NCBI GenBank assembly: GCA_038861545.1
Contig: JAWCCZ010000002.1
Coordinates: 160,001 to 224,000, forward strand
DNA length: 64,000 nt
Source of the DNA: Thermofilaceae archaeon
GTDB lineage: Archaea; Thermoproteota; Thermoprotei; Thermofilales; Thermofilaceae
Direction of reading: 5' to 3'
Part shown: positions 1 through 64,000 of the stretch, one piece after another
How positions within the stretch are numbered: the stretch's first letter is position 1
Layout of the letters: the number at the start of each line of letters is the position of its first letter
Position numbers and translations under genes: made by a program
Notes under the pieces: generated by a model
What the model was told of the DNA's origin: nothing
Seen by the model: the letters and a program-made list of their open reading frames with translations, nothing else
Database searches by the model: none

Positions 1-1
1 A

Positions 2-85
2 GTTATAGGATATCCGGAAAAGCTAGTCGAGACCCCCGTTGCGTTCCACCTTCGAAAAGCTCTGCATGTGGCTCAGCTGATATAG
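2..85 (+). CDS. 3' end of a gene entering from the left edge (partial; ...VIGYPEKLVETPVAFHLRKALHVAQLI*)
   Basis: Frame is open from the window edge to TAG at 83-85 and converges on moxR; read manually, product unknown. Confidence 0.35.
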   Translation, partial: VIGYPEKLVETPVAFHLRKALHVAQLI

Positions 86-124
86 AGCTAGTCGGTTAAC
101 AGGTTGTAACCCTTTGCTTTTAAG

Positions 125-1174
125 CTACGCCGCCCCTTTCTTGACCACCTCAAGCCCATCGGCGATAACTTTATACCTAGCAGCGTACCGGCCGTGCTTT
201 TCCTCGTACTCTATAACCCGGTCGAGCCTGGGTATAACCCTGTGGTTTAAAACCGCGAACAACACGTCATCTACATCACGCTTAGTTACGTAATCTCTGC
301 CCTCAAGGAAGGCCCAGGCCTTCGCCATCCTGAGCAGTGCGATGCCGGCCCTAGGGCTCGCGCCGAGCTCGAAGTACTCGCCAGCTATTCGATTAACCTC
401 AGGCCTAGTGAGCCTGATTAACGTTGCAACATAGTTTACTACTTCTTCATTGACCCTAACACGCTCCGCCGAGCTGTCCTGCGCACTAATCACCCAGCTT
501 GGCTCAACTACAGGCCCTATGTCCTCGAAAGGCTCGACCAGTCTATAAGCGTGAAGCTTTAAGATGGATTTCTCTTCTTCAAGCGTGTTTGGATAGCCCA
601 TAACTACCCGAGTGGTGAATCGATCGAGCTGGGCTTCAGGCAACGGATAAGTGCCCTCCTGCTCCACTGGGTTCTGAGTCGCAATAGCAAAGAAAAACTT
701 CCCATTCTCTCTAAACTCAAGTCTGTAAGTTTCTCTACCAATTGTTACCTGTCGTTCTTGCATCGCCTCTAGTAAAGCACTCTGTGTCTTCGGCGTCGCT
801 CGGTTAATCTCGTCCGCTAGGAGTAAATAAGCGAAAACCGGGCCGAACTTTACTTCGAAATCCCGCATCTGTGGATTGTAAACTAGGCTTCCCGTGACAT
901 CGGAGGGCATTAAGTCTGGAGTTAACTGGATTCTCGAGAAACCCCTGAAGGGAATACCGTTTATATTCTTCTCTACGCTTAACAAGCCCAGAGTTCTCGC
1001 CAGTGCTTTAACAATTGTGGTTTTCGCGATGCCAGGTATGCCTTCAAGCAAAACGTGGCCGCCTGAGATTAATGAAGCAAGGATTAAGTGCTTTTCACGT
1101 GTGTATCCTATGACCGCTTTATCCAGTGAGCCGAAGATTTTCGAAACCTGCTTAATGGCATCTGAAGCTCCCAC
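125..1174 (-). CDS. moxR: MoxR-family AAA+ ATPase
   Basis: HVLLEGIPGIAKT (Walker A), RIQLTPDLMPSDVTG, LLADEINRATPKTQSALLEAMQERQVT, ATQNPVEQEGTYPLPEAQLDRF, GASPRA. Confidence 0.95.
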   Translation of the reverse strand: MGASDAIKQVSKIFGSLDKAVIGYTREKHLILASLISGGHVLLEGIPGIAKTTIVKALARTLGLLSVEKNINGIPFRGFSRIQLTPDLMPSDVTGSLVYNPQMRDFEVKFGPVFAYLLLADEINRATPKTQSALLEAMQERQVTIGRETYRLEFRENGKFFFAIATQNPVEQEGTYPLPEAQLDRFTTRVVMGYPNTLEEEKSILKLHAYRLVEPFEDIGPVVEPSWVISAQDSSAERVRVNEEVVNYVATLIRLTRPEVNRIAGEYFELGASPRAGIALLRMAKAWAFLEGRDYVTKRDVDDVLFAVLNHRVIPRLDRVIEYEEKHGRYAARYKVIADGLEVVKKGAA

Positions 1175-1230
1175 GAAGCCTATGATAAGGATGCTAAGTT
1201 ATATAGGCTTAGCTACCGAAATAGTTAAGC

Positions 1231-2088
1231 TTGGATAGTAGAGATTTCTTGGGGTTTATGGATAAGAGATTTTACACTGAAGACGAACTTCGAGGAGCTA
1301 AGGTTTACGATTGTGAGGGTTTACTTTACGGCGAAGCTGGGGGATTAACGCTCCTAGAGGAAGGCGTTTTCATAGAGGTTTATCTTAAAAGGAAAATCGG
1401 AGAAATTACCGTGGACAGGGATAAACTGTTTTCCAACCTCATGGCCTTAGGGGTATACCCCGAGAATCTTACGCTAGTAGAACTCGTTTCGCTAAGCCGA
1501 GGGCTTGGATTAGATATTCCCAGCCGAACTGCGGATGCAGAGATATCGCTTCTGAAGGCCCGCGTTCCCGTAGAAGAAGTACTCTGGCTTGATTCAAGGA
1601 ACGTAGCCCCCTTTGGGGAGTTAAAGATAATTTTCCTAGCCACACCACGAGAGGCTGAATTCCGTGGTTGGCGGCCTAAACCCCCTTCGAAATGGCCTAG
1701 GAAAGAAGATGTAAAGGGAAAGCTCGTGCTCAGTATTTCCAATGGTATAGTCGGCGCAGTGGAGGAAATGGTAATCGGTATCGGAGGCGTTGGACTGAGA
1801 GTAACTCGATCAAGTGGAGGAAAGGAGGTGAAATGGCTTGCATTCGTTACCACGCTAAGGCGTAAAGGACAAGACAGGTTGGCTGACAGGTTAACGGGGG
1901 AAATCGACCCCTACAGTAACCCAAGGCTTACGGGCGGCGAAGCTGAAAAAGCCTTCAAGCTGGTTAAAGAATTGGGTGCAGAGGAAGACGTTGAGCTCTT
2001 AGCCAAACACACAGTTGAATCAAAGGATACCATCGACGTGCCGTGGAGCTCGGTAGTGCGCATTGGTGACGCGGTGGTAATCGAGTGA
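1231..2088 (+). CDS. Hypothetical protein with probable tandem PRC-barrel-like domains (start may be ATG 1258)
   Basis: ELRGAKVYDCEGLLYGEA and DVKGKLVLSISNGIVGAVEEMVI resemble PRC-barrel N-strands; C-terminal IDVPWSSVVRIGDAVVI is the typical PRC-barrel end. Confidence 0.6.
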   Translation: MDSRDFLGFMDKRFYTEDELRGAKVYDCEGLLYGEAGGLTLLEEGVFIEVYLKRKIGEITVDRDKLFSNLMALGVYPENLTLVELVSLSRGLGLDIPSRTADAEISLLKARVPVEEVLWLDSRNVAPFGELKIIFLATPREAEFRGWRPKPPSKWPRKEDVKGKLVLSISNGIVGAVEEMVIGIGGVGLRVTRSSGGKEVKWLAFVTTLRRKGQDRLADRLTGEIDPYSNPRLTGGEAEKAFKLVKELGAEEDVELLAKHTVESKDTIDVPWSSVVRIGDAVVIE

Positions 2089-2942
2089 ATGGAAAACTTT
2101 GCGAAGAAGTACGGAAAGCTGCGCTTATTGGAAGAGCCCGGGCGGAATCTTTCCTTATCGGGGAATACCCAGTTAACTTAAAGGGGATAGGGTTGGAGTA
2201 CACCGATCTTCGCGAATACCACCCAGGCGATGACTATAGGAGAATTGATTGGAGAGTATCAGCGAGAATCGGGCTTGGGCTCGGGAAACTTTTCGTTAAA
2301 GAGTACAGAACGGAGAAAATGGTTCGTTTAGCCTACTTACTGGATTTAACCGCTTCAATGAGTTTCAAGAAGAAGATTAAGACCCTAGCTTTTACGGTAG
2401 CCTTCCATGCGAGGCTTTCAGAGGCTCTGCGCGATGAAGTCGCCGTATTAACCATCAGCGATAAAGTGCGTGTAAGAAGTTTTTCAAGACCAACTGCTGC
2501 CTTGGTTGATATACTTGAGACTGCTTGCAAAGGGAACATTCAAGGGGCTCTCGACTTAAGCGACGCGATGCCAGAGATCCTCAACCTAGCTCGAGGCATT
2601 CCCGTGGCAGTCTACACAGATTACGCGAACACTGCGGACAGCTATTCTCGAATTGCTAAGGCCATTCTAGCTTCAGGAGGTAACTTAAAATTCTATGTAT
2701 TTGTTACAGCAAGCGAGAGAGAACCTGCTAGCTGGAAATGGGAGTTGCCTTTAACTGAATCAGAGCTCAGTTCTCTATCTCTTCAATCAATAGAAGATTT
2801 CTCCAGGGAAGTAAAAAAACATATAGCATTAGTAAAAAGCCTTACCCCATATCGTTCAATTATCGAAGTCCCGGTCACCAGTATAGACCCCCCACTTATC
2901 CCCTTGCTAACGAGTTATCTTGCTTTAAGATCAAGCGCTTAA
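2085..2942 (+). CDS. DUF58 family protein (MoxR-associated, VWA-like)
   Basis: GIGLEYTDLREYHPGDDYRRIDWRVSAR, LFVKEY, LLDLTASM; GTGA overlap with the upstream stop. Confidence 0.92.
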   Translation: MNGKLCEEVRKAALIGRARAESFLIGEYPVNLKGIGLEYTDLREYHPGDDYRRIDWRVSARIGLGLGKLFVKEYRTEKMVRLAYLLDLTASMSFKKKIKTLAFTVAFHARLSEALRDEVAVLTISDKVRVRSFSRPTAALVDILETACKGNIQGALDLSDAMPEILNLARGIPVAVYTDYANTADSYSRIAKAILASGGNLKFYVFVTASEREPASWKWELPLTESELSSLSLQSIEDFSREVKKHIALVKSLTPYRSIIEVPVTSIDPPLIPLLTSYLALRSSA

Positions 2943-2979
2943 AGCTAAGTAAGCAGAAAAATTTAACTCCAATTTAATA

Positions 2980-3906
2980 ATGTTAAAAATTATGCCGTCG
3001 GTCGTAATAGCTCAAGGCGTAGCTAAATCATATGGGAAGACAGAGGCTCTACGTAATGTGAGCTTCCACCTCCCGGAGGACACGGTCGCAGGCTTATTGG
3101 GGCCGAATGGCAGCGGTAAGACAACGACTATTAAGATCCTGCTAGGCCTACTTAGAAAGGATAAAGGTGAAGTAGAGGTTTTCGGATGCGACCCATGGCT
3201 AGAGGAGGCTGAAGTCAGAAGGAGGGTTGGAGCAGTTCATGAAAAACCCCTTTACCCTCTCGATGAAAGGGTGAGTAGGCTTTTACGGCATACTGTTAGG
3301 ATGAAAGGAGCCCCTCAAAACGAAGTAGGGAGACTCTTACATTTAACAGGGCTAAGCGAGTATGCAGATATGAAAGTGCGTGCTCTCTCGAGGGGATACC
3401 TACAGCGGTTAGGTATTGCGATCGCACTAGTGGGTGATCCAGAGCTCTTGTTACTAGATGAGCCCACAGCTAATTTAGACCCTAGCGCGAGAAAAGATAT
3501 ACTGAGGCTTATCAAAACATTGCAAGAAGAACTGGGGGCAACGATCATGGTGTCAAGTCATATTGTACCGGAACTTCAAGAGGTTTGCGATTATGCCGTG
3601 TTCATACAGGAGGGAATTGTACTCGACTATGGTAGCATGGATGAGCTAGCTAGAAAATATAGTGTTTCGGCGCACTACTTTATTACTGCTAAAAACGTGA
3701 GGTTGTTGGCTTCCGAGCTCGTTAAGGAAGAGTTCGTCGAAAGCGTGGAGCTAGGCGACGGATACCTTACTCTACGTGTCAAAGGAGGTGCTTACACGGC
3801 AGCTGAAGTCACTATTGCTAAGCTCGCCGAGAAAGGCCTAGTAGAAAACTATGAGCTTCGGACAGCCAGCTTAGGAGAACTGTACTCAAAAGTTATCGCC
3901 CAGTAG
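2980..3906 (+). CDS. ABC-2 type transporter ATP-binding protein (start possibly ATG 2992)
   Basis: GPNGSGKTT, LSRGYLQR signature variant, LLLLDEPTANLD, SSH switch. Confidence 0.93.
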   Translation: MLKIMPSVVIAQGVAKSYGKTEALRNVSFHLPEDTVAGLLGPNGSGKTTTIKILLGLLRKDKGEVEVFGCDPWLEEAEVRRRVGAVHEKPLYPLDERVSRLLRHTVRMKGAPQNEVGRLLHLTGLSEYADMKVRALSRGYLQRLGIAIALVGDPELLLLDEPTANLDPSARKDILRLIKTLQEELGATIMVSSHIVPELQEVCDYAVFIQEGIVLDYGSMDELARKYSVSAHYFITAKNVRLLASELVKEEFVESVELGDGYLTLRVKGGAYTAAEVTIAKLAEKGLVENYELRTASLGELYSKVIAQ

Positions 3907-4668
3907 GTGGGAAGTTTGAAGACTCGTAAAACTGAGTGGACTGCTTTAACAGTTTACATGCGTTACGTGTTCAACAGTGTAGCTAAATGGAACCTCGGCT
4001 TAGCTCTGGTAGTACCGCCTTTGAATATACTTGTACTCGTGTCCTTAATCCCCTCTTTCACCAGCCAACTCATGCTAACGCTGGTCTCTTGGACCAGTTT
4101 TCTTTACTCTGTCTTCGCCATAATAGCTGCTTACGCTTTCGCTAGCGATTTATCGCGGGGCACGTACACTATTTTTCTTTCTCAACCATTAACCCGAAGA
4201 GGGTACGTGATTACGTGGATGCTGGCTATAGCAGTAGCGCCGGCTACGGCCTACCTGCTTAGCTTAGTAATTCCGTTCGTTGTTATAGATATTCGGCTGA
4301 TTAAATCCTTCGACCCAATTGATTTCCTTCTCCTATTCCTAGAGGGGGCTTTCCTAAGTATGGTGATATTCCTAGCCGGTTTAATTAGTAGACGTCCAGA
4401 ATTAGTAGCTGTGATCGGGGTTTTCATGCATATAATTTTATTTATCATCCTAGGCATCATCTATTCTCTGACGTATCACTTTAGTCGCTCCCACGAGCTT
4501 ATCGCGCTCATATACGCAATAGTATACCCGTTTAAGTCAAAGGTTTTCCAGTTAACGTTACAGTACGCTGGTGTTACTCACTGGGCTGCTTATGCTAACC
4601 TAGCGTTGTCTATCATGCTAATTACTATAGCTATTGAATACTCTAAGAGAAAGTTTGAGGTGATGTAG
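3907..4668 (+). CDS. ABC-2 type transporter permease
   Basis: About 6 hydrophobic segments; DLSRGTYTIFLSQPLTRR motif of ABC-2 permeases; directly follows the ATPase. Confidence 0.85.
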   Translation: MGSLKTRKTEWTALTVYMRYVFNSVAKWNLGLALVVPPLNILVLVSLIPSFTSQLMLTLVSWTSFLYSVFAIIAAYAFASDLSRGTYTIFLSQPLTRRGYVITWMLAIAVAPATAYLLSLVIPFVVIDIRLIKSFDPIDFLLLFLEGAFLSMVIFLAGLISRRPELVAVIGVFMHIILFIILGIIYSLTYHFSRSHELIALIYAIVYPFKSKVFQLTLQYAGVTHWAAYANLALSIMLITIAIEYSKRKFEVM

Positions 4669-4670
4669 CA

Positions 4671-5462
4671 GTGCTTCGAATTCTAGGTGTGGTATTAACA
4701 GTAACTGGAATCACTATTTTAATAACCTTAACCGTAGTCTCAATTCTGGGTACACTATTCTGCAGCTACGTGAGTGCTCACCACTCTGACTACTTCTCTC
4801 TGCAGAATGAAACCTATGTTTCGGTTTCCGCTAGTGAACTTCAGGTAATGGCTATTGAAGGATTTAAGTACTTCTACCGCTCTAGGCTTGTATCCGAGGG
4901 GGTTTTATACTGCTATGCAGCGATCACCCCCCAAGTATTTGTCATCAATCTAACTTTACAGAAAGGGAAACTTTATCTACTTAAACTGAGCGATCGAACG
5001 CTAGTAGAACCACTGCTACACTCAACTTCCATTTCTGATGATGTTATTGAAATACTGGAGAAGAAAGCTGTAGCAAAAGCCGAGTTAATCGAAAATCAAG
5101 TAAACACTGTAGGGATTTACCAACCCGGCGTCAAGGTGTACGAGACTTCGCTAGAAGTACAGCCAGGAGCATACTACGTGGTTACCTTACTGGCGGGAAG
5201 AATTTACCAACAACCCCCTAATTGTACGCGACCTATGCAAGGCTACTTCTGGCAGGAGGATACTATATGTAAGGTAGTTTCCCCTACCCCCGCTCAAATC
5301 GTTAGAAGTTTAACGATTTCAGCGCTTGGAGTCCTGATACTGGCTTACGACTTAAAAGTGGAGGAAGAATCATTACCTAGATGGATAAACCCAGCATTCG
5401 AAATCTTACGTAAAGCAAACAGGAAAGTAAAATCGCTGAAGCAGAGAAAAAGCACCAGCTGA
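4671..5462 (+). CDS. Hypothetical membrane protein (N- and C-terminal TM helices around an extracellular domain)
   Basis: Hydrophobic N-terminus and a second hydrophobic helix near the C-terminus; third gene of the ABC operon. Confidence 0.65.
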   Translation: MLRILGVVLTVTGITILITLTVVSILGTLFCSYVSAHHSDYFSLQNETYVSVSASELQVMAIEGFKYFYRSRLVSEGVLYCYAAITPQVFVINLTLQKGKLYLLKLSDRTLVEPLLHSTSISDDVIEILEKKAVAKAELIENQVNTVGIYQPGVKVYETSLEVQPGAYYVVTLLAGRIYQQPPNCTRPMQGYFWQEDTICKVVSPTPAQIVRSLTISALGVLILAYDLKVEEESLPRWINPAFEILRKANRKVKSLKQRKSTS

Positions 5463-6375
5463 GCTTAAGTCTTTCGATTTTTTTCTCCGTCACAGAGACT
5501 CTGGCGGTGTAGCCCACAGCTGTACGGGTGACTTCATGCGATAAGTGCTCGAAAACTTCTATTAACTGCTGGGCAGTTTCAGCGTTAAACCATTGTCCAC
5601 CAGTTGCTATAGCTATCCGCTGCATTTCAGCGGCCCCAGTATCTCCACCGGGGCCTATGTAGACAGTGTTTACCGTTATGTTAAGCCTATTCATTTCATG
5701 CAAGAGATCCTCGTAGAAGCCCTGATCGGCTGGCAAACCATCGCTGACGAACACCACTGTGCACGACGCATTGAAAGCTCTGTAGGGTTTCAACATATTT
5801 AGAGCCACGCTCAACGGATAAGCATACATTGTACCCCCTCCCGGCTCTAACTCCATAACCGCGTTCTTTACCTGCTCCACGTCGCGAACCACGGGCACAG
5901 TCAACCGGATTTTGTCGTCGAAAGCGATTAACCCAACACTTATGTTTGCAGGTATACCCTCTAGAAACCTTAGAATAGCTGATTTCGCGACGGAAATTTT
6001 TACACCGCCTGTTATTGTATCGCTCATACTTCCCGAAACATCGGTTGCTATAACGACCGCTGGTCCCGTTACTTTTAGCGTCTCCCGCACCTCGGCTTCC
6101 ACCTCCTTAATTTGCAGCTTCTCGACCTCGAGGTAAGGAGAAGCAAGACCCATGCAAAGCGTGGCTGATAAAAGCAACTTTAAAATTAAGGTAGGCGTGC
6201 GCTTACCCCTTTTATTCAGCTGCTTAACTACTTTAAGCATAGGATTCTCCAGTCGAAAAAACCTTGCTGTAATCCGCCTGTAGAGATAGAAATGCAAGTA
6301 AAAGACAAATGTAAACATTAGAGGAACAGCGGCGAATAAGAAGTAGATGTTCTCGAACCTTAGCATGTTAAACAC
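5377..6375 (-). CDS. Membrane-anchored VWA domain protein (BatA-like)
   Basis: MLRFENIYFL N-terminus, MIDAS DVSGSM, GGGT, FVSDG, C-terminal TM. Confidence 0.88.
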   Translation of the reverse strand: MFNMLRFENIYFLFAAVPLMFTFVFYLHFYLYRRITARFFRLENPMLKVVKQLNKRGKRTPTLILKLLLSATLCMGLASPYLEVEKLQIKEVEAEVRETLKVTGPAVVIATDVSGSMSDTITGGVKISVAKSAILRFLEGIPANISVGLIAFDDKIRLTVPVVRDVEQVKNAVMELEPGGGTMYAYPLSVALNMLKPYRAFNASCTVVFVSDGLPADQGFYEDLLHEMNRLNITVNTVYIGPGGDTGAAEMQRIAIATGGQWFNAETAQQLIEVFEHLSHEVTRTAVGYTARVSVTEKKIERLKLSWCFFSASAILLSCLLYVRFRMLGLSI

Positions 6376-7276
6376 CGTCCACCAAGGCGGAAAAAGCTAA
6401 AAACAAAGCTATCATTGAGAGAATACGAGCTGGCTCGTAACTACGTCTCACCTCTTCGATGTAAGCCTCACCTTTAGCGAGAAGCGCATTATACCTCGCC
6501 TCTCTCGCTGCTTTCGCGGCAAGGCTTTCAATAGCCTCTATAGTGAACTCATTCACCACGTAAACTTCTGCTCCAGCCGCCTCCGTTACCTGTGGTATTA
6601 TCCCCTGACCCCCAATCGAGATAATCATCATAGGGAGACCCTTGCTCTTGAACAGCGTGGCTACCTGAAGTGGATCGGATCCGTAATTACTCATACCATC
6701 GCTTACGAGCACTACGACAGCGGGTAGATCAGCTACGTTTGAGATTGAAAGAGCGTAAAGAAGCGAGTCGCCTAGAGCTGTAAACCTTTCTCCAGCTGTT
6801 AAACCATCTAAAGCTTTTAAACAGTCAACTGGCAGGCCATCGCATACACTCCTTACAGAGGAAGAAAACACGGCTAAGTGCACGTGATCGTTAGGGGTAA
6901 GCGAGGAAAAATACCTTTTAAGTGCTTCAATTGCTACATCGAAGCGCGTCCTTGAACCGTAACTATACGTTATGCTCCTTGAGACATCTAAGAGGACTAC
7001 GTGAAGTACTTTATTTTCTGATAATTGATCGACTTGCTCTAACTGCACCTGCCTCTTCACTGTATACTCGTAATAGGGTACTGCAGCGGTGAAGATTAAA
7101 ACCAAAAGCGCTGCTACCCTTAAAGCTTCAAACCCGAGATTTAAACGGGAAATATTCAATTCAAAGAGTTGTTTAAGCCTTACTTTGTTATTCCTAGTTT
7201 TTAGAAGTATTAAGAAGACAGGTAAAACTAGTGAGACTAGAACCATAGCTTCTGGATGTTCAAAACCCCAAGCCAT
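6368..7276 (-). CDS. Membrane-anchored VWA domain protein (BatA/BatB-like)
   Basis: WGFEHPEAM N-terminal BatA-like motif, MIDAS DVSRSI, TALGDSL, LVSDGMSN. Confidence 0.88.
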   Translation of the reverse strand: MAWGFEHPEAMVLVSLVLPVFLILLKTRNNKVRLKQLFELNISRLNLGFEALRVAALLVLIFTAAVPYYEYTVKRQVQLEQVDQLSENKVLHVVLLDVSRSITYSYGSRTRFDVAIEALKRYFSSLTPNDHVHLAVFSSSVRSVCDGLPVDCLKALDGLTAGERFTALGDSLLYALSISNVADLPAVVVLVSDGMSNYGSDPLQVATLFKSKGLPMMIISIGGQGIIPQVTEAAGAEVYVVNEFTIEAIESLAAKAAREARYNALLAKGEAYIEEVRRSYEPARILSMIALFLAFSALVDGV

Positions 7277-8202
7277 TAATCATCACCTCCAGGTTCTCCC
7301 CAACCAGCTCCGCTGTCACCTTGCTTATCATTCTGGTTAAGGTTGCTACCCGAGCACTGTTCACACTCGCTTAATACATAGGATTTTAGGAGGGCTACCT
7401 CGTAGCCGAATTCCCCACTTTCGCCGGGCTTCAGTTTTAAAGCTACTTCAATGATATCGGAGCTGAAATTCACAGGTTCTCTCATGAGACAAGCCTTCTC
7501 CAGGGCGTTTACATCGGTTAGTTGTACAAGCTTGGCTGCAATCAAGAGGTTTTCTAAAGCTTTAGCTACCTGGGAAACTTGCTTAATTGCCTCATGGTGT
7601 ATTCTCTTATGACTATCAGATAGAAGTGCTTCGTTATCGACCCGGGCTAGATTCACCAGGGCTCTATGCATGTCCGGTAAAGCTTTTTGAAGCTCACGCT
7701 CCAGCACTGATGCACCTTTATGCGCTTTAAGAAAGTCACAGCGCCTAACTCCTTCGAGAAATTCTCGCAACTCATAGCGGGCAGTTGATATATCTTCAGC
7801 TGCGGAGGCAATATCAGCGGCAGCTGAGGCGGCATACGCATAGCTGACTGCCGCTTCGCGTAGCTGTTCACCAAGTTCACTACTCCAGAGTTCAGGTAGC
7901 TCGCATGCATTAATAAGTAGAGCTGCTACCATCCCCATTCGATGGATATGGCTGGATGCGTTAACTGGTGAACCCTTAAGCGCTGACGATAGGAGCCTAG
8001 TCGAGTAGTTGAGACCTTGTGCTGCTTCCACGAATAGGTTAGGCAGGTCTTTTACATCTAGGCTAGCATAAGCAGGCTTGGGAGGACTATAATATGTCAA
8101 AGCTAGAAGCATAAACAGTAGCAACGCTAAAACTAGGAAAACTGTGTTACTTAAGTTGATTTTCGGGAAGCGAATCTTAACCATATACTTATAACTTGAC
8201 AC
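7276..8202 (-). CDS. Hypothetical N-anchored helical protein, first gene of the VWA operon
   Basis: N-terminal TM, Ala/Leu-rich helical body, polar tail ending GAGWGEPGGDD; stop overlaps the next start (TAATG). Confidence 0.7.
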   Translation of the reverse strand: MSSYKYMVKIRFPKINLSNTVFLVLALLLFMLLALTYYSPPKPAYASLDVKDLPNLFVEAAQGLNYSTRLLSSALKGSPVNASSHIHRMGMVAALLINACELPELWSSELGEQLREAAVSYAYAASAAADIASAAEDISTARYELREFLEGVRRCDFLKAHKGASVLERELQKALPDMHRALVNLARVDNEALLSDSHKRIHHEAIKQVSQVAKALENLLIAAKLVQLTDVNALEKACLMREPVNFSSDIIEVALKLKPGESGEFGYEVALLKSYVLSECEQCSGSNLNQNDKQGDSGAGWGEPGGDD

Positions 8203-8311
8203 TACTATATATCTGGTTTTTCCAATGAACCGTAGGTGCGTTTACGCATGGAATGAAGAATTTACGAGTTAATCTGGGACATAATTCCATAAAACCTGTA
8301 AACTGTATAAA

Positions 8312-9358
8312 CTAGCTGAGCGAAGTTGTTTTAAACGTAGTCAGTAATGCCTCCAACTTTCCTTTAGGCGCCTCTTCGCGATAGCTTCTAAGCGGGTACT
8401 CGCTGTGCGTAGTAGTTAAAACTAAGTATTTTTTCCCATGTAACCTGAGAATTGTACGCGGGACTTCAAGGAAATCTTCGCTGCTTACCGCGTCGTTAAA
8501 GATTAAGTCCACTGGTACACCAGTGAAGAAAACAGCTTTTTCAGCTTTAACTCTTAAACTTGCAACTTCTCTAGACCAATTAAGAGCTTCTTTAAGTGTT
8601 GACTTCGGTGCGAGATCGAGAGGGTGGAAAGCGTCATACATTTGAAGCAAACGTTCAAATAAACCACCTTTCCGTAGATCCCCATCGCAGTGAAGAATAG
8701 CCCATTTACCAGCCTTATGTATTACACCTGCAAACTTCCAATGCCATGGGAAATACAGTTCTTCGTAAAAATCCCTGCTGTATAGCGGCCCAGTGTACGC
8801 CGCTGAATCGTCTGCAACCCTTACAGCGTCTACAGTATCTAGCTCTGCACCAGCCTTCACGATCTCGAGCACATAGGAGGCGATCCTCCCGTACAGTCTG
8901 CTCGCCTCGCTATGCTTTAAAGCATAGAAAACCCCGAAACTAAAGTGGTGGAATGTTTGGCCAAGCTCCACGCTTCGACGGTAGGCCGGTTTAGCGAAAA
9001 ACGCCTCGGAAATCTCGGTGGGTCCTAGAACTTTCAGTATTACAAGCTTGCCGTTAACTAAACCTTTAATACGCCTGTTAAAGCTTTCAATGGCAGAGAA
9101 TATTACTTCAGCGGGATCCGGCCACTCATATCCGTCGACGTTAATACGGTCAAGCCAGCTACTCAGTCTTTCGTTTTCACGTCTCTGAAACGGACCCCCT
9201 TCCTCGTAAAAGTTTCTCCAATCGGCTATCTTAACGCCAGCGCCAATTGCATCGCTTACTGAAGACTCGAATGCTTTATCGTCCGACTCTATGTGTAGAG
9301 GAGCTCGCGGCGGCTCTAATCCTTCAAAAACCATCTCAATAAGCCTTCTACCCTTCAC
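8312..9358 (-). CDS. Uroporphyrinogen decarboxylase / MtaA-CmuA-like TIM-barrel family protein
   Basis: YEWPDP, VRVADDSAAYTGPLYSRDFYEELYFPW, ILHCDG motifs of UroD-like proteins. Confidence 0.75.
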   Translation of the reverse strand: MKGRRLIEMVFEGLEPPRAPLHIESDDKAFESSVSDAIGAGVKIADWRNFYEEGGPFQRRENERLSSWLDRINVDGYEWPDPAEVIFSAIESFNRRIKGLVNGKLVILKVLGPTEISEAFFAKPAYRRSVELGQTFHHFSFGVFYALKHSEASRLYGRIASYVLEIVKAGAELDTVDAVRVADDSAAYTGPLYSRDFYEELYFPWHWKFAGVIHKAGKWAILHCDGDLRKGGLFERLLQMYDAFHPLDLAPKSTLKEALNWSREVASLRVKAEKAVFFTGVPVDLIFNDAVSSEDFLEVPRTILRLHGKKYLVLTTTHSEYPLRSYREEAPKGKLEALLTTFKTTSLS

Positions 9359-9660
9359 GCTAAGATAATAGAACCAGTAATTAAAAACACTCTACTAGAA
9401 CATAGATAGTTATTCGGCACCCAGCAGCGCCTTCGAGACAGCCTTTTAAACAGCCGCTAGTGTATACCAGACTAGTAGGGGATGATAAGGGATCTGAATA
9501 TAGCGTGCAGACTGAGGGTGAAACCATTGGGTATACAGCTTCTCCTTATCAACACTAAGCTCGGCGAGGAAGTGGAACTGAGAATATTCGGTAGAATGAG
9601 AGTTAGTGGAGGCCTACGTGGTTGGATACGGTTTCGTTAAAGCCTTTCTCTCTTAACTTT

Positions 9661-9890
9661 GTTCCAAGGCGTAAAAAGAAAATCGTTTTCCAGGACCCCT
9701 CCGCCGCGCAAGCCTTCACAAGCCTTTCTCGCCCCCACTGCATAGGGTAGCATTGATTGAATGGATTATGTTGGAGCATGCTCTCAGAAAGTTCGGCTAG
9801 GTATACTTCTGGCGCAACAGGGTACAAGATAAACGTAACAACTGGTAACCTGAAGATCGAAGTTAAGACGGGGAAGCACTCGAGAAAAGT
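9661..9890 (+). pseudogene. Remnant of the C-terminal DUF4143 (PD-(D/E)XK-like) domain of a COG1373-type archaeal ATP-binding protein
   Basis: Manual translation across frameshifts: VPRRKKKIVFQDP ... ALIEWIMLEHALRKFG*VYFWRN / GYKINVTTGNLKIEVKTGKHSRK; in-frame TAG at 9798-9800. Confidence 0.65.
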
Positions 9891-10381
9891 CTTGAAAAAC
9901 AAGGCAACTAATGAAAAGCGCCCTTGATGTCTACGAAGGTTAGTGAAGCATAACTGCTGCAAGAGTGCAGCACATCAGAGGTCATTGGAGCTAAACATGG
10001 GGGATCTCGGGGGAGTGATTGACTCTACGCTAAACAATTGCTTTCCTTACCCCTTTAGAATCTTTTGCTACTTTAATATCAAGATATCTAGGATACATAT
10101 GAAACATATGGTACTTAACGCGCAATAATGTGTCCGAAATATGGGTAGACCCGTCGAGGTCTAGGAGCTTCTATGTATAGTGGCTGTGGCCTCGCTTGGA
10201 CCGGCTTGTAGAAGATAATTTTGAGCCCCGAAGGGGGCGTGGGTTCTGTTGGAGGCTGTAAAGCACTTCAACTTCCCTTCCGAGGAGTGAAAGGAGGAGG
10301 AAGAGTTGAACTGACTTAGCGGCGCGTAAGATATTCTTCAGTTATTTAAACATTTAGGTAAAGAAAACTTTCTAACTATTT

Positions 10382-11719
10382 TTACCGTTGGGCGAGAGTT
10401 CTTAGCGCCGCTAGCTGTAGCGGGTACGCCAGCGGCGAAGCCGTGAGTAAGGGTTGTGTAGCTAGTTGCAACTTAACGATGTCGAAAGCGGTGAGGCCGC
10501 TTTGTATAGCTGCAGCAGCGTAATTGACCATTTCACCGACAGACTCAGGACCCGCTACTTGGACACCGACTAGCCTTAGATCGCTCCTTGTGAAGATGGC
10601 TTTCAACTTGATTCTAGACGCTCCGGGAAGGTTGGCGGGGTGTCTGTTCACTGTTTCTACGGCGGAAGCTATAACGTCCAAGCCACGTTCCCTGGCCAAC
10701 GTCTCTGTCAATCCAGCGGCGGCCAGCACGGTGCCAGATACAACCGTGGAGTAAGTGGGGAGAACCCCTTCAACGCCCCTCGAAGGCGCAAGCCCGGCTA
10801 TGTGCATTGCTGCAATCCTCCCCTCTGCAACCGCCAGCGTTGCGAAGTAAGCCCGCGTGGGGTGGTCCGTGAAGAAGTCCTTCTTCTGGGCTATGTCACC
10901 TACCGCATAGATGTCCGGGTCGCTTGTCTTCATGAAGGAGTCGACTATCAAGTGACCTGATTCGTCTACCGCTAACCCCGCTTTTCTCGCAATTTCTGTG
11001 TTTGGGGTTACTCCCACGGAAATAAGAACTGCGTCCGCCTCGATCTCCTCGCCCGCATCCAGAATGACTTTCTCTACCCTATCTCTCCCTCTGATTTCTC
11101 TCACCCTGGTTTTGAAGTGGAACTTGACGCCTTTCCCCTCCAGCTCCTTCCTCGCGATTTCACCGAACTCTCTATCGAAGGCGAGCGGCAGCACCTCGTC
11201 GAACACTTCAACTATATGCACTTCCCTTCCCTCCGCCAGGTCGTCGGCGTACTCAACCCCAACGAAGCCGGCTCCTATGATGACGATCTTCTTTGCACTC
11301 TTAAGTACGTTGAAGGCTTTCGTGAGGGGTTCGTACTCCTTCTGGATAAGTACGACGTTATCCAGCTCTACACCTGGAATCTTCGGCTTCACGGGGTTCG
11401 TGCCCGTAGCTAACACGAGCTTCCCGTATCTGTACTCCCTCCCGCTCGCAGTCTTCACTACTTTCCTTCCCCTATCGATTTCAACGAGTTCGTCGATTGC
11501 CAACTCCACGCTCGCCCCTGTGAGAACCGTGTCGGAGATAAGGCAGCCATCCGTGGAACCTATAGTCTCAACGATGTAAGGAACCGAGCAGGGTATCGGT
11601 TGGGCTTTCGTCCTCCTTACAACGAGAACCTTGAAATTGGGGCGGAGACTCTTTAAAGCTAGAGCAACGGCGAGCCCGCCCGCTCCACCGCCCACAACTA
11701 CAACGTCGAACTTCTCCAC
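10382..11719 (-). CDS. FAD-dependent pyridine nucleotide-disulfide oxidoreductase (NADH oxidase / CoA-disulfide reductase family); start moved to GTG 11719
   Basis: VVVGGGAGG, single redox Cys in IPCSVPY, LVLATG, IIGAGFVGVE, TSDPDIYAVGD; T/A tract about 25-30 nt upstream of GTG 11719. Confidence 0.9.
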   Translation of the reverse strand: MEKFDVVVVGGGAGGLAVALALKSLRPNFKVLVVRRTKAQPIPCSVPYIVETIGSTDGCLISDTVLTGASVELAIDELVEIDRGRKVVKTASGREYRYGKLVLATGTNPVKPKIPGVELDNVVLIQKEYEPLTKAFNVLKSAKKIVIIGAGFVGVEYADDLAEGREVHIVEVFDEVLPLAFDREFGEIARKELEGKGVKFHFKTRVREIRGRDRVEKVILDAGEEIEADAVLISVGVTPNTEIARKAGLAVDESGHLIVDSFMKTSDPDIYAVGDIAQKKDFFTDHPTRAYFATLAVAEGRIAAMHIAGLAPSRGVEGVLPTYSTVVSGTVLAAAGLTETLARERGLDVIASAVETVNRHPANLPGASRIKLKAIFTRSDLRLVGVQVAGPESVGEMVNYAAAAIQSGLTAFDIVKLQLATQPLLTASPLAYPLQLAALRTLAQR

Positions 11720-11775
11720 ACTAGTGAAGCTATGATCTGGCCCTAAAAAGTTTAGCTTTTCCACTATTTCGGAGA

Positions 11776-11794
11776 AATCAAATTTAATTTGATT
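11776..11794. promoter_or_regulatory. Palindromic candidate transcription-factor site upstream of the oxidoreductase promoter
   Basis: AATCAAATT-T-AATTTGATT: perfect 9-bp arms around a 1-nt centre. Confidence 0.5.
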
Positions 11795-12159
11795 CAAACT
11801 TCGCTACTGAACTTTTGATACACTAAATCAGGGAACTGCGATCGCGCCTCGTTCAAGTTGCCACTCCACTCCCCCTTGCAGCGAGCTTCACTCTCTTCAG
11901 ACCGACCATGCGGACCCGGTGAGTCATGTAGCTTCGAGGCGTTAGGCGTCACAACCTTGATCAATGGAATAACTCCCTGGCGAGGACATGCCCAGTATCT
12001 TCCCAGAGCAGTCTTGTGCCACTCTCCTCGATCAGAGCGTTATCGCTAGCGTAGGGAATAATACCTCTCCCAGACGGGAATCACCCCAAGAGAACGGTTG
12101 AGAGCCTGAGTGATAATGAAGTTGAAAGGCTCCTCGAGGCAGTCAATGCCCCCGCTGCG

Positions 12160-12420
12160 GGACACCCAATGACCCTTGTATGAATTTAGCCTTTGAGGAG
12201 GCTCTGTCGAGGACGAAATAGTAAAATCGGTCTCCGATGCACTCCGTGTCTAGAGAAACACCAGGCAGTGGTCATCAGTTATTTCCAGAGGGTTGAGAAG
12301 GGAGTGACCCCCATTGAAGTGGAGAGACCTGGTGCCAGCGTTGTCAGAAAACTCACTGGTGAAGGAGCAAACCACCACGATCTCGGCAACACGAACTACG
12401 CATTCGTTGTGAAGTCCCAG
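12160..12420 (+). pseudogene. lplA: Lipoate-protein ligase A (LplA/BPL family) N-terminal remnant
   Basis: DPCMNLAFEEAL ... DALRV*RN / AVVISYFQRVE ... VVRKLTGEGANHHDLGNTNY matches the LplA NLAxEE and RRxxGGGAVYHDxGNxNY motifs, interrupted by stops and frameshifts. Confidence 0.75.
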
Positions 12421-12996
12421 AAACTGTCCGAGTGGGCTTGGGACTTGATCTTGACCGCGAGGGATTAGGCAGAGAGCAGACTCACCCTTTGCGGTTCCAG
12501 CGTGGATGTCGCATCCTGCGTCTTCGATAGGAGGGGCCTCTCCACAAGACCCTCGCCCCATTCAAGGTGGATCTCACCCCTCGGACACCGTTGCCTCTTG
12601 CGCTTCACTTCCCTCCCCGCCGCTCCTCGCTCTGGAGCGTACTCGTCTGCGACCCCTGGCTACTGGACCTCATCGAGCCGGCCGGCGCACGAAAAGGAAC
12701 AGCAAAAAAGCTAAGGAGGTGGCATACTGTTATATGAATCGCATCATGTTTCTTGGCATGTTCTAGCTCTCACTTTCGGCACTTAAGTTAATATCACAGA
12801 TGGGCAAAAACTTTACTGCCTCTTTGCCAAAAACTTCTCCTGAGATAAAGGGTATCCTGTGAGATAGCCCCTTCCAAAGCTTCAAGAAAATTTACTTTGA
12901 AGTAAAAGAATCAGTAGCTTTATAATCCTCCCAAGCATGAATGAAATTCACCTTTCCAGGGATATACTTAAAAAATGACTATTAAAAGGGGGGTGC

Positions 12997-14298
12997 ATGG
13001 TTAAGCCTGCGGATGAGGAGAGCAATGCGTTTTTCAGGGACGTATACCCGTTTGTCGATGTTCCACATGTAGGCCTTATAGATGACCGCGAACTAGCTGA
13101 GAACCTTAGCAAAATCTACTTCACGGACACGACTCTTCGGGACGGGCAGCAGGGCTGGAGAGTATTTACCATTAAAGAGCATGAAAGGATATACGAGCTT
13201 CTCGCAGAGATAGGAAAAGCCATAGTCGGCACGGAGGTTTTTCTTTACACTAGTAAAGATAGGGAAGTGGTCAGGCGATTACTGAGTTACGGTTACGAGT
13301 GGCCCAAGTTAATCGCCTGGATAAGAGCTATGCATTCTGACCTTCAGCTAGTTATAGATGCCCGTTTGGATGAAGCGGTTATACTTACGTCAATATCCGA
13401 CTACCACATAAAGTATAAGTTTAATTCCACCAGAGAAGAGGTTACGAGGAAGTACCTAGAGGTTATAGAGAAAGCGCTCAACCATGGCATAACTGTTAAA
13501 GCCTCCCTTGAGGATATAACCAGAGCTGATCTGCACGGTCTCGTAATACCTTTTGTAAGAAAACTTATGGAGCTGAGCGAGAAGTATGGAGTGCAAGTGA
13601 AGATAAAAGTATGCGATACTCTTGGTGTAGGCCTACCCTTCTATGAAGCCCCACTACCTAGAAGTATACCGAGGATTGCCCGGGCTTTAAGAGGCGCTGG
13701 AGTTTCGCAGGAGTACATGGAGTTCCATGGACACAACGATCTGGGCCTCGTCGTGGCTAATCATCTATCAGCATGGCTATATGGGATAGCGTCAGCTAAC
13801 TGCACGCTCCTCGGTATTGGAGAAAGAGCTGGGAACTGTCCCCTCGACATCATGGCTGTGCACTATGCTGGTCTGAGGGGTTCCAATGATATAAATTTAA
13901 AGGCTCTAGCTAAAGTAATTGAAGTTTTTGATGAGATGGGCTATAAAGGTGCCGAGCATTACCCTATTGTTGGCAAGAATGCCTTTAGAACAAAAGCAGG
14001 GATACATGTTGACGGTCTCATGAAGAACCCGGAAGTATACTTGCCGTTTGATCCAATGAAGGTTCTAGGGCGGCCATACTCGGTAGCTATAACTCCTTAC
14101 GCAGGCAGGTCAGCTGTAATATTATGGATAATGAACCACCTTAGATATGATAAATTAAGCAAAGACGATGAACGAGTTACAGCTGTCTACAACGAGATAG
14201 TTGAATACTTCAATAGAACTGATAGAACAGAGCCTTTAAGGGATGAAGAGACAGCTAACTTCATACGAAAATACTTCCCAGAGTTATTTGAACGTTGA
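12997..14298 (+). CDS. Re-citrate synthase-like enzyme (DRE-TIM / LeuA superfamily)
   Basis: TDTTLRDGQQ, EVFLYTSKDR, WIRA, SISDYHIKYK, LEDITRAD, CDTLG, LPRSIP, HGHNDLG, AWLYG, GIGERAGN, AGIHVDGLMKN. This pattern follows clostridial Re-citrate synthase rather than LeuA or homocitrate synthase; no LeuA regulatory domain. Confidence 0.85.
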   Translation: MVKPADEESNAFFRDVYPFVDVPHVGLIDDRELAENLSKIYFTDTTLRDGQQGWRVFTIKEHERIYELLAEIGKAIVGTEVFLYTSKDREVVRRLLSYGYEWPKLIAWIRAMHSDLQLVIDARLDEAVILTSISDYHIKYKFNSTREEVTRKYLEVIEKALNHGITVKASLEDITRADLHGLVIPFVRKLMELSEKYGVQVKIKVCDTLGVGLPFYEAPLPRSIPRIARALRGAGVSQEYMEFHGHNDLGLVVANHLSAWLYGIASANCTLLGIGERAGNCPLDIMAVHYAGLRGSNDINLKALAKVIEVFDEMGYKGAEHYPIVGKNAFRTKAGIHVDGLMKNPEVYLPFDPMKVLGRPYSVAITPYAGRSAVILWIMNHLRYDKLSKDDERVTAVYNEIVEYFNRTDRTEPLRDEETANFIRKYFPELFER

Positions 14299-14330
14299 AA
14301 TGTATTACCTAATCTAGCTGGTGAAAATTC

Positions 14331-15584
14331 TTGGGATTCATAGATAGACTCATATCCAGGATTACCGGAAGAGATGTATCTCCAGGAGATATAGTTGTTG
14401 TAAATATTGATGTAGTGTACGCTCAAGATGGGACAGCACCCTTAATTATTGAAACGATAGAGAAAGAATTAGGGTTAGAGGAGTTACTGGCAGCGAATAG
14501 GACTTACTTTTTCATAGATCATTCAGCACCTGCACCTCATATAGCTGCAGCTACGGCTCATAGAGAGATGAGGAGATTCTGTAGGAGGCAAGGTATACGT
14601 TTATACGATGCTGGAAATGGTATATGCCACCAAGTGGCTATAGATGAGGGCATAGTTAGACCCGGCATGGTAGTCATGGGGGCCGACAGCCATACACCCA
14701 CTGTTGGAGCTCTAGGACTTTACGCTTTAGGGGTTGGAAGCACGGATGCGGCCATAGCTATTGCTTATGGGAAACAGTGGACGAGAATCCCTTTTACAGT
14801 GAAAATTGTTCTTACAGGCAGGCCACCTAGAAGTGTTATGTCCAAGGACATAGCCTTAAGCTTAATAGGCGAGCTTAAGACAGACGGTATGGTAGGAAAA
14901 GCTATTGAGTTTCATGGAGAGGCTCTTAAGCACCTTTCCATGGATTCAAGGTTTACTTTGACAAATATGAGTACAGAAATGGGTGCTGAATCGGCTGTAA
15001 TACCAGTGGATGAAGCGGCTAGACAGTGGCTTGAAAACAGAAGTTTAACTCCCCTTAGGTATGTAGACTATGATCCGTTGAAAACCCAGTTTATAGAAGA
15101 GTTAACATTTGAAGTGGATAGGATAGAGCCAATGGTTGCAATGCCACCAGATGTAGATAACGTCTTAGCGGTTAGTGAAATAGAAGATGTAGAGGTGGAT
15201 CAAGTGTTTATAGGCTCCTGCACCAACGGTAGGCTTGAGGATATAGAGATCGCAGCTAGGATTCTTAAGGGTAGGAGAATTCATGGAAATGTTAGGTGTA
15301 TTGTTTCGCCTGCATCTAAAAAAGTGTATTCGGAAGCGCTTAGGGAAGGGTATATCCAGATATTAGCTGAAGCTGGATGCATTGTAGCTCCACCTACCTG
15401 TGGACCTTGTGTAGGGGCACACATGGGTATTCTCGCTGAAGGCGAAGTTGCTTTAGCTACAACTAATAGAAACTTCCCGGGAAGAATGGGGCATAAAAAT
15501 AGCAAGTTATATTTAGCATCGCCAGCCACGGCCGCTGCAACAGCTATAGAGGGCAAGATAACCGATCCGCGTAAATATCTTTAG
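14331..15584 (+). CDS. Aconitase-family hydratase large subunit (LeuC/HacA type)
   Basis: DHSAP, GICHQV, GADSHT, IGSCTNGR, CGPCVG ([4Fe-4S] ligands), TTNRNFPGRMG. Confidence 0.93.
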   Translation: MGFIDRLISRITGRDVSPGDIVVVNIDVVYAQDGTAPLIIETIEKELGLEELLAANRTYFFIDHSAPAPHIAAATAHREMRRFCRRQGIRLYDAGNGICHQVAIDEGIVRPGMVVMGADSHTPTVGALGLYALGVGSTDAAIAIAYGKQWTRIPFTVKIVLTGRPPRSVMSKDIALSLIGELKTDGMVGKAIEFHGEALKHLSMDSRFTLTNMSTEMGAESAVIPVDEAARQWLENRSLTPLRYVDYDPLKTQFIEELTFEVDRIEPMVAMPPDVDNVLAVSEIEDVEVDQVFIGSCTNGRLEDIEIAARILKGRRIHGNVRCIVSPASKKVYSEALREGYIQILAEAGCIVAPPTCGPCVGAHMGILAEGEVALATTNRNFPGRMGHKNSKLYLASPATAAATAIEGKITDPRKYL

Positions 15585-15586
15585 AG

Positions 15587-16114
15587 ATGATCGACATGGT
15601 AAAAGGTAGATGCTGGAAACTGGGGGATAACGTAAGCACGGACCACATAATATCAGGTAAGCACAAGTTCAGCGCTATAGACAGCCTAGACTCAATGATC
15701 CCCCACGTCCTCGAAGAGGTGATACCTGAGTTTTACAAGAAGGTTAGTAAGGGCGATATAATCGTCGCAGGGAAAAACTTCGGCAAAGGGTCCAGCAGAG
15801 AACAAGCTCCAAGGCTTCTAAAAATAGTCGGCATTTCAGCTGTTGTGTCAAAAAGCTTCGCGCACATCTTCTATAGGAATGCCGTAAACATCGGGCTCCC
15901 GGTCGTAGTAGCACAGAGAATTCCAGAGGTTTCCGAGACTGGTGATATCATAGAAGTAGACCTTGAGAATGGCATCGTGAGAAATGTTACTAAGGGCGTT
16001 GAGGAGCGCATAAGCCCTTTCCCGATAGAGGTGGCAGTAATACTTAAGGCTGGAGGCATTGTTGAATATGTCAAGCGATACGGTGCACCACCATGGCTAG
16101 GAGGTACAAAGTAG
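15587..16114 (+). CDS. Aconitase-family hydratase small subunit (LeuD/HacB type)
   Basis: GDNVSTDHII, NFGKGSSREQAP, SFAHIFYRNAVNIGLP, AGG. Confidence 0.93.
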   Translation: MIDMVKGRCWKLGDNVSTDHIISGKHKFSAIDSLDSMIPHVLEEVIPEFYKKVSKGDIIVAGKNFGKGSSREQAPRLLKIVGISAVVSKSFAHIFYRNAVNIGLPVVVAQRIPEVSETGDIIEVDLENGIVRNVTKGVEERISPFPIEVAVILKAGGIVEYVKRYGAPPWLGGTK

Positions 16115-17148
16115 GGTTCATAAGAGGTGATGGAATAGGCCCAGAGATCGTTGATGCGGCGTTGGAGGTTATATCCCATTTAATGCCAGGTATAGAACTC
16201 GTTGAATTTCAAGCTGGTTACGAATATTATAAGAGAACTGGTAAAACCATAGAAGATGATTTTCTCGAAAAGATTGAGGAAGTAGACGCCATTATTAAAG
16301 GACCTCTATATACGCCTTCTCACGATCCTAACTTCAAAAGCGTTAACGTTTTGATTAGGAAGAAACTAGACCTTTACGCAAATATTAGACCATTCAAGAG
16401 CTTTCAAGGGGTTTCTCAGAAAAACTTCAACCTAATCATATTTAGAGAAAGTACTGAGGGAGAATACGTTGGTATAGAGGGTACATTTGGAGACCTAGCT
16501 GTTTCGCTAAGGATAATAACTAGGAAAGGTGCAGAAAGGATATGCAGGCAAGCGTTCAATTATGCAAAAAAAGTGGGGTTAAAACGAGTAACAGTGGTAC
16601 ACAAGGCAAACATTCTTAAATTAAGTGACGGGCTTTTTAGGCAGACGTTTTTCGATGTAGCTAAGGAGTTCCCTGATGCTGTTCCCGAAGAAGTCATAAT
16701 CGATACAGCTACCTATGCCCTTGTGAAAAATCCTGAGAAGTTCCAAGTGCTTGTTACACCAAACCTCTACGGCGATATTCTTTCCGATCTAGTCGGTGGG
16801 CTTGTGGGTAGCCTAGGGCTATGCGGGTCGGCGTTAATAGGCGATAAAATAGGGGTTTTCGAACCCATTCACGGCGTGGCATTAGATATAGCTGGCAAGG
16901 GTATCGCTAACCCCATTGGGATGCTTACAGCTTCAAAGCTCATGCTCGAATATTTAGGACAAAAAAACGAAGATTCAGAAATAATTAGGAAAGCATCAAT
17001 CCTTGAAAATGTCATACGCATAGTTGTAGAGGATAAAAGAGTTTGGACACCTGATCTAGGAGGCCGATACAGAACCGGAGATATAGCCAAAGCTATAATG
17101 GAAGAGTTAAACAATAACACTCTACTAATAGAAAACAATAGAATATAG
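16093..17148 (+). CDS. Isocitrate/homoisocitrate-type beta-decarboxylating dehydrogenase
   Basis: GDGIGPE, IIKGPLYTP and SVNVLIRK (IDH-type specificity loop), RESTEGEY, VHKANI, NLYGDILSD, FEPIHG. Confidence 0.9.
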   Translation: MARRYKVGFIRGDGIGPEIVDAALEVISHLMPGIELVEFQAGYEYYKRTGKTIEDDFLEKIEEVDAIIKGPLYTPSHDPNFKSVNVLIRKKLDLYANIRPFKSFQGVSQKNFNLIIFRESTEGEYVGIEGTFGDLAVSLRIITRKGAERICRQAFNYAKKVGLKRVTVVHKANILKLSDGLFRQTFFDVAKEFPDAVPEEVIIDTATYALVKNPEKFQVLVTPNLYGDILSDLVGGLVGSLGLCGSALIGDKIGVFEPIHGVALDIAGKGIANPIGMLTASKLMLEYLGQKNEDSEIIRKASILENVIRIVVEDKRVWTPDLGGRYRTGDIAKAIMEELNNNTLLIENNRI

Positions 17149-17299
17149 TTTTCGTCTAACTAGTATAAAAAGAAGCCTAATAAATATTATTGTTACCCTC
17201 TGACACTGTTATAACTATGTGGGAGAGTTTCAAAGTATTTCGGCTAGGCCAATAGCTTTAATGAAGCCTAAACGCTCAAGTTTTAGAGTAAATGTTTTA

Positions 17300-17322
17300 A
17301 CCTGAAGAATCACCTTTCAGGT
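17300..17322. promoter_or_regulatory. Inverted repeat between a TATA-like box and the nre start
   Basis: ACCTGAA-N9-TTCAGGT directly after TTTTAA (17295-17300). Confidence 0.4.
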
Positions 17323-17325
17323 AAG

Positions 17326-18558
17326 GTGGTTCCCACCAGAATCGACCACAGGCTTTGCTCTACATGTAAAGGCTCGCGAAGACTTTGCGGGCTTCCCGAG
17401 TGTCCTATCTTGACCCGAATCAAGCAGCAGATAGGTATTAGCGAGAAACTGAAGCACATCAGGGAGCTGGAATCCCCTACACCCCCCTCAGTGTTAGTGG
17501 GCGAGTATGGTTATCCTATCGTAAGGGTGGGCATAAACCTACCAGTGAGCGAGGGAGAAGCTAAACTATACGAAAACCCTGCTCAATGGTGGGGCAAGCT
17601 TAGCCTTTACGAGATTGTGAAGCTGAGAGCTGGCCTCGTTTACTCCTATACACGTGCTCAAATCAGATCGGTGAACTCTAGAAGCGTCGAAGCTGTTCAA
17701 GAGGCTGCGATGTCCCTGAAACCCGTAGATTCGGAAGTACTGTTCCGAAAAACGCCTGTTTTCAGTATGCGGTTTGACCCTCTCCTTAAGCCAGTAGGTT
17801 TAGCAGGTGAAGTGGAAAAAATGCGAGTAGCCGATAACCCAGTAGTGCCGAGGAGGGTTGACCAGCTGGTAGAGGATAGAGTGAAGGCCTTACCTGCACT
17901 TATCGAGCTCTACGAGTGTGGCTACGATATTTATTACCTTCAGCGATTGCTCTCCTCTGGAACACTAGGCTTCAACCGTCGCCTCGTGCCCACCAGGTGG
18001 GCTATAACAGCGGTGGACAAGCACCTAGGAGATCACCTGCTTAGAAAAGTGCGCGAGTATCCAGAGATAAGGGAGTATGAAGTTTACCACTCCAGCTACA
18101 TTGGAAACAGGTACACTATACTCCTTATTCCAAGCGCTTGGTCGATGGAGATGATCGAGGCATGGTTGCCCCGCTCCGTATGGGTTCCCGGAGAGAAAGC
18201 TCAAATCTATACAATCTATGAACGATACAGCGGACACCCCACAGCGGAGGATGGTGGTTACCAAGCAATACGCATAGCGATACTAGAGTACCTCAACTCT
18301 AGCAGAAAATGCGCAGCGGCTTTAGCTATCCGTGAAATCACACCGGATTACTTCGCACCAGTCGGTAACTGGCAGATCCGTGAAGGGGTGAGGAACGCTC
18401 TGAAAAATAAACCGTTGCGAGCCAATAACTTAAAAGAAGCTTTCGAGCTGGTGAGCTCGCTGACTATAATCCCCATACATGAGATTCTAAGGTTAAGCTG
18501 GCTCGCTAGAAGCACTGAACGCCAAAGAAGTCTCACAGAGTTCCTAGATAACTCCTAA
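17326..18558 (+). CDS. nreA: Nre family PCNA-interacting DNA repair protein
   Basis: N-terminal CxxCKGxRxLCGxxxCP, PPSVLVGEYGYP, RRLVPTRWAITAVD, PVGNWQIRE, C-terminal PIP box QRSLTEFL. Confidence 0.92.
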   Translation: MVPTRIDHRLCSTCKGSRRLCGLPECPILTRIKQQIGISEKLKHIRELESPTPPSVLVGEYGYPIVRVGINLPVSEGEAKLYENPAQWWGKLSLYEIVKLRAGLVYSYTRAQIRSVNSRSVEAVQEAAMSLKPVDSEVLFRKTPVFSMRFDPLLKPVGLAGEVEKMRVADNPVVPRRVDQLVEDRVKALPALIELYECGYDIYYLQRLLSSGTLGFNRRLVPTRWAITAVDKHLGDHLLRKVREYPEIREYEVYHSSYIGNRYTILLIPSAWSMEMIEAWLPRSVWVPGEKAQIYTIYERYSGHPTAEDGGYQAIRIAILEYLNSSRKCAAALAIREITPDYFAPVGNWQIREGVRNALKNKPLRANNLKEAFELVSSLTIIPIHEILRLSWLARSTERQRSLTEFLDNS

Positions 18559-18699
18559 ATATTTCCCACCCTGATTCAGCTTGAATTAACCTCTCGGTAA
18601 CGCTTTGCAAACCGTATAAGTTTAGTCTTAGTTTACCTGAGATTTCAAAATAACGTAAACCGAGACCTAGTGGTTATATACCAAACTAGTATGAAGTAA

Positions 18700-19395
18700 G
18701 TGATGAGCTGGGAACAAGCTAAAGTGAACGCCGCTAAAGCTGCTTTAAGTGAAGTTGAGAAATGTAGTATCGTGGGCGTAGGTACAGGCTCAACTGTGGA
18801 AAAGTTCATCGAGCTATTAGTGAGCGAGTATTTTTCTAAAAACCAGTTTTACGTTCCATCGAGTATTGATACTGCTTTGAAGCTTTCTCAGCATGGCTTG
18901 TTGGTCCTCGATCCAGGATCCGCACCTGAAATCGAGATTTACATTGACGGGGCGGATGAAGTCGACCTTAAGTTGAATATGATTAAGGGGGGTGGAGCTG
19001 CGATGACCACGGAGAAGATTCTAGCGCACTATGCCCGTAAACGCGTATTCATTGTAGATCAAACCAAGCTTGTTAATAGGCTAGGTGAAAAGCATCCTGT
19101 TCCAATAGAAGTGCTACCACAAGCCCTTACAAGCGTTTTAAGAGAATTAGAAAAGCGGGGTTTCAGAGCTGTACCGCGTTTCCTAGGAAAGGGGAAAGCT
19201 GGTCCAGTGGTATCTGACACTGGTGGCATTATCATCGACGTGTACACTGATTCGATAAATGACCCGGAAAAGCTTAACTTAACGCTGAAAAGCTTACCTG
19301 GAGTTGTAGAAACTGGCTTATTCATTGGTTACGCCGATGTCGTGTACGTAGGATACCCTGAAGGGTATAGAGTATTCAGTAAAACTCAGCTTTAG
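18700..19395 (+). CDS. rpiA: Ribose-5-phosphate isomerase A
   Basis: GVGTGSTV, IDGADEVD, IKGGGAA, PGVVETGLF. Confidence 0.97.
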   Translation: MMSWEQAKVNAAKAALSEVEKCSIVGVGTGSTVEKFIELLVSEYFSKNQFYVPSSIDTALKLSQHGLLVLDPGSAPEIEIYIDGADEVDLKLNMIKGGGAAMTTEKILAHYARKRVFIVDQTKLVNRLGEKHPVPIEVLPQALTSVLRELEKRGFRAVPRFLGKGKAGPVVSDTGGIIIDVYTDSINDPEKLNLTLKSLPGVVETGLFIGYADVVYVGYPEGYRVFSKTQL

Positions 19396-19525
19396 CAACT
19401 ACGCCTTAACGGAGCCCGCTGGACGGTATTGTTACGGTAATACTATTGTAATACCCTTATCAATAAGTTAACTTTCGAGGTAGTACCCGTGTTTTCTTTA
19501 AAACCATTCTTGAGATCTATTCTCA

Positions 19526-19813
19526 ATGGCTAAAAGAAGATTTGTAACAGTCGAAGAATACGAGAAACGCATGCTATTCAAATTGCTTAAGGAAGCCGGC
19601 GTGGAGCCTATCCCAATAATCGAGAAATTCGTTGAGAAAAGAGACGAATACTGTGCCCGATTGATAAGCGAACTTACGCACATTGAACCGCATGTTGCGA
19701 TAAAAGTCGCGGGTAAACTACTTCAGTCGCCGAACCCGCTAGACAAGACTCTTGGGGCTTGGCTGGCAAGTAAGCATGTGGAAAACAAGCCTCCTAGCAC
19801 TCTTTACGCCTAG
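19526..19813 (+). CDS. Small hypothetical helical protein
   Basis: ATG about 25 nt after TTTAAAA; protein-like composition; no recognised family. Confidence 0.65.
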   Translation: MAKRRFVTVEEYEKRMLFKLLKEAGVEPIPIIEKFVEKRDEYCARLISELTHIEPHVAIKVAGKLLQSPNPLDKTLGAWLASKHVENKPPSTLYA

Positions 19814-19892
19814 CGATGATCGCCCTCCGAAACTTTTAACGCTCGAAGAAAACTAAGTACTGCTAAAGAATCCTCGACCGCCTTACAGTGAT

Positions 19893-20030
19893 TAGGATTC
19901 ATCGGTAAAGTCGTAGAGCTTCAGCAGCTTTAGTGTGGACTTCACAGCTTTGATTTTAACACTTAGTGCTCTAGCCAAGCTATGGTTCTAGCTTAGACCT
20001 TGTAAACTCTCATTCAAGAAAATTAAATTA
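19893..20030 (-). pseudogene. Possible remnant of a winged-helix regulator
   Basis: Minus-strand translation LIFLNESLQGLS*NHSLARALSVKIKAVKSTLKLLKLYDFTDES* looks like a HTH (LAxxLxV...VxxxLxxL). Confidence 0.3.
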
Positions 20031-20211
20031 ATGCTTTGAAACTTAACTGTTATTCCCTTCATTAAATAATTCAACAGTATTGAAAACAGCTTGTCAGTTA
20101 AGAAACTTTATAGAATAATTTATCTGGACTACTTATGTGGAAACGTTAAATCCACTGAAATAAACCACAGCTTTAGATACTCATATTCAGGAAAACCGCT
20201 AATGTTTTTAG

Positions 20212-22023
20212 CTATACAGAGGGGGCCAAGGGTTGAGCCGCAAGCGATTCCATCTGGATTCCATACAGTTTCGCGTATACTCCTCCTTTCTTTAGGAGCT
20301 CTTCATGTTTACCCTCTTCAACAACCCTACCTTCATCTACTACGATTATGTGGTCAGCTCTTACTATGGTTTGAAGCCTATGCGCTATTACGATCGTAGT
20401 CCTACCTTTAATTAATTTCTCTAATGCTTCCTGCAGCTTTGCCTCTGTGTACGGGTCCACGCTACTTGTCGCTTCATCTAAAACCAGTATAGTAGGTTTA
20501 GCGACGAACACCCTAAGAATGGATATAAGCTGTCTTTGTCCTACTGAGAGATTTTTGCCACCTTCAAGCACTGGTGTGTCAAGGCCCTGTGGCAGTGACT
20601 CTACAATGAATTCAAGACCTAAGTCCTTCACAGCTTGCTCCACATCCTCTCGTTTAGCCTTCGGGTTTGCTAGAAGTATATTATCAAGTACAGTGCCAGA
20701 CACAAGAAGCGGATCTTGTGGAACCATCACCATAGTGCTTCTCAGCACACCCAGCTTGTACTTCTGTGCATTTACACCATCAATTAATATTTCACCGCTC
20801 CACGGCTCGTAAAACCGGAGCAGTAAACTTACAATAGTCGTCTTGCCTGCACCAGTTGGACCAACAATAGCAGCGAACTCTCCGGACCTTACCTTAAAGC
20901 TGACATTTTTCAACACTGGCGAATTACTGTAGCCGAATACTACGTTCCTGAACTCCACCTCACCTCTTTGAGGTGGAGTTTCCAGTTCACCTTCCTCCCT
21001 TTCTGGTTCCCATTCTAAGAAGGTGAAGACTCTTTCCGTTGCCGCTAGTGTGGACTGTATAGTTGTCAGGAACATTACCAGCATTCGTATAGGCCTGAAG
21101 AATGAACTGAGGTAGCTGTAGAACGCCACTAAAGTTCCTACGCTCACTAAACCCGTTACCGCCAGGTTCCCACCGTACACAAGTATAGCTACTGTTCCTA
21201 GAGCTTCTATGAATGCCATAGCTGGGTTCATGGCAGAGGTTACAGCTTCTGCTTGTACATTTGCTCTAAGGTTTTCCTCGTTTACTCTCCTGAACTCCTC
21301 TACATTCCGGTTCCTTCTAAACGAGAAAGCTTGTACAACCGCAGCACCTGAAACATCTTGAGAAATTCTGCTCGTAACCTCGGCTATCTTCTTTCTTGTT
21401 TCCCTATACGCTCTCCTAGCCTGCTTAACTATTATAAAGTTGACCACGATGATTAGCGGTATAAGCGCGTAAGCCACTAAGCTCAGGTGTGGGCTTAGGC
21501 TCCACATCATCACCACAGCTCCACCTATCGTGATGACATCGGCTATCGTATTCAGCAATCCCATCGTAGCCATATTACCAATAGTATCTACATCATTCAT
21601 AATTCGTGAAGTAATTCTGCCAACAGGTTCCTGTGCTACCTTATCTAATCTCACTCTATGTAGATGCCGGTACATACCAGCCCTCAAATCATACATAACC
21701 CTACTAGCTAAGTAGGAGGAAGAGTAATCCCCCATGAAGTTCGTCGCTAGGTTTACCAAAGTTAAAGCAAGGAAAACAGCACTCCAATAAGCTAAAGTTG
21801 CAATATCTCCTCCAATAGCACTGTCTATAAGGAACTTCGTGATGAAAGGTGTCGCTATTGAAAACCCTATTCTAGCGAATATTGATGTAGCTGTTAAAAC
21901 GAAGTGTAGTTTATACTTAAACGACAGCCCGATCAGTTTAGCCAGTAGAACTCTATCAGGATATTTTCGAGCAACTTTCTCCTCGTCTACCCTGAAAAAG
22001 AAGAATGGAGGTGGACCACCCAT
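20212..22023 (-). CDS. Heterodimeric ABC exporter subunit (TM288/TmrA-like; TMD+NBD)
   Basis: 6-TM domain, GPTGAGKTT, degenerate signature LSVGQRQ, canonical LDEATSSVD and IAHR. Confidence 0.95.
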   Translation of the reverse strand: MGGPPPFFFFRVDEEKVARKYPDRVLLAKLIGLSFKYKLHFVLTATSIFARIGFSIATPFITKFLIDSAIGGDIATLAYWSAVFLALTLVNLATNFMGDYSSSYLASRVMYDLRAGMYRHLHRVRLDKVAQEPVGRITSRIMNDVDTIGNMATMGLLNTIADVITIGGAVVMMWSLSPHLSLVAYALIPLIIVVNFIIVKQARRAYRETRKKIAEVTSRISQDVSGAAVVQAFSFRRNRNVEEFRRVNEENLRANVQAEAVTSAMNPAMAFIEALGTVAILVYGGNLAVTGLVSVGTLVAFYSYLSSFFRPIRMLVMFLTTIQSTLAATERVFTFLEWEPEREEGELETPPQRGEVEFRNVVFGYSNSPVLKNVSFKVRSGEFAAIVGPTGAGKTTIVSLLLRFYEPWSGEILIDGVNAQKYKLGVLRSTMVMVPQDPLLVSGTVLDNILLANPKAKREDVEQAVKDLGLEFIVESLPQGLDTPVLEGGKNLSVGQRQLISILRVFVAKPTILVLDEATSSVDPYTEAKLQEALEKLIKGRTTIVIAHRLQTIVRADHIIVVDEGRVVEEGKHEELLKKGGVYAKLYGIQMESLAAQPLAPSV

Positions 22024-22025
22024 GT

Positions 22026-23771
22026 TTACATCACCTCTGCAACTGGGGCCTCAGCTACTAGCACGCCGACCAGTTTAGCGTAAATGCCTCCCCTCCGCAT
22101 CAGCTCATCATGAGTCCCCTCCTCAACAACTTTGCCATCATCTAAAACTATTATTCGGTCGGCGAGCCTCATCGTACTAGGTCTCTGAGTAATCAAAACT
22201 ATAGTCTTACCCTTAAAGTGCTCTGTAATGGCTTCGTAAATCGCTTTTTCAGTTTCTGCGTCTACACTAGACATCGAGTCATCCAAAATAATTATTTTAG
22301 GGTCTATAAGCAACGTACGGGCAATAGCGAGCCTCTGCCTTTGCCCACCGGAAACAGTCACCCCCCTCTCCCCAATAGGGGTATCATAACCTTGAGGAAG
22401 ACCAGCGACAAAATCGTGGAGCTTCGCTAACTTAGCCGCTCTAACAATATCCTCTTGTGTCGCATCCGGTTTTCCATACGCAATATTATTCCTTATAGTG
22501 TCCGGAAACACGTATATGTCTTGGTGGACAATCCCAATTTGCCTCCGAAGTGAATCCAATTTCACCTTCTTTATATTAATTCCATCTATTAGGATAGATC
22601 CCTTCTGTGGATCATAAAACCTTGGAATTAGTTGCACAAGCGTGCTCTTTCCACTTCCAGCTGGACCAACAATTGCGACAACTTCGCCCGGTTTCACCCT
22701 GAGGCTCACTCCTTTCAGCACCCATTTCTCATTATCATAGCTAAACCAGACATCCTTAAGCTCAACTTCACCCCTTGTAACTTCCAAAGGTATAGCGTCT
22801 TCCGCCTCCCTAACCTCTGGCTCAATGTCCAATATTTCGAAAACCCTAGAGGCGGCCGATAAACCGTACGCGTAATTCACGGTGAAAAACCCCAATGCGA
22901 TAAATGGCCATATAACCATGCTAGCATACATAGCCATTGCAACAAGATTTCCGACGGTTAAAGAATTGGACGCAACCATGCCTCCACCAATCCAGAAAAC
23001 AATTAATCCGCTGAGGCTTGCAATAAAGCCAACGAAAGGCCAAGTAGAAGCCCTTAACTTCGCCCCTTTAAGCGAAAGCTGAAGGTGTTGATCGCTTAAC
23101 GTTATGAAACGCTCCCATAGCAGGGGAAAAGCATTCAATGCTCGTACAACCTTTAATCCACTTGCCACCTCGGTGACGTGTGATGTCATTTTCCCATAAA
23201 GCTCTCTCGATGAATCAAAGATAGGCCTAATTTGTCTTGCAAAACGTCTTACAAGTAGAAATATCACCGGCAAAGGAATAATCGAGTAGAATGTTAAGGT
23301 TGGGCTAATAGTCACCATGAAGTATAGTGCTGCTGCAAGCGTGAAAAGGGCACCAGTTAAGCCGGTAAAAGCCATACGAATGAAACCCGTAACTACGTCA
23401 ATATCTCCTGTGGCTCGCGCAACAAGCTGTCCAGTATCCACTCGTTTGTAGAAACCTAGAGTTAACTCTTGGAGACGTCTGTAAACATCATTCCTTAAGT
23501 CGAAAGCAATCTTCTGAGAAAGATACTGGGCGCTTAAGTTAGTTGCATAGTTAAGGAAACCTTGAACTAAGATTAACGCGATGATTGGTAAGGCTAACAA
23601 AAAGATATTTCCAGGTTGCCCGTAGATTAATGCGTTTATAACTTCACCGGCTAAGGTTGGCGTATACATTCCTGTGAAGGAACCAGTCAGGGAAAACGCA
23701 ACCGCAAGGACAGCTAGCTTCCACTGTCTACCCGCGTACGATAACAGTCTCCTTCCGTTTCTCGAGCTCAT
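22026..23771 (-). CDS. Heterodimeric ABC exporter subunit (TM287/TmrB-like; degenerate site)
   Basis: GPAGSGKST, VSGGQRQR, Walker B ILDD (E to D), switch ITQR (H to Q). Confidence 0.95.
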   Translation of the reverse strand: MSSRNGRRLLSYAGRQWKLAVLAVAFSLTGSFTGMYTPTLAGEVINALIYGQPGNIFLLALPIIALILVQGFLNYATNLSAQYLSQKIAFDLRNDVYRRLQELTLGFYKRVDTGQLVARATGDIDVVTGFIRMAFTGLTGALFTLAAALYFMVTISPTLTFYSIIPLPVIFLLVRRFARQIRPIFDSSRELYGKMTSHVTEVASGLKVVRALNAFPLLWERFITLSDQHLQLSLKGAKLRASTWPFVGFIASLSGLIVFWIGGGMVASNSLTVGNLVAMAMYASMVIWPFIALGFFTVNYAYGLSAASRVFEILDIEPEVREAEDAIPLEVTRGEVELKDVWFSYDNEKWVLKGVSLRVKPGEVVAIVGPAGSGKSTLVQLIPRFYDPQKGSILIDGINIKKVKLDSLRRQIGIVHQDIYVFPDTIRNNIAYGKPDATQEDIVRAAKLAKLHDFVAGLPQGYDTPIGERGVTVSGGQRQRLAIARTLLIDPKIIILDDSMSSVDAETEKAIYEAITEHFKGKTIVLITQRPSTMRLADRIIVLDDGKVVEEGTHDELMRRGGIYAKLVGVLVAEAPVAEVM

Positions 23772-24170
23772 GCTACACCACCGTGTAGCGTCACAAATGT
23801 ACCTCTAATAAGGTTTCCTATACCGCTGAAAAAATTAATTAAAACGCATAAAACTCCAACCCTTGTAATAGCCGGGGTAATTTTCATACTGTTCCCTCAC
23901 TTACCTAATATAGTAACTTATTTTAATATTTTTCTATTTAGGATCTTGAAAACATCTAGTAATGCGTATATAAAACCTGGGAAAAACAATTCAGCCTTTT
24001 AGCAACTGTTCTACAGTAAAATGATCGAAATTTTTATGCTCAGGCATTAACTTAAAACTACCTGAAAAAGCTTAATTATAAATATGCTAAACATTCATTA
24101 TAAGTACTTTTTAATGAAAATCATTTTAAAGGACACACCAAGTGGCTTAGAAAAAGTTTATAAGTAAATA

Positions 24171-26375
24171 GTGCTCAAAGGGTCGATGCAAAATAAGCAA
24201 GCCTCTGGTTCGAAAAGCGGAAAAGGGAAAACTCTCTACCTATTAATTGCTGTTGTAGCAATTATCGTAGTAGGAGCTTTAATGTTCTGGTTCTTAAGTG
24301 CACCACCAAGAGAACAGCCCTCGGAGGAGAAACCTCCAACTGAACCATCTGCCCCTTCGAAAACTTTCCATAAGCAAGTTCTCTACATAATTGTAAATGA
24401 TGAAGGCACGAGAATAAACATGTATAAAACAGGCGTGTTCGATATTGGAGTTGTAACGCCTGCACGATGGCCTGATGTTAATAATACTCCGGTTAACGAA
24501 TTTTCACTTAGACTTGTACGTAGACCAGATAGGCCTGGGCTTACCATACAGTATATTTGTCTCAACCCAGAACGAGAACCATTAAACAACGTGAACGTAA
24601 GGCGTGCACTGGCATATGCGACGCCTTACGAGATAATTCTGAATCAAGTTTTCAACAAGCTGTACACTCAATTGCACACAATAGTTCCTAAGGGCGTTCC
24701 AGGGTACACCGAATTTGGGATCGAAAAGTTTGAGTATAATGTTACGAAGGCAAGCGAGATAATTGCTAAGCTGAAAGCTGAGACCGGCTTTGATCCAAGC
24801 AAGTACGTGATTACAATCATCTATAATGAGGGTAATACCGCGCGTCAGCAAATCGCTAGCCTGCTTCAACAATCATGGGGCCAACTCGGCTTCAAAGTAA
24901 ATGTTGAAGCCTACTCTTGGCCGAAATACCTTGACCTTTTTGATCACTTCCAGTACGATGTAGCGTTACTCGGATGGATACCCGATTACCTCGACGCTGA
25001 CAACTACCTGATGCCCTTCGTATACGGTGGTGCCGAATTCAGTGAAATCGAATACCACGCTAACGTGGCGGCAGAAGATGTAGGCAACTATGTATCTTCG
25101 ATAGAAAGTATAATAGAGGTGGAAGACTACACAGTAATTGTTGGCCCGAAAGGTACTGGTGCTAGCTACACCGGACCCACAGCTAAGCCGTTAATTATAA
25201 TAAACTATGTAGTGGACTGGGATACTACTAATGCAAACTGGAAAAATCCGATTAGTATGGTTACGCTGGGCGCTGGTGGGTTAAAAGATATAACGTTAAG
25301 CGCCTTGTGCAGGGCTTCGCAGAGGATTATTGAAAGCAGTGTGAGGAAAGCCGTTATCCAGGCTGCTGTGATTACGTTTAACCGGGCGGTATCAATGATT
25401 TTAATGGGGCAAAACATAATAGGAGAAAACTTCGGTACATGGGTCTACGGTATGTATTACCCGTTATCAACTTTTGCTCGCTATGATCTTGTATGGGAAA
25501 ACGCAAGCGCGCCTGTAATCGATACTGGTGTGTTGGATGTTAAAAATGACCCTGAAACAATGGTTATAGGCACTATTGGTTGGCCTGATACATTTGATCC
25601 TGCTAAGTCATATGAATCATTTGGCTGGGAGATTTTCTGGCATGTTTACGGGCGGCTTGTAACACTGTGGAAGGAAGATACTGAACCTATACCTGAGTTA
25701 GCAGTTGCCTGGGCTTTCAGCAAAGACGGGACTGATTTGTACTTCGTTATGCGGGGTGATGTACTGGCATACGACCCATGGAATGGTAAAACGTATCCAA
25801 TTACCGCGGTTGACGCCCTCTTCAGCGTTTGGCGAGCGGTAAGGGCAAACTTACCCGGCGGACCTCAGTGGATGATTGACAGTTTCATCGACGTTAACTC
25901 ATCGTCCGTACTAACAGAGAACGAACTCGACTCGATAGCTAAAACTGAAGGCTTAATAGCGGAATTTAAAGGTAAGACAGCTGAAGTGAAAAGCTTTTCT
26001 GAGCTTTTGAACTTCTTCGGCTACTCCGGTAAAACAGCTGGAGTAGTAAAATTCAAAATGTGGTTCCCCTATGCACCGATCCTTCAAATATTCGTTACAG
26101 GCGTGGGCTCGGTTTTTCCAATGGAGTATGCACTGGGAGACCAATACCAAGCAGCGCTTGGAGATTCGAATAATGGTAAGATACCGGCTGCATGGGCAAA
26201 TTACATTCAACCCGGGCAGGAGGATCCGGTGTTCCTATTATTATCGACGAAACCTGTGTCGACTGGACCCTACTACGTGGCTGACTATAAAGAGGATAGC
26301 TACGTGCTTCTAAAGTTCAACCCCTACTACTGGAACACAACCTTATGGCAAGAGCTATACAGTTTCAAACCATAA
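24171..26375 (+). CDS. Peptide ABC transporter substrate-binding protein (family 5), circularly permuted; start probably ATG 24186
   Basis: N-terminal anchor and Pro/Ser linker; VRRALAYA, YNEGNTARQ, GWIPDYLDADNY in the first half; PDTFDPA and TGPY...KFNPYYW in the second half. Confidence 0.92.
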   Translation: MLKGSMQNKQASGSKSGKGKTLYLLIAVVAIIVVGALMFWFLSAPPREQPSEEKPPTEPSAPSKTFHKQVLYIIVNDEGTRINMYKTGVFDIGVVTPARWPDVNNTPVNEFSLRLVRRPDRPGLTIQYICLNPEREPLNNVNVRRALAYATPYEIILNQVFNKLYTQLHTIVPKGVPGYTEFGIEKFEYNVTKASEIIAKLKAETGFDPSKYVITIIYNEGNTARQQIASLLQQSWGQLGFKVNVEAYSWPKYLDLFDHFQYDVALLGWIPDYLDADNYLMPFVYGGAEFSEIEYHANVAAEDVGNYVSSIESIIEVEDYTVIVGPKGTGASYTGPTAKPLIIINYVVDWDTTNANWKNPISMVTLGAGGLKDITLSALCRASQRIIESSVRKAVIQAAVITFNRAVSMILMGQNIIGENFGTWVYGMYYPLSTFARYDLVWENASAPVIDTGVLDVKNDPETMVIGTIGWPDTFDPAKSYESFGWEIFWHVYGRLVTLWKEDTEPIPELAVAWAFSKDGTDLYFVMRGDVLAYDPWNGKTYPITAVDALFSVWRAVRANLPGGPQWMIDSFIDVNSSSVLTENELDSIAKTEGLIAEFKGKTAEVKSFSELLNFFGYSGKTAGVVKFKMWFPYAPILQIFVTGVGSVFPMEYALGDQYQAALGDSNNGKIPAAWANYIQPGQEDPVFLLLSTKPVSTGPYYVADYKEDSYVLLKFNPYYWNTTLWQELYSFKP

Positions 26376-26391
26376 TTCTCAATTCCTTTTT

Positions 26392-27465
26392 TTGAGGTGT
26401 TTGTTTTTGGGGCTAGTAAGTTACCTAGTTAGAAGGATGCTAACCCTAGTACCTAGCATTATAGGTGCTCTTCTGATAACTTACCTCATAGCTTACGTTA
26501 TACCGACGGATCCCGTAAGAGCATGGGTTGGAGAGAAACTAATGGACCCCTCAACCCTGGAGAGGTTGAAGAACGAGTATAAGTTCAATGCCCCATGGTA
26601 TGAGCAGTTCGCTTTCTTGATTCAGAAACTTTTCACCGGTACACTAATCGACCCCACTAAGGGCGTCCCTGTTGTTCAGCAGGTTTCAGAAAAGTTCCCG
26701 ATCACAGTAGAGTTGGCTATTTTCGGATTCATATTCACCATAGCCATTGGTATACCCCTAGGTATAGTAGCAGCAGCTAAGAAGGATAGTTTAGTCGACC
26801 TGTTTGTTAGGGTATTTGCCCTTTTTGGGGGTTCAATCCCATCTTTCGTGCTATACTACTTCTTAATACTTACTTTTTACGTTTATGCTCGAGCGTCACT
26901 TATGGCTGGAGTACCGACTGTAAGCTCAGCGTGTATAGCGGAATTAAACGGTATTAAGGATGCAATACCCGTGCTCGGTTTGCTTATCTGGTCTATCGGG
27001 CAAGTACCCATGTTCGGTGGATCTATTTGCGGTGAATTCAACATTCTATCGAGCACTTTTATACGTATGTGGCTTCCAGGACTCGCTCTAGGCCTCCTTT
27101 CAGGCGGGTTTATAGCCAGAGTGGTAAGAAACAGTTTGCTGGATGCTCTCAGCTCTGATTCCATTTTGTTTGCTAAAGCGAGAGGGTTGAGAGAGGGTAG
27201 AATATGGCGTCATGCTCTTAAAAATGCATTCGCGCCGATAACCACTATCTTAGGGCTAAACTTCGCCGGCCTTCTTACTGGTGCAATTATTGCCGAGAAT
27301 GTGTTCAATATACCAGGGGTAGGTAGGTACATGTACCAAGGAATCAGCAGGCTCAACTTCCCGGTTATCATCGCAGGAACATTCCTTTATGCCATAGTGT
27401 ACATAGTCATGAATCTAATAGTGGATCTTGTTTACGCGTTGGTGGATCCGAGGGTGAGATACTAA
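26392..27465 (+). CDS. dppB: Peptide ABC permease DppB/OppB (start probably TTG 26407)
   Basis: YLVRRML, FPITVELA, FAKARGL, HALKNA, ENVFNIPGVG, VDLVYALVDPRVRY. Confidence 0.95.
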   Translation: MRCLFLGLVSYLVRRMLTLVPSIIGALLITYLIAYVIPTDPVRAWVGEKLMDPSTLERLKNEYKFNAPWYEQFAFLIQKLFTGTLIDPTKGVPVVQQVSEKFPITVELAIFGFIFTIAIGIPLGIVAAAKKDSLVDLFVRVFALFGGSIPSFVLYYFLILTFYVYARASLMAGVPTVSSACIAELNGIKDAIPVLGLLIWSIGQVPMFGGSICGEFNILSSTFIRMWLPGLALGLLSGGFIARVVRNSLLDALSSDSILFAKARGLREGRIWRHALKNAFAPITTILGLNFAGLLTGAIIAENVFNIPGVGRYMYQGISRLNFPVIIAGTFLYAIVYIVMNLIVDLVYALVDPRVRY

Positions 27466-27468
27466 CCG

Positions 27469-28584
27469 GTGAACTGTATGAGTGTTCTCTATAACCTGTT
27501 CAGTCGCATAGTAGATTACTACGCTAAACTACGCGACGAAGTGAGCTCAGGCTGGCTGGAGAAAAACAGATCCAAGTTACTTGAAACTAAGCTTTCACTC
27601 TTCGTTTTCACTTCCTCGAAGGTAGGGGTCACGGGGATAATCCTCATTTCTGTTACGCTATTTTTAGCGATCTTTGGCCCCTTCATAGCTTGGGAGCCTT
27701 ATGAGCGTTACCCGCTACTCCTGCGGCCGGAGCTAGCTGGCAAGCTGCCATACCCGCCATGCGTCGGCCAGTGCGATGGACTTCCTTTATGGGGAACGGA
27801 TCACTACGGGCGAGACGTCCTATCGTTAACTATTAGGGGTTTCAGAATATCGCTAGTTATGAGCGTTACAATAGTCGCCTTTAGTGCCATACTTGGCATT
27901 GTGCTGGGGCTTATCTCAGGCTACTTCGGGGGTATCCTCGACGAAATTATCATGAGATTTACTGATATGATGCTAGCTTTCCCGGGGCTTGTATTGGCAA
28001 TCGCGTTCAGCCTTACGCTGAGGCTATCCCTGCGAAACTTTATGATGTCAAACCCGACGTTCACTGGTTTTGTGGCTGCTATCTTCGCCTTAGATCCGAG
28101 CGATGCTCCTAATCTAGCCAACATGCTTTCCGTGTTCTTTGCCTTAATACTCGTCTGGTGGCCGCCTTACACACGGGTTGTTCGAGGCTCTGTGCTTACA
28201 GTTAGAGATCAAGGATTCGTTGAGGCTGCTAGAGCATTAGGACTTTCGACTAGAAAGGTGCTTTTCAGACACGTATTACCGAATATTGCTTCTCCCCTTA
28301 TGGTGATGTTGACCTTCGACTTAGCCACAGCAACGCTCTCTTCGGCGGCTCTATCATTCTTAGGACTAGGCCCTCAACCGCCGATTCCCGACTTAGGTCT
28401 TATAATATCGCAGGCTGGACAGTACTTCCCCGAAAGAAGCTGGTGGATAGTCCTCGAAGCTGGCGTAGCTTTACTACTTATATCGCTCGGCTGGAACCTA
28501 GTTGGCGACGCGCTGAGAGACGTGTTCGATCCTCGAACTAGAAGGTCAATTGAGTTGAAGGCTAAACTGAAGGTGGGAGCGTGA
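27469..28584 (+). CDS. dppC: Peptide ABC permease DppC/OppC
   Basis: WGTDHYGRD, FVEAARALG, RHVLPN, LSFLGLG, GDALRDVFDPR. Confidence 0.95.
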   Translation: MNCMSVLYNLFSRIVDYYAKLRDEVSSGWLEKNRSKLLETKLSLFVFTSSKVGVTGIILISVTLFLAIFGPFIAWEPYERYPLLLRPELAGKLPYPPCVGQCDGLPLWGTDHYGRDVLSLTIRGFRISLVMSVTIVAFSAILGIVLGLISGYFGGILDEIIMRFTDMMLAFPGLVLAIAFSLTLRLSLRNFMMSNPTFTGFVAAIFALDPSDAPNLANMLSVFFALILVWWPPYTRVVRGSVLTVRDQGFVEAARALGLSTRKVLFRHVLPNIASPLMVMLTFDLATATLSSAALSFLGLGPQPPIPDLGLIISQAGQYFPERSWWIVLEAGVALLLISLGWNLVGDALRDVFDPRTRRSIELKAKLKVGA

Positions 28585-29594
28585 GCAGAGCTATGGATGA
28601 TAAGCAAGTACTAAAAGTGAGGAACTTAACAGTAAGGTTTTACACATACGCAGGGGTGGTTCACGCGGTTACCGACGCCTACATAGATATCTACGAGGGG
28701 GAAAGCATCGCGATAGTTGGAGAAACCGGCTGTGGAAAAACAATTTTCACCAGGGCTATTACCGGCCTCATAGAGCCGCCGGGTAAGATAGAGTCTGGGA
28801 CAGCCCTCTTTAGAAGAAGAGGCGGAGAAGTTATTGACTTGCTAAAGCTTGGTCGCGAAGCCCTTAGACAGATAAGGGGGGATGAGATATCCTATGTTTT
28901 CCAGGATCCCTCAAGCGCCCTTGATCCCCTGTACACTGCAGGTTACCACATCACCGAGACCCTCAGGGAGCACTATTCAATTGACAAGTCTGAAGCTAAT
29001 AGTAAGGCTATCGAACTACTTAGAAACGTCTTGATTCCAAATCCTGAACTACGTGTGAAAAATTACCCGCACGAACTCAGTGGAGGAATGAGGCAAAGAA
29101 TTGTTATAGCCGCGGCGATTGCTAATCAACCTAGGCTATTAATCGCCGATGAACCCACTACGAATTTAGACGTTACCGTCCAAGCTCAAATCTTAGAACT
29201 GATTGAAAGCCTCAAAGAGAAGTATGGGATGGGCCTTATCCTGATCACGCATAACCTTGGAATAGTAGCCGAAATAGCTGAGCGTGTCTACATAATGTAC
29301 GGCGGTATGGTAGTGGAAAACGGAGACGTTTTCTCGATATTTGAAGCCCCTCAACACCCTTATACGAAGCTACTTTTACGCTCCGTCCCCAACCCTCTGA
29401 TAAAAGTAGAGAAACTTGAGTCGATACCAGGCACCGTACCGGATTTAATTGACATGAAGCCCGGATGCCCGTTCGCCCCGCGGTGCCCCCAGGCTCTTCC
29501 GGTATGCTCCGAAAAAACTCCCCCACAGGTTAATTTAGGGAAAGGCCACGTGGTGCATTGCTGGCTTTTAGAGAAAGGTGGTGCCAGTGAGTGA
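28581..29594 (+). CDS. dppD: Peptide ABC ATP-binding protein DppD/OppD
   Basis: GETGCGKT, YPHELSGGMRQR, IADEPTT, HPYT, C-terminal GCPFAPRC...C...C cluster. Confidence 0.96.
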   Translation: MSRAMDDKQVLKVRNLTVRFYTYAGVVHAVTDAYIDIYEGESIAIVGETGCGKTIFTRAITGLIEPPGKIESGTALFRRRGGEVIDLLKLGREALRQIRGDEISYVFQDPSSALDPLYTAGYHITETLREHYSIDKSEANSKAIELLRNVLIPNPELRVKNYPHELSGGMRQRIVIAAAIANQPRLLIADEPTTNLDVTVQAQILELIESLKEKYGMGLILITHNLGIVAEIAERVYIMYGGMVVENGDVFSIFEAPQHPYTKLLLRSVPNPLIKVEKLESIPGTVPDLIDMKPGCPFAPRCPQALPVCSEKTPPQVNLGKGHVVHCWLLEKGGASE

Positions 29595-30549
29595 ACTCCT
29601 CAAAGTGAACCTAGTGAAGAAGTACTTTAGAGTCCGCGGCTCTTTGTTCAAGACACTAAAGGCGGTAGATGGTGTCAGCTTCACTGTTACGAGAGGGGAA
29701 ACTCTCGGGCTTGTAGGTGAAAGCGGGTGTGGTAAATCAACGCTCGGTAGAGTTGTGATCAAGCTACTTGAGCCGACCTCCGGGGAAATCCTGTTTATGG
29801 GTGAAGATGTAACGAAACTTAAAGGGGAGAGTCTAAAGGTCTTCAGGAGACAAGCCCAGATAGTTTTCCAAGACCCGAATACAAGCCTTGATCCAAGGAT
29901 GACTGTGCTCGAAATACTAGCCGAGCCTCTGCTAGAACACCGGCTAGTCGCTAATAGTATAGAGGAATACCTCGTCGAACAGCTTGAGAGCGTTGGTCTG
30001 AGGGAAGATCACCTTTACAGGTATCCACATGAGCTTAGCGGAGGACAGAAACAGAGGGTTGCGATTCTCCGAGCGCTTCTACTTAAACCATCCTTTATTG
30101 TGTTAGATGAACCCACATCCTCACTTGACGTTTCCGTGCAAGCGCAGATTCTCAACATGCTCAAAGAGATACAGTCGAAAATGGGGATCTCCTATCTATT
30201 CATCTCTCACGATATAGGGGTGGTGAAGTATATGAGCCATAGAATCGCGGTTATGTACTTGGGCAAAATAGCTGAAATCTCACCCTCCGAAGTGATTTTT
30301 GAAAAAGCTTTGCATCCCTACACTAGCTATTTACTGGCCTCTGTACCCATTCCTGATCCACGCTACTCGCGGAATAGGAAAAAAGCCGTGCTGCAAGGAG
30401 AGCCGCCTTCCCCGATAGAAGTACCTCTCGGTTGCCGTTTCCACCCTAGATGCCCCCACGTAACCGAGAAGTGCAGGAGAGAAGAACCCCAGCTAGTTGA
30501 AGTCGAAAACGATCACCAAGTAGCCTGCTGGCTTTACTCAAAAGCTTGA
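29578..30549 (+). CDS. dppF: Peptide ABC ATP-binding protein DppF/OppF
   Basis: KAVDGVSF, GESGCGKST, YPHELSGGQKQR, LDEPTS, GCRFHPRC. Confidence 0.96.
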   Translation: MVPVSELLKVNLVKKYFRVRGSLFKTLKAVDGVSFTVTRGETLGLVGESGCGKSTLGRVVIKLLEPTSGEILFMGEDVTKLKGESLKVFRRQAQIVFQDPNTSLDPRMTVLEILAEPLLEHRLVANSIEEYLVEQLESVGLREDHLYRYPHELSGGQKQRVAILRALLLKPSFIVLDEPTSSLDVSVQAQILNMLKEIQSKMGISYLFISHDIGVVKYMSHRIAVMYLGKIAEISPSEVIFEKALHPYTSYLLASVPIPDPRYSRNRKKAVLQGEPPSPIEVPLGCRFHPRCPHVTEKCRREEPQLVEVENDHQVACWLYSKA

Positions 30550-31161
30550 CCCGCAGGCTTTCTCGAGCTCTATTTTTACTATGGACTCACCTAGAAGGTA
30601 CTTCTCATGAAGCCTTGACCGCATCACCTCATCCCCGAGAACCGTGAATATTTGCCTCTTCGCATTAACTACCATGAGTATGTGTATAACTCCTCGATAC
30701 TCTAACAACCCGGGCTTAATCTCCTGGGCAAACTTTCTAGAGAGAGAAAAAACCGCATAATTTCTAAAAGTTTCCTCGATTTTCCTAGCTGCACCCTTCG
30801 CTCCGACCAGCCTAACAGCAGTATAATCCGCTTGATCGAAAAAGAAAACGGGTTGGGGAAGCTCCTCTTTCGAGCCGTCTGCCAATTGCAAGAACTCATT
30901 GAGAACCTCTTCAGAACACCTTAAAGGCTCAACTACAGGTGCCTCTATAGCCATCTCCTCAGAAGTTAAAATTCGGGAAGAGACTTTACGGGATAGTAAG
31001 AGGCGCAGGGTTTTCGAACCTAGCAAGCTGGATGCAAAGCAGTCCACTAGATAACTCCAGTCCGGTTTGTCTCTGTGATCCAAACGAGCGAAGGGGTACC
31101 AGAAAAGGGCCTTAGCATTTAATCTTCGAACAACTTCGCGGTCAGCGTATGCGTAGGGCAT
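30538..31161 (-). CDS. Hypothetical protein
   Basis: 207-aa ORF filling the gap, with TTTAAA about 25 nt upstream; no family recognised. Confidence 0.65.
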   Translation of the reverse strand: MPYAYADREVVRRLNAKALFWYPFARLDHRDKPDWSYLVDCFASSLLGSKTLRLLLSRKVSSRILTSEEMAIEAPVVEPLRCSEEVLNEFLQLADGSKEELPQPVFFFDQADYTAVRLVGAKGAARKIEETFRNYAVFSLSRKFAQEIKPGLLEYRGVIHILMVVNAKRQIFTVLGDEVMRSRLHEKYLLGESIVKIELEKACGSSF

Positions 31162-31240
31162 AAAGTAAGTCTAAGAACCGACCTTTAAATTAATTAAGAC
31201 GTAGACAGGATACCTCTGCCATAAAAGGTACAACCCAGCG

Positions 31241-32275
31241 GTGATAGACGTGAAAATCGAAATAGTTACTTTAGACAGCCGTAAAGTCCCCCTCGTTAAG
31301 CTTGAAGAGGGTGACGAAGCCGTTATAGTCTCGGATTTACACTTCGGGTTAAGATATAAAGGGAGATTCCTTACCAAGTTTAAGGAGTTTGAAAACTTTT
31401 TAAGGCATCTAGCTGGTAAACCACCCTCCTTACTTATTTTGCTCGGCGACGTTTTCGAGCTATGGAGCGCTAAAGCCAAAGATGTTTTTGCAACGGCTTA
31501 CGCCTCGTTGAGGGAATTAGCTAAGCTGGACTGTAAAATGATATACGTTGCGGGAAACCATGACCACGTTGTAGCCCATTTGGATCGCATGAGTTTCTTC
31601 GAAAACGACAATCTCCTCATTTCGCCGGAATACATCGTTTTAGAAAGCTCCGGTCTTAAAGGCTTGCTTTTCCACGGTCATCAGCTTGACTGGAAGTTCA
31701 TCAGATTTAAGTGGCTTTGGCGGACAGAGCCTTACATCTACCTTCTCTCCGAATCCCTTTCAGCTTTACCGTGGTCCACTGAATGGATACTTGCAGTGGG
31801 CTACGCGTTGCTCTTCTTGTCTTTCATCTCCATTACGAGTAGAGCACCCCTTTCCTTGAGGTTTGTGGCTGTAGCCTCAGCTCTCCTCCTGACAGCGCCT
31901 TTCATCATACTATCCTGGAGGAAAATCCAGGATAAGTTCTGGTACGGCCTAGTACAACCCTTAACTTACCAAATGTTCAAAAGCAGACTGCGTGGAAAGG
32001 CTTTGAAATCAGAGCCTGTAAGCAAAGCGCTTAGGAATCTCCTCAGCCTAGTAGAGGAGAGCGGGCTGGGGAACACCGATTTCGTAATATTTGGGCACAC
32101 CCATGTTCCTGGCTTGCATGAAGTTGAGAAAGGGCGCATAGTTGCTAACACAGGGAGCTGGATAGAGGATGAAGAAGGGTTTTGTTGCACTTTTGTGAAG
32201 ATTAAGGATAGGAAAATTACGCTGACGAGATGGAACGGTTCGGCGGGAGAAAATTTGATGGAAATAACGTTATAG
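31241..32275 (+). CDS. Calcineurin-like metallophosphoesterase (LpxH-like) with an internal TM hairpin
   Basis: SDLHFG, LGDVFELW, AGNHD, FHGHQLD, FGHTHVP, NTGSW; two hydrophobic helices between HGH and GHTH. Confidence 0.88.
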   Translation: MIDVKIEIVTLDSRKVPLVKLEEGDEAVIVSDLHFGLRYKGRFLTKFKEFENFLRHLAGKPPSLLILLGDVFELWSAKAKDVFATAYASLRELAKLDCKMIYVAGNHDHVVAHLDRMSFFENDNLLISPEYIVLESSGLKGLLFHGHQLDWKFIRFKWLWRTEPYIYLLSESLSALPWSTEWILAVGYALLFLSFISITSRAPLSLRFVAVASALLLTAPFIILSWRKIQDKFWYGLVQPLTYQMFKSRLRGKALKSEPVSKALRNLLSLVEESGLGNTDFVIFGHTHVPGLHEVEKGRIVANTGSWIEDEEGFCCTFVKIKDRKITLTRWNGSAGENLMEITL

Positions 32276-32313
32276 CTGCGGGAGCCGTATAGAAAGGTAC
32301 TGATTGGGCTCAG

Positions 32314-32658
32314 CTAATATGTTGGAGCCGTGGGCGGTGGAGGTGTGGTTTTCGCAAATTCTCTAGCATAGTACTCGGCAGAGTATTTCAAGAAGGAAGC
32401 CATGGTTCCCAGAACGACTACTAAGTAGCCTATAACTATAAGCACAAGCCCCAGAATTATACTTCCGAAGTCAAACAACCCTTGCGGAGGGCCATAGGGA
32501 GCAGTAGGACCTGCACCCATAGACTGCAATGCTGATATTATGGGTGAGCCAATCGCTGCGGCGCCGGCGATTATAAGGATAAAGCCGATAATCCACCAGA
32601 TTAGGCTTAGCAGTAGAATCTTGAAAGCGGTCGCAAAAGCGGAACCCCATGTAGCCAT
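32314..32658 (-). CDS. Small two-TM membrane protein (start moved to ATG 32658)
   Basis: MATWGSAF..., two hydrophobic helices, Pro-rich tail; TTTAT promoter-like element upstream. Confidence 0.7.
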   Translation of the reverse strand: MATWGSAFATAFKILLLSLIWWIIGFILIIAGAAAIGSPIISALQSMGAGPTAPYGPPQGLFDFGSIILGLVLIVIGYLVVVLGTMASFLKYSAEYYAREFAKTTPPPPTAPTY

Positions 32659-32787
32659 TTTTAACTCCCAGAGTACTATCCTAAAACCTTTATTTATCCT
32701 TATCGCCGGATAAGCTAAAAACAATTATAATCAATTGGGTTGAGATATAAAAGCTGTTAAAGGATAACTTCGTGCTGATCGATTTCT

Positions 32788-33438
32788 CTATTCCTTAAGC
32801 AACCGCGGGACATTCACTGAAGTGTAAGAGTTTATCGCCCAAAAGTAGAACGCTGTCAAAGCCGTCATTATGCCATCCCCTAAAACTAAACCGGCTATGG
32901 CGCCTATTTCGAATGGTAGAACGTAATGCAGCGAGGAAAAATTGTATACGCTGTGGGCAACAAAGGATAACGGCCATCCGCCGCGCTCAGCTAGCAAACC
33001 CAAGGTAAAACCAAGAAGAAGGTAGTGAGGCACCAGCAGGGCTGAACCCACTAGCGAAGCAGGGTCGCCGAGCCTCATATGGCATAAAGCGAAAACAAAA
33101 GCTTGCATTACATTGCCTAAATCCAGGAGCAATACACCACGGTAGAAAAGCTCCTCTACCAAAGCTGCAGCGATCATGAACACACTTAACATAGCTGAGG
33201 GGGCTGAACGCATAATAAGAGGATGGAAAGGTATCTGCGCCACTAGGGGTGCGATAAGAGCTATCAGCAGGTCCGGTTTCCTAATAGCAGGTGGATCCTG
33301 TTTCTTGCTTACTATAAGAGCTACCGAAAACAAAATCAGGGTTAAGTACGCTATTTCCGAAGAATAGAAGTTGGCTAACGCCGCGAAAACTAGACATGCA
33401 GTCAGCCATGCAACGCCAGTAACTTCTCCTTTATTCAT
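32788..33438 (-). CDS. CPBP (CAAX/Abi) intramembrane metalloprotease
   Basis: EELFYRG, FALCH, AHSVYN motifs in a multi-TM protein. Confidence 0.88.
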   Translation of the reverse strand: MNKGEVTGVAWLTACLVFAALANFYSSEIAYLTLILFSVALIVSKKQDPPAIRKPDLLIALIAPLVAQIPFHPLIMRSAPSAMLSVFMIAAALVEELFYRGVLLLDLGNVMQAFVFALCHMRLGDPASLVGSALLVPHYLLLGFTLGLLAERGGWPLSFVAHSVYNFSSLHYVLPFEIGAIAGLVLGDGIMTALTAFYFWAINSYTSVNVPRLLKE

Positions 33439-33551
33439 CCTTCATTGAAACCCTTTCGGTTAATTAAAGTTACTTAGTCCCCTAAACGGCTATTGACGTG
33501 CATACATCCTTTAAGGCGTAAAGCCTTTGAATAAGCTTTGCAAGCGCGAGC

Positions 33552-34406
33552 ATGCGTGATTTACTAGCAATAGTAAGAGCGGCGGCTAAGGCTGGCGGTT
33601 TAGCCGCCGCTAGGTTGCGAGAAGAGGAGGGAGTAGAGGAGGTTGGCCGAGGCAGCGGCGGCGATGTAGCTCTCAAAGGCGATTTAATCGCCGAAGAGAC
33701 TATTATAGAAACTTTAAAACGGGAAGTGGAATCATTCAAGCTCGTCTCAGAAGAAGCTGGTGAAAAAAATTATGGACAATGTGAGCTTTACTTCATCGTA
33801 GATCCTCTGGATGGAAGCAGAAACTATAAAAGAGGACTGCCCTTCTTTGCAACTTCTGTAGCGGCCGCGAAGGGGCCGAGCCTTAAAGATGTGTTAGCAG
33901 GAGCTATTTATGCACCAATGTTGGGCTTAGAATTTTACGCTGGAAAGGGAAAGGGTGCATACCTTAATGGCCGAAAAGTGCGCATGGCCCAGGACAGTGA
34001 AATGGTGGTGGCTGTGAACACTACTCCGAAAGCTTACTTCCTTCCACATATGCTAACTTTAGCTCTATCGATTAAAGGAGTGGTAATCCGTGCCCTAGGG
34101 GCAGCAAGTTTAGAGATAGCGGGAGTCGCCACAGGTTGGCTTAGCGCTTACATTGATCCCTGGTTCGCCGTACGAGTAGTCGATGTGGCTGCGGCACTCC
34201 TCTTAGCTGCTGAGGCTGGCGCTTACGTCAGTGTTAAAGGTAGCCTAACTAACCCACCTTCACTGTCCTTAAGAGAACGGCTTCATGTGCTGGTTGCTAA
34301 CTCGGAGCACGTCGCTGAACTGTTAAAGGAAATCGCCGTCAATGCTCTGGGTTTCCCGCCAGAGAAGCTGGTACACGGTAGTTTCTTAAATGAGAACGGG
34401 TGTTGA
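33552..34406 (+). CDS. suhB: Inositol monophosphatase / FBPase family protein
   Basis: VSEE, VDPLDGSRNY, RALGAASLE, DVAAA. Confidence 0.9.
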   Translation: MRDLLAIVRAAAKAGGLAAARLREEEGVEEVGRGSGGDVALKGDLIAEETIIETLKREVESFKLVSEEAGEKNYGQCELYFIVDPLDGSRNYKRGLPFFATSVAAAKGPSLKDVLAGAIYAPMLGLEFYAGKGKGAYLNGRKVRMAQDSEMVVAVNTTPKAYFLPHMLTLALSIKGVVIRALGAASLEIAGVATGWLSAYIDPWFAVRVVDVAAALLLAAEAGAYVSVKGSLTNPPSLSLRERLHVLVANSEHVAELLKEIAVNALGFPPEKLVHGSFLNENGC

Positions 34407-35467
34407 CTTGCATGCCGTTTAGAAGACGTAAAGTGGCTATCCTGGGGGCCAGAAGCTTGGCAGCCCAATGGCTTGTCAGGCTGCTCGAAAATCACCCCTG
34501 GTTTGAGTTGAGCGCGTTAACGTCAAGCGAGGCTATTGGTAAAAGGTACTTTGAAGCAGTAAAGTGGTTGGCGGGGAGTGAGCCGCCCGAATACGCGGCG
34601 AACCTGGAGCTAGCTGAAAGCGATCCGAAAAAGCTGGACGCGGATATCGTTTTTTCTCTACTTCCAGGAGAAGTTGCCTTAAAACTTGAGCCGGAGTTTG
34701 CGAAAGCCGGCTTTGCTGTGATCAGCAGAGCGGCGCCGTACCGTTATAGCGGAAAAGTTCCTGTAATAGTCCCCGAAGTTAACCCTGAACATTTAGCTCT
34801 GCTTGAGCACCAGCAGGAGTTGTGGAGCGGTGTAGTGGTGGCGGATCCGAACTGCACTACAACTATATTAGCCCTTCCTTTAAAACCCCTGCATGATACG
34901 TTTAAGGTTAAAAAAGTCGTTGCTAGTACGCTGCAGGCGGCCTCTGGAGCCGGTTACCCCGGAGTGCCCTCCCTAGAGTTGATAGACAACGTTGTGCCCT
35001 ATATCCCGGGAGAGGAAGAGAGGACTACTAACGAACTTTTAATGCTTATGGGTAAGGTCTCAAACGGAAGCATAGAGAAAGCTAGCTTCGAAACGAGTTT
35101 AACCTGTACAAGGGTTCCGGTGCTAGAGGGGCACCTGGCTAGTGTGTTCCTGGAAACAGAGTACCCAGCTAAGGCACAAGATGCGATGGAGATTTTAAGG
35201 GAATTCCGGGGTAAACCGCAGGAGCTCGGGCTTCCCACGGCGCCGAGGCAACCGATTATCGTGCTAGAGGATTGCGACCGGCCTCAGCCGCGTTTGGACC
35301 GTTTACGCGGTGATGTAAACGGAATGAGTGTGGTCGTAGGACGAGTTAGGGGAAGAGACACTGATCACTCTATCCTTTTTGTAACTTTAGGTCATAACCT
35401 TGTGCGCGGTGCAGCTGGCTCATCGCTCCTTCTAGCTGAGTTGCTAGTAGCTGAAGGATATGCTTAA
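34400..35467 (+). CDS. asd: Aspartate-semialdehyde dehydrogenase (archaeal type)
   Basis: VPEVNPEHL, catalytic PNCTT, QAASGAGYPG, DNVVPYI, RVPVLEGH, PQPRLDR, HNLVRGAAG. Confidence 0.88.
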   Translation: MLTCMPFRRRKVAILGARSLAAQWLVRLLENHPWFELSALTSSEAIGKRYFEAVKWLAGSEPPEYAANLELAESDPKKLDADIVFSLLPGEVALKLEPEFAKAGFAVISRAAPYRYSGKVPVIVPEVNPEHLALLEHQQELWSGVVVADPNCTTTILALPLKPLHDTFKVKKVVASTLQAASGAGYPGVPSLELIDNVVPYIPGEEERTTNELLMLMGKVSNGSIEKASFETSLTCTRVPVLEGHLASVFLETEYPAKAQDAMEILREFRGKPQELGLPTAPRQPIIVLEDCDRPQPRLDRLRGDVNGMSVVVGRVRGRDTDHSILFVTLGHNLVRGAAGSSLLLAELLVAEGYA

Positions 35468-35487
35468 CGCGAAGCTAATATAAATAG

Positions 35488-36441
35488 GTGATACAGATAG
35501 TGATGATGGAGGAAGTTCCATTCAGAGTTAGGGGAAGGAGACGTATTGAAATCCTAGTGCCGATTGCGGCGTTTCTATCACTACTGGTTATAGCGCTCTT
35601 GGTAATATGTGTTTACTCTGTCGCCTTGGGTGAGGTGGCGATTACCGTTGACCCGATAACGGGGGCGGTTAGCAAACCTGTTCTCGGTCCATCTTTAGCG
35701 TTTAAAGCCCCATGGGCTTACGTTGTCACAGGCTACGTCGGAGTTGAGGCAGTTGACATGTTCTTCGAACCACCGCGCGACTACCCCGCTGTAATAGCGC
35801 TGACGAGAGACGGTGTAATGGCTGAAGTGGATATTACAATCAGGTATAAGTTAATCCCGGAGAGGTTCGATATCCTTGTGAGACAGTATCCTAGGCTTAA
35901 CTATGAAGAAGACTTTCTAGTGGCCACGGCTAGGCAAGTCGTTAGGGAAGTACTTGCAAATTATTCTATGACAGACACTATTGAGAAAAGGGATGTTGTA
36001 GCGCGAGCTATCGAGAGCGAACTCTCTAGACGAATTAAGGCTGATCCCGTTATAGGAGTATGTCTCGAGCTTTTAGGTGTAAACATGAGGAATATTAGGC
36101 TCCCGGATGCAGTGATTAATGCGATTAACGAGAAAGTAGCTGCCCAGCAGAGAGCCCTTAAAGCCGAGTATGACCGGCAAGCCGCCCTCATACAGGCTAA
36201 CGCTAGCGCGCAATCTGCTCTTATACAAGCAGAGGGGCAAGCGAAAGCTTTATTGACTATTTCTCAAGCCCAGGCAGAGTCGGTAAAACTTATCGCTAAC
36301 TTGACAGGCGTTCCCGCTGAGAAAATTCTTAGCTATTACTTCTACCTACAGACGATCAAAGAATTAGCTGCTAGCCAGAAGGCTGTCGTCGTAGTTTCAC
36401 CCAGCGGCGTCGCACCGCTCATCTCCGTCCCGGGCGGTTAA
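35488..36441 (+). CDS. SPFH / prohibitin (band 7) membrane protein
   Basis: N-terminal TM, FKAPW, TRDG..VDITIRY, RNIRLP..AINEKVAAQQ, AxA-rich coiled coil. Confidence 0.9.
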   Translation: MIQIVMMEEVPFRVRGRRRIEILVPIAAFLSLLVIALLVICVYSVALGEVAITVDPITGAVSKPVLGPSLAFKAPWAYVVTGYVGVEAVDMFFEPPRDYPAVIALTRDGVMAEVDITIRYKLIPERFDILVRQYPRLNYEEDFLVATARQVVREVLANYSMTDTIEKRDVVARAIESELSRRIKADPVIGVCLELLGVNMRNIRLPDAVINAINEKVAAQQRALKAEYDRQAALIQANASAQSALIQAEGQAKALLTISQAQAESVKLIANLTGVPAEKILSYYFYLQTIKELAASQKAVVVVSPSGVAPLISVPGG

Positions 36442-36450
36442 GGTGATCGC

Positions 36451-38109
36451 GTGGGAGCTGCTCCACGCCACTTCGCTTACAAGGCGGCTGAAGAAGTCCT
36501 ACGTAGATTCCCGAATGAGAAACTGTACACAGTCGAAGCTGGAGTAACCCCTAGCGGTAAAATTCACTTAGGCAACTTCATAGACATTGTGCTAGCGGAC
36601 TCAGTAATGCGTGCGCTCAAAAGTACGGGGGTTGAGGCTGAAGGTTACTTAGCTGTCGATAGCATGGATCCATTTAGGCAATCCCCCACTTTTGCGCCTG
36701 AAGAGTTTCAGAGGGAAGCTGATCAGTACGTAGGTAAACCTTTTGAGAAGATTCCGGATCCGTGGAACTGCCACAAAAGTTACGCTCAGCACTTCGTGGA
36801 GCCGGTTGAGAAAAGTTTTGAAGCTTACGGTGTAGGGTTACAGGTAAAGTGGGCGAGTGGGCTGCATAGGAGTAGAGGCTACGTAAACTACCTACTAGAA
36901 GTATTGAAAAGAGCTGCCCAAGTCGTGGAGGTTTTAAACGAAGTGAAAAAGGAGGCTGGACACGCTAAGCTATACCCTAAAGGTTGGATACCTTACCGCC
37001 CTCTTTGCGCTTCATGCGGGAGGATCGACGAGGCTGTTAAGCCGCTTGAATTAACGGAATGCTTGAAGGTAAAATATAGGTGCTCCCATTGCGGCTATGA
37101 GGGGGAAGCCGATCCTTCGAAAGCAGAGGGAAAACCGCCATGGAGGGTTGACTGGCCGCTCCGTTGGCTTACGCTTAACGTGCATTTCGAGCCGCTCGGT
37201 AAAGATCATATGGCAAGCGGAAGCGGTTATGATACAGGCTGTGCTTTAGCTAAAAAAATCTTTAACCGCGATCCCCCGATACCTATTTTCTACGATTTCG
37301 TCTACTTCATAAAACGAGAAAACTCTGTTAAAATTTACTCAAAATTCAGTAAGAGAAAGGGAGTGGGCTTAGGAATCGATGAATGGCTTCGCTACGCCCC
37401 TCCTGAAGTCCTCCGCTTCCAGTTCCTGAAGAAAGATTCTTCAAATATCTTCGGCGAAGCACTCAGCCACTGGGATTTCGAGTTCGAGCAAATACCGAGT
37501 TATGTAGAGGAGTTTGACAGGTTTGAAGAACATGTATTCAATGATCCGAATCCACTTTTCCAGCAAACTTACAAGTTAGTGATGCCTAACGAAACCCCGG
37601 CTCGCGCCCCAAAACGTGTATCCTACTACCAGCTTGCCCGCGTAGCTGCCTGGATGGAGAACCTTGAAGATGGATTGAAAATGCTTGAAAGGCAGGGTAA
37701 ATTACAAGGGTTAGAGGATTGGGAACTAGTAGATGTTAAGAAAAGGCTTGGAATGGCTTGGGAGTGGCTTAAAATCGTCGGATATGGTGTTGTACTGCAG
37801 GACCCCATTAAAGCACTTGAGACCGTTAAGGCTCTCGAACCAAGGGTTGTTCAAGCATTCGTTAAAGCTGCAAGCGAGATCGTGGAAAACCGTTATACTG
37901 ATGTTAACGAGAGCGTGAGAAAAGCCGCTGAAAAGTTTGGGCTTACTGGTAGGGAGGAAAGACTCTATGTGTACAAGGTTTTCTACCGCTCCTTACTGGG
38001 AGAAGACTCAGGGCCCCCTTTAAGGAGACTGATATCTAGGCCTGAGGTAATTGAGCTTCTAAAAAAAATACTAGAAAAATTAACAATTAACTCCGCTTCC
38101 TCCTCATAA
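36451..38109 (+). CDS. lysS: Lysine--tRNA ligase, class I
   Basis: TPSGKIHLGN (HIGH), Zn-binding CxxC pairs, KPPWRVDWP, EPLGKDH, KFSKRKG (KMSKS-like), GPPL; GGTGA RBS upstream. Confidence 0.96.
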   Translation: MGAAPRHFAYKAAEEVLRRFPNEKLYTVEAGVTPSGKIHLGNFIDIVLADSVMRALKSTGVEAEGYLAVDSMDPFRQSPTFAPEEFQREADQYVGKPFEKIPDPWNCHKSYAQHFVEPVEKSFEAYGVGLQVKWASGLHRSRGYVNYLLEVLKRAAQVVEVLNEVKKEAGHAKLYPKGWIPYRPLCASCGRIDEAVKPLELTECLKVKYRCSHCGYEGEADPSKAEGKPPWRVDWPLRWLTLNVHFEPLGKDHMASGSGYDTGCALAKKIFNRDPPIPIFYDFVYFIKRENSVKIYSKFSKRKGVGLGIDEWLRYAPPEVLRFQFLKKDSSNIFGEALSHWDFEFEQIPSYVEEFDRFEEHVFNDPNPLFQQTYKLVMPNETPARAPKRVSYYQLARVAAWMENLEDGLKMLERQGKLQGLEDWELVDVKKRLGMAWEWLKIVGYGVVLQDPIKALETVKALEPRVVQAFVKAASEIVENRYTDVNESVRKAAEKFGLTGREERLYVYKVFYRSLLGEDSGPPLRRLISRPEVIELLKKILEKLTINSASSS

Positions 38110-40009
38110 GGAGAAATCCAATCATTAAGGCAATTATAACTAATGTGGCTGTAATTATTATCTCAACAGGGATAGGCGCTTGTACTTCTTTTCCTTCAGG
38201 GATTTCTTGTCCCGGTTCCTCCGCAGGAGGCTGCTCTGGAGGTGCTGCTGGCGTTTCCTCCCGTTTTTCAGGTTGAATATAGTTTATCTCCTCGTAAGTT
38301 TGGCCTACATTACCTGCAAGGTCCCATGCTATGGCTTCCACTCGTAGGGTCGTCGCATTAAGCACCGGCAGCTCAACCTGGTAACTGTTCACGCCAATCT
38401 CTCGAGCTTCTAGCTCCCCTGATTCACTGCCTGTTGAGTACTTAACTAGAACTTTCCAAACCCCCCAACCTGAGTCGGATACCCGAAGATATAAGGTTAC
38501 GCGATCTTGCTGTGCAACCGGCCTCCTAGGCGTGTAAAGCGCAAAATTGATAGAGGGGCGTTCGTTATCCGCGTAGCTGGCTACGGTTACAAGGGACGTG
38601 GCAGGCTGGACGCTTAAGGTTAAGTGCGTTAAATGCCATGGAGCGTACGCTTTTGAATTTAACTCTTTAACTAGAGTTTTATTGCCGAACAAGCTGTAAG
38701 AATGCATGGGGATAGACCCGTTAAGGTATAGCGACGCCTCGATCTCTTTAATGGGTAACCCTAGTCTAGGATCCAGCTTAGCGAGTACAGTAGCAGCCTC
38801 GCGGCTTGCATCATATAAGATACGAAATACTGTACCATCCAACGTAAACGAGGAAGGTTCACTTAACGGGTTCTTCCCTGCCTGCCCTATAACTTCGACG
38901 CGGCCTTGCGCGTCAATAGAAACTATTTTGAAGCCCCTCCAATCCGCGCTGCCACCTGTCGTAGTGGTAGTAACGAACCAAGTTTTGTTATTATATACTA
39001 CAAGCCCATCCCCGTGAACGTGTCCGGAGAGCACTAAGCTCACCCCCCGCTCCTCTACAATCCTCAAAAAACGTTGAAGTTCCTCGGTGCGCTCAGCCCA
39101 GCTACTGTAAATGTAGCTGCTCAGTTTATCAGACTCTCTCCACGATCCCTCCACAGATGCGAAAAGGTTATAGCGGAAAATTGGGTGATGCATTAAAACG
39201 ATCTTAACCTTATTTAGATTAGCTGCCATGATTTTATCAAGCCATTCAAGCTGTTGCATGTCAGCATAGCCAGTCATACCAGTATCTAAGCTCGCTATCA
39301 GGAAAGGCCCTATTACCCTGTACCAGTTGGCGGGACCCACATAACGACCGTAGTATTTCTCAGAGAAGCTCTTGGCATCCGTTTGCGAGTGATCATGATT
39401 ACCTGGTATGAAAAACATGGGTTTCCTGATGCGATTAGCCAACTCATACAGGGTTTTAAATGCATTAATATCTGAGCCTATATCTACGCAGTCCCCAGTA
39501 ATAGCTACTAAATCTACTTGAAGAGTATTAACCAAGTTGAAGGCTGACTCAACGTACACTGTGCTTCGAACACCCCCAACTATTACCTCTACATGTAGGT
39601 CAGAGAGATGAGCTATGGAGAGCTTATTTGGTTCCTTCTCCAGTAGCCATATACTTTTAGGCTCCATAACGAGTTCGCCGGATACATTTAAGTAAAGGTC
39701 GTAAAGATTCGGCTCTGCTTGAACAGGAGCTTCGAATATTAAAGTAAAAGTATCACCGGTAGAGCCTGAGCTGATCAGCCTTAAAGTATAATTTACTCCC
39801 GGAGCCTTTATCCACGCTCCAGTGACCCTGCTCGAACTTAAAAGCGTTACATTAAAGTTTTGTCCGGGAAAAACCACAATTGGCATCGAGTACCTTGGGT
39901 CTATTACCCTCACTTCAGGGCTAGCTAAAACATAAGATGTTGTAAGGTATAGAAGAATAACGTAGAAAACCGCGGTAAGCGATTTAACATAAATTTCCCT
40001 ACTCCCCAT
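38087..40009 (-). CDS. Secreted, C-terminally anchored metallophosphoesterase
   Basis: Signal peptide, SDLH, TGDCVD, PGNHD, MHHP, SGHVH, Ig-like region, Pro/Glu linker, C-terminal TM plus basic tail. Confidence 0.88.
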   Translation of the reverse strand: MGSREIYVKSLTAVFYVILLYLTTSYVLASPEVRVIDPRYSMPIVVFPGQNFNVTLLSSSRVTGAWIKAPGVNYTLRLISSGSTGDTFTLIFEAPVQAEPNLYDLYLNVSGELVMEPKSIWLLEKEPNKLSIAHLSDLHVEVIVGGVRSTVYVESAFNLVNTLQVDLVAITGDCVDIGSDINAFKTLYELANRIRKPMFFIPGNHDHSQTDAKSFSEKYYGRYVGPANWYRVIGPFLIASLDTGMTGYADMQQLEWLDKIMAANLNKVKIVLMHHPIFRYNLFASVEGSWRESDKLSSYIYSSWAERTEELQRFLRIVEERGVSLVLSGHVHGDGLVVYNNKTWFVTTTTTGGSADWRGFKIVSIDAQGRVEVIGQAGKNPLSEPSSFTLDGTVFRILYDASREAATVLAKLDPRLGLPIKEIEASLYLNGSIPMHSYSLFGNKTLVKELNSKAYAPWHLTHLTLSVQPATSLVTVASYADNERPSINFALYTPRRPVAQQDRVTLYLRVSDSGWGVWKVLVKYSTGSESGELEAREIGVNSYQVELPVLNATTLRVEAIAWDLAGNVGQTYEEINYIQPEKREETPAAPPEQPPAEEPGQEIPEGKEVQAPIPVEIIITATLVIIALMIGFLLMRRKRS

Positions 40010-40066
40010 TTTTATCAGGTAAAAAATCTCCTAGGATTTAAAACTATTTTATCAGAATAATGTTAA

Positions 40067-41143
40067 CTACTCGAACTCCAGCTCCTCCCAGCCCCGGGCA
40101 GGGTAAACTTTAACGTCTTCACTCCTTATGTATAACTTTATTGGAGCTCCCTCGTCGACTTTCTCCTCTGGATCGATATAAGCTATCACCCGATCCCCAT
40201 TAGCATTAACTCTAAGCTGCTTGTAAGTACCTAAAAACATAACTAACTCGACCCTACCCTCTATTTGATTAGCACCTGAAATAGGGGTCAGGGAGAAATC
40301 TTCCGGCCTGAGGACAGCTATAGCCTCGTCCCCTACCTCTCCAACGGTTATACCCTCCAGTTGCAATCCGTTGCTCGTAACTAGCTTAACCCGATCCAAT
40401 TGTTTACCATCAACCCGGCCTTTTAGTAAACTGCCACGTCCTATGAAAGTAGCTATAAAAAGATTTAATGGTTTAGAGTAAACCTCGATGGGAGTGCCAA
40501 CTTGCAATATGCGGCCTTTATTCATTACAGCTACTCTATCTGAGATGCTCATCGCTTCCTCTTGATCATGAGTCACGTAAATTGTGGTTATCCCCAAACG
40601 CTTTTGGAGTCTTTTAAGCTCCTCCCTCATCCTAAGCCTGAGCTTAGCGTCTAAGTTGCTTAGTGGCTCGTCCATTAATAGAACCTTCGGTTCAACTACC
40701 AGGGCTCTGGCTAAAGCTACACGCTGTTGTTGACCACCGCTAAGCTGCAACGGGTAGCGGTTTTCAAGCCCTTCAAGGCCTACCAGTTTTAAAACTTCAT
40801 TTACCCTTCTTCTGATCTCGCTCGAGGCTGCGCCCCTTACCTTTAAACCATAAGCAACATTTTCGAAAACAGTCATATGCGGCCATAGAGCATAGTTCTG
40901 GAACACCATAGCGCAGCCCCTTTCAGACGGTTTCTTGAAGGTTACATCCTCCCCATCAAAAGTTACGTAGCCACTGTCAGGTAGCTCAAAACCGGCTATA
41001 ATTCTCAGCGTAGTCGTTTTCCCGCAACCCGAAGGCCCAAGCAGAGTAAATAGCTCGCTGTGTTCTATACTCAGCGTCACATTGTCAGCAGCTATTATGT
41101 TCTCAAACTTCTTTGAAACTCCTTTAAGGTCTACTCTCGTCAT
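40067..41143 (-). CDS. ABC importer ATP-binding protein (FbpC/AfuC/PotA type)
   Basis: GPSGCGKTT, VFQNYALWPHM, LSGGQQQR, DEPLSNLD, TOBE tail. Confidence 0.95.
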   Translation of the reverse strand: MTRVDLKGVSKKFENIIAADNVTLSIEHSELFTLLGPSGCGKTTTLRIIAGFELPDSGYVTFDGEDVTFKKPSERGCAMVFQNYALWPHMTVFENVAYGLKVRGAASSEIRRRVNEVLKLVGLEGLENRYPLQLSGGQQQRVALARALVVEPKVLLMDEPLSNLDAKLRLRMREELKRLQKRLGITTIYVTHDQEEAMSISDRVAVMNKGRILQVGTPIEVYSKPLNLFIATFIGRGSLLKGRVDGKQLDRVKLVTSNGLQLEGITVGEVGDEAIAVLRPEDFSLTPISGANQIEGRVELVMFLGTYKQLRVNANGDRVIAYIDPEEKVDEGAPIKLYIRSEDVKVYPARGWEELEFE

Positions 41144-41145
41144 AC

Positions 41146-42951
41146 CTACACCCCGATGTAAGCATACCGCTGCTTAAACACTACGTTTACCAGAGTAATC
41201 ACAAACAGCTGAGTAGTTATTAGTAACACACCCAGAGAAGCTACAATATAAGGTCCACCAACTCTCTCAAGGTAATCCATCATAATGTAGGTGATTGGAG
41301 CGCTATGCCTCTCCCCCATCCCGCCTAAACCCCCAAGCGTTACACTGGTGCTTGTTTCACTCATACAGTATACAAAGCTTACCATGACGCCGCTTAGCAG
41401 ACTTAAACCGATTAATGGAAGAACTATATTTATTAGAGTCTTAAACCTTCCTGCTCCCAGGTTCAAGGAAGCTTCTTCCAATGCTATGTGGATTTGTTGA
41501 AGACCTGCAAAAACAGCCCTAGCTGTAAATGGCAACCTCCTTATAGCGTAAGCTAAGACTAATAGCGCCGATGGCCCGCTCGAGATAGGATCCAAGATTG
41601 ATCCCCGGAAAAATGAAGAAAAAAAGTAAAAATACCCAACAGCTAGCACCAGACCTGGTATCGCAACCGGAGAAGTTACTAGGAGATCCAGCAGCTCGAG
41701 TCCTCGAAAACGAGCGATAACGTAGGGGGCTGAGACCCCGATGAAAGCTATTAGGAGTAAAGCGAAAAGCGAGTAGGTTAAACTGTTAAGTATAGCTCTA
41801 GACACTAGGGGGTCTGAAACCATAGAACCTAAATGCTCAAGTGTAAATCCTTCAGGTAGAGGGCCTGTCCACCGCTCAGCGAACGCATAGGCGAAGACTG
41901 CTAGCTGTGGGAAAGCAGAGAACACTAGTAGGGGTGTTAATGCTGTATATACTGCCAGTTTACCTTTTAAACCCAGCCTAGTTACCCTTGGCTTCCACCT
42001 ACCACCCCTACTTAGCATAGCGTACTGCTTCAAAGTCACGTACTTCCTGATAATAGTGAATATAACTAAGGCAAGCATTAGTAAAATCACGGCCAGCTGA
42101 GCGGCAGCCGGTGAAAGCTGACCGGTTGTAGCCTCGATAAATCGGTTAAAAACCTGATAGGATATTAGCCTATGCTCGTTAAATACTATTGGCGCAGCTA
42201 CATCCTCTAACGAGAATATGAAAACCAGTGCAGCACCAGCGGCGAGGCCAGGTAAGGATAAGGGTAAGGTTACTGTTCTGAATAGTCTTAAACTCTTAGC
42301 TCCAAGGTTCTCGGCTTGTTCTTCTAAACTCGGATCAATGTTAACCATGCTAGCGTAAACGTTGAGGTAAACTAAGGGATAGAAAGTCATAATTTGCGCT
42401 ACAGCGACTCCTGCTAATTCCGTAATCCCCAATCTAATGGGTAAACCTAACACGTCGCAGATAAGCCATGATACGATGCCGTCCCTCCAGTCAAATAGCT
42501 TCCTTATTACAAATGAGTTTATAAAAGGTGTTTGAAGAAGAGGTACAGTGGCTAAGATTCTCAGTGCTTGCTTACCCTTAAAATCGTACCGCGCGAAGAT
42601 AAATGCAACGATGACACCGATAACACTGGCGGCGAAGGTTACTACCAGGCCGTTTAAAATAGAGTTAACGACTGCACTGAAACTAATGCCTGTAATCTTG
42701 AAAACAGTAACCTGTCGACCTCGGAACACCACACTACTGGCTGTTAAAAGATTGCTTTTCGGTTTAAGGTCGAAGTAAGTTGGATCATTTAGTAGGTAAG
42801 CCGGATTGTAAAGAGAAGCTGCATAAATAACCGACGCTAAAGGGGCTACTAAGAGAAACATAAACATTAAAACTGGTAAAACTATCAGGATGACTAGAAA
42901 AGGATCAAAGTAGAAAAATAATCTATCTGGTTTACGGAACACACTTTGCAC
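41146..42951 (-). CDS. ABC importer fused permease (FbpB/AfuB type)
   Basis: Two EAA loops (LEEQAENLGA; LEEASLNLGA), about 12 TM. Confidence 0.92.
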   Translation of the reverse strand: MQSVFRKPDRLFFYFDPFLVILIVLPVLMFMFLLVAPLASVIYAASLYNPAYLLNDPTYFDLKPKSNLLTASSVVFRGRQVTVFKITGISFSAVVNSILNGLVVTFAASVIGVIVAFIFARYDFKGKQALRILATVPLLQTPFINSFVIRKLFDWRDGIVSWLICDVLGLPIRLGITELAGVAVAQIMTFYPLVYLNVYASMVNIDPSLEEQAENLGAKSLRLFRTVTLPLSLPGLAAGAALVFIFSLEDVAAPIVFNEHRLISYQVFNRFIEATTGQLSPAAAQLAVILLMLALVIFTIIRKYVTLKQYAMLSRGGRWKPRVTRLGLKGKLAVYTALTPLLVFSAFPQLAVFAYAFAERWTGPLPEGFTLEHLGSMVSDPLVSRAILNSLTYSLFALLLIAFIGVSAPYVIARFRGLELLDLLVTSPVAIPGLVLAVGYFYFFSSFFRGSILDPISSGPSALLVLAYAIRRLPFTARAVFAGLQQIHIALEEASLNLGAGRFKTLINIVLPLIGLSLLSGVMVSFVYCMSETSTSVTLGGLGGMGERHSAPITYIMMDYLERVGGPYIVASLGVLLITTQLFVITLVNVVFKQRYAYIGV

Positions 42952-42958
42952 CCAACTT

Positions 42959-44398
42959 TTAGCCGCCTAAGGATTTTAGAACGGTAGAATAGCGGTCAAT
43001 CGCTGCGCGCTTCCACATAGTAATCAATACATCTTTAAAAGCTGCATCGGATTGAAACTTTTCACATATGGATATTGCATAGTCCTGAGTAAATGTAACG
43101 TTTTCAGATGTTAAAGGATCTGTAAAATTGAGTGGAGCAGTAATCGCGTCCACATACTTTTGATACTCACTCTCCGAAAGCTTACCGGAGAAATAATTGG
43201 CAAGTAAGGCTTTCCAAACGGCTCTCAAGTAATCCTTCACCTCCACAAGCGTGGCTCTAAAGTACCACTGCATAACCGGCTCGTAAGACAATGCCAGCGT
43301 ATCGTTAAACTCGATTGAAGGGGTTTCTAAGGCTCTTTCATAAGCTTCTTTCAAGTCAACTCTACTCGAACCTTCAGGAGTCTCAAAAACCCGTGGATTC
43401 GCTGGTAATCTATTTATCTCGGGGTCCAACCATATTTTCTGCCCCTCTGTTAAGACCCATGCAATAAAAGCCTGCGCAGCCTCCGGGTTTTCACTCCCGA
43501 TGACGAGAGCTATCGGGTCACCGTTAACTATACTTTCACCTTCTGGTACTATATATTCACAGTCCGGGTTAATATACTTGGCAGTATAGCCATAGAAATC
43601 GATCGTTATTGCAGCTGCGGCATCACCTTGAATCACCGCGTCTCGAGCATCACCGCTACCAGGGTAAATTTCCGCGTTCGCGGCCATCAGAGTTAAAAGC
43701 CTCCAACCCTCGTTCCACCCATAGCGTTGAAGGATGATTTCATACATTCGAGTATGGCTTGTGCTTTGAGTAGGGTCAGCTATAGCAAGAGCCGGTTCAT
43801 TAAACTCCACAAGAGTTTTACCCAGCGTAGGGGAAGCCAAGTCTGACCAGCTACGTGGAACGGGGAGATTATAATCCCTTAATCTTACATGGTTAACTGT
43901 GAAACCAAAGCTGGAGATAGCGGCTGCTACCCAGTATATTTCACCGTTCTTCATGCGCTTCATAGGTACACCCATAATTTCATCAGGCACTTGAGTAGCC
44001 GCCTCTATAGCAGCTTTAGATGTTAAAGGCGCTAATAATCCTCTCTGAAATAGTGAATCGAAAAGTGTTGGCCCTCCGCCCCATGCTACATCAGCTTTCT
44101 CACCGGTAATGTAACTTTCCCACAAGCCGGGTGGTAATCCAACTGTTTTTAAATCCGTAATATTGTATTTTTTAGCCACGTCACTGGATAGGAACATTCG
44201 ACGTGCCTTCACAAGTATTTCAGTTGGATGCCTACTTATTACAACCAGCTGTACACTTTTTGATAGTTGATCGCCTGGAGGGGTTTCAGTGGGCTGGCTT
44301 GGAGTGGGTGGTTTCTGAAATAACAAAATCATGATAATTAATCCAACTGCTAATACTGCTATTAGTGCAATCGCTATGGTTTTGCTAATACCTTTCAT
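42959..44398 (-). CDS. ABC importer substrate-binding protein (FbpA/AfuA family)
   Basis: N-terminal anchor, DVAWGGG, PRSWSDL, ADPTQSTS, IDFYG, DPIAL, AQAFIAWVL. Confidence 0.9.
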   Translation of the reverse strand: MKGISKTIAIALIAVLAVGLIIMILLFQKPPTPSQPTETPPGDQLSKSVQLVVISRHPTEILVKARRMFLSSDVAKKYNITDLKTVGLPPGLWESYITGEKADVAWGGGPTLFDSLFQRGLLAPLTSKAAIEAATQVPDEIMGVPMKRMKNGEIYWVAAAISSFGFTVNHVRLRDYNLPVPRSWSDLASPTLGKTLVEFNEPALAIADPTQSTSHTRMYEIILQRYGWNEGWRLLTLMAANAEIYPGSGDARDAVIQGDAAAAITIDFYGYTAKYINPDCEYIVPEGESIVNGDPIALVIGSENPEAAQAFIAWVLTEGQKIWLDPEINRLPANPRVFETPEGSSRVDLKEAYERALETPSIEFNDTLALSYEPVMQWYFRATLVEVKDYLRAVWKALLANYFSGKLSESEYQKYVDAITAPLNFTDPLTSENVTFTQDYAISICEKFQSDAAFKDVLITMWKRAAIDRYSTVLKSLGG

Positions 44399-44483
44399 CG
44401 TGACTAATTACATAAGGGGCAAATAAACCTCACGATTACCAAGAAAACGATAAACTTTTATACTGTGACGCGGTAAACTCTCC

Positions 44484-45692
44484 GTGGGAAACAAAACATT
44501 AGCAATAATTATGATAACGAGCTTCGTGATCGCTTTAACCGCTTCCCCATTATCCCTTTCAGCACCAGTTGGCATTCCAATTTTGATAGACCTGAGCCAT
44601 AAGCAACCCTCGATGGGTGTTGACGTAATTATCAAAATGGTACCTGAAGCACAATGGTATGTTTTAGTTAGCAGTAAAGATGCGGCGGATGCTCTTCCCG
44701 CTACAATTAAAGAAAACTCTGTGGTTCTGGTAGGTGATTTCTCTACTGTCGACCTAGAGAAACTCGGGATAGTAATGGTTATTTTCGGTCAACCTCAGAC
44801 CACTTTAAAGCCAGAAGAAATTACCGCTTTAGCGAAGTGGTTCCTTACAGACTCTGGAAGAACGCTCTGGGTTTCAGCCGATAGCGACTATCCAGCTCAG
44901 GGTGGTGAACAATCTCAGCACGTTGCTAATGCTATCCTAGAAGCTGTAGGCGCTCACCTTAGGATGGATTACACTGCTGCTTACGATTCTCTCAGTAACG
45001 CCGGTGGCGCTACGTACAGGGTTTTAGCCTTTGTCAACGTTAGTGAAATACCCGTTCTCAGGTATGGTTGTGATCGTGTGCTCTTCCACGGCCCAGGTCC
45101 GGTAGCCTGGGTGGATGACGCAGGCAAGTGGCATAAATTATTGCCAACTGAAAAACCTAAGAATACTTTTATAATTGCATCGACAAGCTCTGAGTCTGAG
45201 ATAGTTGAAAATCAAGCGGAGCCTCAAGGAACTACAGCAAAAGTGTACAAGCCAGGGGATAGAGGCTCTTTCGTGCTGATGGCGGCGGAATACATACCGG
45301 TGAAAAACGCTTCTAACATAGTTATTCTTTCAGGAGAAACTCCTTACGGTGGCTACCAGCCGGGAGCTACCTGGAGTTACTATGGAATTAGAATAAGTGG
45401 TCCACGATTTGTTCGAAACGTGATACTCTGGGCAACAGGCTACATGGGCGAATTAAAAGAATATGAAAAGTTGGCTAAGCTACCTGAAGAGATTTTAACA
45501 AGAGTAGAGACACTGAGTAAGGAAATTAGCTCAAGGGTAGAGACTCTAAGCAGAGATCTCACAAATAGGGTTGATTCAGCTATAGCTGGAGTTTCCTCTA
45601 CCCTAAACTTGGCTTTAGGTTTAGCCGCTATTGCTTTGATTCTAGCTATAGTAGCTTTAGCGTTATCATTCAGGAAACCGAAATCAGGTTAA
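44484..45692 (+). CDS. Cell-surface protein with GATase-like/ABC-auxiliary-type domain, coiled-coil stalk and C-terminal TM anchor
   Basis: Signal peptide, ILIDLSH, LWVSADSDY, FVRNVILW, repeated RVETLS stalk, C-terminal TM; divergent from the ABC operon. Confidence 0.7.
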   Translation: MGNKTLAIIMITSFVIALTASPLSLSAPVGIPILIDLSHKQPSMGVDVIIKMVPEAQWYVLVSSKDAADALPATIKENSVVLVGDFSTVDLEKLGIVMVIFGQPQTTLKPEEITALAKWFLTDSGRTLWVSADSDYPAQGGEQSQHVANAILEAVGAHLRMDYTAAYDSLSNAGGATYRVLAFVNVSEIPVLRYGCDRVLFHGPGPVAWVDDAGKWHKLLPTEKPKNTFIIASTSSESEIVENQAEPQGTTAKVYKPGDRGSFVLMAAEYIPVKNASNIVILSGETPYGGYQPGATWSYYGIRISGPRFVRNVILWATGYMGELKEYEKLAKLPEEILTRVETLSKEISSRVETLSRDLTNRVDSAIAGVSSTLNLALGLAAIALILAIVALALSFRKPKSG

Positions 45693-45760
45693 TTAAATTG
45701 AAATTTTTATTTTAAAATTTTTCCTCTTAATACAAGTTAAACACTTATACTTTGAATAAA

Positions 45761-45973
45761 TTAGCCTCCCGAAACGACTGGTATAAGCTTTAAATGTGAG
45801 GGATTCTCAATAGCCTTGTCGTCAGGCACGACCCTCCCGTTGAGCACGGCTACGTACTCGGAGGGATTCAGCCCTATACGTTTGACTACGCTTTCAACAG
45901 TTTCCCCCACCTTAATCTTTAAGGACTTCTCACCTAAGCGTATAACCTCAACTTTAACTTCAACCTCCTCCAT
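45761..45973 (-). CDS. Ubiquitin-like sulfur carrier (ThiS/MoaD/SAMP family)
   Basis: 70 aa, beta-grasp pattern VAVLNGRVV, C-terminal VVSGG. Confidence 0.9.
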   Translation of the reverse strand: MEEVEVKVEVIRLGEKSLKIKVGETVESVVKRIGLNPSEYVAVLNGRVVPDDKAIENPSHLKLIPVVSGG

Positions 45974-46012
45974 ATTCTAGGTGATCGTGAACCCTCGGTA
46001 ATAAAACTTGAG

Positions 46013-46741
46013 TTAATAAATCATAGGTAAAAAGGGACCAAATATCCTAGCAAGCGAAGTGTACTGGGGAACATATACCTTTTCCCTCCCTTTGACAATT
46101 GCATCAAGTATTGCCTTAGCTACTTGCTCGGGTTTTATAGGTTTCACCCAGCTTGGCGGGGGGCTACCAGCCCTTCGGTGGAATTCTGTATCAATTACAC
46201 CCGGGTAAACTGAAACTACTCTAATCCCTTTCGACTTTAACTCTCTACGGAGAACCTCCGTAGCATAGTGTAACGCTATTTTCGTTGCTCCGTAAGCTGG
46301 AAGCTTTAACATGAGAAAGTGTAGCCCAGTGGTTAAAACGTTGACAACAGCCGAGTTATTATGGAGAAGTGGAAGCAGCTTCTTCGTCAGATTAATAGGC
46401 GCAATAAAGTTCACTATCGTCATTGAAATCAACTCCTCATCGCTGTGCTCTAACAACTCTCTGTAAAGACCAAAACCGGCGTTGTTAACCAGTAGATCAA
46501 CCTTACCTAGACTGGCTTGAGCTTTACGGAAAACCATGTTTAAGCTTTCAGGTTTTGAGAGATCTGCAACTATGTAATCGAAGCGCTCTCCAAACATGTT
46601 ACTGAGATCCTTTAGAGGTTCCTCCCTTCTAGCTATACCTAGAACCTTTGGGCTGCTAAAACGACTACAGACCTCGATACACAAGGCTTTACCTATGCCT
46701 GACGACGCTCCCGTGATTACTGCTTTCATAGCATTCCCCAC
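46013..46741 (-). CDS. Short-chain dehydrogenase/reductase
   Basis: TGASSGIG, NNAGFG, YGATK, PGVIDTEF. Confidence 0.93.
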   Translation of the reverse strand: MGNAMKAVITGASSGIGKALCIEVCSRFSSPKVLGIARREEPLKDLSNMFGERFDYIVADLSKPESLNMVFRKAQASLGKVDLLVNNAGFGLYRELLEHSDEELISMTIVNFIAPINLTKKLLPLLHNNSAVVNVLTTGLHFLMLKLPAYGATKIALHYATEVLRRELKSKGIRVVSVYPGVIDTEFHRRAGSPPPSWVKPIKPEQVAKAILDAIVKGREKVYVPQYTSLARIFGPFLPMIY

Positions 46742-46781
46742 CGGTTCTTAAAGGCAGAGAAACAATCTTTCTGAAAAATTA

Positions 46782-47429
46782 CTATGAGCTTCTGCTTTTC
46801 CTAAGCTTATAGAGAGCTACCTCGGCCTTAATGGTCTCCGACGGCAGCTTGTTAGGTATTCCAGCAGCTCTAGCTAGCACGTAGACCTGAGCGGCTCTCT
46901 CCACACAAACTAGGATATCAAAAGCTTCCATTATATCCCTACCACAAGTGAGTATACCGTGGTTAGCCATGATCACGGCGCTTCGATCGCCTAATGCTCC
47001 TACCACATTATTGGCAAGCTCTTGAGAACCGAAGATAGCGTAATCTGCAACTTTCACTCCGCCGCCCACATATATTGCAAGCTCCTCTACAACTGGTTCA
47101 AGATCTACACGTAAAACGCCGAGAACAGTTGCATATATTGGATGAGCATGGATGATCGCCCTCACGTCCTGCCTATTCTTGTAAACTGTTACATGTAATG
47201 GCAGCTCGACGGATGGTTGACCAGTCCCCTCTAAAACCTCTCCCTCTTCATTAACTAGCAGCACATCCTCAGGCTTCATGGACGCTTTCCTAGCCCCTGT
47301 AGGCGATATCAGGTACTCGTTTTCAGAAACTCTAACGCTTACGTTTCCACTGTAGCCGTAGTTAAGATTTTTCTCTTCCATAAGCCTGAAAACAGTTACT
47401 ATCCGTTCCCGCTCAGTTAGGTACCTCAC
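46782..47429 (-). CDS. Class II aldolase/adducin family (L-fuculose-phosphate aldolase-like)
   Basis: SGNVSVR, PSVELPLH, IIHAHP, ANHG. Confidence 0.92.
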   Translation of the reverse strand: MRYLTERERIVTVFRLMEEKNLNYGYSGNVSVRVSENEYLISPTGARKASMKPEDVLLVNEEGEVLEGTGQPSVELPLHVTVYKNRQDVRAIIHAHPIYATVLGVLRVDLEPVVEELAIYVGGGVKVADYAIFGSQELANNVVGALGDRSAVIMANHGILTCGRDIMEAFDILVCVERAAQVYVLARAAGIPNKLPSETIKAEVALYKLRKSRSS

Positions 47430-47455
47430 ATGTTAACCCACCTGCAAGATACACT

Positions 47456-48532
47456 TTAATTTTCCTGTGGATGCTCAGATTCCCCAAGAGGTAACTTCAC
47501 TACTTGACCTGTTCTGCCAGATTGATAAACCGCCTTTATCAGCTCCAAACTCCTTCTGCCTTCAATACCGTCTACTCGGGGTTTACCGTCCAACGCTACA
47601 GATTGAGCGAAATCCTTTATGAGCTTTGTATGGTTATCTACTGGAACTGCCTCGGGTCTAGACCATGAGGCCAGCCCAGATTCCCTACGTCTCTCTTCGC
47701 GAGTTTCTTCACCTCTCATGACTAACATTTTTAACTCAGCTCCCTCGATAACCGCTGTACCTTCTGTCCCATGAATTTCAAGTCTAGTTGGTAAGCCAGG
47801 GTAAATGGCTGTTGCTCCCTGCACAACGCCAAAAGCTCCGTTTTTAAACTTCAGTGCAGCTACAGCGAGGTCCTCCACCTCAATGTTATGAGCGAATGTA
47901 CCAGTTAACCCCCAAAGTTCCTCCACGTCTCCCATAAACCAAAGAAGTAGATCGATCGTATGTATAGCTTGGTTGATTAAAGCCCCGCCCCCCTCCGTCG
48001 CCCACCTGCCTCTCCAGTCGCTCCGCTCATAGTATTCTTGAGGTCTAAACCATTCGACAACCGCTTCGCCCATTATTAACCTGCCTAGCTTCTCTTCCTC
48101 GATCAAGCCCTTCAACTTTTCTATAATGGGGTCGAACCGATACTCAAAAATCACGCCTAGCTTCACTCCTTTCTTTTCAGCCCTTCGAATCATCTCATCC
48201 GCTTCCCTAAGGCTAACGGCCATCGGTTTATCGACTAGCACATGGAAACCAGCTTCGATCGCCGCTAAAGCTTGAGGAAAATGCAAGTAATGAGGTGTCG
48301 AAATAGTTACGACATCGAAACCCCCTTCGTTAAGCATTTGTTCGAAGCTTGTGTACCATCGCTTTACTCCATACTTTCTGGCGAACTCCTCAGTTTTTAT
48401 CGCTTTCCTTCCCGCTACGGCTACGAGTTCTGCCGAACCTTCCCTTTTTAACAGTTGTAATGCCTTGGCTACAAAATCCCCTCCAACACCGGTTCCCACT
48501 AAACAAAATCTTATCATCAACCGAGTAAGCAT
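47456..48532 (-). CDS. Gfo/Idh/MocA family oxidoreductase
   Basis: STPHYLH, HVLVDKPMA, GGGALINQAIHTIDLL, VEDLA. Confidence 0.93.
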   Translation of the reverse strand: MLTRLMIRFCLVGTGVGGDFVAKALQLLKREGSAELVAVAGRKAIKTEEFARKYGVKRWYTSFEQMLNEGGFDVVTISTPHYLHFPQALAAIEAGFHVLVDKPMAVSLREADEMIRRAEKKGVKLGVIFEYRFDPIIEKLKGLIEEEKLGRLIMGEAVVEWFRPQEYYERSDWRGRWATEGGGALINQAIHTIDLLLWFMGDVEELWGLTGTFAHNIEVEDLAVAALKFKNGAFGVVQGATAIYPGLPTRLEIHGTEGTAVIEGAELKMLVMRGEETREERRRESGLASWSRPEAVPVDNHTKLIKDFAQSVALDGKPRVDGIEGRRSLELIKAVYQSGRTGQVVKLPLGESEHPQEN

Positions 48533-48660
48533 GCGTAAGATAAAACTCTTACATTTATTTTTGGATGGTTATGCACTGAAGACTATCAAGCGACTATTAA
48601 GTATTGATGAAGCTCGAAAACGGAGCATTGCTTTTTAATATTTAGACATGAATTCAATGT

Positions 48661-48948
48661 ATGCTCAGTTTCGGTCCTGATGTTGAGCGGCTAGCTAGAA
48701 AGCTGGTAGCAGGCTACATGGTCTACTTCTCTTACGATCTGCTTAACTCAGAGGGGAGGAAGATTTTCGAGGAGATGGCTAGGATGCTTATACACGAACA
48801 TCCAGAGTTGAAAAACATAGTCGTGAAAGCTAGGAAGAATCCTACACTCGAAAACGTGATGAAGATTGCTGAAAGGATTCTGGGCCCGGAGGCTCGGATT
48901 TTGCTAAGAAACTCTGTTAACGGCCCATATAGTTACTACGAGCTTTAA
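48661..48948 (+). CDS. Small conserved hypothetical protein
   Basis: ATG about 25 nt after TTTTTAATA; helical protein-like composition. Confidence 0.7.
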   Translation: MLSFGPDVERLARKLVAGYMVYFSYDLLNSEGRKIFEEMARMLIHEHPELKNIVVKARKNPTLENVMKIAERILGPEARILLRNSVNGPYSYYEL

Positions 48949-49006
48949 TATCAGGAGCCTGGATCCGCTCATAGCTTAGCTCGCTGCTTCCAACCTTCAT
49001 CACAGG
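48949..49006 (-). ncRNA. Probable C/D-box guide sRNA
   Basis: Minus strand: C box GTGATGA (49003-48997), 12-nt guide, D'-like GCGA, C'-like GCTATGA, 14-nt guide, D box CTGA (48954-48951). The 53-nt C-to-D span fills the intergenic gap. Confidence 0.6.
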
Positions 49007-49010
49007 CTGA

Positions 49011-51677
49011 CTATTTCCGTTTACTATTAAAGTTGACTACTAGTTTATATGCTTCGATAGACACAAATGGAATTGTTATATACGGGACAATTTCCAGTAG
49101 CTCATTAAAGGTAAGTGGGGTTAATTCAAATACTGTGGATAGCGGCGTGTAAATTGGAATAAGCGACAGTGCAATTCCAGCCAGTATACTTAGAAAAAGC
49201 AGCTTGTTTACAGTCTTCAGTTTAAAGAAGGGAAGTTTTTCACTCCTGAACGCATAAGAGCTTATAGTTTCTCCAAGACAGAAGAAAGCGAAAGCGGCAG
49301 TTCTAGCCTTAATTATCCCTATTGGGAGAAAGACTAAAAGCATAAAAATCGTTAAGCTAGCCGTCAGCGCTCCAATACCGGTGTAAGCCGCGATCCTCCT
49401 AAGAGATATGAGCCGTTCACCTATCCCACGTGGTGGCCGCTCCATTACACCGGGTTCCTCAGGCTCCAAACCCAAAGCTAATGCTGGTAATGAATCTGTA
49501 ACCAGGTTTATCCATAATAGCTGGGAAGCGGACAATGGCACCGGTAGACCTAGAAGCTCGGCGCTCAATACAGCAAACACTTCGCCAAGGTTGCAGGATA
49601 ACAGAAAATCTATTGGCTTCTTCACGTTCTCGTATATAATCCTACCCTGCTTCACAGCCTCAACTATAGTTGAATAATTGTCATCCGCGAGTACCAAGTC
49701 TGCAACCTCTTTCGCTACATCAGTACCCTTAATGCCCATGGCTACACCCACGTCAGCAGCTTTCAATGCTGGAGCATCGTTTACGCCATCCCCAGTCATA
49801 GCGACTACATACCCTTTCCGCTTCAGGGCTCTTACTATACGTAACTTATGGGTTGGAGTTACACGCGCGAATACGCTTACAGTTTCAAGCGCTTTTTCAA
49901 GCTCCTCATCACTCATCCGATCAACCTGGCTTCCCTTCAGAGCAGCACCGGTATCTATGCCGACTTCCTTAGCTATGGCGCTAGCTGTTAACTCGTGATC
50001 ACCCGTAACTATGATTGTTCGTACACCAGCATGCTCAGCTAAATCGACAGCCTCTTTAACGCCTTCGCGGGGTGGATCCCATATCGCGAGCACTGCTAGG
50101 AACACCATATCTTTTTCAATATCATCTACATCAGCATCCACCAGCCATGCATCACCTATCCTGTAAGCCGCGCCTAAAGTCCTGTAACCCTTGGATGCAT
50201 AAGCTTCAATTGCATCTAAAAGGGCTTTTTCAAGCTCTTGTGTTAAAGGTTGCTGCTCCCCATTAACTTCGATCTGCGAACAGCGTTTAAGTAAGAGCTC
50301 TGGGGCGCCGAAGGTTGCTACAAACACTCTACCGTTGGGTAAACTGTGAAGAGTGCTCTTCCGCTTTCTAACTCTATCGAAATGAAGAGTTCTCAGCCTT
50401 GGATACTTATCCGCTATGTCAAACCCCTTCCTTAGGGAAAGATCTTTCAATGCAACCTCTGTGGGTTGACCTCTAAGGATTATTTTACTACCGGATTTTT
50501 CGACGGCGACATCGTTATAAATAGCGCACATGTAGAGGAGCCGCTCGACCCCTTTGCTTTCAGGTAAACTACTGTTCATACTTACCGTAGAGTTTACATC
50601 CAAGTCCTTTAAGTCGATGAAGATCCTTCTAACCTCCATCTCCCCTTTAGTTATAGTACCGGTTTTATCGCTGCAGATCACGTTGCAAGCCCCTAAGGTT
50701 TCAATAGCAGCTAACTTCCTCACTATCGCGTTAACCTTAGCCATTCGAAGCGCCCCAATCGCCAGTATGGCAGTTGCTATTGCTGGCAAGCCCTCGGGAA
50801 CAGCGGCTACGGCAAGTGCTGCAGCTGTTAGCATTGCATCGGCTAATCCCTCTCCTATGGCTAGCTCTAACAGGAAAACAAGGGCGCAAAGAGCCAATAA
50901 GAGACCGCCAATCCATTTCCCGAAACGATCAAGTTCAACTTCTAAAAGAGTCTTCTGAGCCTCGACCTGTTCCAAGCTAGCCGCTATCTTACCTAGCTCA
51001 GTCGACATGCCTGTAGCTACTACGACGCCTTTACCTGCGCCTTTGACGACATAAGTTCCTGTAAAGACTATGTTGGATCGCTCGTAAACTTGGGCATCCT
51101 CCGGCAGCACTTGACTTGGATCCTTTTCTACCGGAATGCTTTCCCCAGTTAAAGGTGATTCATCGACTTCTATGTTCTCAGCTTCTATCAACCTTAAATC
51201 CGCTGGAACTCTATCTCCTTCGCTGAGAATTACGATATCACCGGGTACAATAAATTTAGCTTCAATTAATTTAACTTGACCATCCCTGATAACTTTAGCT
51301 TTGGGTGCAGCCATTTCCTTAAGAGTTTGAACAGCTTTTTCCGCCTTGTACTCTTGCAGGAAACCAGCTACCGCCATTAGGATGATGATGCCCACGATTA
51401 ATACTGAATCTAAAACCTCTCCAAGTGCGAAGGACAGGAGAGTTGCCGCTAATAGGATATACACAAGAAAGCTCTTAAACTGGCTCAGAAACATTAGAAT
51501 AGGGTTAACGCGTTTACCTGCAAGCTCGTTGAAACCATATTTTCGAATTCTTTCCTCTGCCTCTTGCTCGGTAAGCCCCTTTAGCGAAGTACCCAGTTTC
51601 GCAAGCGCTTCATTAACGCTAACTGAGTGCCACATTTCGTGTCGGAGCGAGAGTTCAAAGTAGTAAAAAAACTTCAC
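49011..51677 (-). CDS. P-type cation-transporting ATPase, P2A (Ca2+-type); start probably ATG 51635
   Basis: LTGES, VPEGLP, DKTGT, TGDGVNDAP, SCNLGE, WINLVTD. Confidence 0.96.
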   Translation of the reverse strand: MKFFYYFELSLRHEMWHSVSVNEALAKLGTSLKGLTEQEAEERIRKYGFNELAGKRVNPILMFLSQFKSFLVYILLAATLLSFALGEVLDSVLIVGIIILMAVAGFLQEYKAEKAVQTLKEMAAPKAKVIRDGQVKLIEAKFIVPGDIVILSEGDRVPADLRLIEAENIEVDESPLTGESIPVEKDPSQVLPEDAQVYERSNIVFTGTYVVKGAGKGVVVATGMSTELGKIAASLEQVEAQKTLLEVELDRFGKWIGGLLLALCALVFLLELAIGEGLADAMLTAAALAVAAVPEGLPAIATAILAIGALRMAKVNAIVRKLAAIETLGACNVICSDKTGTITKGEMEVRRIFIDLKDLDVNSTVSMNSSLPESKGVERLLYMCAIYNDVAVEKSGSKIILRGQPTEVALKDLSLRKGFDIADKYPRLRTLHFDRVRKRKSTLHSLPNGRVFVATFGAPELLLKRCSQIEVNGEQQPLTQELEKALLDAIEAYASKGYRTLGAAYRIGDAWLVDADVDDIEKDMVFLAVLAIWDPPREGVKEAVDLAEHAGVRTIIVTGDHELTASAIAKEVGIDTGAALKGSQVDRMSDEELEKALETVSVFARVTPTHKLRIVRALKRKGYVVAMTGDGVNDAPALKAADVGVAMGIKGTDVAKEVADLVLADDNYSTIVEAVKQGRIIYENVKKPIDFLLSCNLGEVFAVLSAELLGLPVPLSASQLLWINLVTDSLPALALGLEPEEPGVMERPPRGIGERLISLRRIAAYTGIGALTASLTIFMLLVFLPIGIIKARTAAFAFFCLGETISSYAFRSEKLPFFKLKTVNKLLFLSILAGIALSLIPIYTPLSTVFELTPLTFNELLEIVPYITIPFVSIEAYKLVVNFNSKRK

Positions 51678-51860
51678 GCTAATAAGTGCTCGATTAAGAT
51701 GCTAAATCTAAACACAAAGTTTGCTGAAAACTCATTAATACCCATTAGCGTGTGTATCGAAGTAAATTGTTTTTCTGATCAGCCTTAGAGCGAGTTCCAT
51801 AAAAAGTTTCACTTATAAGATTAGTAAAAATATCTCCATGGGTTATACAGAAGGATACCG

Positions 51861-53435
51861 CTAGCTTTGCAACATTATGCGAGGTATAGGTTCCCAGTCA
51901 TCGAAAGGTGGTCTAACCCGCTTGCACTCCTCCGGGTTCAGTGAAAGCAAATGTGCTTTAGGAAGAGCGTCCAGCAAGTCGGTTGCTAGAATGTGGTATC
52001 CTCTCTCCATAGCTACTAAATCTCCGGCAAGTCCGTTAACGAACGCGGCAGCACACGCGGCCCTGAAGGGATCCTTTGTCCACGCGAGAAACGTAGCGGT
52101 AACGCCTGTGAGCACATCCCCTGTGCCTCCAACCGTCATTCCAGGATTACCGGTTTTATTCAATTTCACCCGCTCGCCGTCGCTTACAATGTCAATGTGT
52201 CCCTTCAAGAGTACAGTGCAACCCGTCATAGAGGACAAACGCTTAGCCGCTTCTACCCTTTCCTCAACATTTTCACCGACGCTCCAGCCCGTTATCGCTT
52301 TCAGCTCACCGGCATGGGGGGTTAGTACCACCTTGCCCCCTTTAACTGAATAAATGTCAGTTGCCAATGCTTTAAGCGCGTCTGCGTCGATCACCATTAA
52401 TTTGCTGGAAGAGAACTCGGTCATTAAGCGTAGAGAAGCTTCTAAGGTCTCTTCGGCGAGACCCAAACCCGGGCCTATGGCTACTACATCAAATTTCTCT
52501 GCTACTTTTAAAAGTTCATTCAGAAGCTTCGGCGTTAAACGTTTCCCCTCATAGGGGACTACTATCAAGTTCGGTGAGAAGGCCCTTACTGGGCCTGCTG
52601 CCTGTTCGGGGACCGCGACCGCGACTAAGTCGGCCCCCATTCTTAAGCTGGCCAAAGCCGTAAGAGCTGGAGCGCCCGTGTAGGTTTCCGAGCCGCCGAT
52701 AATCAATACCCTTCCGAAATCACCTTTCTTGCTCCAAGGCCTTCGAGACTTCGTGGCGGCTATCGAGTCCCCGGGGCCACAGATAAGCTCAGCCTCAAGC
52801 GGAACGCCTGCCTGCTCGACGACAAGCTCACCCACGTACCTCTTAGCCTCTTCCCTCAGCAGGCCTGGCTTGGCAGTGTGGAAGGTAACCGTGAGATCCG
52901 CTTCAACAGCGACGCCCAATACCTCCCCAGTGTCCGCGTCCAAGCCCGAGGGGACGTCAACCGCAACCTTGAGCATGGAGCCCGAGTTGTTCACCGCCTC
53001 AATGGCCCTCCTGTAGGGGCCCCGAACCTCGCTTTTAAGCCCTGTACCAAATATCGCGTCGATGATAACGTCGGCCGACTCCAGCAGCGCAGGTGCGCGC
53101 TCGGCACAGGGGTCCACGACTAACTCCACCGTCGATGCCATCGAGCGCAGTGCCTCAAAGTTGGCCCTCGCCTCCCTAGTCCTGATAGCCTCGGCTCGCG
53201 CGAGAAGGGCTACTGTTACACGGGCGAAGGGGGCTAGGTGACGGGCAGCAACCATGCCGTCACCGCCGTTGTTCCCGGGGCCGCAGAGGATTAAAATCTT
53301 CTCCCCCTTCAGCCTCGACTTCACGTGCCTGGCTACGGCAGCGCCTGCGTTCTCCATCAGCTGGAGGCGGCTGACGCCTAAGTACTCGGAGTTATCATCA
53401 AAGATCGATAAATCTAGGCTGGTTAAGACACGCAC
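51861..53435 (-). CDS. nnr: Bifunctional NAD(P)H-hydrate epimerase/dehydratase
   Basis: LMENAG, GPGNNGGDG, DAIFGTG, VDVPSG (YjeF_N); KGDFGRV, GPGLG, DADA, TPHAGE, GGTGDVLTG (YjeF_C). Confidence 0.95.
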   Translation of the reverse strand: MRVLTSLDLSIFDDNSEYLGVSRLQLMENAGAAVARHVKSRLKGEKILILCGPGNNGGDGMVAARHLAPFARVTVALLARAEAIRTREARANFEALRSMASTVELVVDPCAERAPALLESADVIIDAIFGTGLKSEVRGPYRRAIEAVNNSGSMLKVAVDVPSGLDADTGEVLGVAVEADLTVTFHTAKPGLLREEAKRYVGELVVEQAGVPLEAELICGPGDSIAATKSRRPWSKKGDFGRVLIIGGSETYTGAPALTALASLRMGADLVAVAVPEQAAGPVRAFSPNLIVVPYEGKRLTPKLLNELLKVAEKFDVVAIGPGLGLAEETLEASLRLMTEFSSSKLMVIDADALKALATDIYSVKGGKVVLTPHAGELKAITGWSVGENVEERVEAAKRLSSMTGCTVLLKGHIDIVSDGERVKLNKTGNPGMTVGGTGDVLTGVTATFLAWTKDPFRAACAAAFVNGLAGDLVAMERGYHILATDLLDALPKAHLLSLNPEECKRVRPPFDDWEPIPRIMLQS

Positions 53436-53515
53436 AGTAGGACTACATTGCCAGCTAATTAAATTTACTTTAAAAGGAATTAAGAAAGAAAAGGGAAAGG
53501 GACAGGTTAGCCTGC

Positions 53516-53746
53516 TTACCTATAGCCCAGCATCATCTGCCTGCGTTCAAGGAAATCGCGGTGCTCTTTTAACAGGTTGAAAAGCGCAGTCCGAATCGCC
53601 TCACTCCTATTGTTGAATACACCCATATCCACGAGTTGATCGAGCGCGTCCAGAAGAGCCCTCGGTATATGGAAGCTTACGATATAAGTTTTAGAGCCTA
53701 TCACTAAAGGCGGTTTTCTGAGTTCCTCTTTGTTGCTCATCATCAT
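53516..53746 (-). CDS. Ribbon-helix-helix (CopG/NikR-N type) transcription regulator
   Basis: IVSFHIPRALLDALDQLVDMGVFNNRSEAIRTAL. Confidence 0.88.
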   Translation of the reverse strand: MMMSNKEELRKPPLVIGSKTYIVSFHIPRALLDALDQLVDMGVFNNRSEAIRTALFNLLKEHRDFLERRQMMLGYR

Positions 53747-53891
53747 AATATGTGGTGGGCAGGTATTTTAAGCTGATACTTGCATGATTTATACCCTTGT
53801 ATGATCGAATTAAAATAATAGTACGCGGGTAATACTGTACTTTAGCATGGAGGTCAACAATAAATACGCATGAATCGCCGGTGCTGACAGT

Positions 53892-54608
53892 ATGAGCACT
53901 ATCAACGCTCTAAAAACGAAGATAAGAGAAGAAGTTTGGAACACTCTCGACGTTAACAGAGTAGCTTCGCCTAGACCCAGTAAAGGTAAAATACCTACCT
54001 TCGCTGGTGCTCGAACCGCAGCCCTAAAGTTAGTTAAAAGAGATCTATTCAAAGGAGCTGAAGTGGTTTTCTCCACTCCAGACTCTTCGTTACAGCCAAT
54101 TCGAGAAGAAACGCTAAAAACCGGTAAAACGCTCGTAATGATAACCCCCAACCTTAGTGGATTCGTTATTGTAGATGGGGGCAGTATCCCAAACTATAGG
54201 ATCACGATTGCCGCTACACCGAGAGGGGCTTTAACATTCGGCCAAAGAGTTAAGGTACCTGAAAACGTTAAAGTGGATCTAATACTCGTGGGCAGCGTGG
54301 CTGTGGATAGGCTCGGCGGTCGCCTCGGAAGGGGGGACGGTCAGCAGGATATAGAATACGCTGTTCTGCGGGAGCTAAAGTTGATCAGCGACCAAACTCC
54401 AGTGGTTACAGCTATTCATGACCTCCAAATAGTTTCCAGGGTGCCAATGCTTTACCATGACTTACCAGTCGACTATATAATTACACCTACACTATTCTTA
54501 AAAATTCAAGACGGTTATAAGAAACCCTCAGGCATTATCTGGGATGTCGTGAACGCAGAGACAATAGAAAAACTCCCACTTCTTAAAATATTATATGGTT
54601 CCGTTTAA
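53892..54608 (+). CDS. 5-formyltetrahydrofolate cyclo-ligase family protein (COG0212 archaeal type)
   Basis: KTKIREEVW, IPTFAGA, DLILVGSVAVD..GGRLGRGDG, HDLPVDYIITP. Confidence 0.88.
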   Translation: MSTINALKTKIREEVWNTLDVNRVASPRPSKGKIPTFAGARTAALKLVKRDLFKGAEVVFSTPDSSLQPIREETLKTGKTLVMITPNLSGFVIVDGGSIPNYRITIAATPRGALTFGQRVKVPENVKVDLILVGSVAVDRLGGRLGRGDGQQDIEYAVLRELKLISDQTPVVTAIHDLQIVSRVPMLYHDLPVDYIITPTLFLKIQDGYKKPSGIIWDVVNAETIEKLPLLKILYGSV

Positions 54609-54720
54609 TGTATTGAAATAGAATGGTTCAAATCTGATTACCTCTAAGGTTTTAAAAGTAATTAACAAGAATTCAGATATAATGCCAGAGAATAAAGTAA
54701 AAATCTCTTAAATAAGAAAA

Positions 54721-56646
54721 TTAGTATGGAGCCAGCCACGTAGACTTTACCATTATGGCAAAAGATATTAACAGCGAAGTTGCTACACCATATCCAACGA
54801 CTGCACCAGCGTACACAGACCATTTAAGCCTCTCTACTGTTTCACGCTTGAAGCGAATTAGAATCCTATAAATTACGTGACCGATAGCTATCGATATCGC
54901 GTACGGAGGTATAGTTGAAGCTCCCACAGTAAATATCACGAGCGAGAATGGGATGCGTAAAACCTTCGTGACAAAGTGTAGAAGAACTCCTAGTATGAAT
55001 GCTGCTTCGAGAATAGGGTAGCTTTGACCCGGGTTTAGCAAAATCGATTGAAAAGCAGTGCCTCTCGTAATCCATAAGCAGCTTTGGATCACGTTTATGG
55101 GCCAGCTAGCTTGAGCCCAAGGATATGCTTGAGATGGAATCGGACCGAACAACCAAATGATACTCGTGTGGATGAAACTCATTATCAGCGAAAGAGGTAT
55201 CGCGATAGCGGCCACTGTGAGCACAACATCCCTAAGTTTTAATCCTATGTAGCGAGCCACGTAGAAGCGTGTACACCAAGTAACTCCATCACCCGGCATG
55301 GGGGCCAGCCAAGCACTGACTCCAAGCTGGCTGTGAACCGGTATATTACCTGAAGTCTGCGTAGTTATCAGAACTATCTCCCTCAGCGGTATTTGAGCCA
55401 CCGAGTAACCGGTTTCTCCGACACCCCTCGCGTTAATTAGAGTAGAGAATAACGGCCAAAACACCGTCAGAATAGTTAAAGGAAGTATTGGAAATGATGG
55501 AAGGAGCAACGCTAAACTCGCCGTCCAAGCAGCAACGCCTAGAAAATAAATCGCTAACAACTTCCAATACGAGAATCCGACTGGTGCATTACCCCTCGCG
55601 CTACCTCCAAGTGTTGAGAAAGCACTTTTAAGGAACCTGCCTATGCGTGTTAGCTCAACAACCATTATCGCGAAAGTTAAGCCCACGAACGCGCTGCTCC
55701 AAACATGTAGGTACGTGAACTGCCAGTTCAGCGTTATATTGAATCCTGGTGTCCACTCAGGAACCAAATCCCTGAAGTAGGATAACAGTAAGGAGTTACC
55801 GATTATCCATATGGTGATAGAGCCGATTAGCATAAGTACAACGTTAAATGTCGGAAGAATCAATCCTGCAAAGAATGTGAATAAGTCTGTAGCGATTCCT
55901 AGCAGAGTGCCGGGTAAGCCCAGCAAAGATTCGGCCCCTACTGATAGGTCAATAAAAGGTACCGGTATTAGCGTTACCACTCTGCCTCCCATCGTAGAGC
56001 CCAGTATATACGGTGTATAAACAAGCAGTGCGTAGACAAAAGCCGCTATAAAACCAAGAACCATAGCTCGCATTTTCTCATGCTCTCTTTCGCCCAGCGT
56101 AACAGCAATCTCTGCATCCACCCTAGCGAAGGGGAAAGGAAGTTTCTCCTCTATTACGTACATTTGATAAGCAAGGTATCCCAAGGGGAGTTCTATCACA
56201 AGCGGTAAAATAACCCCTAAGACAATTGAAACAAGAATTGGAATGAACCACTCCGGGTGAAGGAAAGTTCTGATTACCTGTTGTCTGATCAGAGGGTTAC
56301 TGGGAACCCACCATTCTGGTAGGTATTCAGTTACGCCGAAAGCCATTGCTTCAGGGCTGTTAGCAAAGTAAACCCTGTATATGAACTGGAAAAAGAACAC
56401 ATTATAGGCGGAGAGGCTTATTGCCAGATTCATCAAGTATATCTCCTGTGATGAAAGGAAACGGCCTCCAAAACTCCTGAGCACAAAGTTAAACAATAGA
56501 ATAGTTGTAAATGCAAGTCCTCCCGCGGCTCCCCCTATTAAGTTCATCCATATAGCTACTGGCATCAATGCGAGCGACGCAAAAATAGCAGCCAGTACAA
56601 CGCGGAAGGTTATACCGCTCACCAATTGGGATTCTTGTATGCTCAT
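54721..56646 (-). CDS. OPT/YSL-superfamily-like multi-pass transporter (start moved to ATG 56646, ATGA-coupled to the upstream gene)
   Basis: About 16 TM; GITFRVVLAA, LSSQEIY, EEKLPFPFARV resemble OPT-family motifs. Confidence 0.75.
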   Translation of the reverse strand: MSIQESQLVSGITFRVVLAAIFASLALMPVAIWMNLIGGAAGGLAFTTILLFNFVLRSFGGRFLSSQEIYLMNLAISLSAYNVFFFQFIYRVYFANSPEAMAFGVTEYLPEWWVPSNPLIRQQVIRTFLHPEWFIPILVSIVLGVILPLVIELPLGYLAYQMYVIEEKLPFPFARVDAEIAVTLGEREHEKMRAMVLGFIAAFVYALLVYTPYILGSTMGGRVVTLIPVPFIDLSVGAESLLGLPGTLLGIATDLFTFFAGLILPTFNVVLMLIGSITIWIIGNSLLLSYFRDLVPEWTPGFNITLNWQFTYLHVWSSAFVGLTFAIMVVELTRIGRFLKSAFSTLGGSARGNAPVGFSYWKLLAIYFLGVAAWTASLALLLPSFPILPLTILTVFWPLFSTLINARGVGETGYSVAQIPLREIVLITTQTSGNIPVHSQLGVSAWLAPMPGDGVTWCTRFYVARYIGLKLRDVVLTVAAIAIPLSLIMSFIHTSIIWLFGPIPSQAYPWAQASWPINVIQSCLWITRGTAFQSILLNPGQSYPILEAAFILGVLLHFVTKVLRIPFSLVIFTVGASTIPPYAISIAIGHVIYRILIRFKRETVERLKWSVYAGAVVGYGVATSLLISFAIMVKSTWLAPY

Positions 56647-59600
56647 GCAAACCACCCCCCAGCTTTTTCGATATACAGTTTTCTATCTTCTTCTTTTAGA
56701 GAACGCCAAACTAGCAGCCGTTTCCTGACCTCATCTACAAATCTCAGGTGATTAGCAATCCAGAGCTGGCGAGGGCCTGAAAGGTGTTCACTAGTCAGGA
56801 TAAGGCGAAATCTTAGTTCGCGTGGGCCTTTCCTAGCAATTAGCTGAATGCGCTCTTCAACTCCTAACTCGTATGGCCTTAGTCGAACCCTCATATCTGA
56901 TATGTAGGCTGTCTCCCTTCCTGACACGCTCTTAGAGTATGAAAGCCCAGTCACCATAAATGGCTGGGCTTCGCTACCGTAGGCGCGAAGGGATTCTCCA
57001 ATGAAAGCTAGTAATCCTCTCGACTCAGCTTCATTCCTAACGGTGAAAGGTAGCGAAATATCCCATCTACTTCCTCTAGGTCCAGAGGATGGCCTCCACT
57101 TTCGCTCAAGGGAAGGTACAACGATTTTCGATGCCATGTAGGCGGGGTAGACAGATGCTGTAACCACAGCTAAAATCGACACCAAGATACTCGTCACCAC
57201 AGCTAGAGATGCATAGTTAAGTAATGGACCAGCTGCAACAGGTCCTAAAGCAAGACCTAAAGTATACCCTAGCGGTGCACTAAGAAAAGCATATGTGAGA
57301 ACTTCTCCGAAGAAAACACCAGCCGCATCTCTCGGGCTAGCACCCACAGTAGCGTAAACCTGCATGTCCCGCATCCTTTCATATAAAGTTCCTAGAACCA
57401 CTGACACTAACATTAGGAAACTTATCACCATAGGCACAAGTACAAACTGCCATCCTCCACCTAAGTAAGCTACTTCTCTTCGTAGATAAAGGAAACTGGA
57501 GCCTGGAGCTTCTTCCGTAGCTGCATATACATTATGGGAATAGAACCCTATATACTCACTTAATTCATTGGCAACTTGCCTTATTAGATCCTTATCGTTC
57601 GACAGTAAAGCTACAGAAAAGGGATACCCACCTAAGCGCATGGCAAGCTTATATGGTATGTAAACAACCCCCCAATATGCCCGCTCCTTGATTGGCCCCG
57701 TTTTAAGGGGGTCAAAAGGTACGATTGGCTGACCGTCTAAGTCATATATCGTTCTAAGCAGTCTGCTGTCTATAATTCCCATTACAGTAAGCTCCATGCC
57801 GTAAAGGTATACCCTGTCACCTGGCTCTAGATTCAAAGTTCTGGCTATATCATCAGTTACATAGCATTGAAACTCATCATCAAGCGTGAACCATGGACTT
57901 AATGCCTCTATAATTACATTCTGGAGTTCTAAAGCTTCAGCCTCAGCCTTAGATAAGCCGATTATTCCGCTTATTAGCACCGACTGGCCTGCAATGTTAA
58001 ACAAATATATTCTCTGAGCTGGAATCCAAACCCTTGGGACAATTTTCATTTTTTCACCGTAAACCGTTGTCAAGTAATCAAGGAAAATAGGGTTGATTGG
58101 CTGAAAAGCTTCTCTACGTGTAACTAAAACTCCCGTGTAACGTGGGCTCCAAGTTACAGCTGGCTGTCCTGGTGGAGGTAAAGTAACTGTAACCCATGTG
58201 GAAGAGAGAGCGACAAATGATACTGTCGAGAACGTCACTAACGTTACGCCAATAATTGTAAGTACAGTCCTCATATGTCTTCGCCTCAGGTTCTCCACTC
58301 CTATACTGATAGCAGTCATGGTCAACGATAACCTGTCAACGGTAACGAACATAGGTCCCATAAACCTGCTACGTATTTCTCTCACTATATTGCTGAATTC
58401 GTCAAACATTAATATCATCACAGGGATAACTAGTATTAGCGAAGTAGCGCCGAGAGCCGTTAGGAAAGAGTAACTCGCCACTTTAAATCCAGGATGAAGT
58501 AAATACTGAATTACAGTCAGCGTTAACATTATCGAAACCAACGCTATTAACCGTTTCTTTCCCTCATAGTGTAGCACCAATCTTTCGAACATAAAGACGA
58601 ATGGTAAATTAAGCAAGAAAAAGAAAACCATTGCAACTCCCGTATCAATCACCATTGACTTGCTTTTCTCATAAGCATAAAGTGCGTAGTACCAAGCTTG
58701 TACGGTGTAGGCATAGTAATCGCTATAGCGGTATTCCATCAGAGCACTTTCAGCGAGCTCGAGATTTCTAAGAGCTTTTCTATAGAACTCATCTAAATCT
58801 GCTGCTGTGGCCCCCATAAGACCTGCGCCAGTGAGAGCTTCAACCCTTCTTTTCACGACAGCTAGCAGATCTCTTGTGACTCTGAGTATCGTGGGAGCCG
58901 TATCTAAATAGTTAAAGGACACCGGCACTCCTTCCTCGTCGTTTATGAGTAACCCAATCGGATTCCCCCCACTGGTGAGAACCATCTTAATGCAGATATC
59001 CTTTGGAACAAATACCACAGCTTCGTAACCTGAGGTTGGATCAGTTAACGTGAATCTCCCTTCTGGTTTTTCAAAAATGGGTGGCTCTGATACAACATAG
59101 CTGTAACTTGTTAACCCTATACCTGACCTGTCAAGTATTTGTATACCCCCAACTGGAGGGGTCAAGAGGGAACGTGGATCAAAGAACTCATGCAGCGCTA
59201 ATGTCGCCGACCTAAAGACTGCCAAGTTGACTAACTTTCTACCGCTTCCATCAATTAATTCTGTTTCAGAGGTAAAGAAGGTGTAACCGTAGGGCCAAGA
59301 TCTCGTACCGTAAACACCATAATCTGGAGCAAAAACTATATCGCCGGTTAACTTATCAATGATAAAGGGTAAAACCTGGTACTTAGCCACCGGCACTGCC
59401 CATCCGACACTTGGCGTCAATCCTTTCAAAGTAAAAGTCCCGTCCCTATCAGCAAGCTCTACCCATTCATGCCCAAGAAGATCGTTTCTCTCAAGAATCT
59501 TTACGTGTAGGACCATTTGATACCTTTCCTCTCTCAGATAGTCATGCCAGCTGTAGTTGTACCAGCCATGCTTAATATCCCATCTTCCAACCCTACCTTT

Positions 59601-61223
59601 CACAACGGTAAACCCAAGACCTCCTGTTTCAAAGTGCGTATGCGTTGGAATAGCCCTTCCCATAATTGACGCTTTGTCATAACTAATCCAAGATATATCA
59701 TCTATTATCGCCCTAGCTAAGACAAATGAAAGTTCTACCTGAGGCCATAGGTTCTCAAAGTTTAATTTATCTAATGTGTCGAGGGGAGTTCCGTAAAGCG
59801 GCCGTGCAGTTAATGCTGTTGTAAAAGTTATCCCCCAAATACCCACTTGAGCTATAACAGCTGCATCAAAATGTCCTGGAGTTTGCAGATAACGGCGGTC
59901 AAGCTGTAAGCCAAAAGCAGTATACGTAAGGTTCCCAAGGCGTTCTTTGAGTTTTTCCCTAAGCTCGTCGCTACCCAAGTAGTATGTTCCAGAGCTCTCA
60001 TTATACCTGCCATACCTACCCCGTGTGAAAAAGAGTGAGTAAAGGTCGTTATAACCGTACCAAGAATACCATACCTGTACACCGTAAAAAGTGCTTCCCG
60101 CGACAGCGGCAATAGCTCTCGATTCGGTTGAGAAATCAAAGCCAACGGCGAACCATAGTGTGTATGAGGTCAAGGAAGAGGCGTCGTTGCTACCTATGTG
60201 GCTGTAATGCCAAATGAAGCTAGAATTCTGGATATCTCGTCGATGCCAAACAAAATTCCTAGCACCTGCCATAGCTTGAGCGTGGCCTGATAGAGCTACG
60301 AGCCAAACAGACCTCTTAGGTGGATACTCTTTTAGAATCCTCGCAAATTCTAGTAAAGCTGTGATTCCTCCGGCTTCGTTCGCACCTGGAGCCAGTGCCG
60401 GTACTATAGAGTTGGAATCATAGTATGCTACTACGACAACTGCATTTCGCCACTCTGCAGGATCGGTCCCCTTTATAACCGCGACTATGTTTTTAGCGGT
60501 AACTCTTTCCCACGTCATATTGACTACAACACGCGCCTTAACTTTCCCAACGCCGTAGTTTCTGATAAGTTCCCTCAAATAACCGGCATCACCACTGCTT
60601 ATGTAAATTCTTGGGAATTTCACGGGGATATCCAAGCTTTTATGCTCAGCTTCACCTCTTAAGGTAAATACCGGTTCAATGAATACTACAGCTTTAGCAC
60701 CAAGTCTCATAGCGTTAAGCCAATTATCTCTAGAGTTGAACTCCATTAACGCAATGCTACCGTTAATAGGCAATCCATTCAACTCCTCAAGCGACCCCTC
60801 ACCAACGTACACTAGTGGACCTTCAAAAACCCCGCTGCATGTTTGAACGTTATTGGGTAAAAGGGCATAAGCTTTAATCTCCCTGTAAGTGGGGTCAAGA
60901 ATAACGATCTTTGAGCCCCAATCCATTGGTATAGTTACGTTGTATTCTTCTACAAAAGTTTCTAAGCCCAGCGTGCTGTTAAAGTAGTCGAATATGTAGT
61001 TTGCTACCTCAATGCTTCCAGGATAACCGGTGTACCTACTCCGAGAAGCTATATACCTTAAGTGTTCGATAATTTTACTACGATTAATCGTCAGCAGGGT
61101 AGTCTGTATAATGTTATCAGTTTCAGAGAACTCAGCTAGAACTCCTCTAAATAAACCTGCAGGATACGGTAAAGCCGATAAAATTAATACGAGCACCAAA
61201 GCAAACTTCAACCACTTATACAT
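56643..61223 (-). CDS. Giant membrane protein: M28/PA peptidase-like ectodomain fused to a MacB/FtsX-type permease
   Basis: Signal peptide; SRYTGYPG, PA domain, NIVAVIKG, AYYDS, APGANE; internal TM block; NLRRRHMRTVLTIIG and ERMRDMQVYATVGAS (FtsX permease hallmarks). Confidence 0.8.
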   Translation of the reverse strand: MYKWLKFALVLVLILSALPYPAGLFRGVLAEFSETDNIIQTTLLTINRSKIIEHLRYIASRSRYTGYPGSIEVANYIFDYFNSTLGLETFVEEYNVTIPMDWGSKIVILDPTYREIKAYALLPNNVQTCSGVFEGPLVYVGEGSLEELNGLPINGSIALMEFNSRDNWLNAMRLGAKAVVFIEPVFTLRGEAEHKSLDIPVKFPRIYISSGDAGYLRELIRNYGVGKVKARVVVNMTWERVTAKNIVAVIKGTDPAEWRNAVVVVAYYDSNSIVPALAPGANEAGGITALLEFARILKEYPPKRSVWLVALSGHAQAMAGARNFVWHRRDIQNSSFIWHYSHIGSNDASSLTSYTLWFAVGFDFSTESRAIAAVAGSTFYGVQVWYSWYGYNDLYSLFFTRGRYGRYNESSGTYYLGSDELREKLKERLGNLTYTAFGLQLDRRYLQTPGHFDAAVIAQVGIWGITFTTALTARPLYGTPLDTLDKLNFENLWPQVELSFVLARAIIDDISWISYDKASIMGRAIPTHTHFETGGLGFTVVKGRVGRWDIKHGWYNYSWHDYLREERYQMVLHVKILERNDLLGHEWVELADRDGTFTLKGLTPSVGWAVPVAKYQVLPFIIDKLTGDIVFAPDYGVYGTRSWPYGYTFFTSETELIDGSGRKLVNLAVFRSATLALHEFFDPRSLLTPPVGGIQILDRSGIGLTSYSYVVSEPPIFEKPEGRFTLTDPTSGYEAVVFVPKDICIKMVLTSGGNPIGLLINDEEGVPVSFNYLDTAPTILRVTRDLLAVVKRRVEALTGAGLMGATAADLDEFYRKALRNLELAESALMEYRYSDYYAYTVQAWYYALYAYEKSKSMVIDTGVAMVFFFLLNLPFVFMFERLVLHYEGKKRLIALVSIMLTLTVIQYLLHPGFKVASYSFLTALGATSLILVIPVMILMFDEFSNIVREIRSRFMGPMFVTVDRLSLTMTAISIGVENLRRRHMRTVLTIIGVTLVTFSTVSFVALSSTWVTVTLPPPGQPAVTWSPRYTGVLVTRREAFQPINPIFLDYLTTVYGEKMKIVPRVWIPAQRIYLFNIAGQSVLISGIIGLSKAEAEALELQNVIIEALSPWFTLDDEFQCYVTDDIARTLNLEPGDRVYLYGMELTVMGIIDSRLLRTIYDLDGQPIVPFDPLKTGPIKERAYWGVVYIPYKLAMRLGGYPFSVALLSNDKDLIRQVANELSEYIGFYSHNVYAATEEAPGSSFLYLRREVAYLGGGWQFVLVPMVISFLMLVSVVLGTLYERMRDMQVYATVGASPRDAAGVFFGEVLTYAFLSAPLGYTLGLALGPVAAGPLLNYASLAVVTSILVSILAVVTASVYPAYMASKIVVPSLERKWRPSSGPRGSRWDISLPFTVRNEAESRGLLAFIGESLRAYGSEAQPFMVTGLSYSKSVSGRETAYISDMRVRLRPYELGVEERIQLIARKGPRELRFRLILTSEHLSGPRQLWIANHLRFVDEVRKRLLVWRSLKEEDRKLYIEKAGGWFA

Positions 61224-61272
61224 AGGTAAATCACCATCAAAAGTAAAAAAGATTCTAAGATTTTAAAACATT

Positions 61273-63318
61273 CTACCTGCCTTGTATAGCGAACACTATA
61301 CCCCTAGCTGGCAGGTAACCGATGAAAGCACCTATGAATAGGCCGAGGAACGCTGGAAAAGCTTTCTCTTCATAGAACTTAGATCCAAAGATCTTAAGTA
61401 TTAAGAACTTAATTACGTATGCTACTAAACCATAGAGGAACGCGTAGAAACTCACGGAGAATAGCATTAATCCAACAGGGTTAAGTGGGAACCAGGCGAA
61501 ACGCATCCTAGCAAAACCCATAGCGAGCACTAATAGTACACCGAGTAAAACATTCAAGTAGAAGTACGGAGCTTTATCTCCTCCATAGGGTCCGAAACCT
61601 CCCTTCATTAAACCGTCAACCGTAGCGGGCCATACCAGCTGCTGACCAGCCCACCAATCCGCTACATAGTTTTTCACACCAACGTTCGAGATAACCTGAG
61701 CTAACAGCGTGAAAGTCAAGGGTACAGCAACTAACGTTGCTATTAATTGTGCTATAAAGACTTCTTTAAGGTCGGTTTTCGTGGACTCGGCTATGCTCAT
61801 AGCTTCAATACCAGCAATACCATAGTTCCACTGTGCATACCATTTCTGACCTGGCCCCTCTACGAAATTCCTTGTCACGTAAAGGTGTAATGCTTGTTCA
61901 CCAGTTAACGGAGTATAGAAGCCAGGAGCTGCACCTACAGCTACAGCTAGATGATAGAAACCGTTTGACAAGATATCGCTGCCTCCTGTCCACGGTCCCC
62001 AATTCCCTGCCATAAAACCGGGCCAGACGTCTCCTCTTATTCTAATCTGGGTGAACAACGAGAATGCTAGAACAAAAACTGCATAGAATGCTAACAGGGG
62101 ATGTGCACCAGATACAGACATGAAAGCAAATAACAGCGCAGTTGAACCAATTATCATTACCCATATAGTTCTGTAGGACAGCGGTACATTACCCTTGCCG
62201 CCCCTAGACAAAGCCTTCAACGTTCTAGTTAAGTGGTGTCTCGCCATCCATATGGTTAAAATACCAATGCCTATCCACACACTGTGATCAAGTATAACCT
62301 CAGGCATTATTGGTGGAGTATCCATACCCATAGTGTAGAAGACCGGCCATTCTGATGATCCAAACATCGGCTCTCTAAAGCCTCCAGCAACCGCTATTAT
62401 CGGCCATATTATCCAGAATACAATGAAGGCGACTATACCTGTTAACAGTATGTCAAGTGGGAACAAAAGATAGTAGCTTAAACCTAAGATATCTATACTC
62501 CATGCTATCAGAGCATTAGTGAAAGGAGTTGGTAATTGTCCAACATAAGACACATCGTAACCTATGTATGAGGGTATAGATTGTTGAATAGCAGGTACTA
62601 ATTCGACACCAGGTGGCCCTTGCACATTTATTAAAAGCCCAATTGCGAAGGCGACCCAGAAGAAAATAGATTTCCATAGATTTGGTATCCTACCTCCCTC
62701 CTTTACAGTTGTACTTTGAATTGCAAGCCATTCAGCAACTCTTGCTAGTGGATATTCAAGCCTTTCAACTTCGAGGAACTGCTCCTTGTAAAGTAACGCG
62801 ATACCATATGATAACGCGAAAAGCATTAATTGTATGAAAGTGAAAAGTATAACTGTAGGGAAAAGCGCGCTTATTGGAGCTCCTCCGTCCCAGAGCTGGT
62901 CTTTAAGACCTTTTGGTACCCAGAAACCGGGAACAGCATCCCAGCTTAACACGAAATCAGACTGAAGGATGCCGAAAAGATACGAAAATGTAGCTAATCC
63001 TACACAGAAAGGCACTGGCACCATACTCCAGATAATAGCATAAACTATGGTGTTTTCCTGTGCAGAGAGCCGCTTTCTAAGTATTAATGAACTTAGTAGA
63101 CTCGTGATAACTAAGGTCAAGAGAAAGACGAAGTACTGAGTGCCAAAGAATACCATTACTCTAAGAGTCCGCCTAACCGATAATCGCGGCCACCAGTATA
63201 AAGGTAGAATGAAAAGAATTCCAGCCACCAAACCTATTAGAAGAGCTCTCAATGTTAATCCTTTAGGCCTCACCTCAACTGTGGCTCCAGAGGTGATTTG
63301 AACACCTTCTGTGCTCAT
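61273..63318 (-). CDS. OPT-like / DUF6785-type multi-pass membrane transporter
   Basis: GLTLRALLIG, LSAQENTIVY, ERLEYPLARV, RFAWFPLNPVG, IKFLILKIFG...PAFLGLFIG. Confidence 0.75.
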   Translation of the reverse strand: MSTEGVQITSGATVEVRPKGLTLRALLIGLVAGILFILPLYWWPRLSVRRTLRVMVFFGTQYFVFLLTLVITSLLSSLILRKRLSAQENTIVYAIIWSMVPVPFCVGLATFSYLFGILQSDFVLSWDAVPGFWVPKGLKDQLWDGGAPISALFPTVILFTFIQLMLFALSYGIALLYKEQFLEVERLEYPLARVAEWLAIQSTTVKEGGRIPNLWKSIFFWVAFAIGLLINVQGPPGVELVPAIQQSIPSYIGYDVSYVGQLPTPFTNALIAWSIDILGLSYYLLFPLDILLTGIVAFIVFWIIWPIIAVAGGFREPMFGSSEWPVFYTMGMDTPPIMPEVILDHSVWIGIGILTIWMARHHLTRTLKALSRGGKGNVPLSYRTIWVMIIGSTALLFAFMSVSGAHPLLAFYAVFVLAFSLFTQIRIRGDVWPGFMAGNWGPWTGGSDILSNGFYHLAVAVGAAPGFYTPLTGEQALHLYVTRNFVEGPGQKWYAQWNYGIAGIEAMSIAESTKTDLKEVFIAQLIATLVAVPLTFTLLAQVISNVGVKNYVADWWAGQQLVWPATVDGLMKGGFGPYGGDKAPYFYLNVLLGVLLVLAMGFARMRFAWFPLNPVGLMLFSVSFYAFLYGLVAYVIKFLILKIFGSKFYEEKAFPAFLGLFIGAFIGYLPARGIVFAIQGR

Positions 63319-63709
63319 CGATTACTAAATAAGAATTATCCGTTTATATAATTTTCCATAATTTTTTTAAATAGATTTAAGTCAGGTTGGTCTAAATATC
63401 TCTATATTTTTTGAAAAAGGTTTGAATAACCTAATTAAGAAAAACTATTACTGATCATTATGCTAAAAATTAACGGATATTTTTATTTAATAATTCCCTA
63501 GCTGTATAATTGCCTACTTAATTAATATTAAACTTAAATTTTTAGCTTATAATATTCATCTTTATGATGATGTTTAATTTCAAATTTATAAAATTATCTA
63601 AACATCTTCTCTCTATTTAAAAGCTTAGAAATAATACTTTAAAAATAAATATTTTAACTAACTATTCTAACCGAAAATCATATTAACTTGAAAGATTAAT
63701 CTTATTGGA
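63319..63709. promoter_or_regulatory. Very AT-rich divergent intergenic region
   Basis: About 390 bp with long A/T runs and several TATA-like boxes between divergent genes. Confidence 0.5.
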
Positions 63710-64000
63710 ATGATCTATTTAACAGAGGAAGAATTTCACCAAAGAACCCCCTACACGGTACAATATAATGTAGACCTTGAGGGGCGGTCAGGATTTAACC
63801 ATCGATTTGATGCCTTGATCAGGTATATGGGAAATAGCCTGGGAATAGTTTTCATTGACCCAATAGTGTGGAGGAAAGTTATAATACTTTTAGTGATGGA
63901 GTTTGATTCTCTGGTAAGCTTAGCTGTTATAACACAAAATGTGGATCAAAAAATTAGACACTTCCTAGAAAACCAAGGAATTATAATAGCTAAAAGCATT
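63710..64000 (+). CDS. Partial ORF with a restriction-endonuclease-like (PD-(D/E)XK/Mrr-like) N-terminal motif; runs off the window
   Basis: Manual translation MIYLTEEEFHQRTPYTVQYNVDLEGRSGFNHRFDALIRY...; LxGxSGxxHxFD motif; no stop before 64000. Confidence 0.55.
   Translation, partial: MIYLTEEEFHQRTPYTVQYNVDLEGRSGFNHRFDALIRYMGNSLGIVFIDPIVWRKVIILLVMEFDSLVSLAVITQNVDQKIRHFLENQGIIIAKSI

What the first reader, a model, noticed from the sequence alone, without database searches (positions are those of the whole stretch)
59700..61223. The M28 domain of the giant protein appears catalytically dead (nicastrin-like receptor?)
Seen: the canonical M28 zinc-site motifs are substituted. AHxD reads AYYD (about 60415-60430), GAxDD reads GANEA, and the xEExG catalytic motif reads SGHAQAMAG. 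The fold-defining context and the PA insert are retained. Known: nicastrin and the transferrin receptor are inactive M28 homologues reused as substrate receptors. Inference: this ectodomain captures ligand rather than cleaving it, a prokaryotic parallel to those receptors.
Basis: partly seen in the sequence, partly recalled or inferred. Interest (0 to 1): 0.75.

Follow-up and report, generated by a model that had tools for sequence, protein, structure and literature searches.

The report
Dead peptidase head on archaeal transporter
A giant surface protein of an archaeon carries an aminopeptidase-shaped head that has lost its two-zinc cutting site but keeps a remodelled pocket under selection, and its gene neighbours suggest that it catches sugar-carrying peptide fragments for an undescribed uptake machine.

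Summary
Observation confirmed. Residues 40-510 of the 1526-aa M28-PA/MacB-FtsX fusion fold like an M28 aminopeptidase with a PA insert (pLDDT 90). The di-zinc site is gone: H97>Y267, E151>H314, E152>A315, H256>G478; only D363 and an acid at 282/283 remain. None of 262 homologues keeps the Zn1 triad.

The pocket is not simply decaying. 252/262 keep one His at either 267 or 314, and the two sites compensate. 228/262 have a His/acid/Asp triad, so one metal is not excluded. S1-pocket and PA-lid positions are subfamily-specific.

The gene sits between two OPT-fold carriers, with no ATPase in cis. Its orthologues lie near a glycosylasparaginase-like gene in 14 of 15 other loci, against 0 of 27 paralogue-class loci; in this genome that gene is unlinked.

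Best reading: a non-cutting binding head for N-glycopeptide or glyco-Asn uptake (about 0.5; binding not tested). The nicastrin and TfR analogy is loose: TfR binds outside the old pocket, and nicastrin's pocket-receptor model is judged unlikely.

The scan found this module before on other DNA and in this genome; the His swap and the glycosylasparaginase link did not appear in the notes I saw. No paper found.

The parts
56643..61223 (-). Giant 1526-aa membrane protein P0001: M28-PA pseudo-peptidase head, two beta-sandwiches, helical stalk, 4 TM, MacB/FtsX module, conserved C-terminal domain
61137..61223 (-). N-terminal hydrophobic segment (signal peptide or anchor), residues 1-29; places the head outside the cell (inferred)
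   Evidence: hydropathy
60930..61106 (-). N-terminal part of the M28 fold (residues 40-98) with the conserved R-x-x-G-Y-x-G motif
60504..60929 (-). PA insert (residues 99-240) with near-invariant N124, W168, E191, K195, R205
59694..60503 (-). M28 core (residues 241-510) with the remodelled metal site
60417..60428 (-). AYYD: Y267 at the His97 ligand site; D269 invariant (262/262)
60372..60386 (-). GANEA: one-residue deletion; N282/E283 at the bridging Asp117 site
60264..60290 (-). SGHAQAMAG: H314 at the general-base Glu151 site, A315 at the Glu152 ligand site
60135..60137 (-). D363: retained Asp179-type ligand
59784..59795 (-). YGTP: G478 at the His256 ligand site
59889..60257 (-). Clade-specific inserts (residues 323-445) with 12 conserved Trp/Tyr (W326, W338, Y340, Y380, W385, W388, Y389, Y391, Y404, Y407, Y414, Y434)
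58899..59609 (-). Two beta-sandwich domains (about residues 539-775); only generic fold matches
58269..58898 (-). Helical stalk, four TM helices and an amphipathic/cytoplasmic helix (residues 776-985)
57123..58268 (-). MacB/FtsX-type module (residues 986-1367): FtsX E 3e-9, MacB_PCD E 0.013 (below cut-off)
61273..63318 (-). DUF6785/DUF6784 membrane protein P0002 (681 aa), distant homologue of the OPT-like partner
54721..56655 (-). OPT-like membrane protein P0003 (644 aa), start overlapping the giant's stop

Best explanation
The domain is an M28-PA pseudo-peptidase that no longer performs di-zinc peptide hydrolysis (shown by sequence; about 0.9). It serves as the extracellular binding head of a three-protein uptake module: the giant plus two OPT-fold carriers (gene module shown; complex and direction inferred). 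The old active-site cleft, closed by the PA lid, holds the cargo without cutting it. It uses a His from position 314 or 267, D363 and an acid at 282/283, with or without one metal ion, plus subfamily-specific pocket residues (inferred). In this orthologue clade the cargo is most likely an N-glycopeptide or glyco-asparagine, handed to the carriers and split in the cytoplasm by a glycosylasparaginase and alpha-mannosidases (inferred from gene neighbourhood; about 0.35-0.4 for this cargo). The energy source is unresolved: ion-coupled through the OPT-fold subunits, or an ABC ATPase encoded elsewhere.
For: Fold intact: AF2 pLDDT 90.4, pTM 0.92; VIA Z 27.7, rmsd 2.5 A over 269 residues to Aeromonas aminopeptidase 1amp. 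Loss family-wide: among 262 homologues Glu151 site is E in 1, Glu152 site D/E in 4, His256 site H in 4, Zn1 triad in 0. Pocket still constrained: His at 267 or 314 in 252/262; H314 lost 22 times on the tree, 18 of these where 267 is His against 12.4 expected from neighbours (rough p 4e-5). Nine S1-pocket-equivalent positions and the PA segment 187-199 are conserved within and different between subfamilies (p 5e-5 to 0.004 over three clade cuts). Six paralogous modules in one 1.6-Mb genome at 26-36% identity. 86 of 99 giants have an OPT-like gene within 6 kb. Glycosylasparaginase-like gene (best PDB hit E 2.6e-60, isoaspartyl peptidase 6e-46) near the orthologous module in 14 of 15 other loci, at varied positions, against 0 of 27 paralogue-class loci; 8 of 8 genomes with the orthologous module carry it, against 41 of 293 others. 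GH38 and GH42-like genes are in several of these loci. Conserved Trp/Tyr about twice as dense in the clade's inserts (12/123 vs 41/854, p 0.03). Precedent: L. casei imports fucosyl-GlcNAc-Asn by a permease encoded with an intracellular glycosylasparaginase (PMC6960285).
Against: No binding or transport data. In this genome the glycosylasparaginase-like gene (C1:307852) and the GH38 genes are unlinked, and the window's own neighbours give no glycan clue. About half of the linked loci come from one genus, so there are only about six or seven independent lineages. The His compensation fits a single-metal enzyme equally well. Described eukaryotic M28 pseudo-enzymes do not use the old pocket as a proven receptor. 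The S1 position set was mapped from remembered Aeromonas numbering after seeing the ranking, so its p-values are optimistic. Known MacB/FtsX systems export, extract or signal rather than import (established knowledge).
Confidence: 0.5

Rival explanations
1. Structural cap or steric gate: the dead domain is a scaffold that holds the complex together or limits access to the carriers, as GPAA1, nicalin and nicastrin do in eukaryotic membrane complexes. The old pocket binds nothing external.
For: GPAA1 has the 2EK8-like fold without a Zn motif, and mutating candidate ligands had no effect (PMC9098846). Nicastrin acts as a gatekeeper. The most invariant residues lie in the PA domain and fold core. 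Bulky W/F/Y fills the Glu152 site in 183/262 homologues. The H/Y swap could be a packing constraint.
Against: Pocket and lid positions are subfamily-specific; six diverged paralogues coexist; this clade tracks one catabolic enzyme and has its own conserved aromatic inserts.
Confidence: 0.22
2. Remodelled single-metal enzyme: H314 (or H267), E283 and D363 bind one ion at the old Zn2 position and catalyse a slow or different reaction, such as trimming glycopeptides or an amidase or cyclase reaction, coupled to uptake.
For: His/acid/Asp triad in 228/262 homologues, this protein included; His compensation; the Aeromonas E151H mutant is described as functional (2anp); glutaminyl cyclases are one-zinc enzymes on this fold (Z 23-24; metal number from established knowledge); glycosylasparaginase needs a substrate trimmed to a single Asn.
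Against: If H314 is the ligand, no general base remains. Glutaminyl cyclases use the Zn1 site, which is the one lost here. 34 of 262 homologues lack the triad and 10 lack both His. Position 283 is N or S in the large, probably bacterial, clade.
Confidence: 0.15
3. Export, extraction or surface-assembly machine: the MacB/FtsX base moves or presents an envelope substrate (as LolCDE or FtsEX do), and the dead domain is the fused outer partner.
For: FtsX domain above cut-off; homologues score weakly with MacB, LolC/E and FtsX models; a bacterial locus adds a small FtsX protein, an ABC ATPase and a PqqD-like protein.
Against: The constant partners are OPT-fold proteins, a family of importers; neighbours are catabolic enzymes without an evident signal peptide; no ATPase is in cis at any of the six loci in this genome.
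Confidence: 0.13

Closest known systems
PA-containing M28 aminopeptidases (Aneurinibacillus AM-1 2ek8, B. subtilis YwaD 6hc6, P. aeruginosa PaAP, Aeromonas AAP)
   Same: Best sequence and fold matches: profile E 1.2e-32 to 2ek8; VIA Z 27-28; same PA insertion; second-shell Asp and Asp179 ligand kept.
   Different: Both His ligands, Glu151 and Glu152 replaced; about 100 residues of aromatic inserts; fused to a multi-pass MacB/FtsX membrane protein.
Transferrin receptor 1
   Same: Inactive protease-like domain plus apical (PA) domain; profile E 6e-14, Z 27.0; serves uptake.
   Different: No helical dimerisation domain (beta-sandwiches follow instead); multi-pass; TfR binds ligand on outer surfaces.
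Nicastrin and nicalin
   Same: Inactive M28-like ectodomains of membrane complexes; nicalin matches a 40-residue stretch around AxYD...GA (E 6e-6) about as well as active aminopeptidases do.
   Different: Nicastrin matches only at E about 1; its E333 site is His here; the partners are OPT-fold carriers, not presenilin/APH-1 or TMEM147/NOMO; single-pass versus multi-pass.
GPAA1 of GPI transamidase
   Same: M28 fold lacking the Zn motif, on a multi-pass base (Z 20.0; PMC9098846).
   Different: No MacB/FtsX module or OPT partners; eukaryotic ER complex with a separate cysteine-protease subunit.
Type VII ABC permeases (MacB, LolC/E, FtsX)
   Same: FtsX-type C-terminal membrane module with a large outer core domain.
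   Different: 850-residue extra ectodomain, four extra TM helices, no ATPase in cis, constant OPT-fold partners.
L. casei alf-2 pathway (AlfH permease, AlfC, AsnA2)
   Same: Transporter encoded with an intracellular glycosylasparaginase and glycosidases (PMC6960285).
   Different: Uses a single MFS permease with no surface binding protein; no homology to this module was tested or implied.

Membership tests
Active M28 di-zinc aminopeptidases | M28 alpha/beta fold | tested here: met
   Pfam PF04389 above cut-off; Z 27.7, rmsd 2.5 A to 1amp
Active M28 di-zinc aminopeptidases | His97 ligand (HxD) | tested here: not met
   Y267; His in 111/262 homologues
Active M28 di-zinc aminopeptidases | Bridging Asp117 | tested here: inconclusive
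   One-residue deletion; the site maps to N282 or E283 depending on the anchor
Active M28 di-zinc aminopeptidases | General base Glu151 and ligand Glu152 (EE) | tested here: not met
   H314-A315; E in 1/262 and D/E in 4/262
Active M28 di-zinc aminopeptidases | Asp/Glu179 ligand | tested here: met
   D363; acid in 235/262
Active M28 di-zinc aminopeptidases | His256 ligand (YHT) | tested here: not met
   G478; His in 4/262
Active M28 di-zinc aminopeptidases | Bound metal and peptidase activity | not testable with these tools
Glutaminyl-cyclase-type one-zinc M28 enzymes | Zn1 triad Asp/Glu/His | tested here: not met
   0/262
Nicastrin | Pfam Nicastrin (PF05450) or specific sequence kinship | tested here: inconclusive
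   No hit for P0001; weak hits in 28/89 homologues, best E 8e-6; PDB nicastrin E about 1
Nicastrin | Glu at the general-base site (E333) | tested here: not met
   His314; equivalence of E333 to Glu151 is from established knowledge
Nicastrin | Single-pass type I topology | tested here: not met
   At least eight TM segments after the ectodomain
Transferrin receptor / GCPII | Protease-like plus apical (PA) domains | tested here: met
Transferrin receptor / GCPII | C-terminal helical dimerisation domain, type II anchor | tested here: not met
   Beta-sandwiches follow the M28 core; multi-pass C-terminal anchor
Type VII ABC permeases | FtsX-type TM module | tested here: met
   PF02687 E 3e-9, above cut-off
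Type VII ABC permeases | Cognate ABC ATPase | tested here: inconclusive
   None adjacent at six loci; present beside a bacterial homologue and one archaeal locus L096; the genome has 46 ABC matches over cut-off elsewhere
OPT/YSL transporters (partner P0003) | Pfam PF03169 | tested here: inconclusive
   P0003 itself no hit; 10/28 homologues hit, best E 7.8e-12; Atlas neighbours carry OPT in 21-31% of members

The most novel reading that the evidence does not exclude
An aminopeptidase was converted into a non-cutting, possibly single-metal receptor for N-glycopeptides. It is fused to a MacB/FtsX base and feeds two OPT-fold carriers. This would be an undescribed class of importer by which uncultured archaea and bacteria scavenge glycoprotein fragments, with paralogues tuned to different glycans through the old S1 pocket and the PA lid.
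Probability: 0.3. Interest if true: 0.8.

Novelty: new variant of a known kind. Interest (0 to 1): 0.6.

Why it matters
Inactive M28 domains are known as parts of eukaryotic membrane complexes, and whether their old pocket binds anything is disputed. This is a large prokaryotic family (1274 clusters at 50% identity score E <= 1e-30 with the profile, including some ordinary PA-M28 proteins) in which the pocket is rebuilt rather than erased. Its head domain should be expressible alone, comes from a probable thermophile, and now has a named candidate ligand and three residues to mutate. That makes pocket use by an M28 pseudo-enzyme directly testable. It also gives a cargo prediction for an uptake module that no paper found describes and that is present in up to six copies in these small genomes.

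Tried and rejected
Complex prediction of P0003 with P0001 residues 672-990: no verdict (score 0.16, mark 0.32); not used as evidence either way.

Special kinship to nicastrin or nicalin: nicastrin and nicalin were not among the top 50 of the wide structural search (inconclusive), and the sequence signal is confined to about 40 residues; not claimed. A NOMO-like match of the first beta-sandwich (9c7u_B, Z 6.7) is at the level of pilins and fibronectin domains; rejected as generic.

E455 (Glu in 227/262) as a new catalytic residue: it is the inherited Glu of the SDHES motif of 2ek8 and is Ala here. H451 as an alternative ligand: not conserved.

My first reading, that the frequent H/Y flips at 267 (at least 36 changes) prove a metal-free pocket, was withdrawn after finding compensation by H314.

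Stand-alone ectodomains: the short-protein search found only two weaker hits, one annotated as partial. Giant-OPT fusions reported in earlier notes were not seen among my homologues.

Promoter and terminator scan was at chance level. Atlas search of the C-terminal domain gave nothing.

Full report
Observation. The finding covers residues 1-508 of a 1526-aa ORF at 56643-61223 on the minus strand. Pfam finds Peptidase_M28 (245-352), MacB_PCD (986-1222, below cut-off) and FtsX (1260-1367). The three motifs are at 60417-60428, 60372-60386 and 60264-60290. I use Aeromonas aminopeptidase numbering (established knowledge). Alignments to 2ek8, 6hc6 and 2anp give His97>Y267, Asp117>N282 or E283 (one-residue deletion), Glu151>H314, Glu152>A315, Asp179=D363 and His256>G478. 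Two canonical PA-M28 proteins of the same genome show H, DN/DD, EE, D, H in those columns, which validates the mapping.

Fold. The AlphaFold2 model of residues 30-540 has pLDDT 90.4 and pTM 0.92. It matches PA-containing aminopeptidases, GCPII and the transferrin receptor about equally (Foldseek E 1e-29 to 1e-22; VIA Z 26-28), with rmsd 2.5 A over 269 residues to 1amp. Residues 500-990 model as two beta-sandwiches, a helical stalk and four TM helices, with only generic matches. The head therefore stands outside the membrane on a stalk (inferred from the N-terminal hydrophobic segment).

The loss is old and family-wide. Homologues of full length occur in Thermoproteota, Bathyarchaeia, Brockarchaeota, Micrarchaeia, Armatimonadota and WOR-3; the closest named ones are Thermofilaceae. 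In 262 sequences from two searches the Glu151 site is Glu once, the Glu152 site acidic four times, the His256 site His four times, and no sequence has the Zn1 triad. The only His/Asp/Glu/Cys-dominated columns in the cleft are 269, 282, 283, 314, 363, 453 and 455; 453 and 455 are inherited from the SDHES motif. A canonical bimetal site cannot be rebuilt from these.

The pocket is remodelled, not erased. Position 267 flips between His and non-His (mostly Tyr) at least 36 times on a tree built without the site columns. Yet 252 of 262 sequences keep a His at 267 or 314 (10 lack both, 20.7 expected). H314 was lost 22 times, 18 of them where 267 is His, against 12.4 expected from tree neighbours (rough p 4e-5). 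With D363 and an acid at 282/283, a His/acid/Asp triad is present in 228 of 262, this protein included. It could bind one ion at the old Zn2 position or be a hydrogen-bonding and stacking pair; I had no coordinates to decide. Positions equivalent to the S1 pocket and the PA segment 187-199, around invariant E191 and K195, are conserved within and different between subfamilies. That is the pattern of a specificity pocket, but the position set was chosen with hindsight.

Context. The gene lies between a DUF6785/6784 protein and an OPT-like protein, which are homologous to each other (hhalign probability 96.8; PF03169 in 10 of 28 homologues). The genome has six such giants at 26-36% identity, each beside an OPT-like gene, none beside an ABC ATPase. 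Across 30 genomes, 86 of 99 giants have the OPT-like gene within 6 kb. A bacterial locus adds PqqD-like, small FtsX and ABC ATPase genes.

Cargo clue. Orthologues of this copy (47-60% identity in the head) are encoded near an asparaginase-2 gene whose best solved match is Flavobacterium glycosylasparaginase. It is present in L011, L092, L104-L112, L122, L123 and G073:C50, upstream or downstream, on either strand. It was not seen in L121, whose contig ends inside the module, nor in any of 27 loci of other paralogue classes. GH38 alpha-mannosidase, GH42-like and DUF5107 genes join in one genus. In the Thermofilum-type sister locus L123 the enzyme and a PadR gene lie 9.6 kb upstream; in this genome the same pair (69% identical over 130 residues) is on another contig. 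All 8 genomes with the orthologous module have the enzyme, against 41 of 293 others; kin inflate this. The L092 enzyme shows no evident signal peptide (read from its sequence), and glycosylasparaginases act on glycans bearing a single Asn (PMC6960285), so such a substrate must be imported. L. casei does this with a permease in the same cluster. The clade's inserts at 323-445 carry 12 conserved Trp/Tyr, about twice the density elsewhere in the outer domains (p 0.03), as glycan-binding surfaces often do (established knowledge).

TfR is a receptor, but the listed transferrin contacts are on the helical domain and at residues 122-125, 662 and 664 (PMC9957567). Nicastrin's E333 receptor model is judged unlikely and its role is steric gating (PMC6551803). 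GPAA1 has the same fold without a Zn motif and tolerates mutation of candidate ligands (PMC9098846). So 'works like an inactive M28 ectodomain of a membrane complex' holds; membership of the nicastrin or TfR families does not; and these precedents support a scaffold as much as a receptor.

Verdict. Shown: intact fold, lost di-zinc site, constrained and subfamily-specific pocket, fixed partnership with OPT-fold genes, and clade-level linkage to a glycosylasparaginase-like gene. Inferred: ligand capture in the old cleft, hand-over to the carriers, N-glycopeptide cargo. Odds: binding head for uptake 0.5, scaffold 0.22, single-metal enzyme 0.15, export or assembly 0.13. No paper found describes the family. 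Earlier notes of this scan describe the module many times; they are leads, not support. Interest 0.6.

Noticed in passing
window 56646-57113 (P0001 residues 1371-1526): Probably cytoplasmic C-terminal domain with many near-invariant residues (R1374, W1376, P1382, W1488, R1500, W1506), no Pfam or Atlas match; a candidate docking site for an ATPase or the carriers.
   Followed up: partly
G000 C1:389820-393092, C1:255369-257513, C4:120563-123589: Three more large MacB/FtsX-type proteins without an M28 head; one lies 5 kb from a giant module. Similar ones flank giants in L085 and L093.
   Followed up: no
L002:11456-13561 (G000 C1:247455-249563): The DUF6785-type paralogue of that module is in two ORFs (173 and 490 aa): a possible frameshift or assembly error.
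   Followed up: no
L096:25-1831: In the complete genome G046 two ABC ATPases and an FtsX-like fragment lie 3 kb from the module, with a GH57 gene between: an archaeal case with a motor in cis.
   Followed up: no
P0098 locus: Bacterial version: giant, 678-aa protein, 275- and 343-aa unknowns, PqqD-like, small FtsX, ABC ATPase; a divergent operon with DUF6754.
   Followed up: no
L002:4252-4944, L089:5359-6015, L091:5199-5882: A conserved 219-231-aa protein is encoded convergently, overlapping the 3' end of one paralogue class of giants.
   Followed up: no
29 of 31 genomes with a strong glycosylasparaginase-like match (E about 1e-55 or better) also have a match to the giant's head profile, against 33 of 270 others; confounded by kinship.
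   Followed up: partly
P0133: One homologue keeps His97, an acid, His151, Asp179 and His256 sites and lacks only Glu152: the most nearly intact site and a good control for activity assays.
   Followed up: no
genus g2 of the window's family: Six near-complete genomes of a sister genus have no match to the giant at E 1e-30, while this genome has six copies.
   Followed up: no
window 59556-61085: Nine N-x-S/T sequons in the ectodomain; the head is probably itself N-glycosylated.
   Followed up: no
window 40067-44398: Unrelated sugar-type ABC importer (binding protein, double permease, ATPase with TOBE domain) 10 kb downstream; not the module's ATPase type.
   Followed up: partly
L109, L110 (G143) and L084: G143 has two copies of the orthologous module, both with the asparaginase-2 gene; L084 has a duplicated DUF6785 gene.
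   Followed up: no
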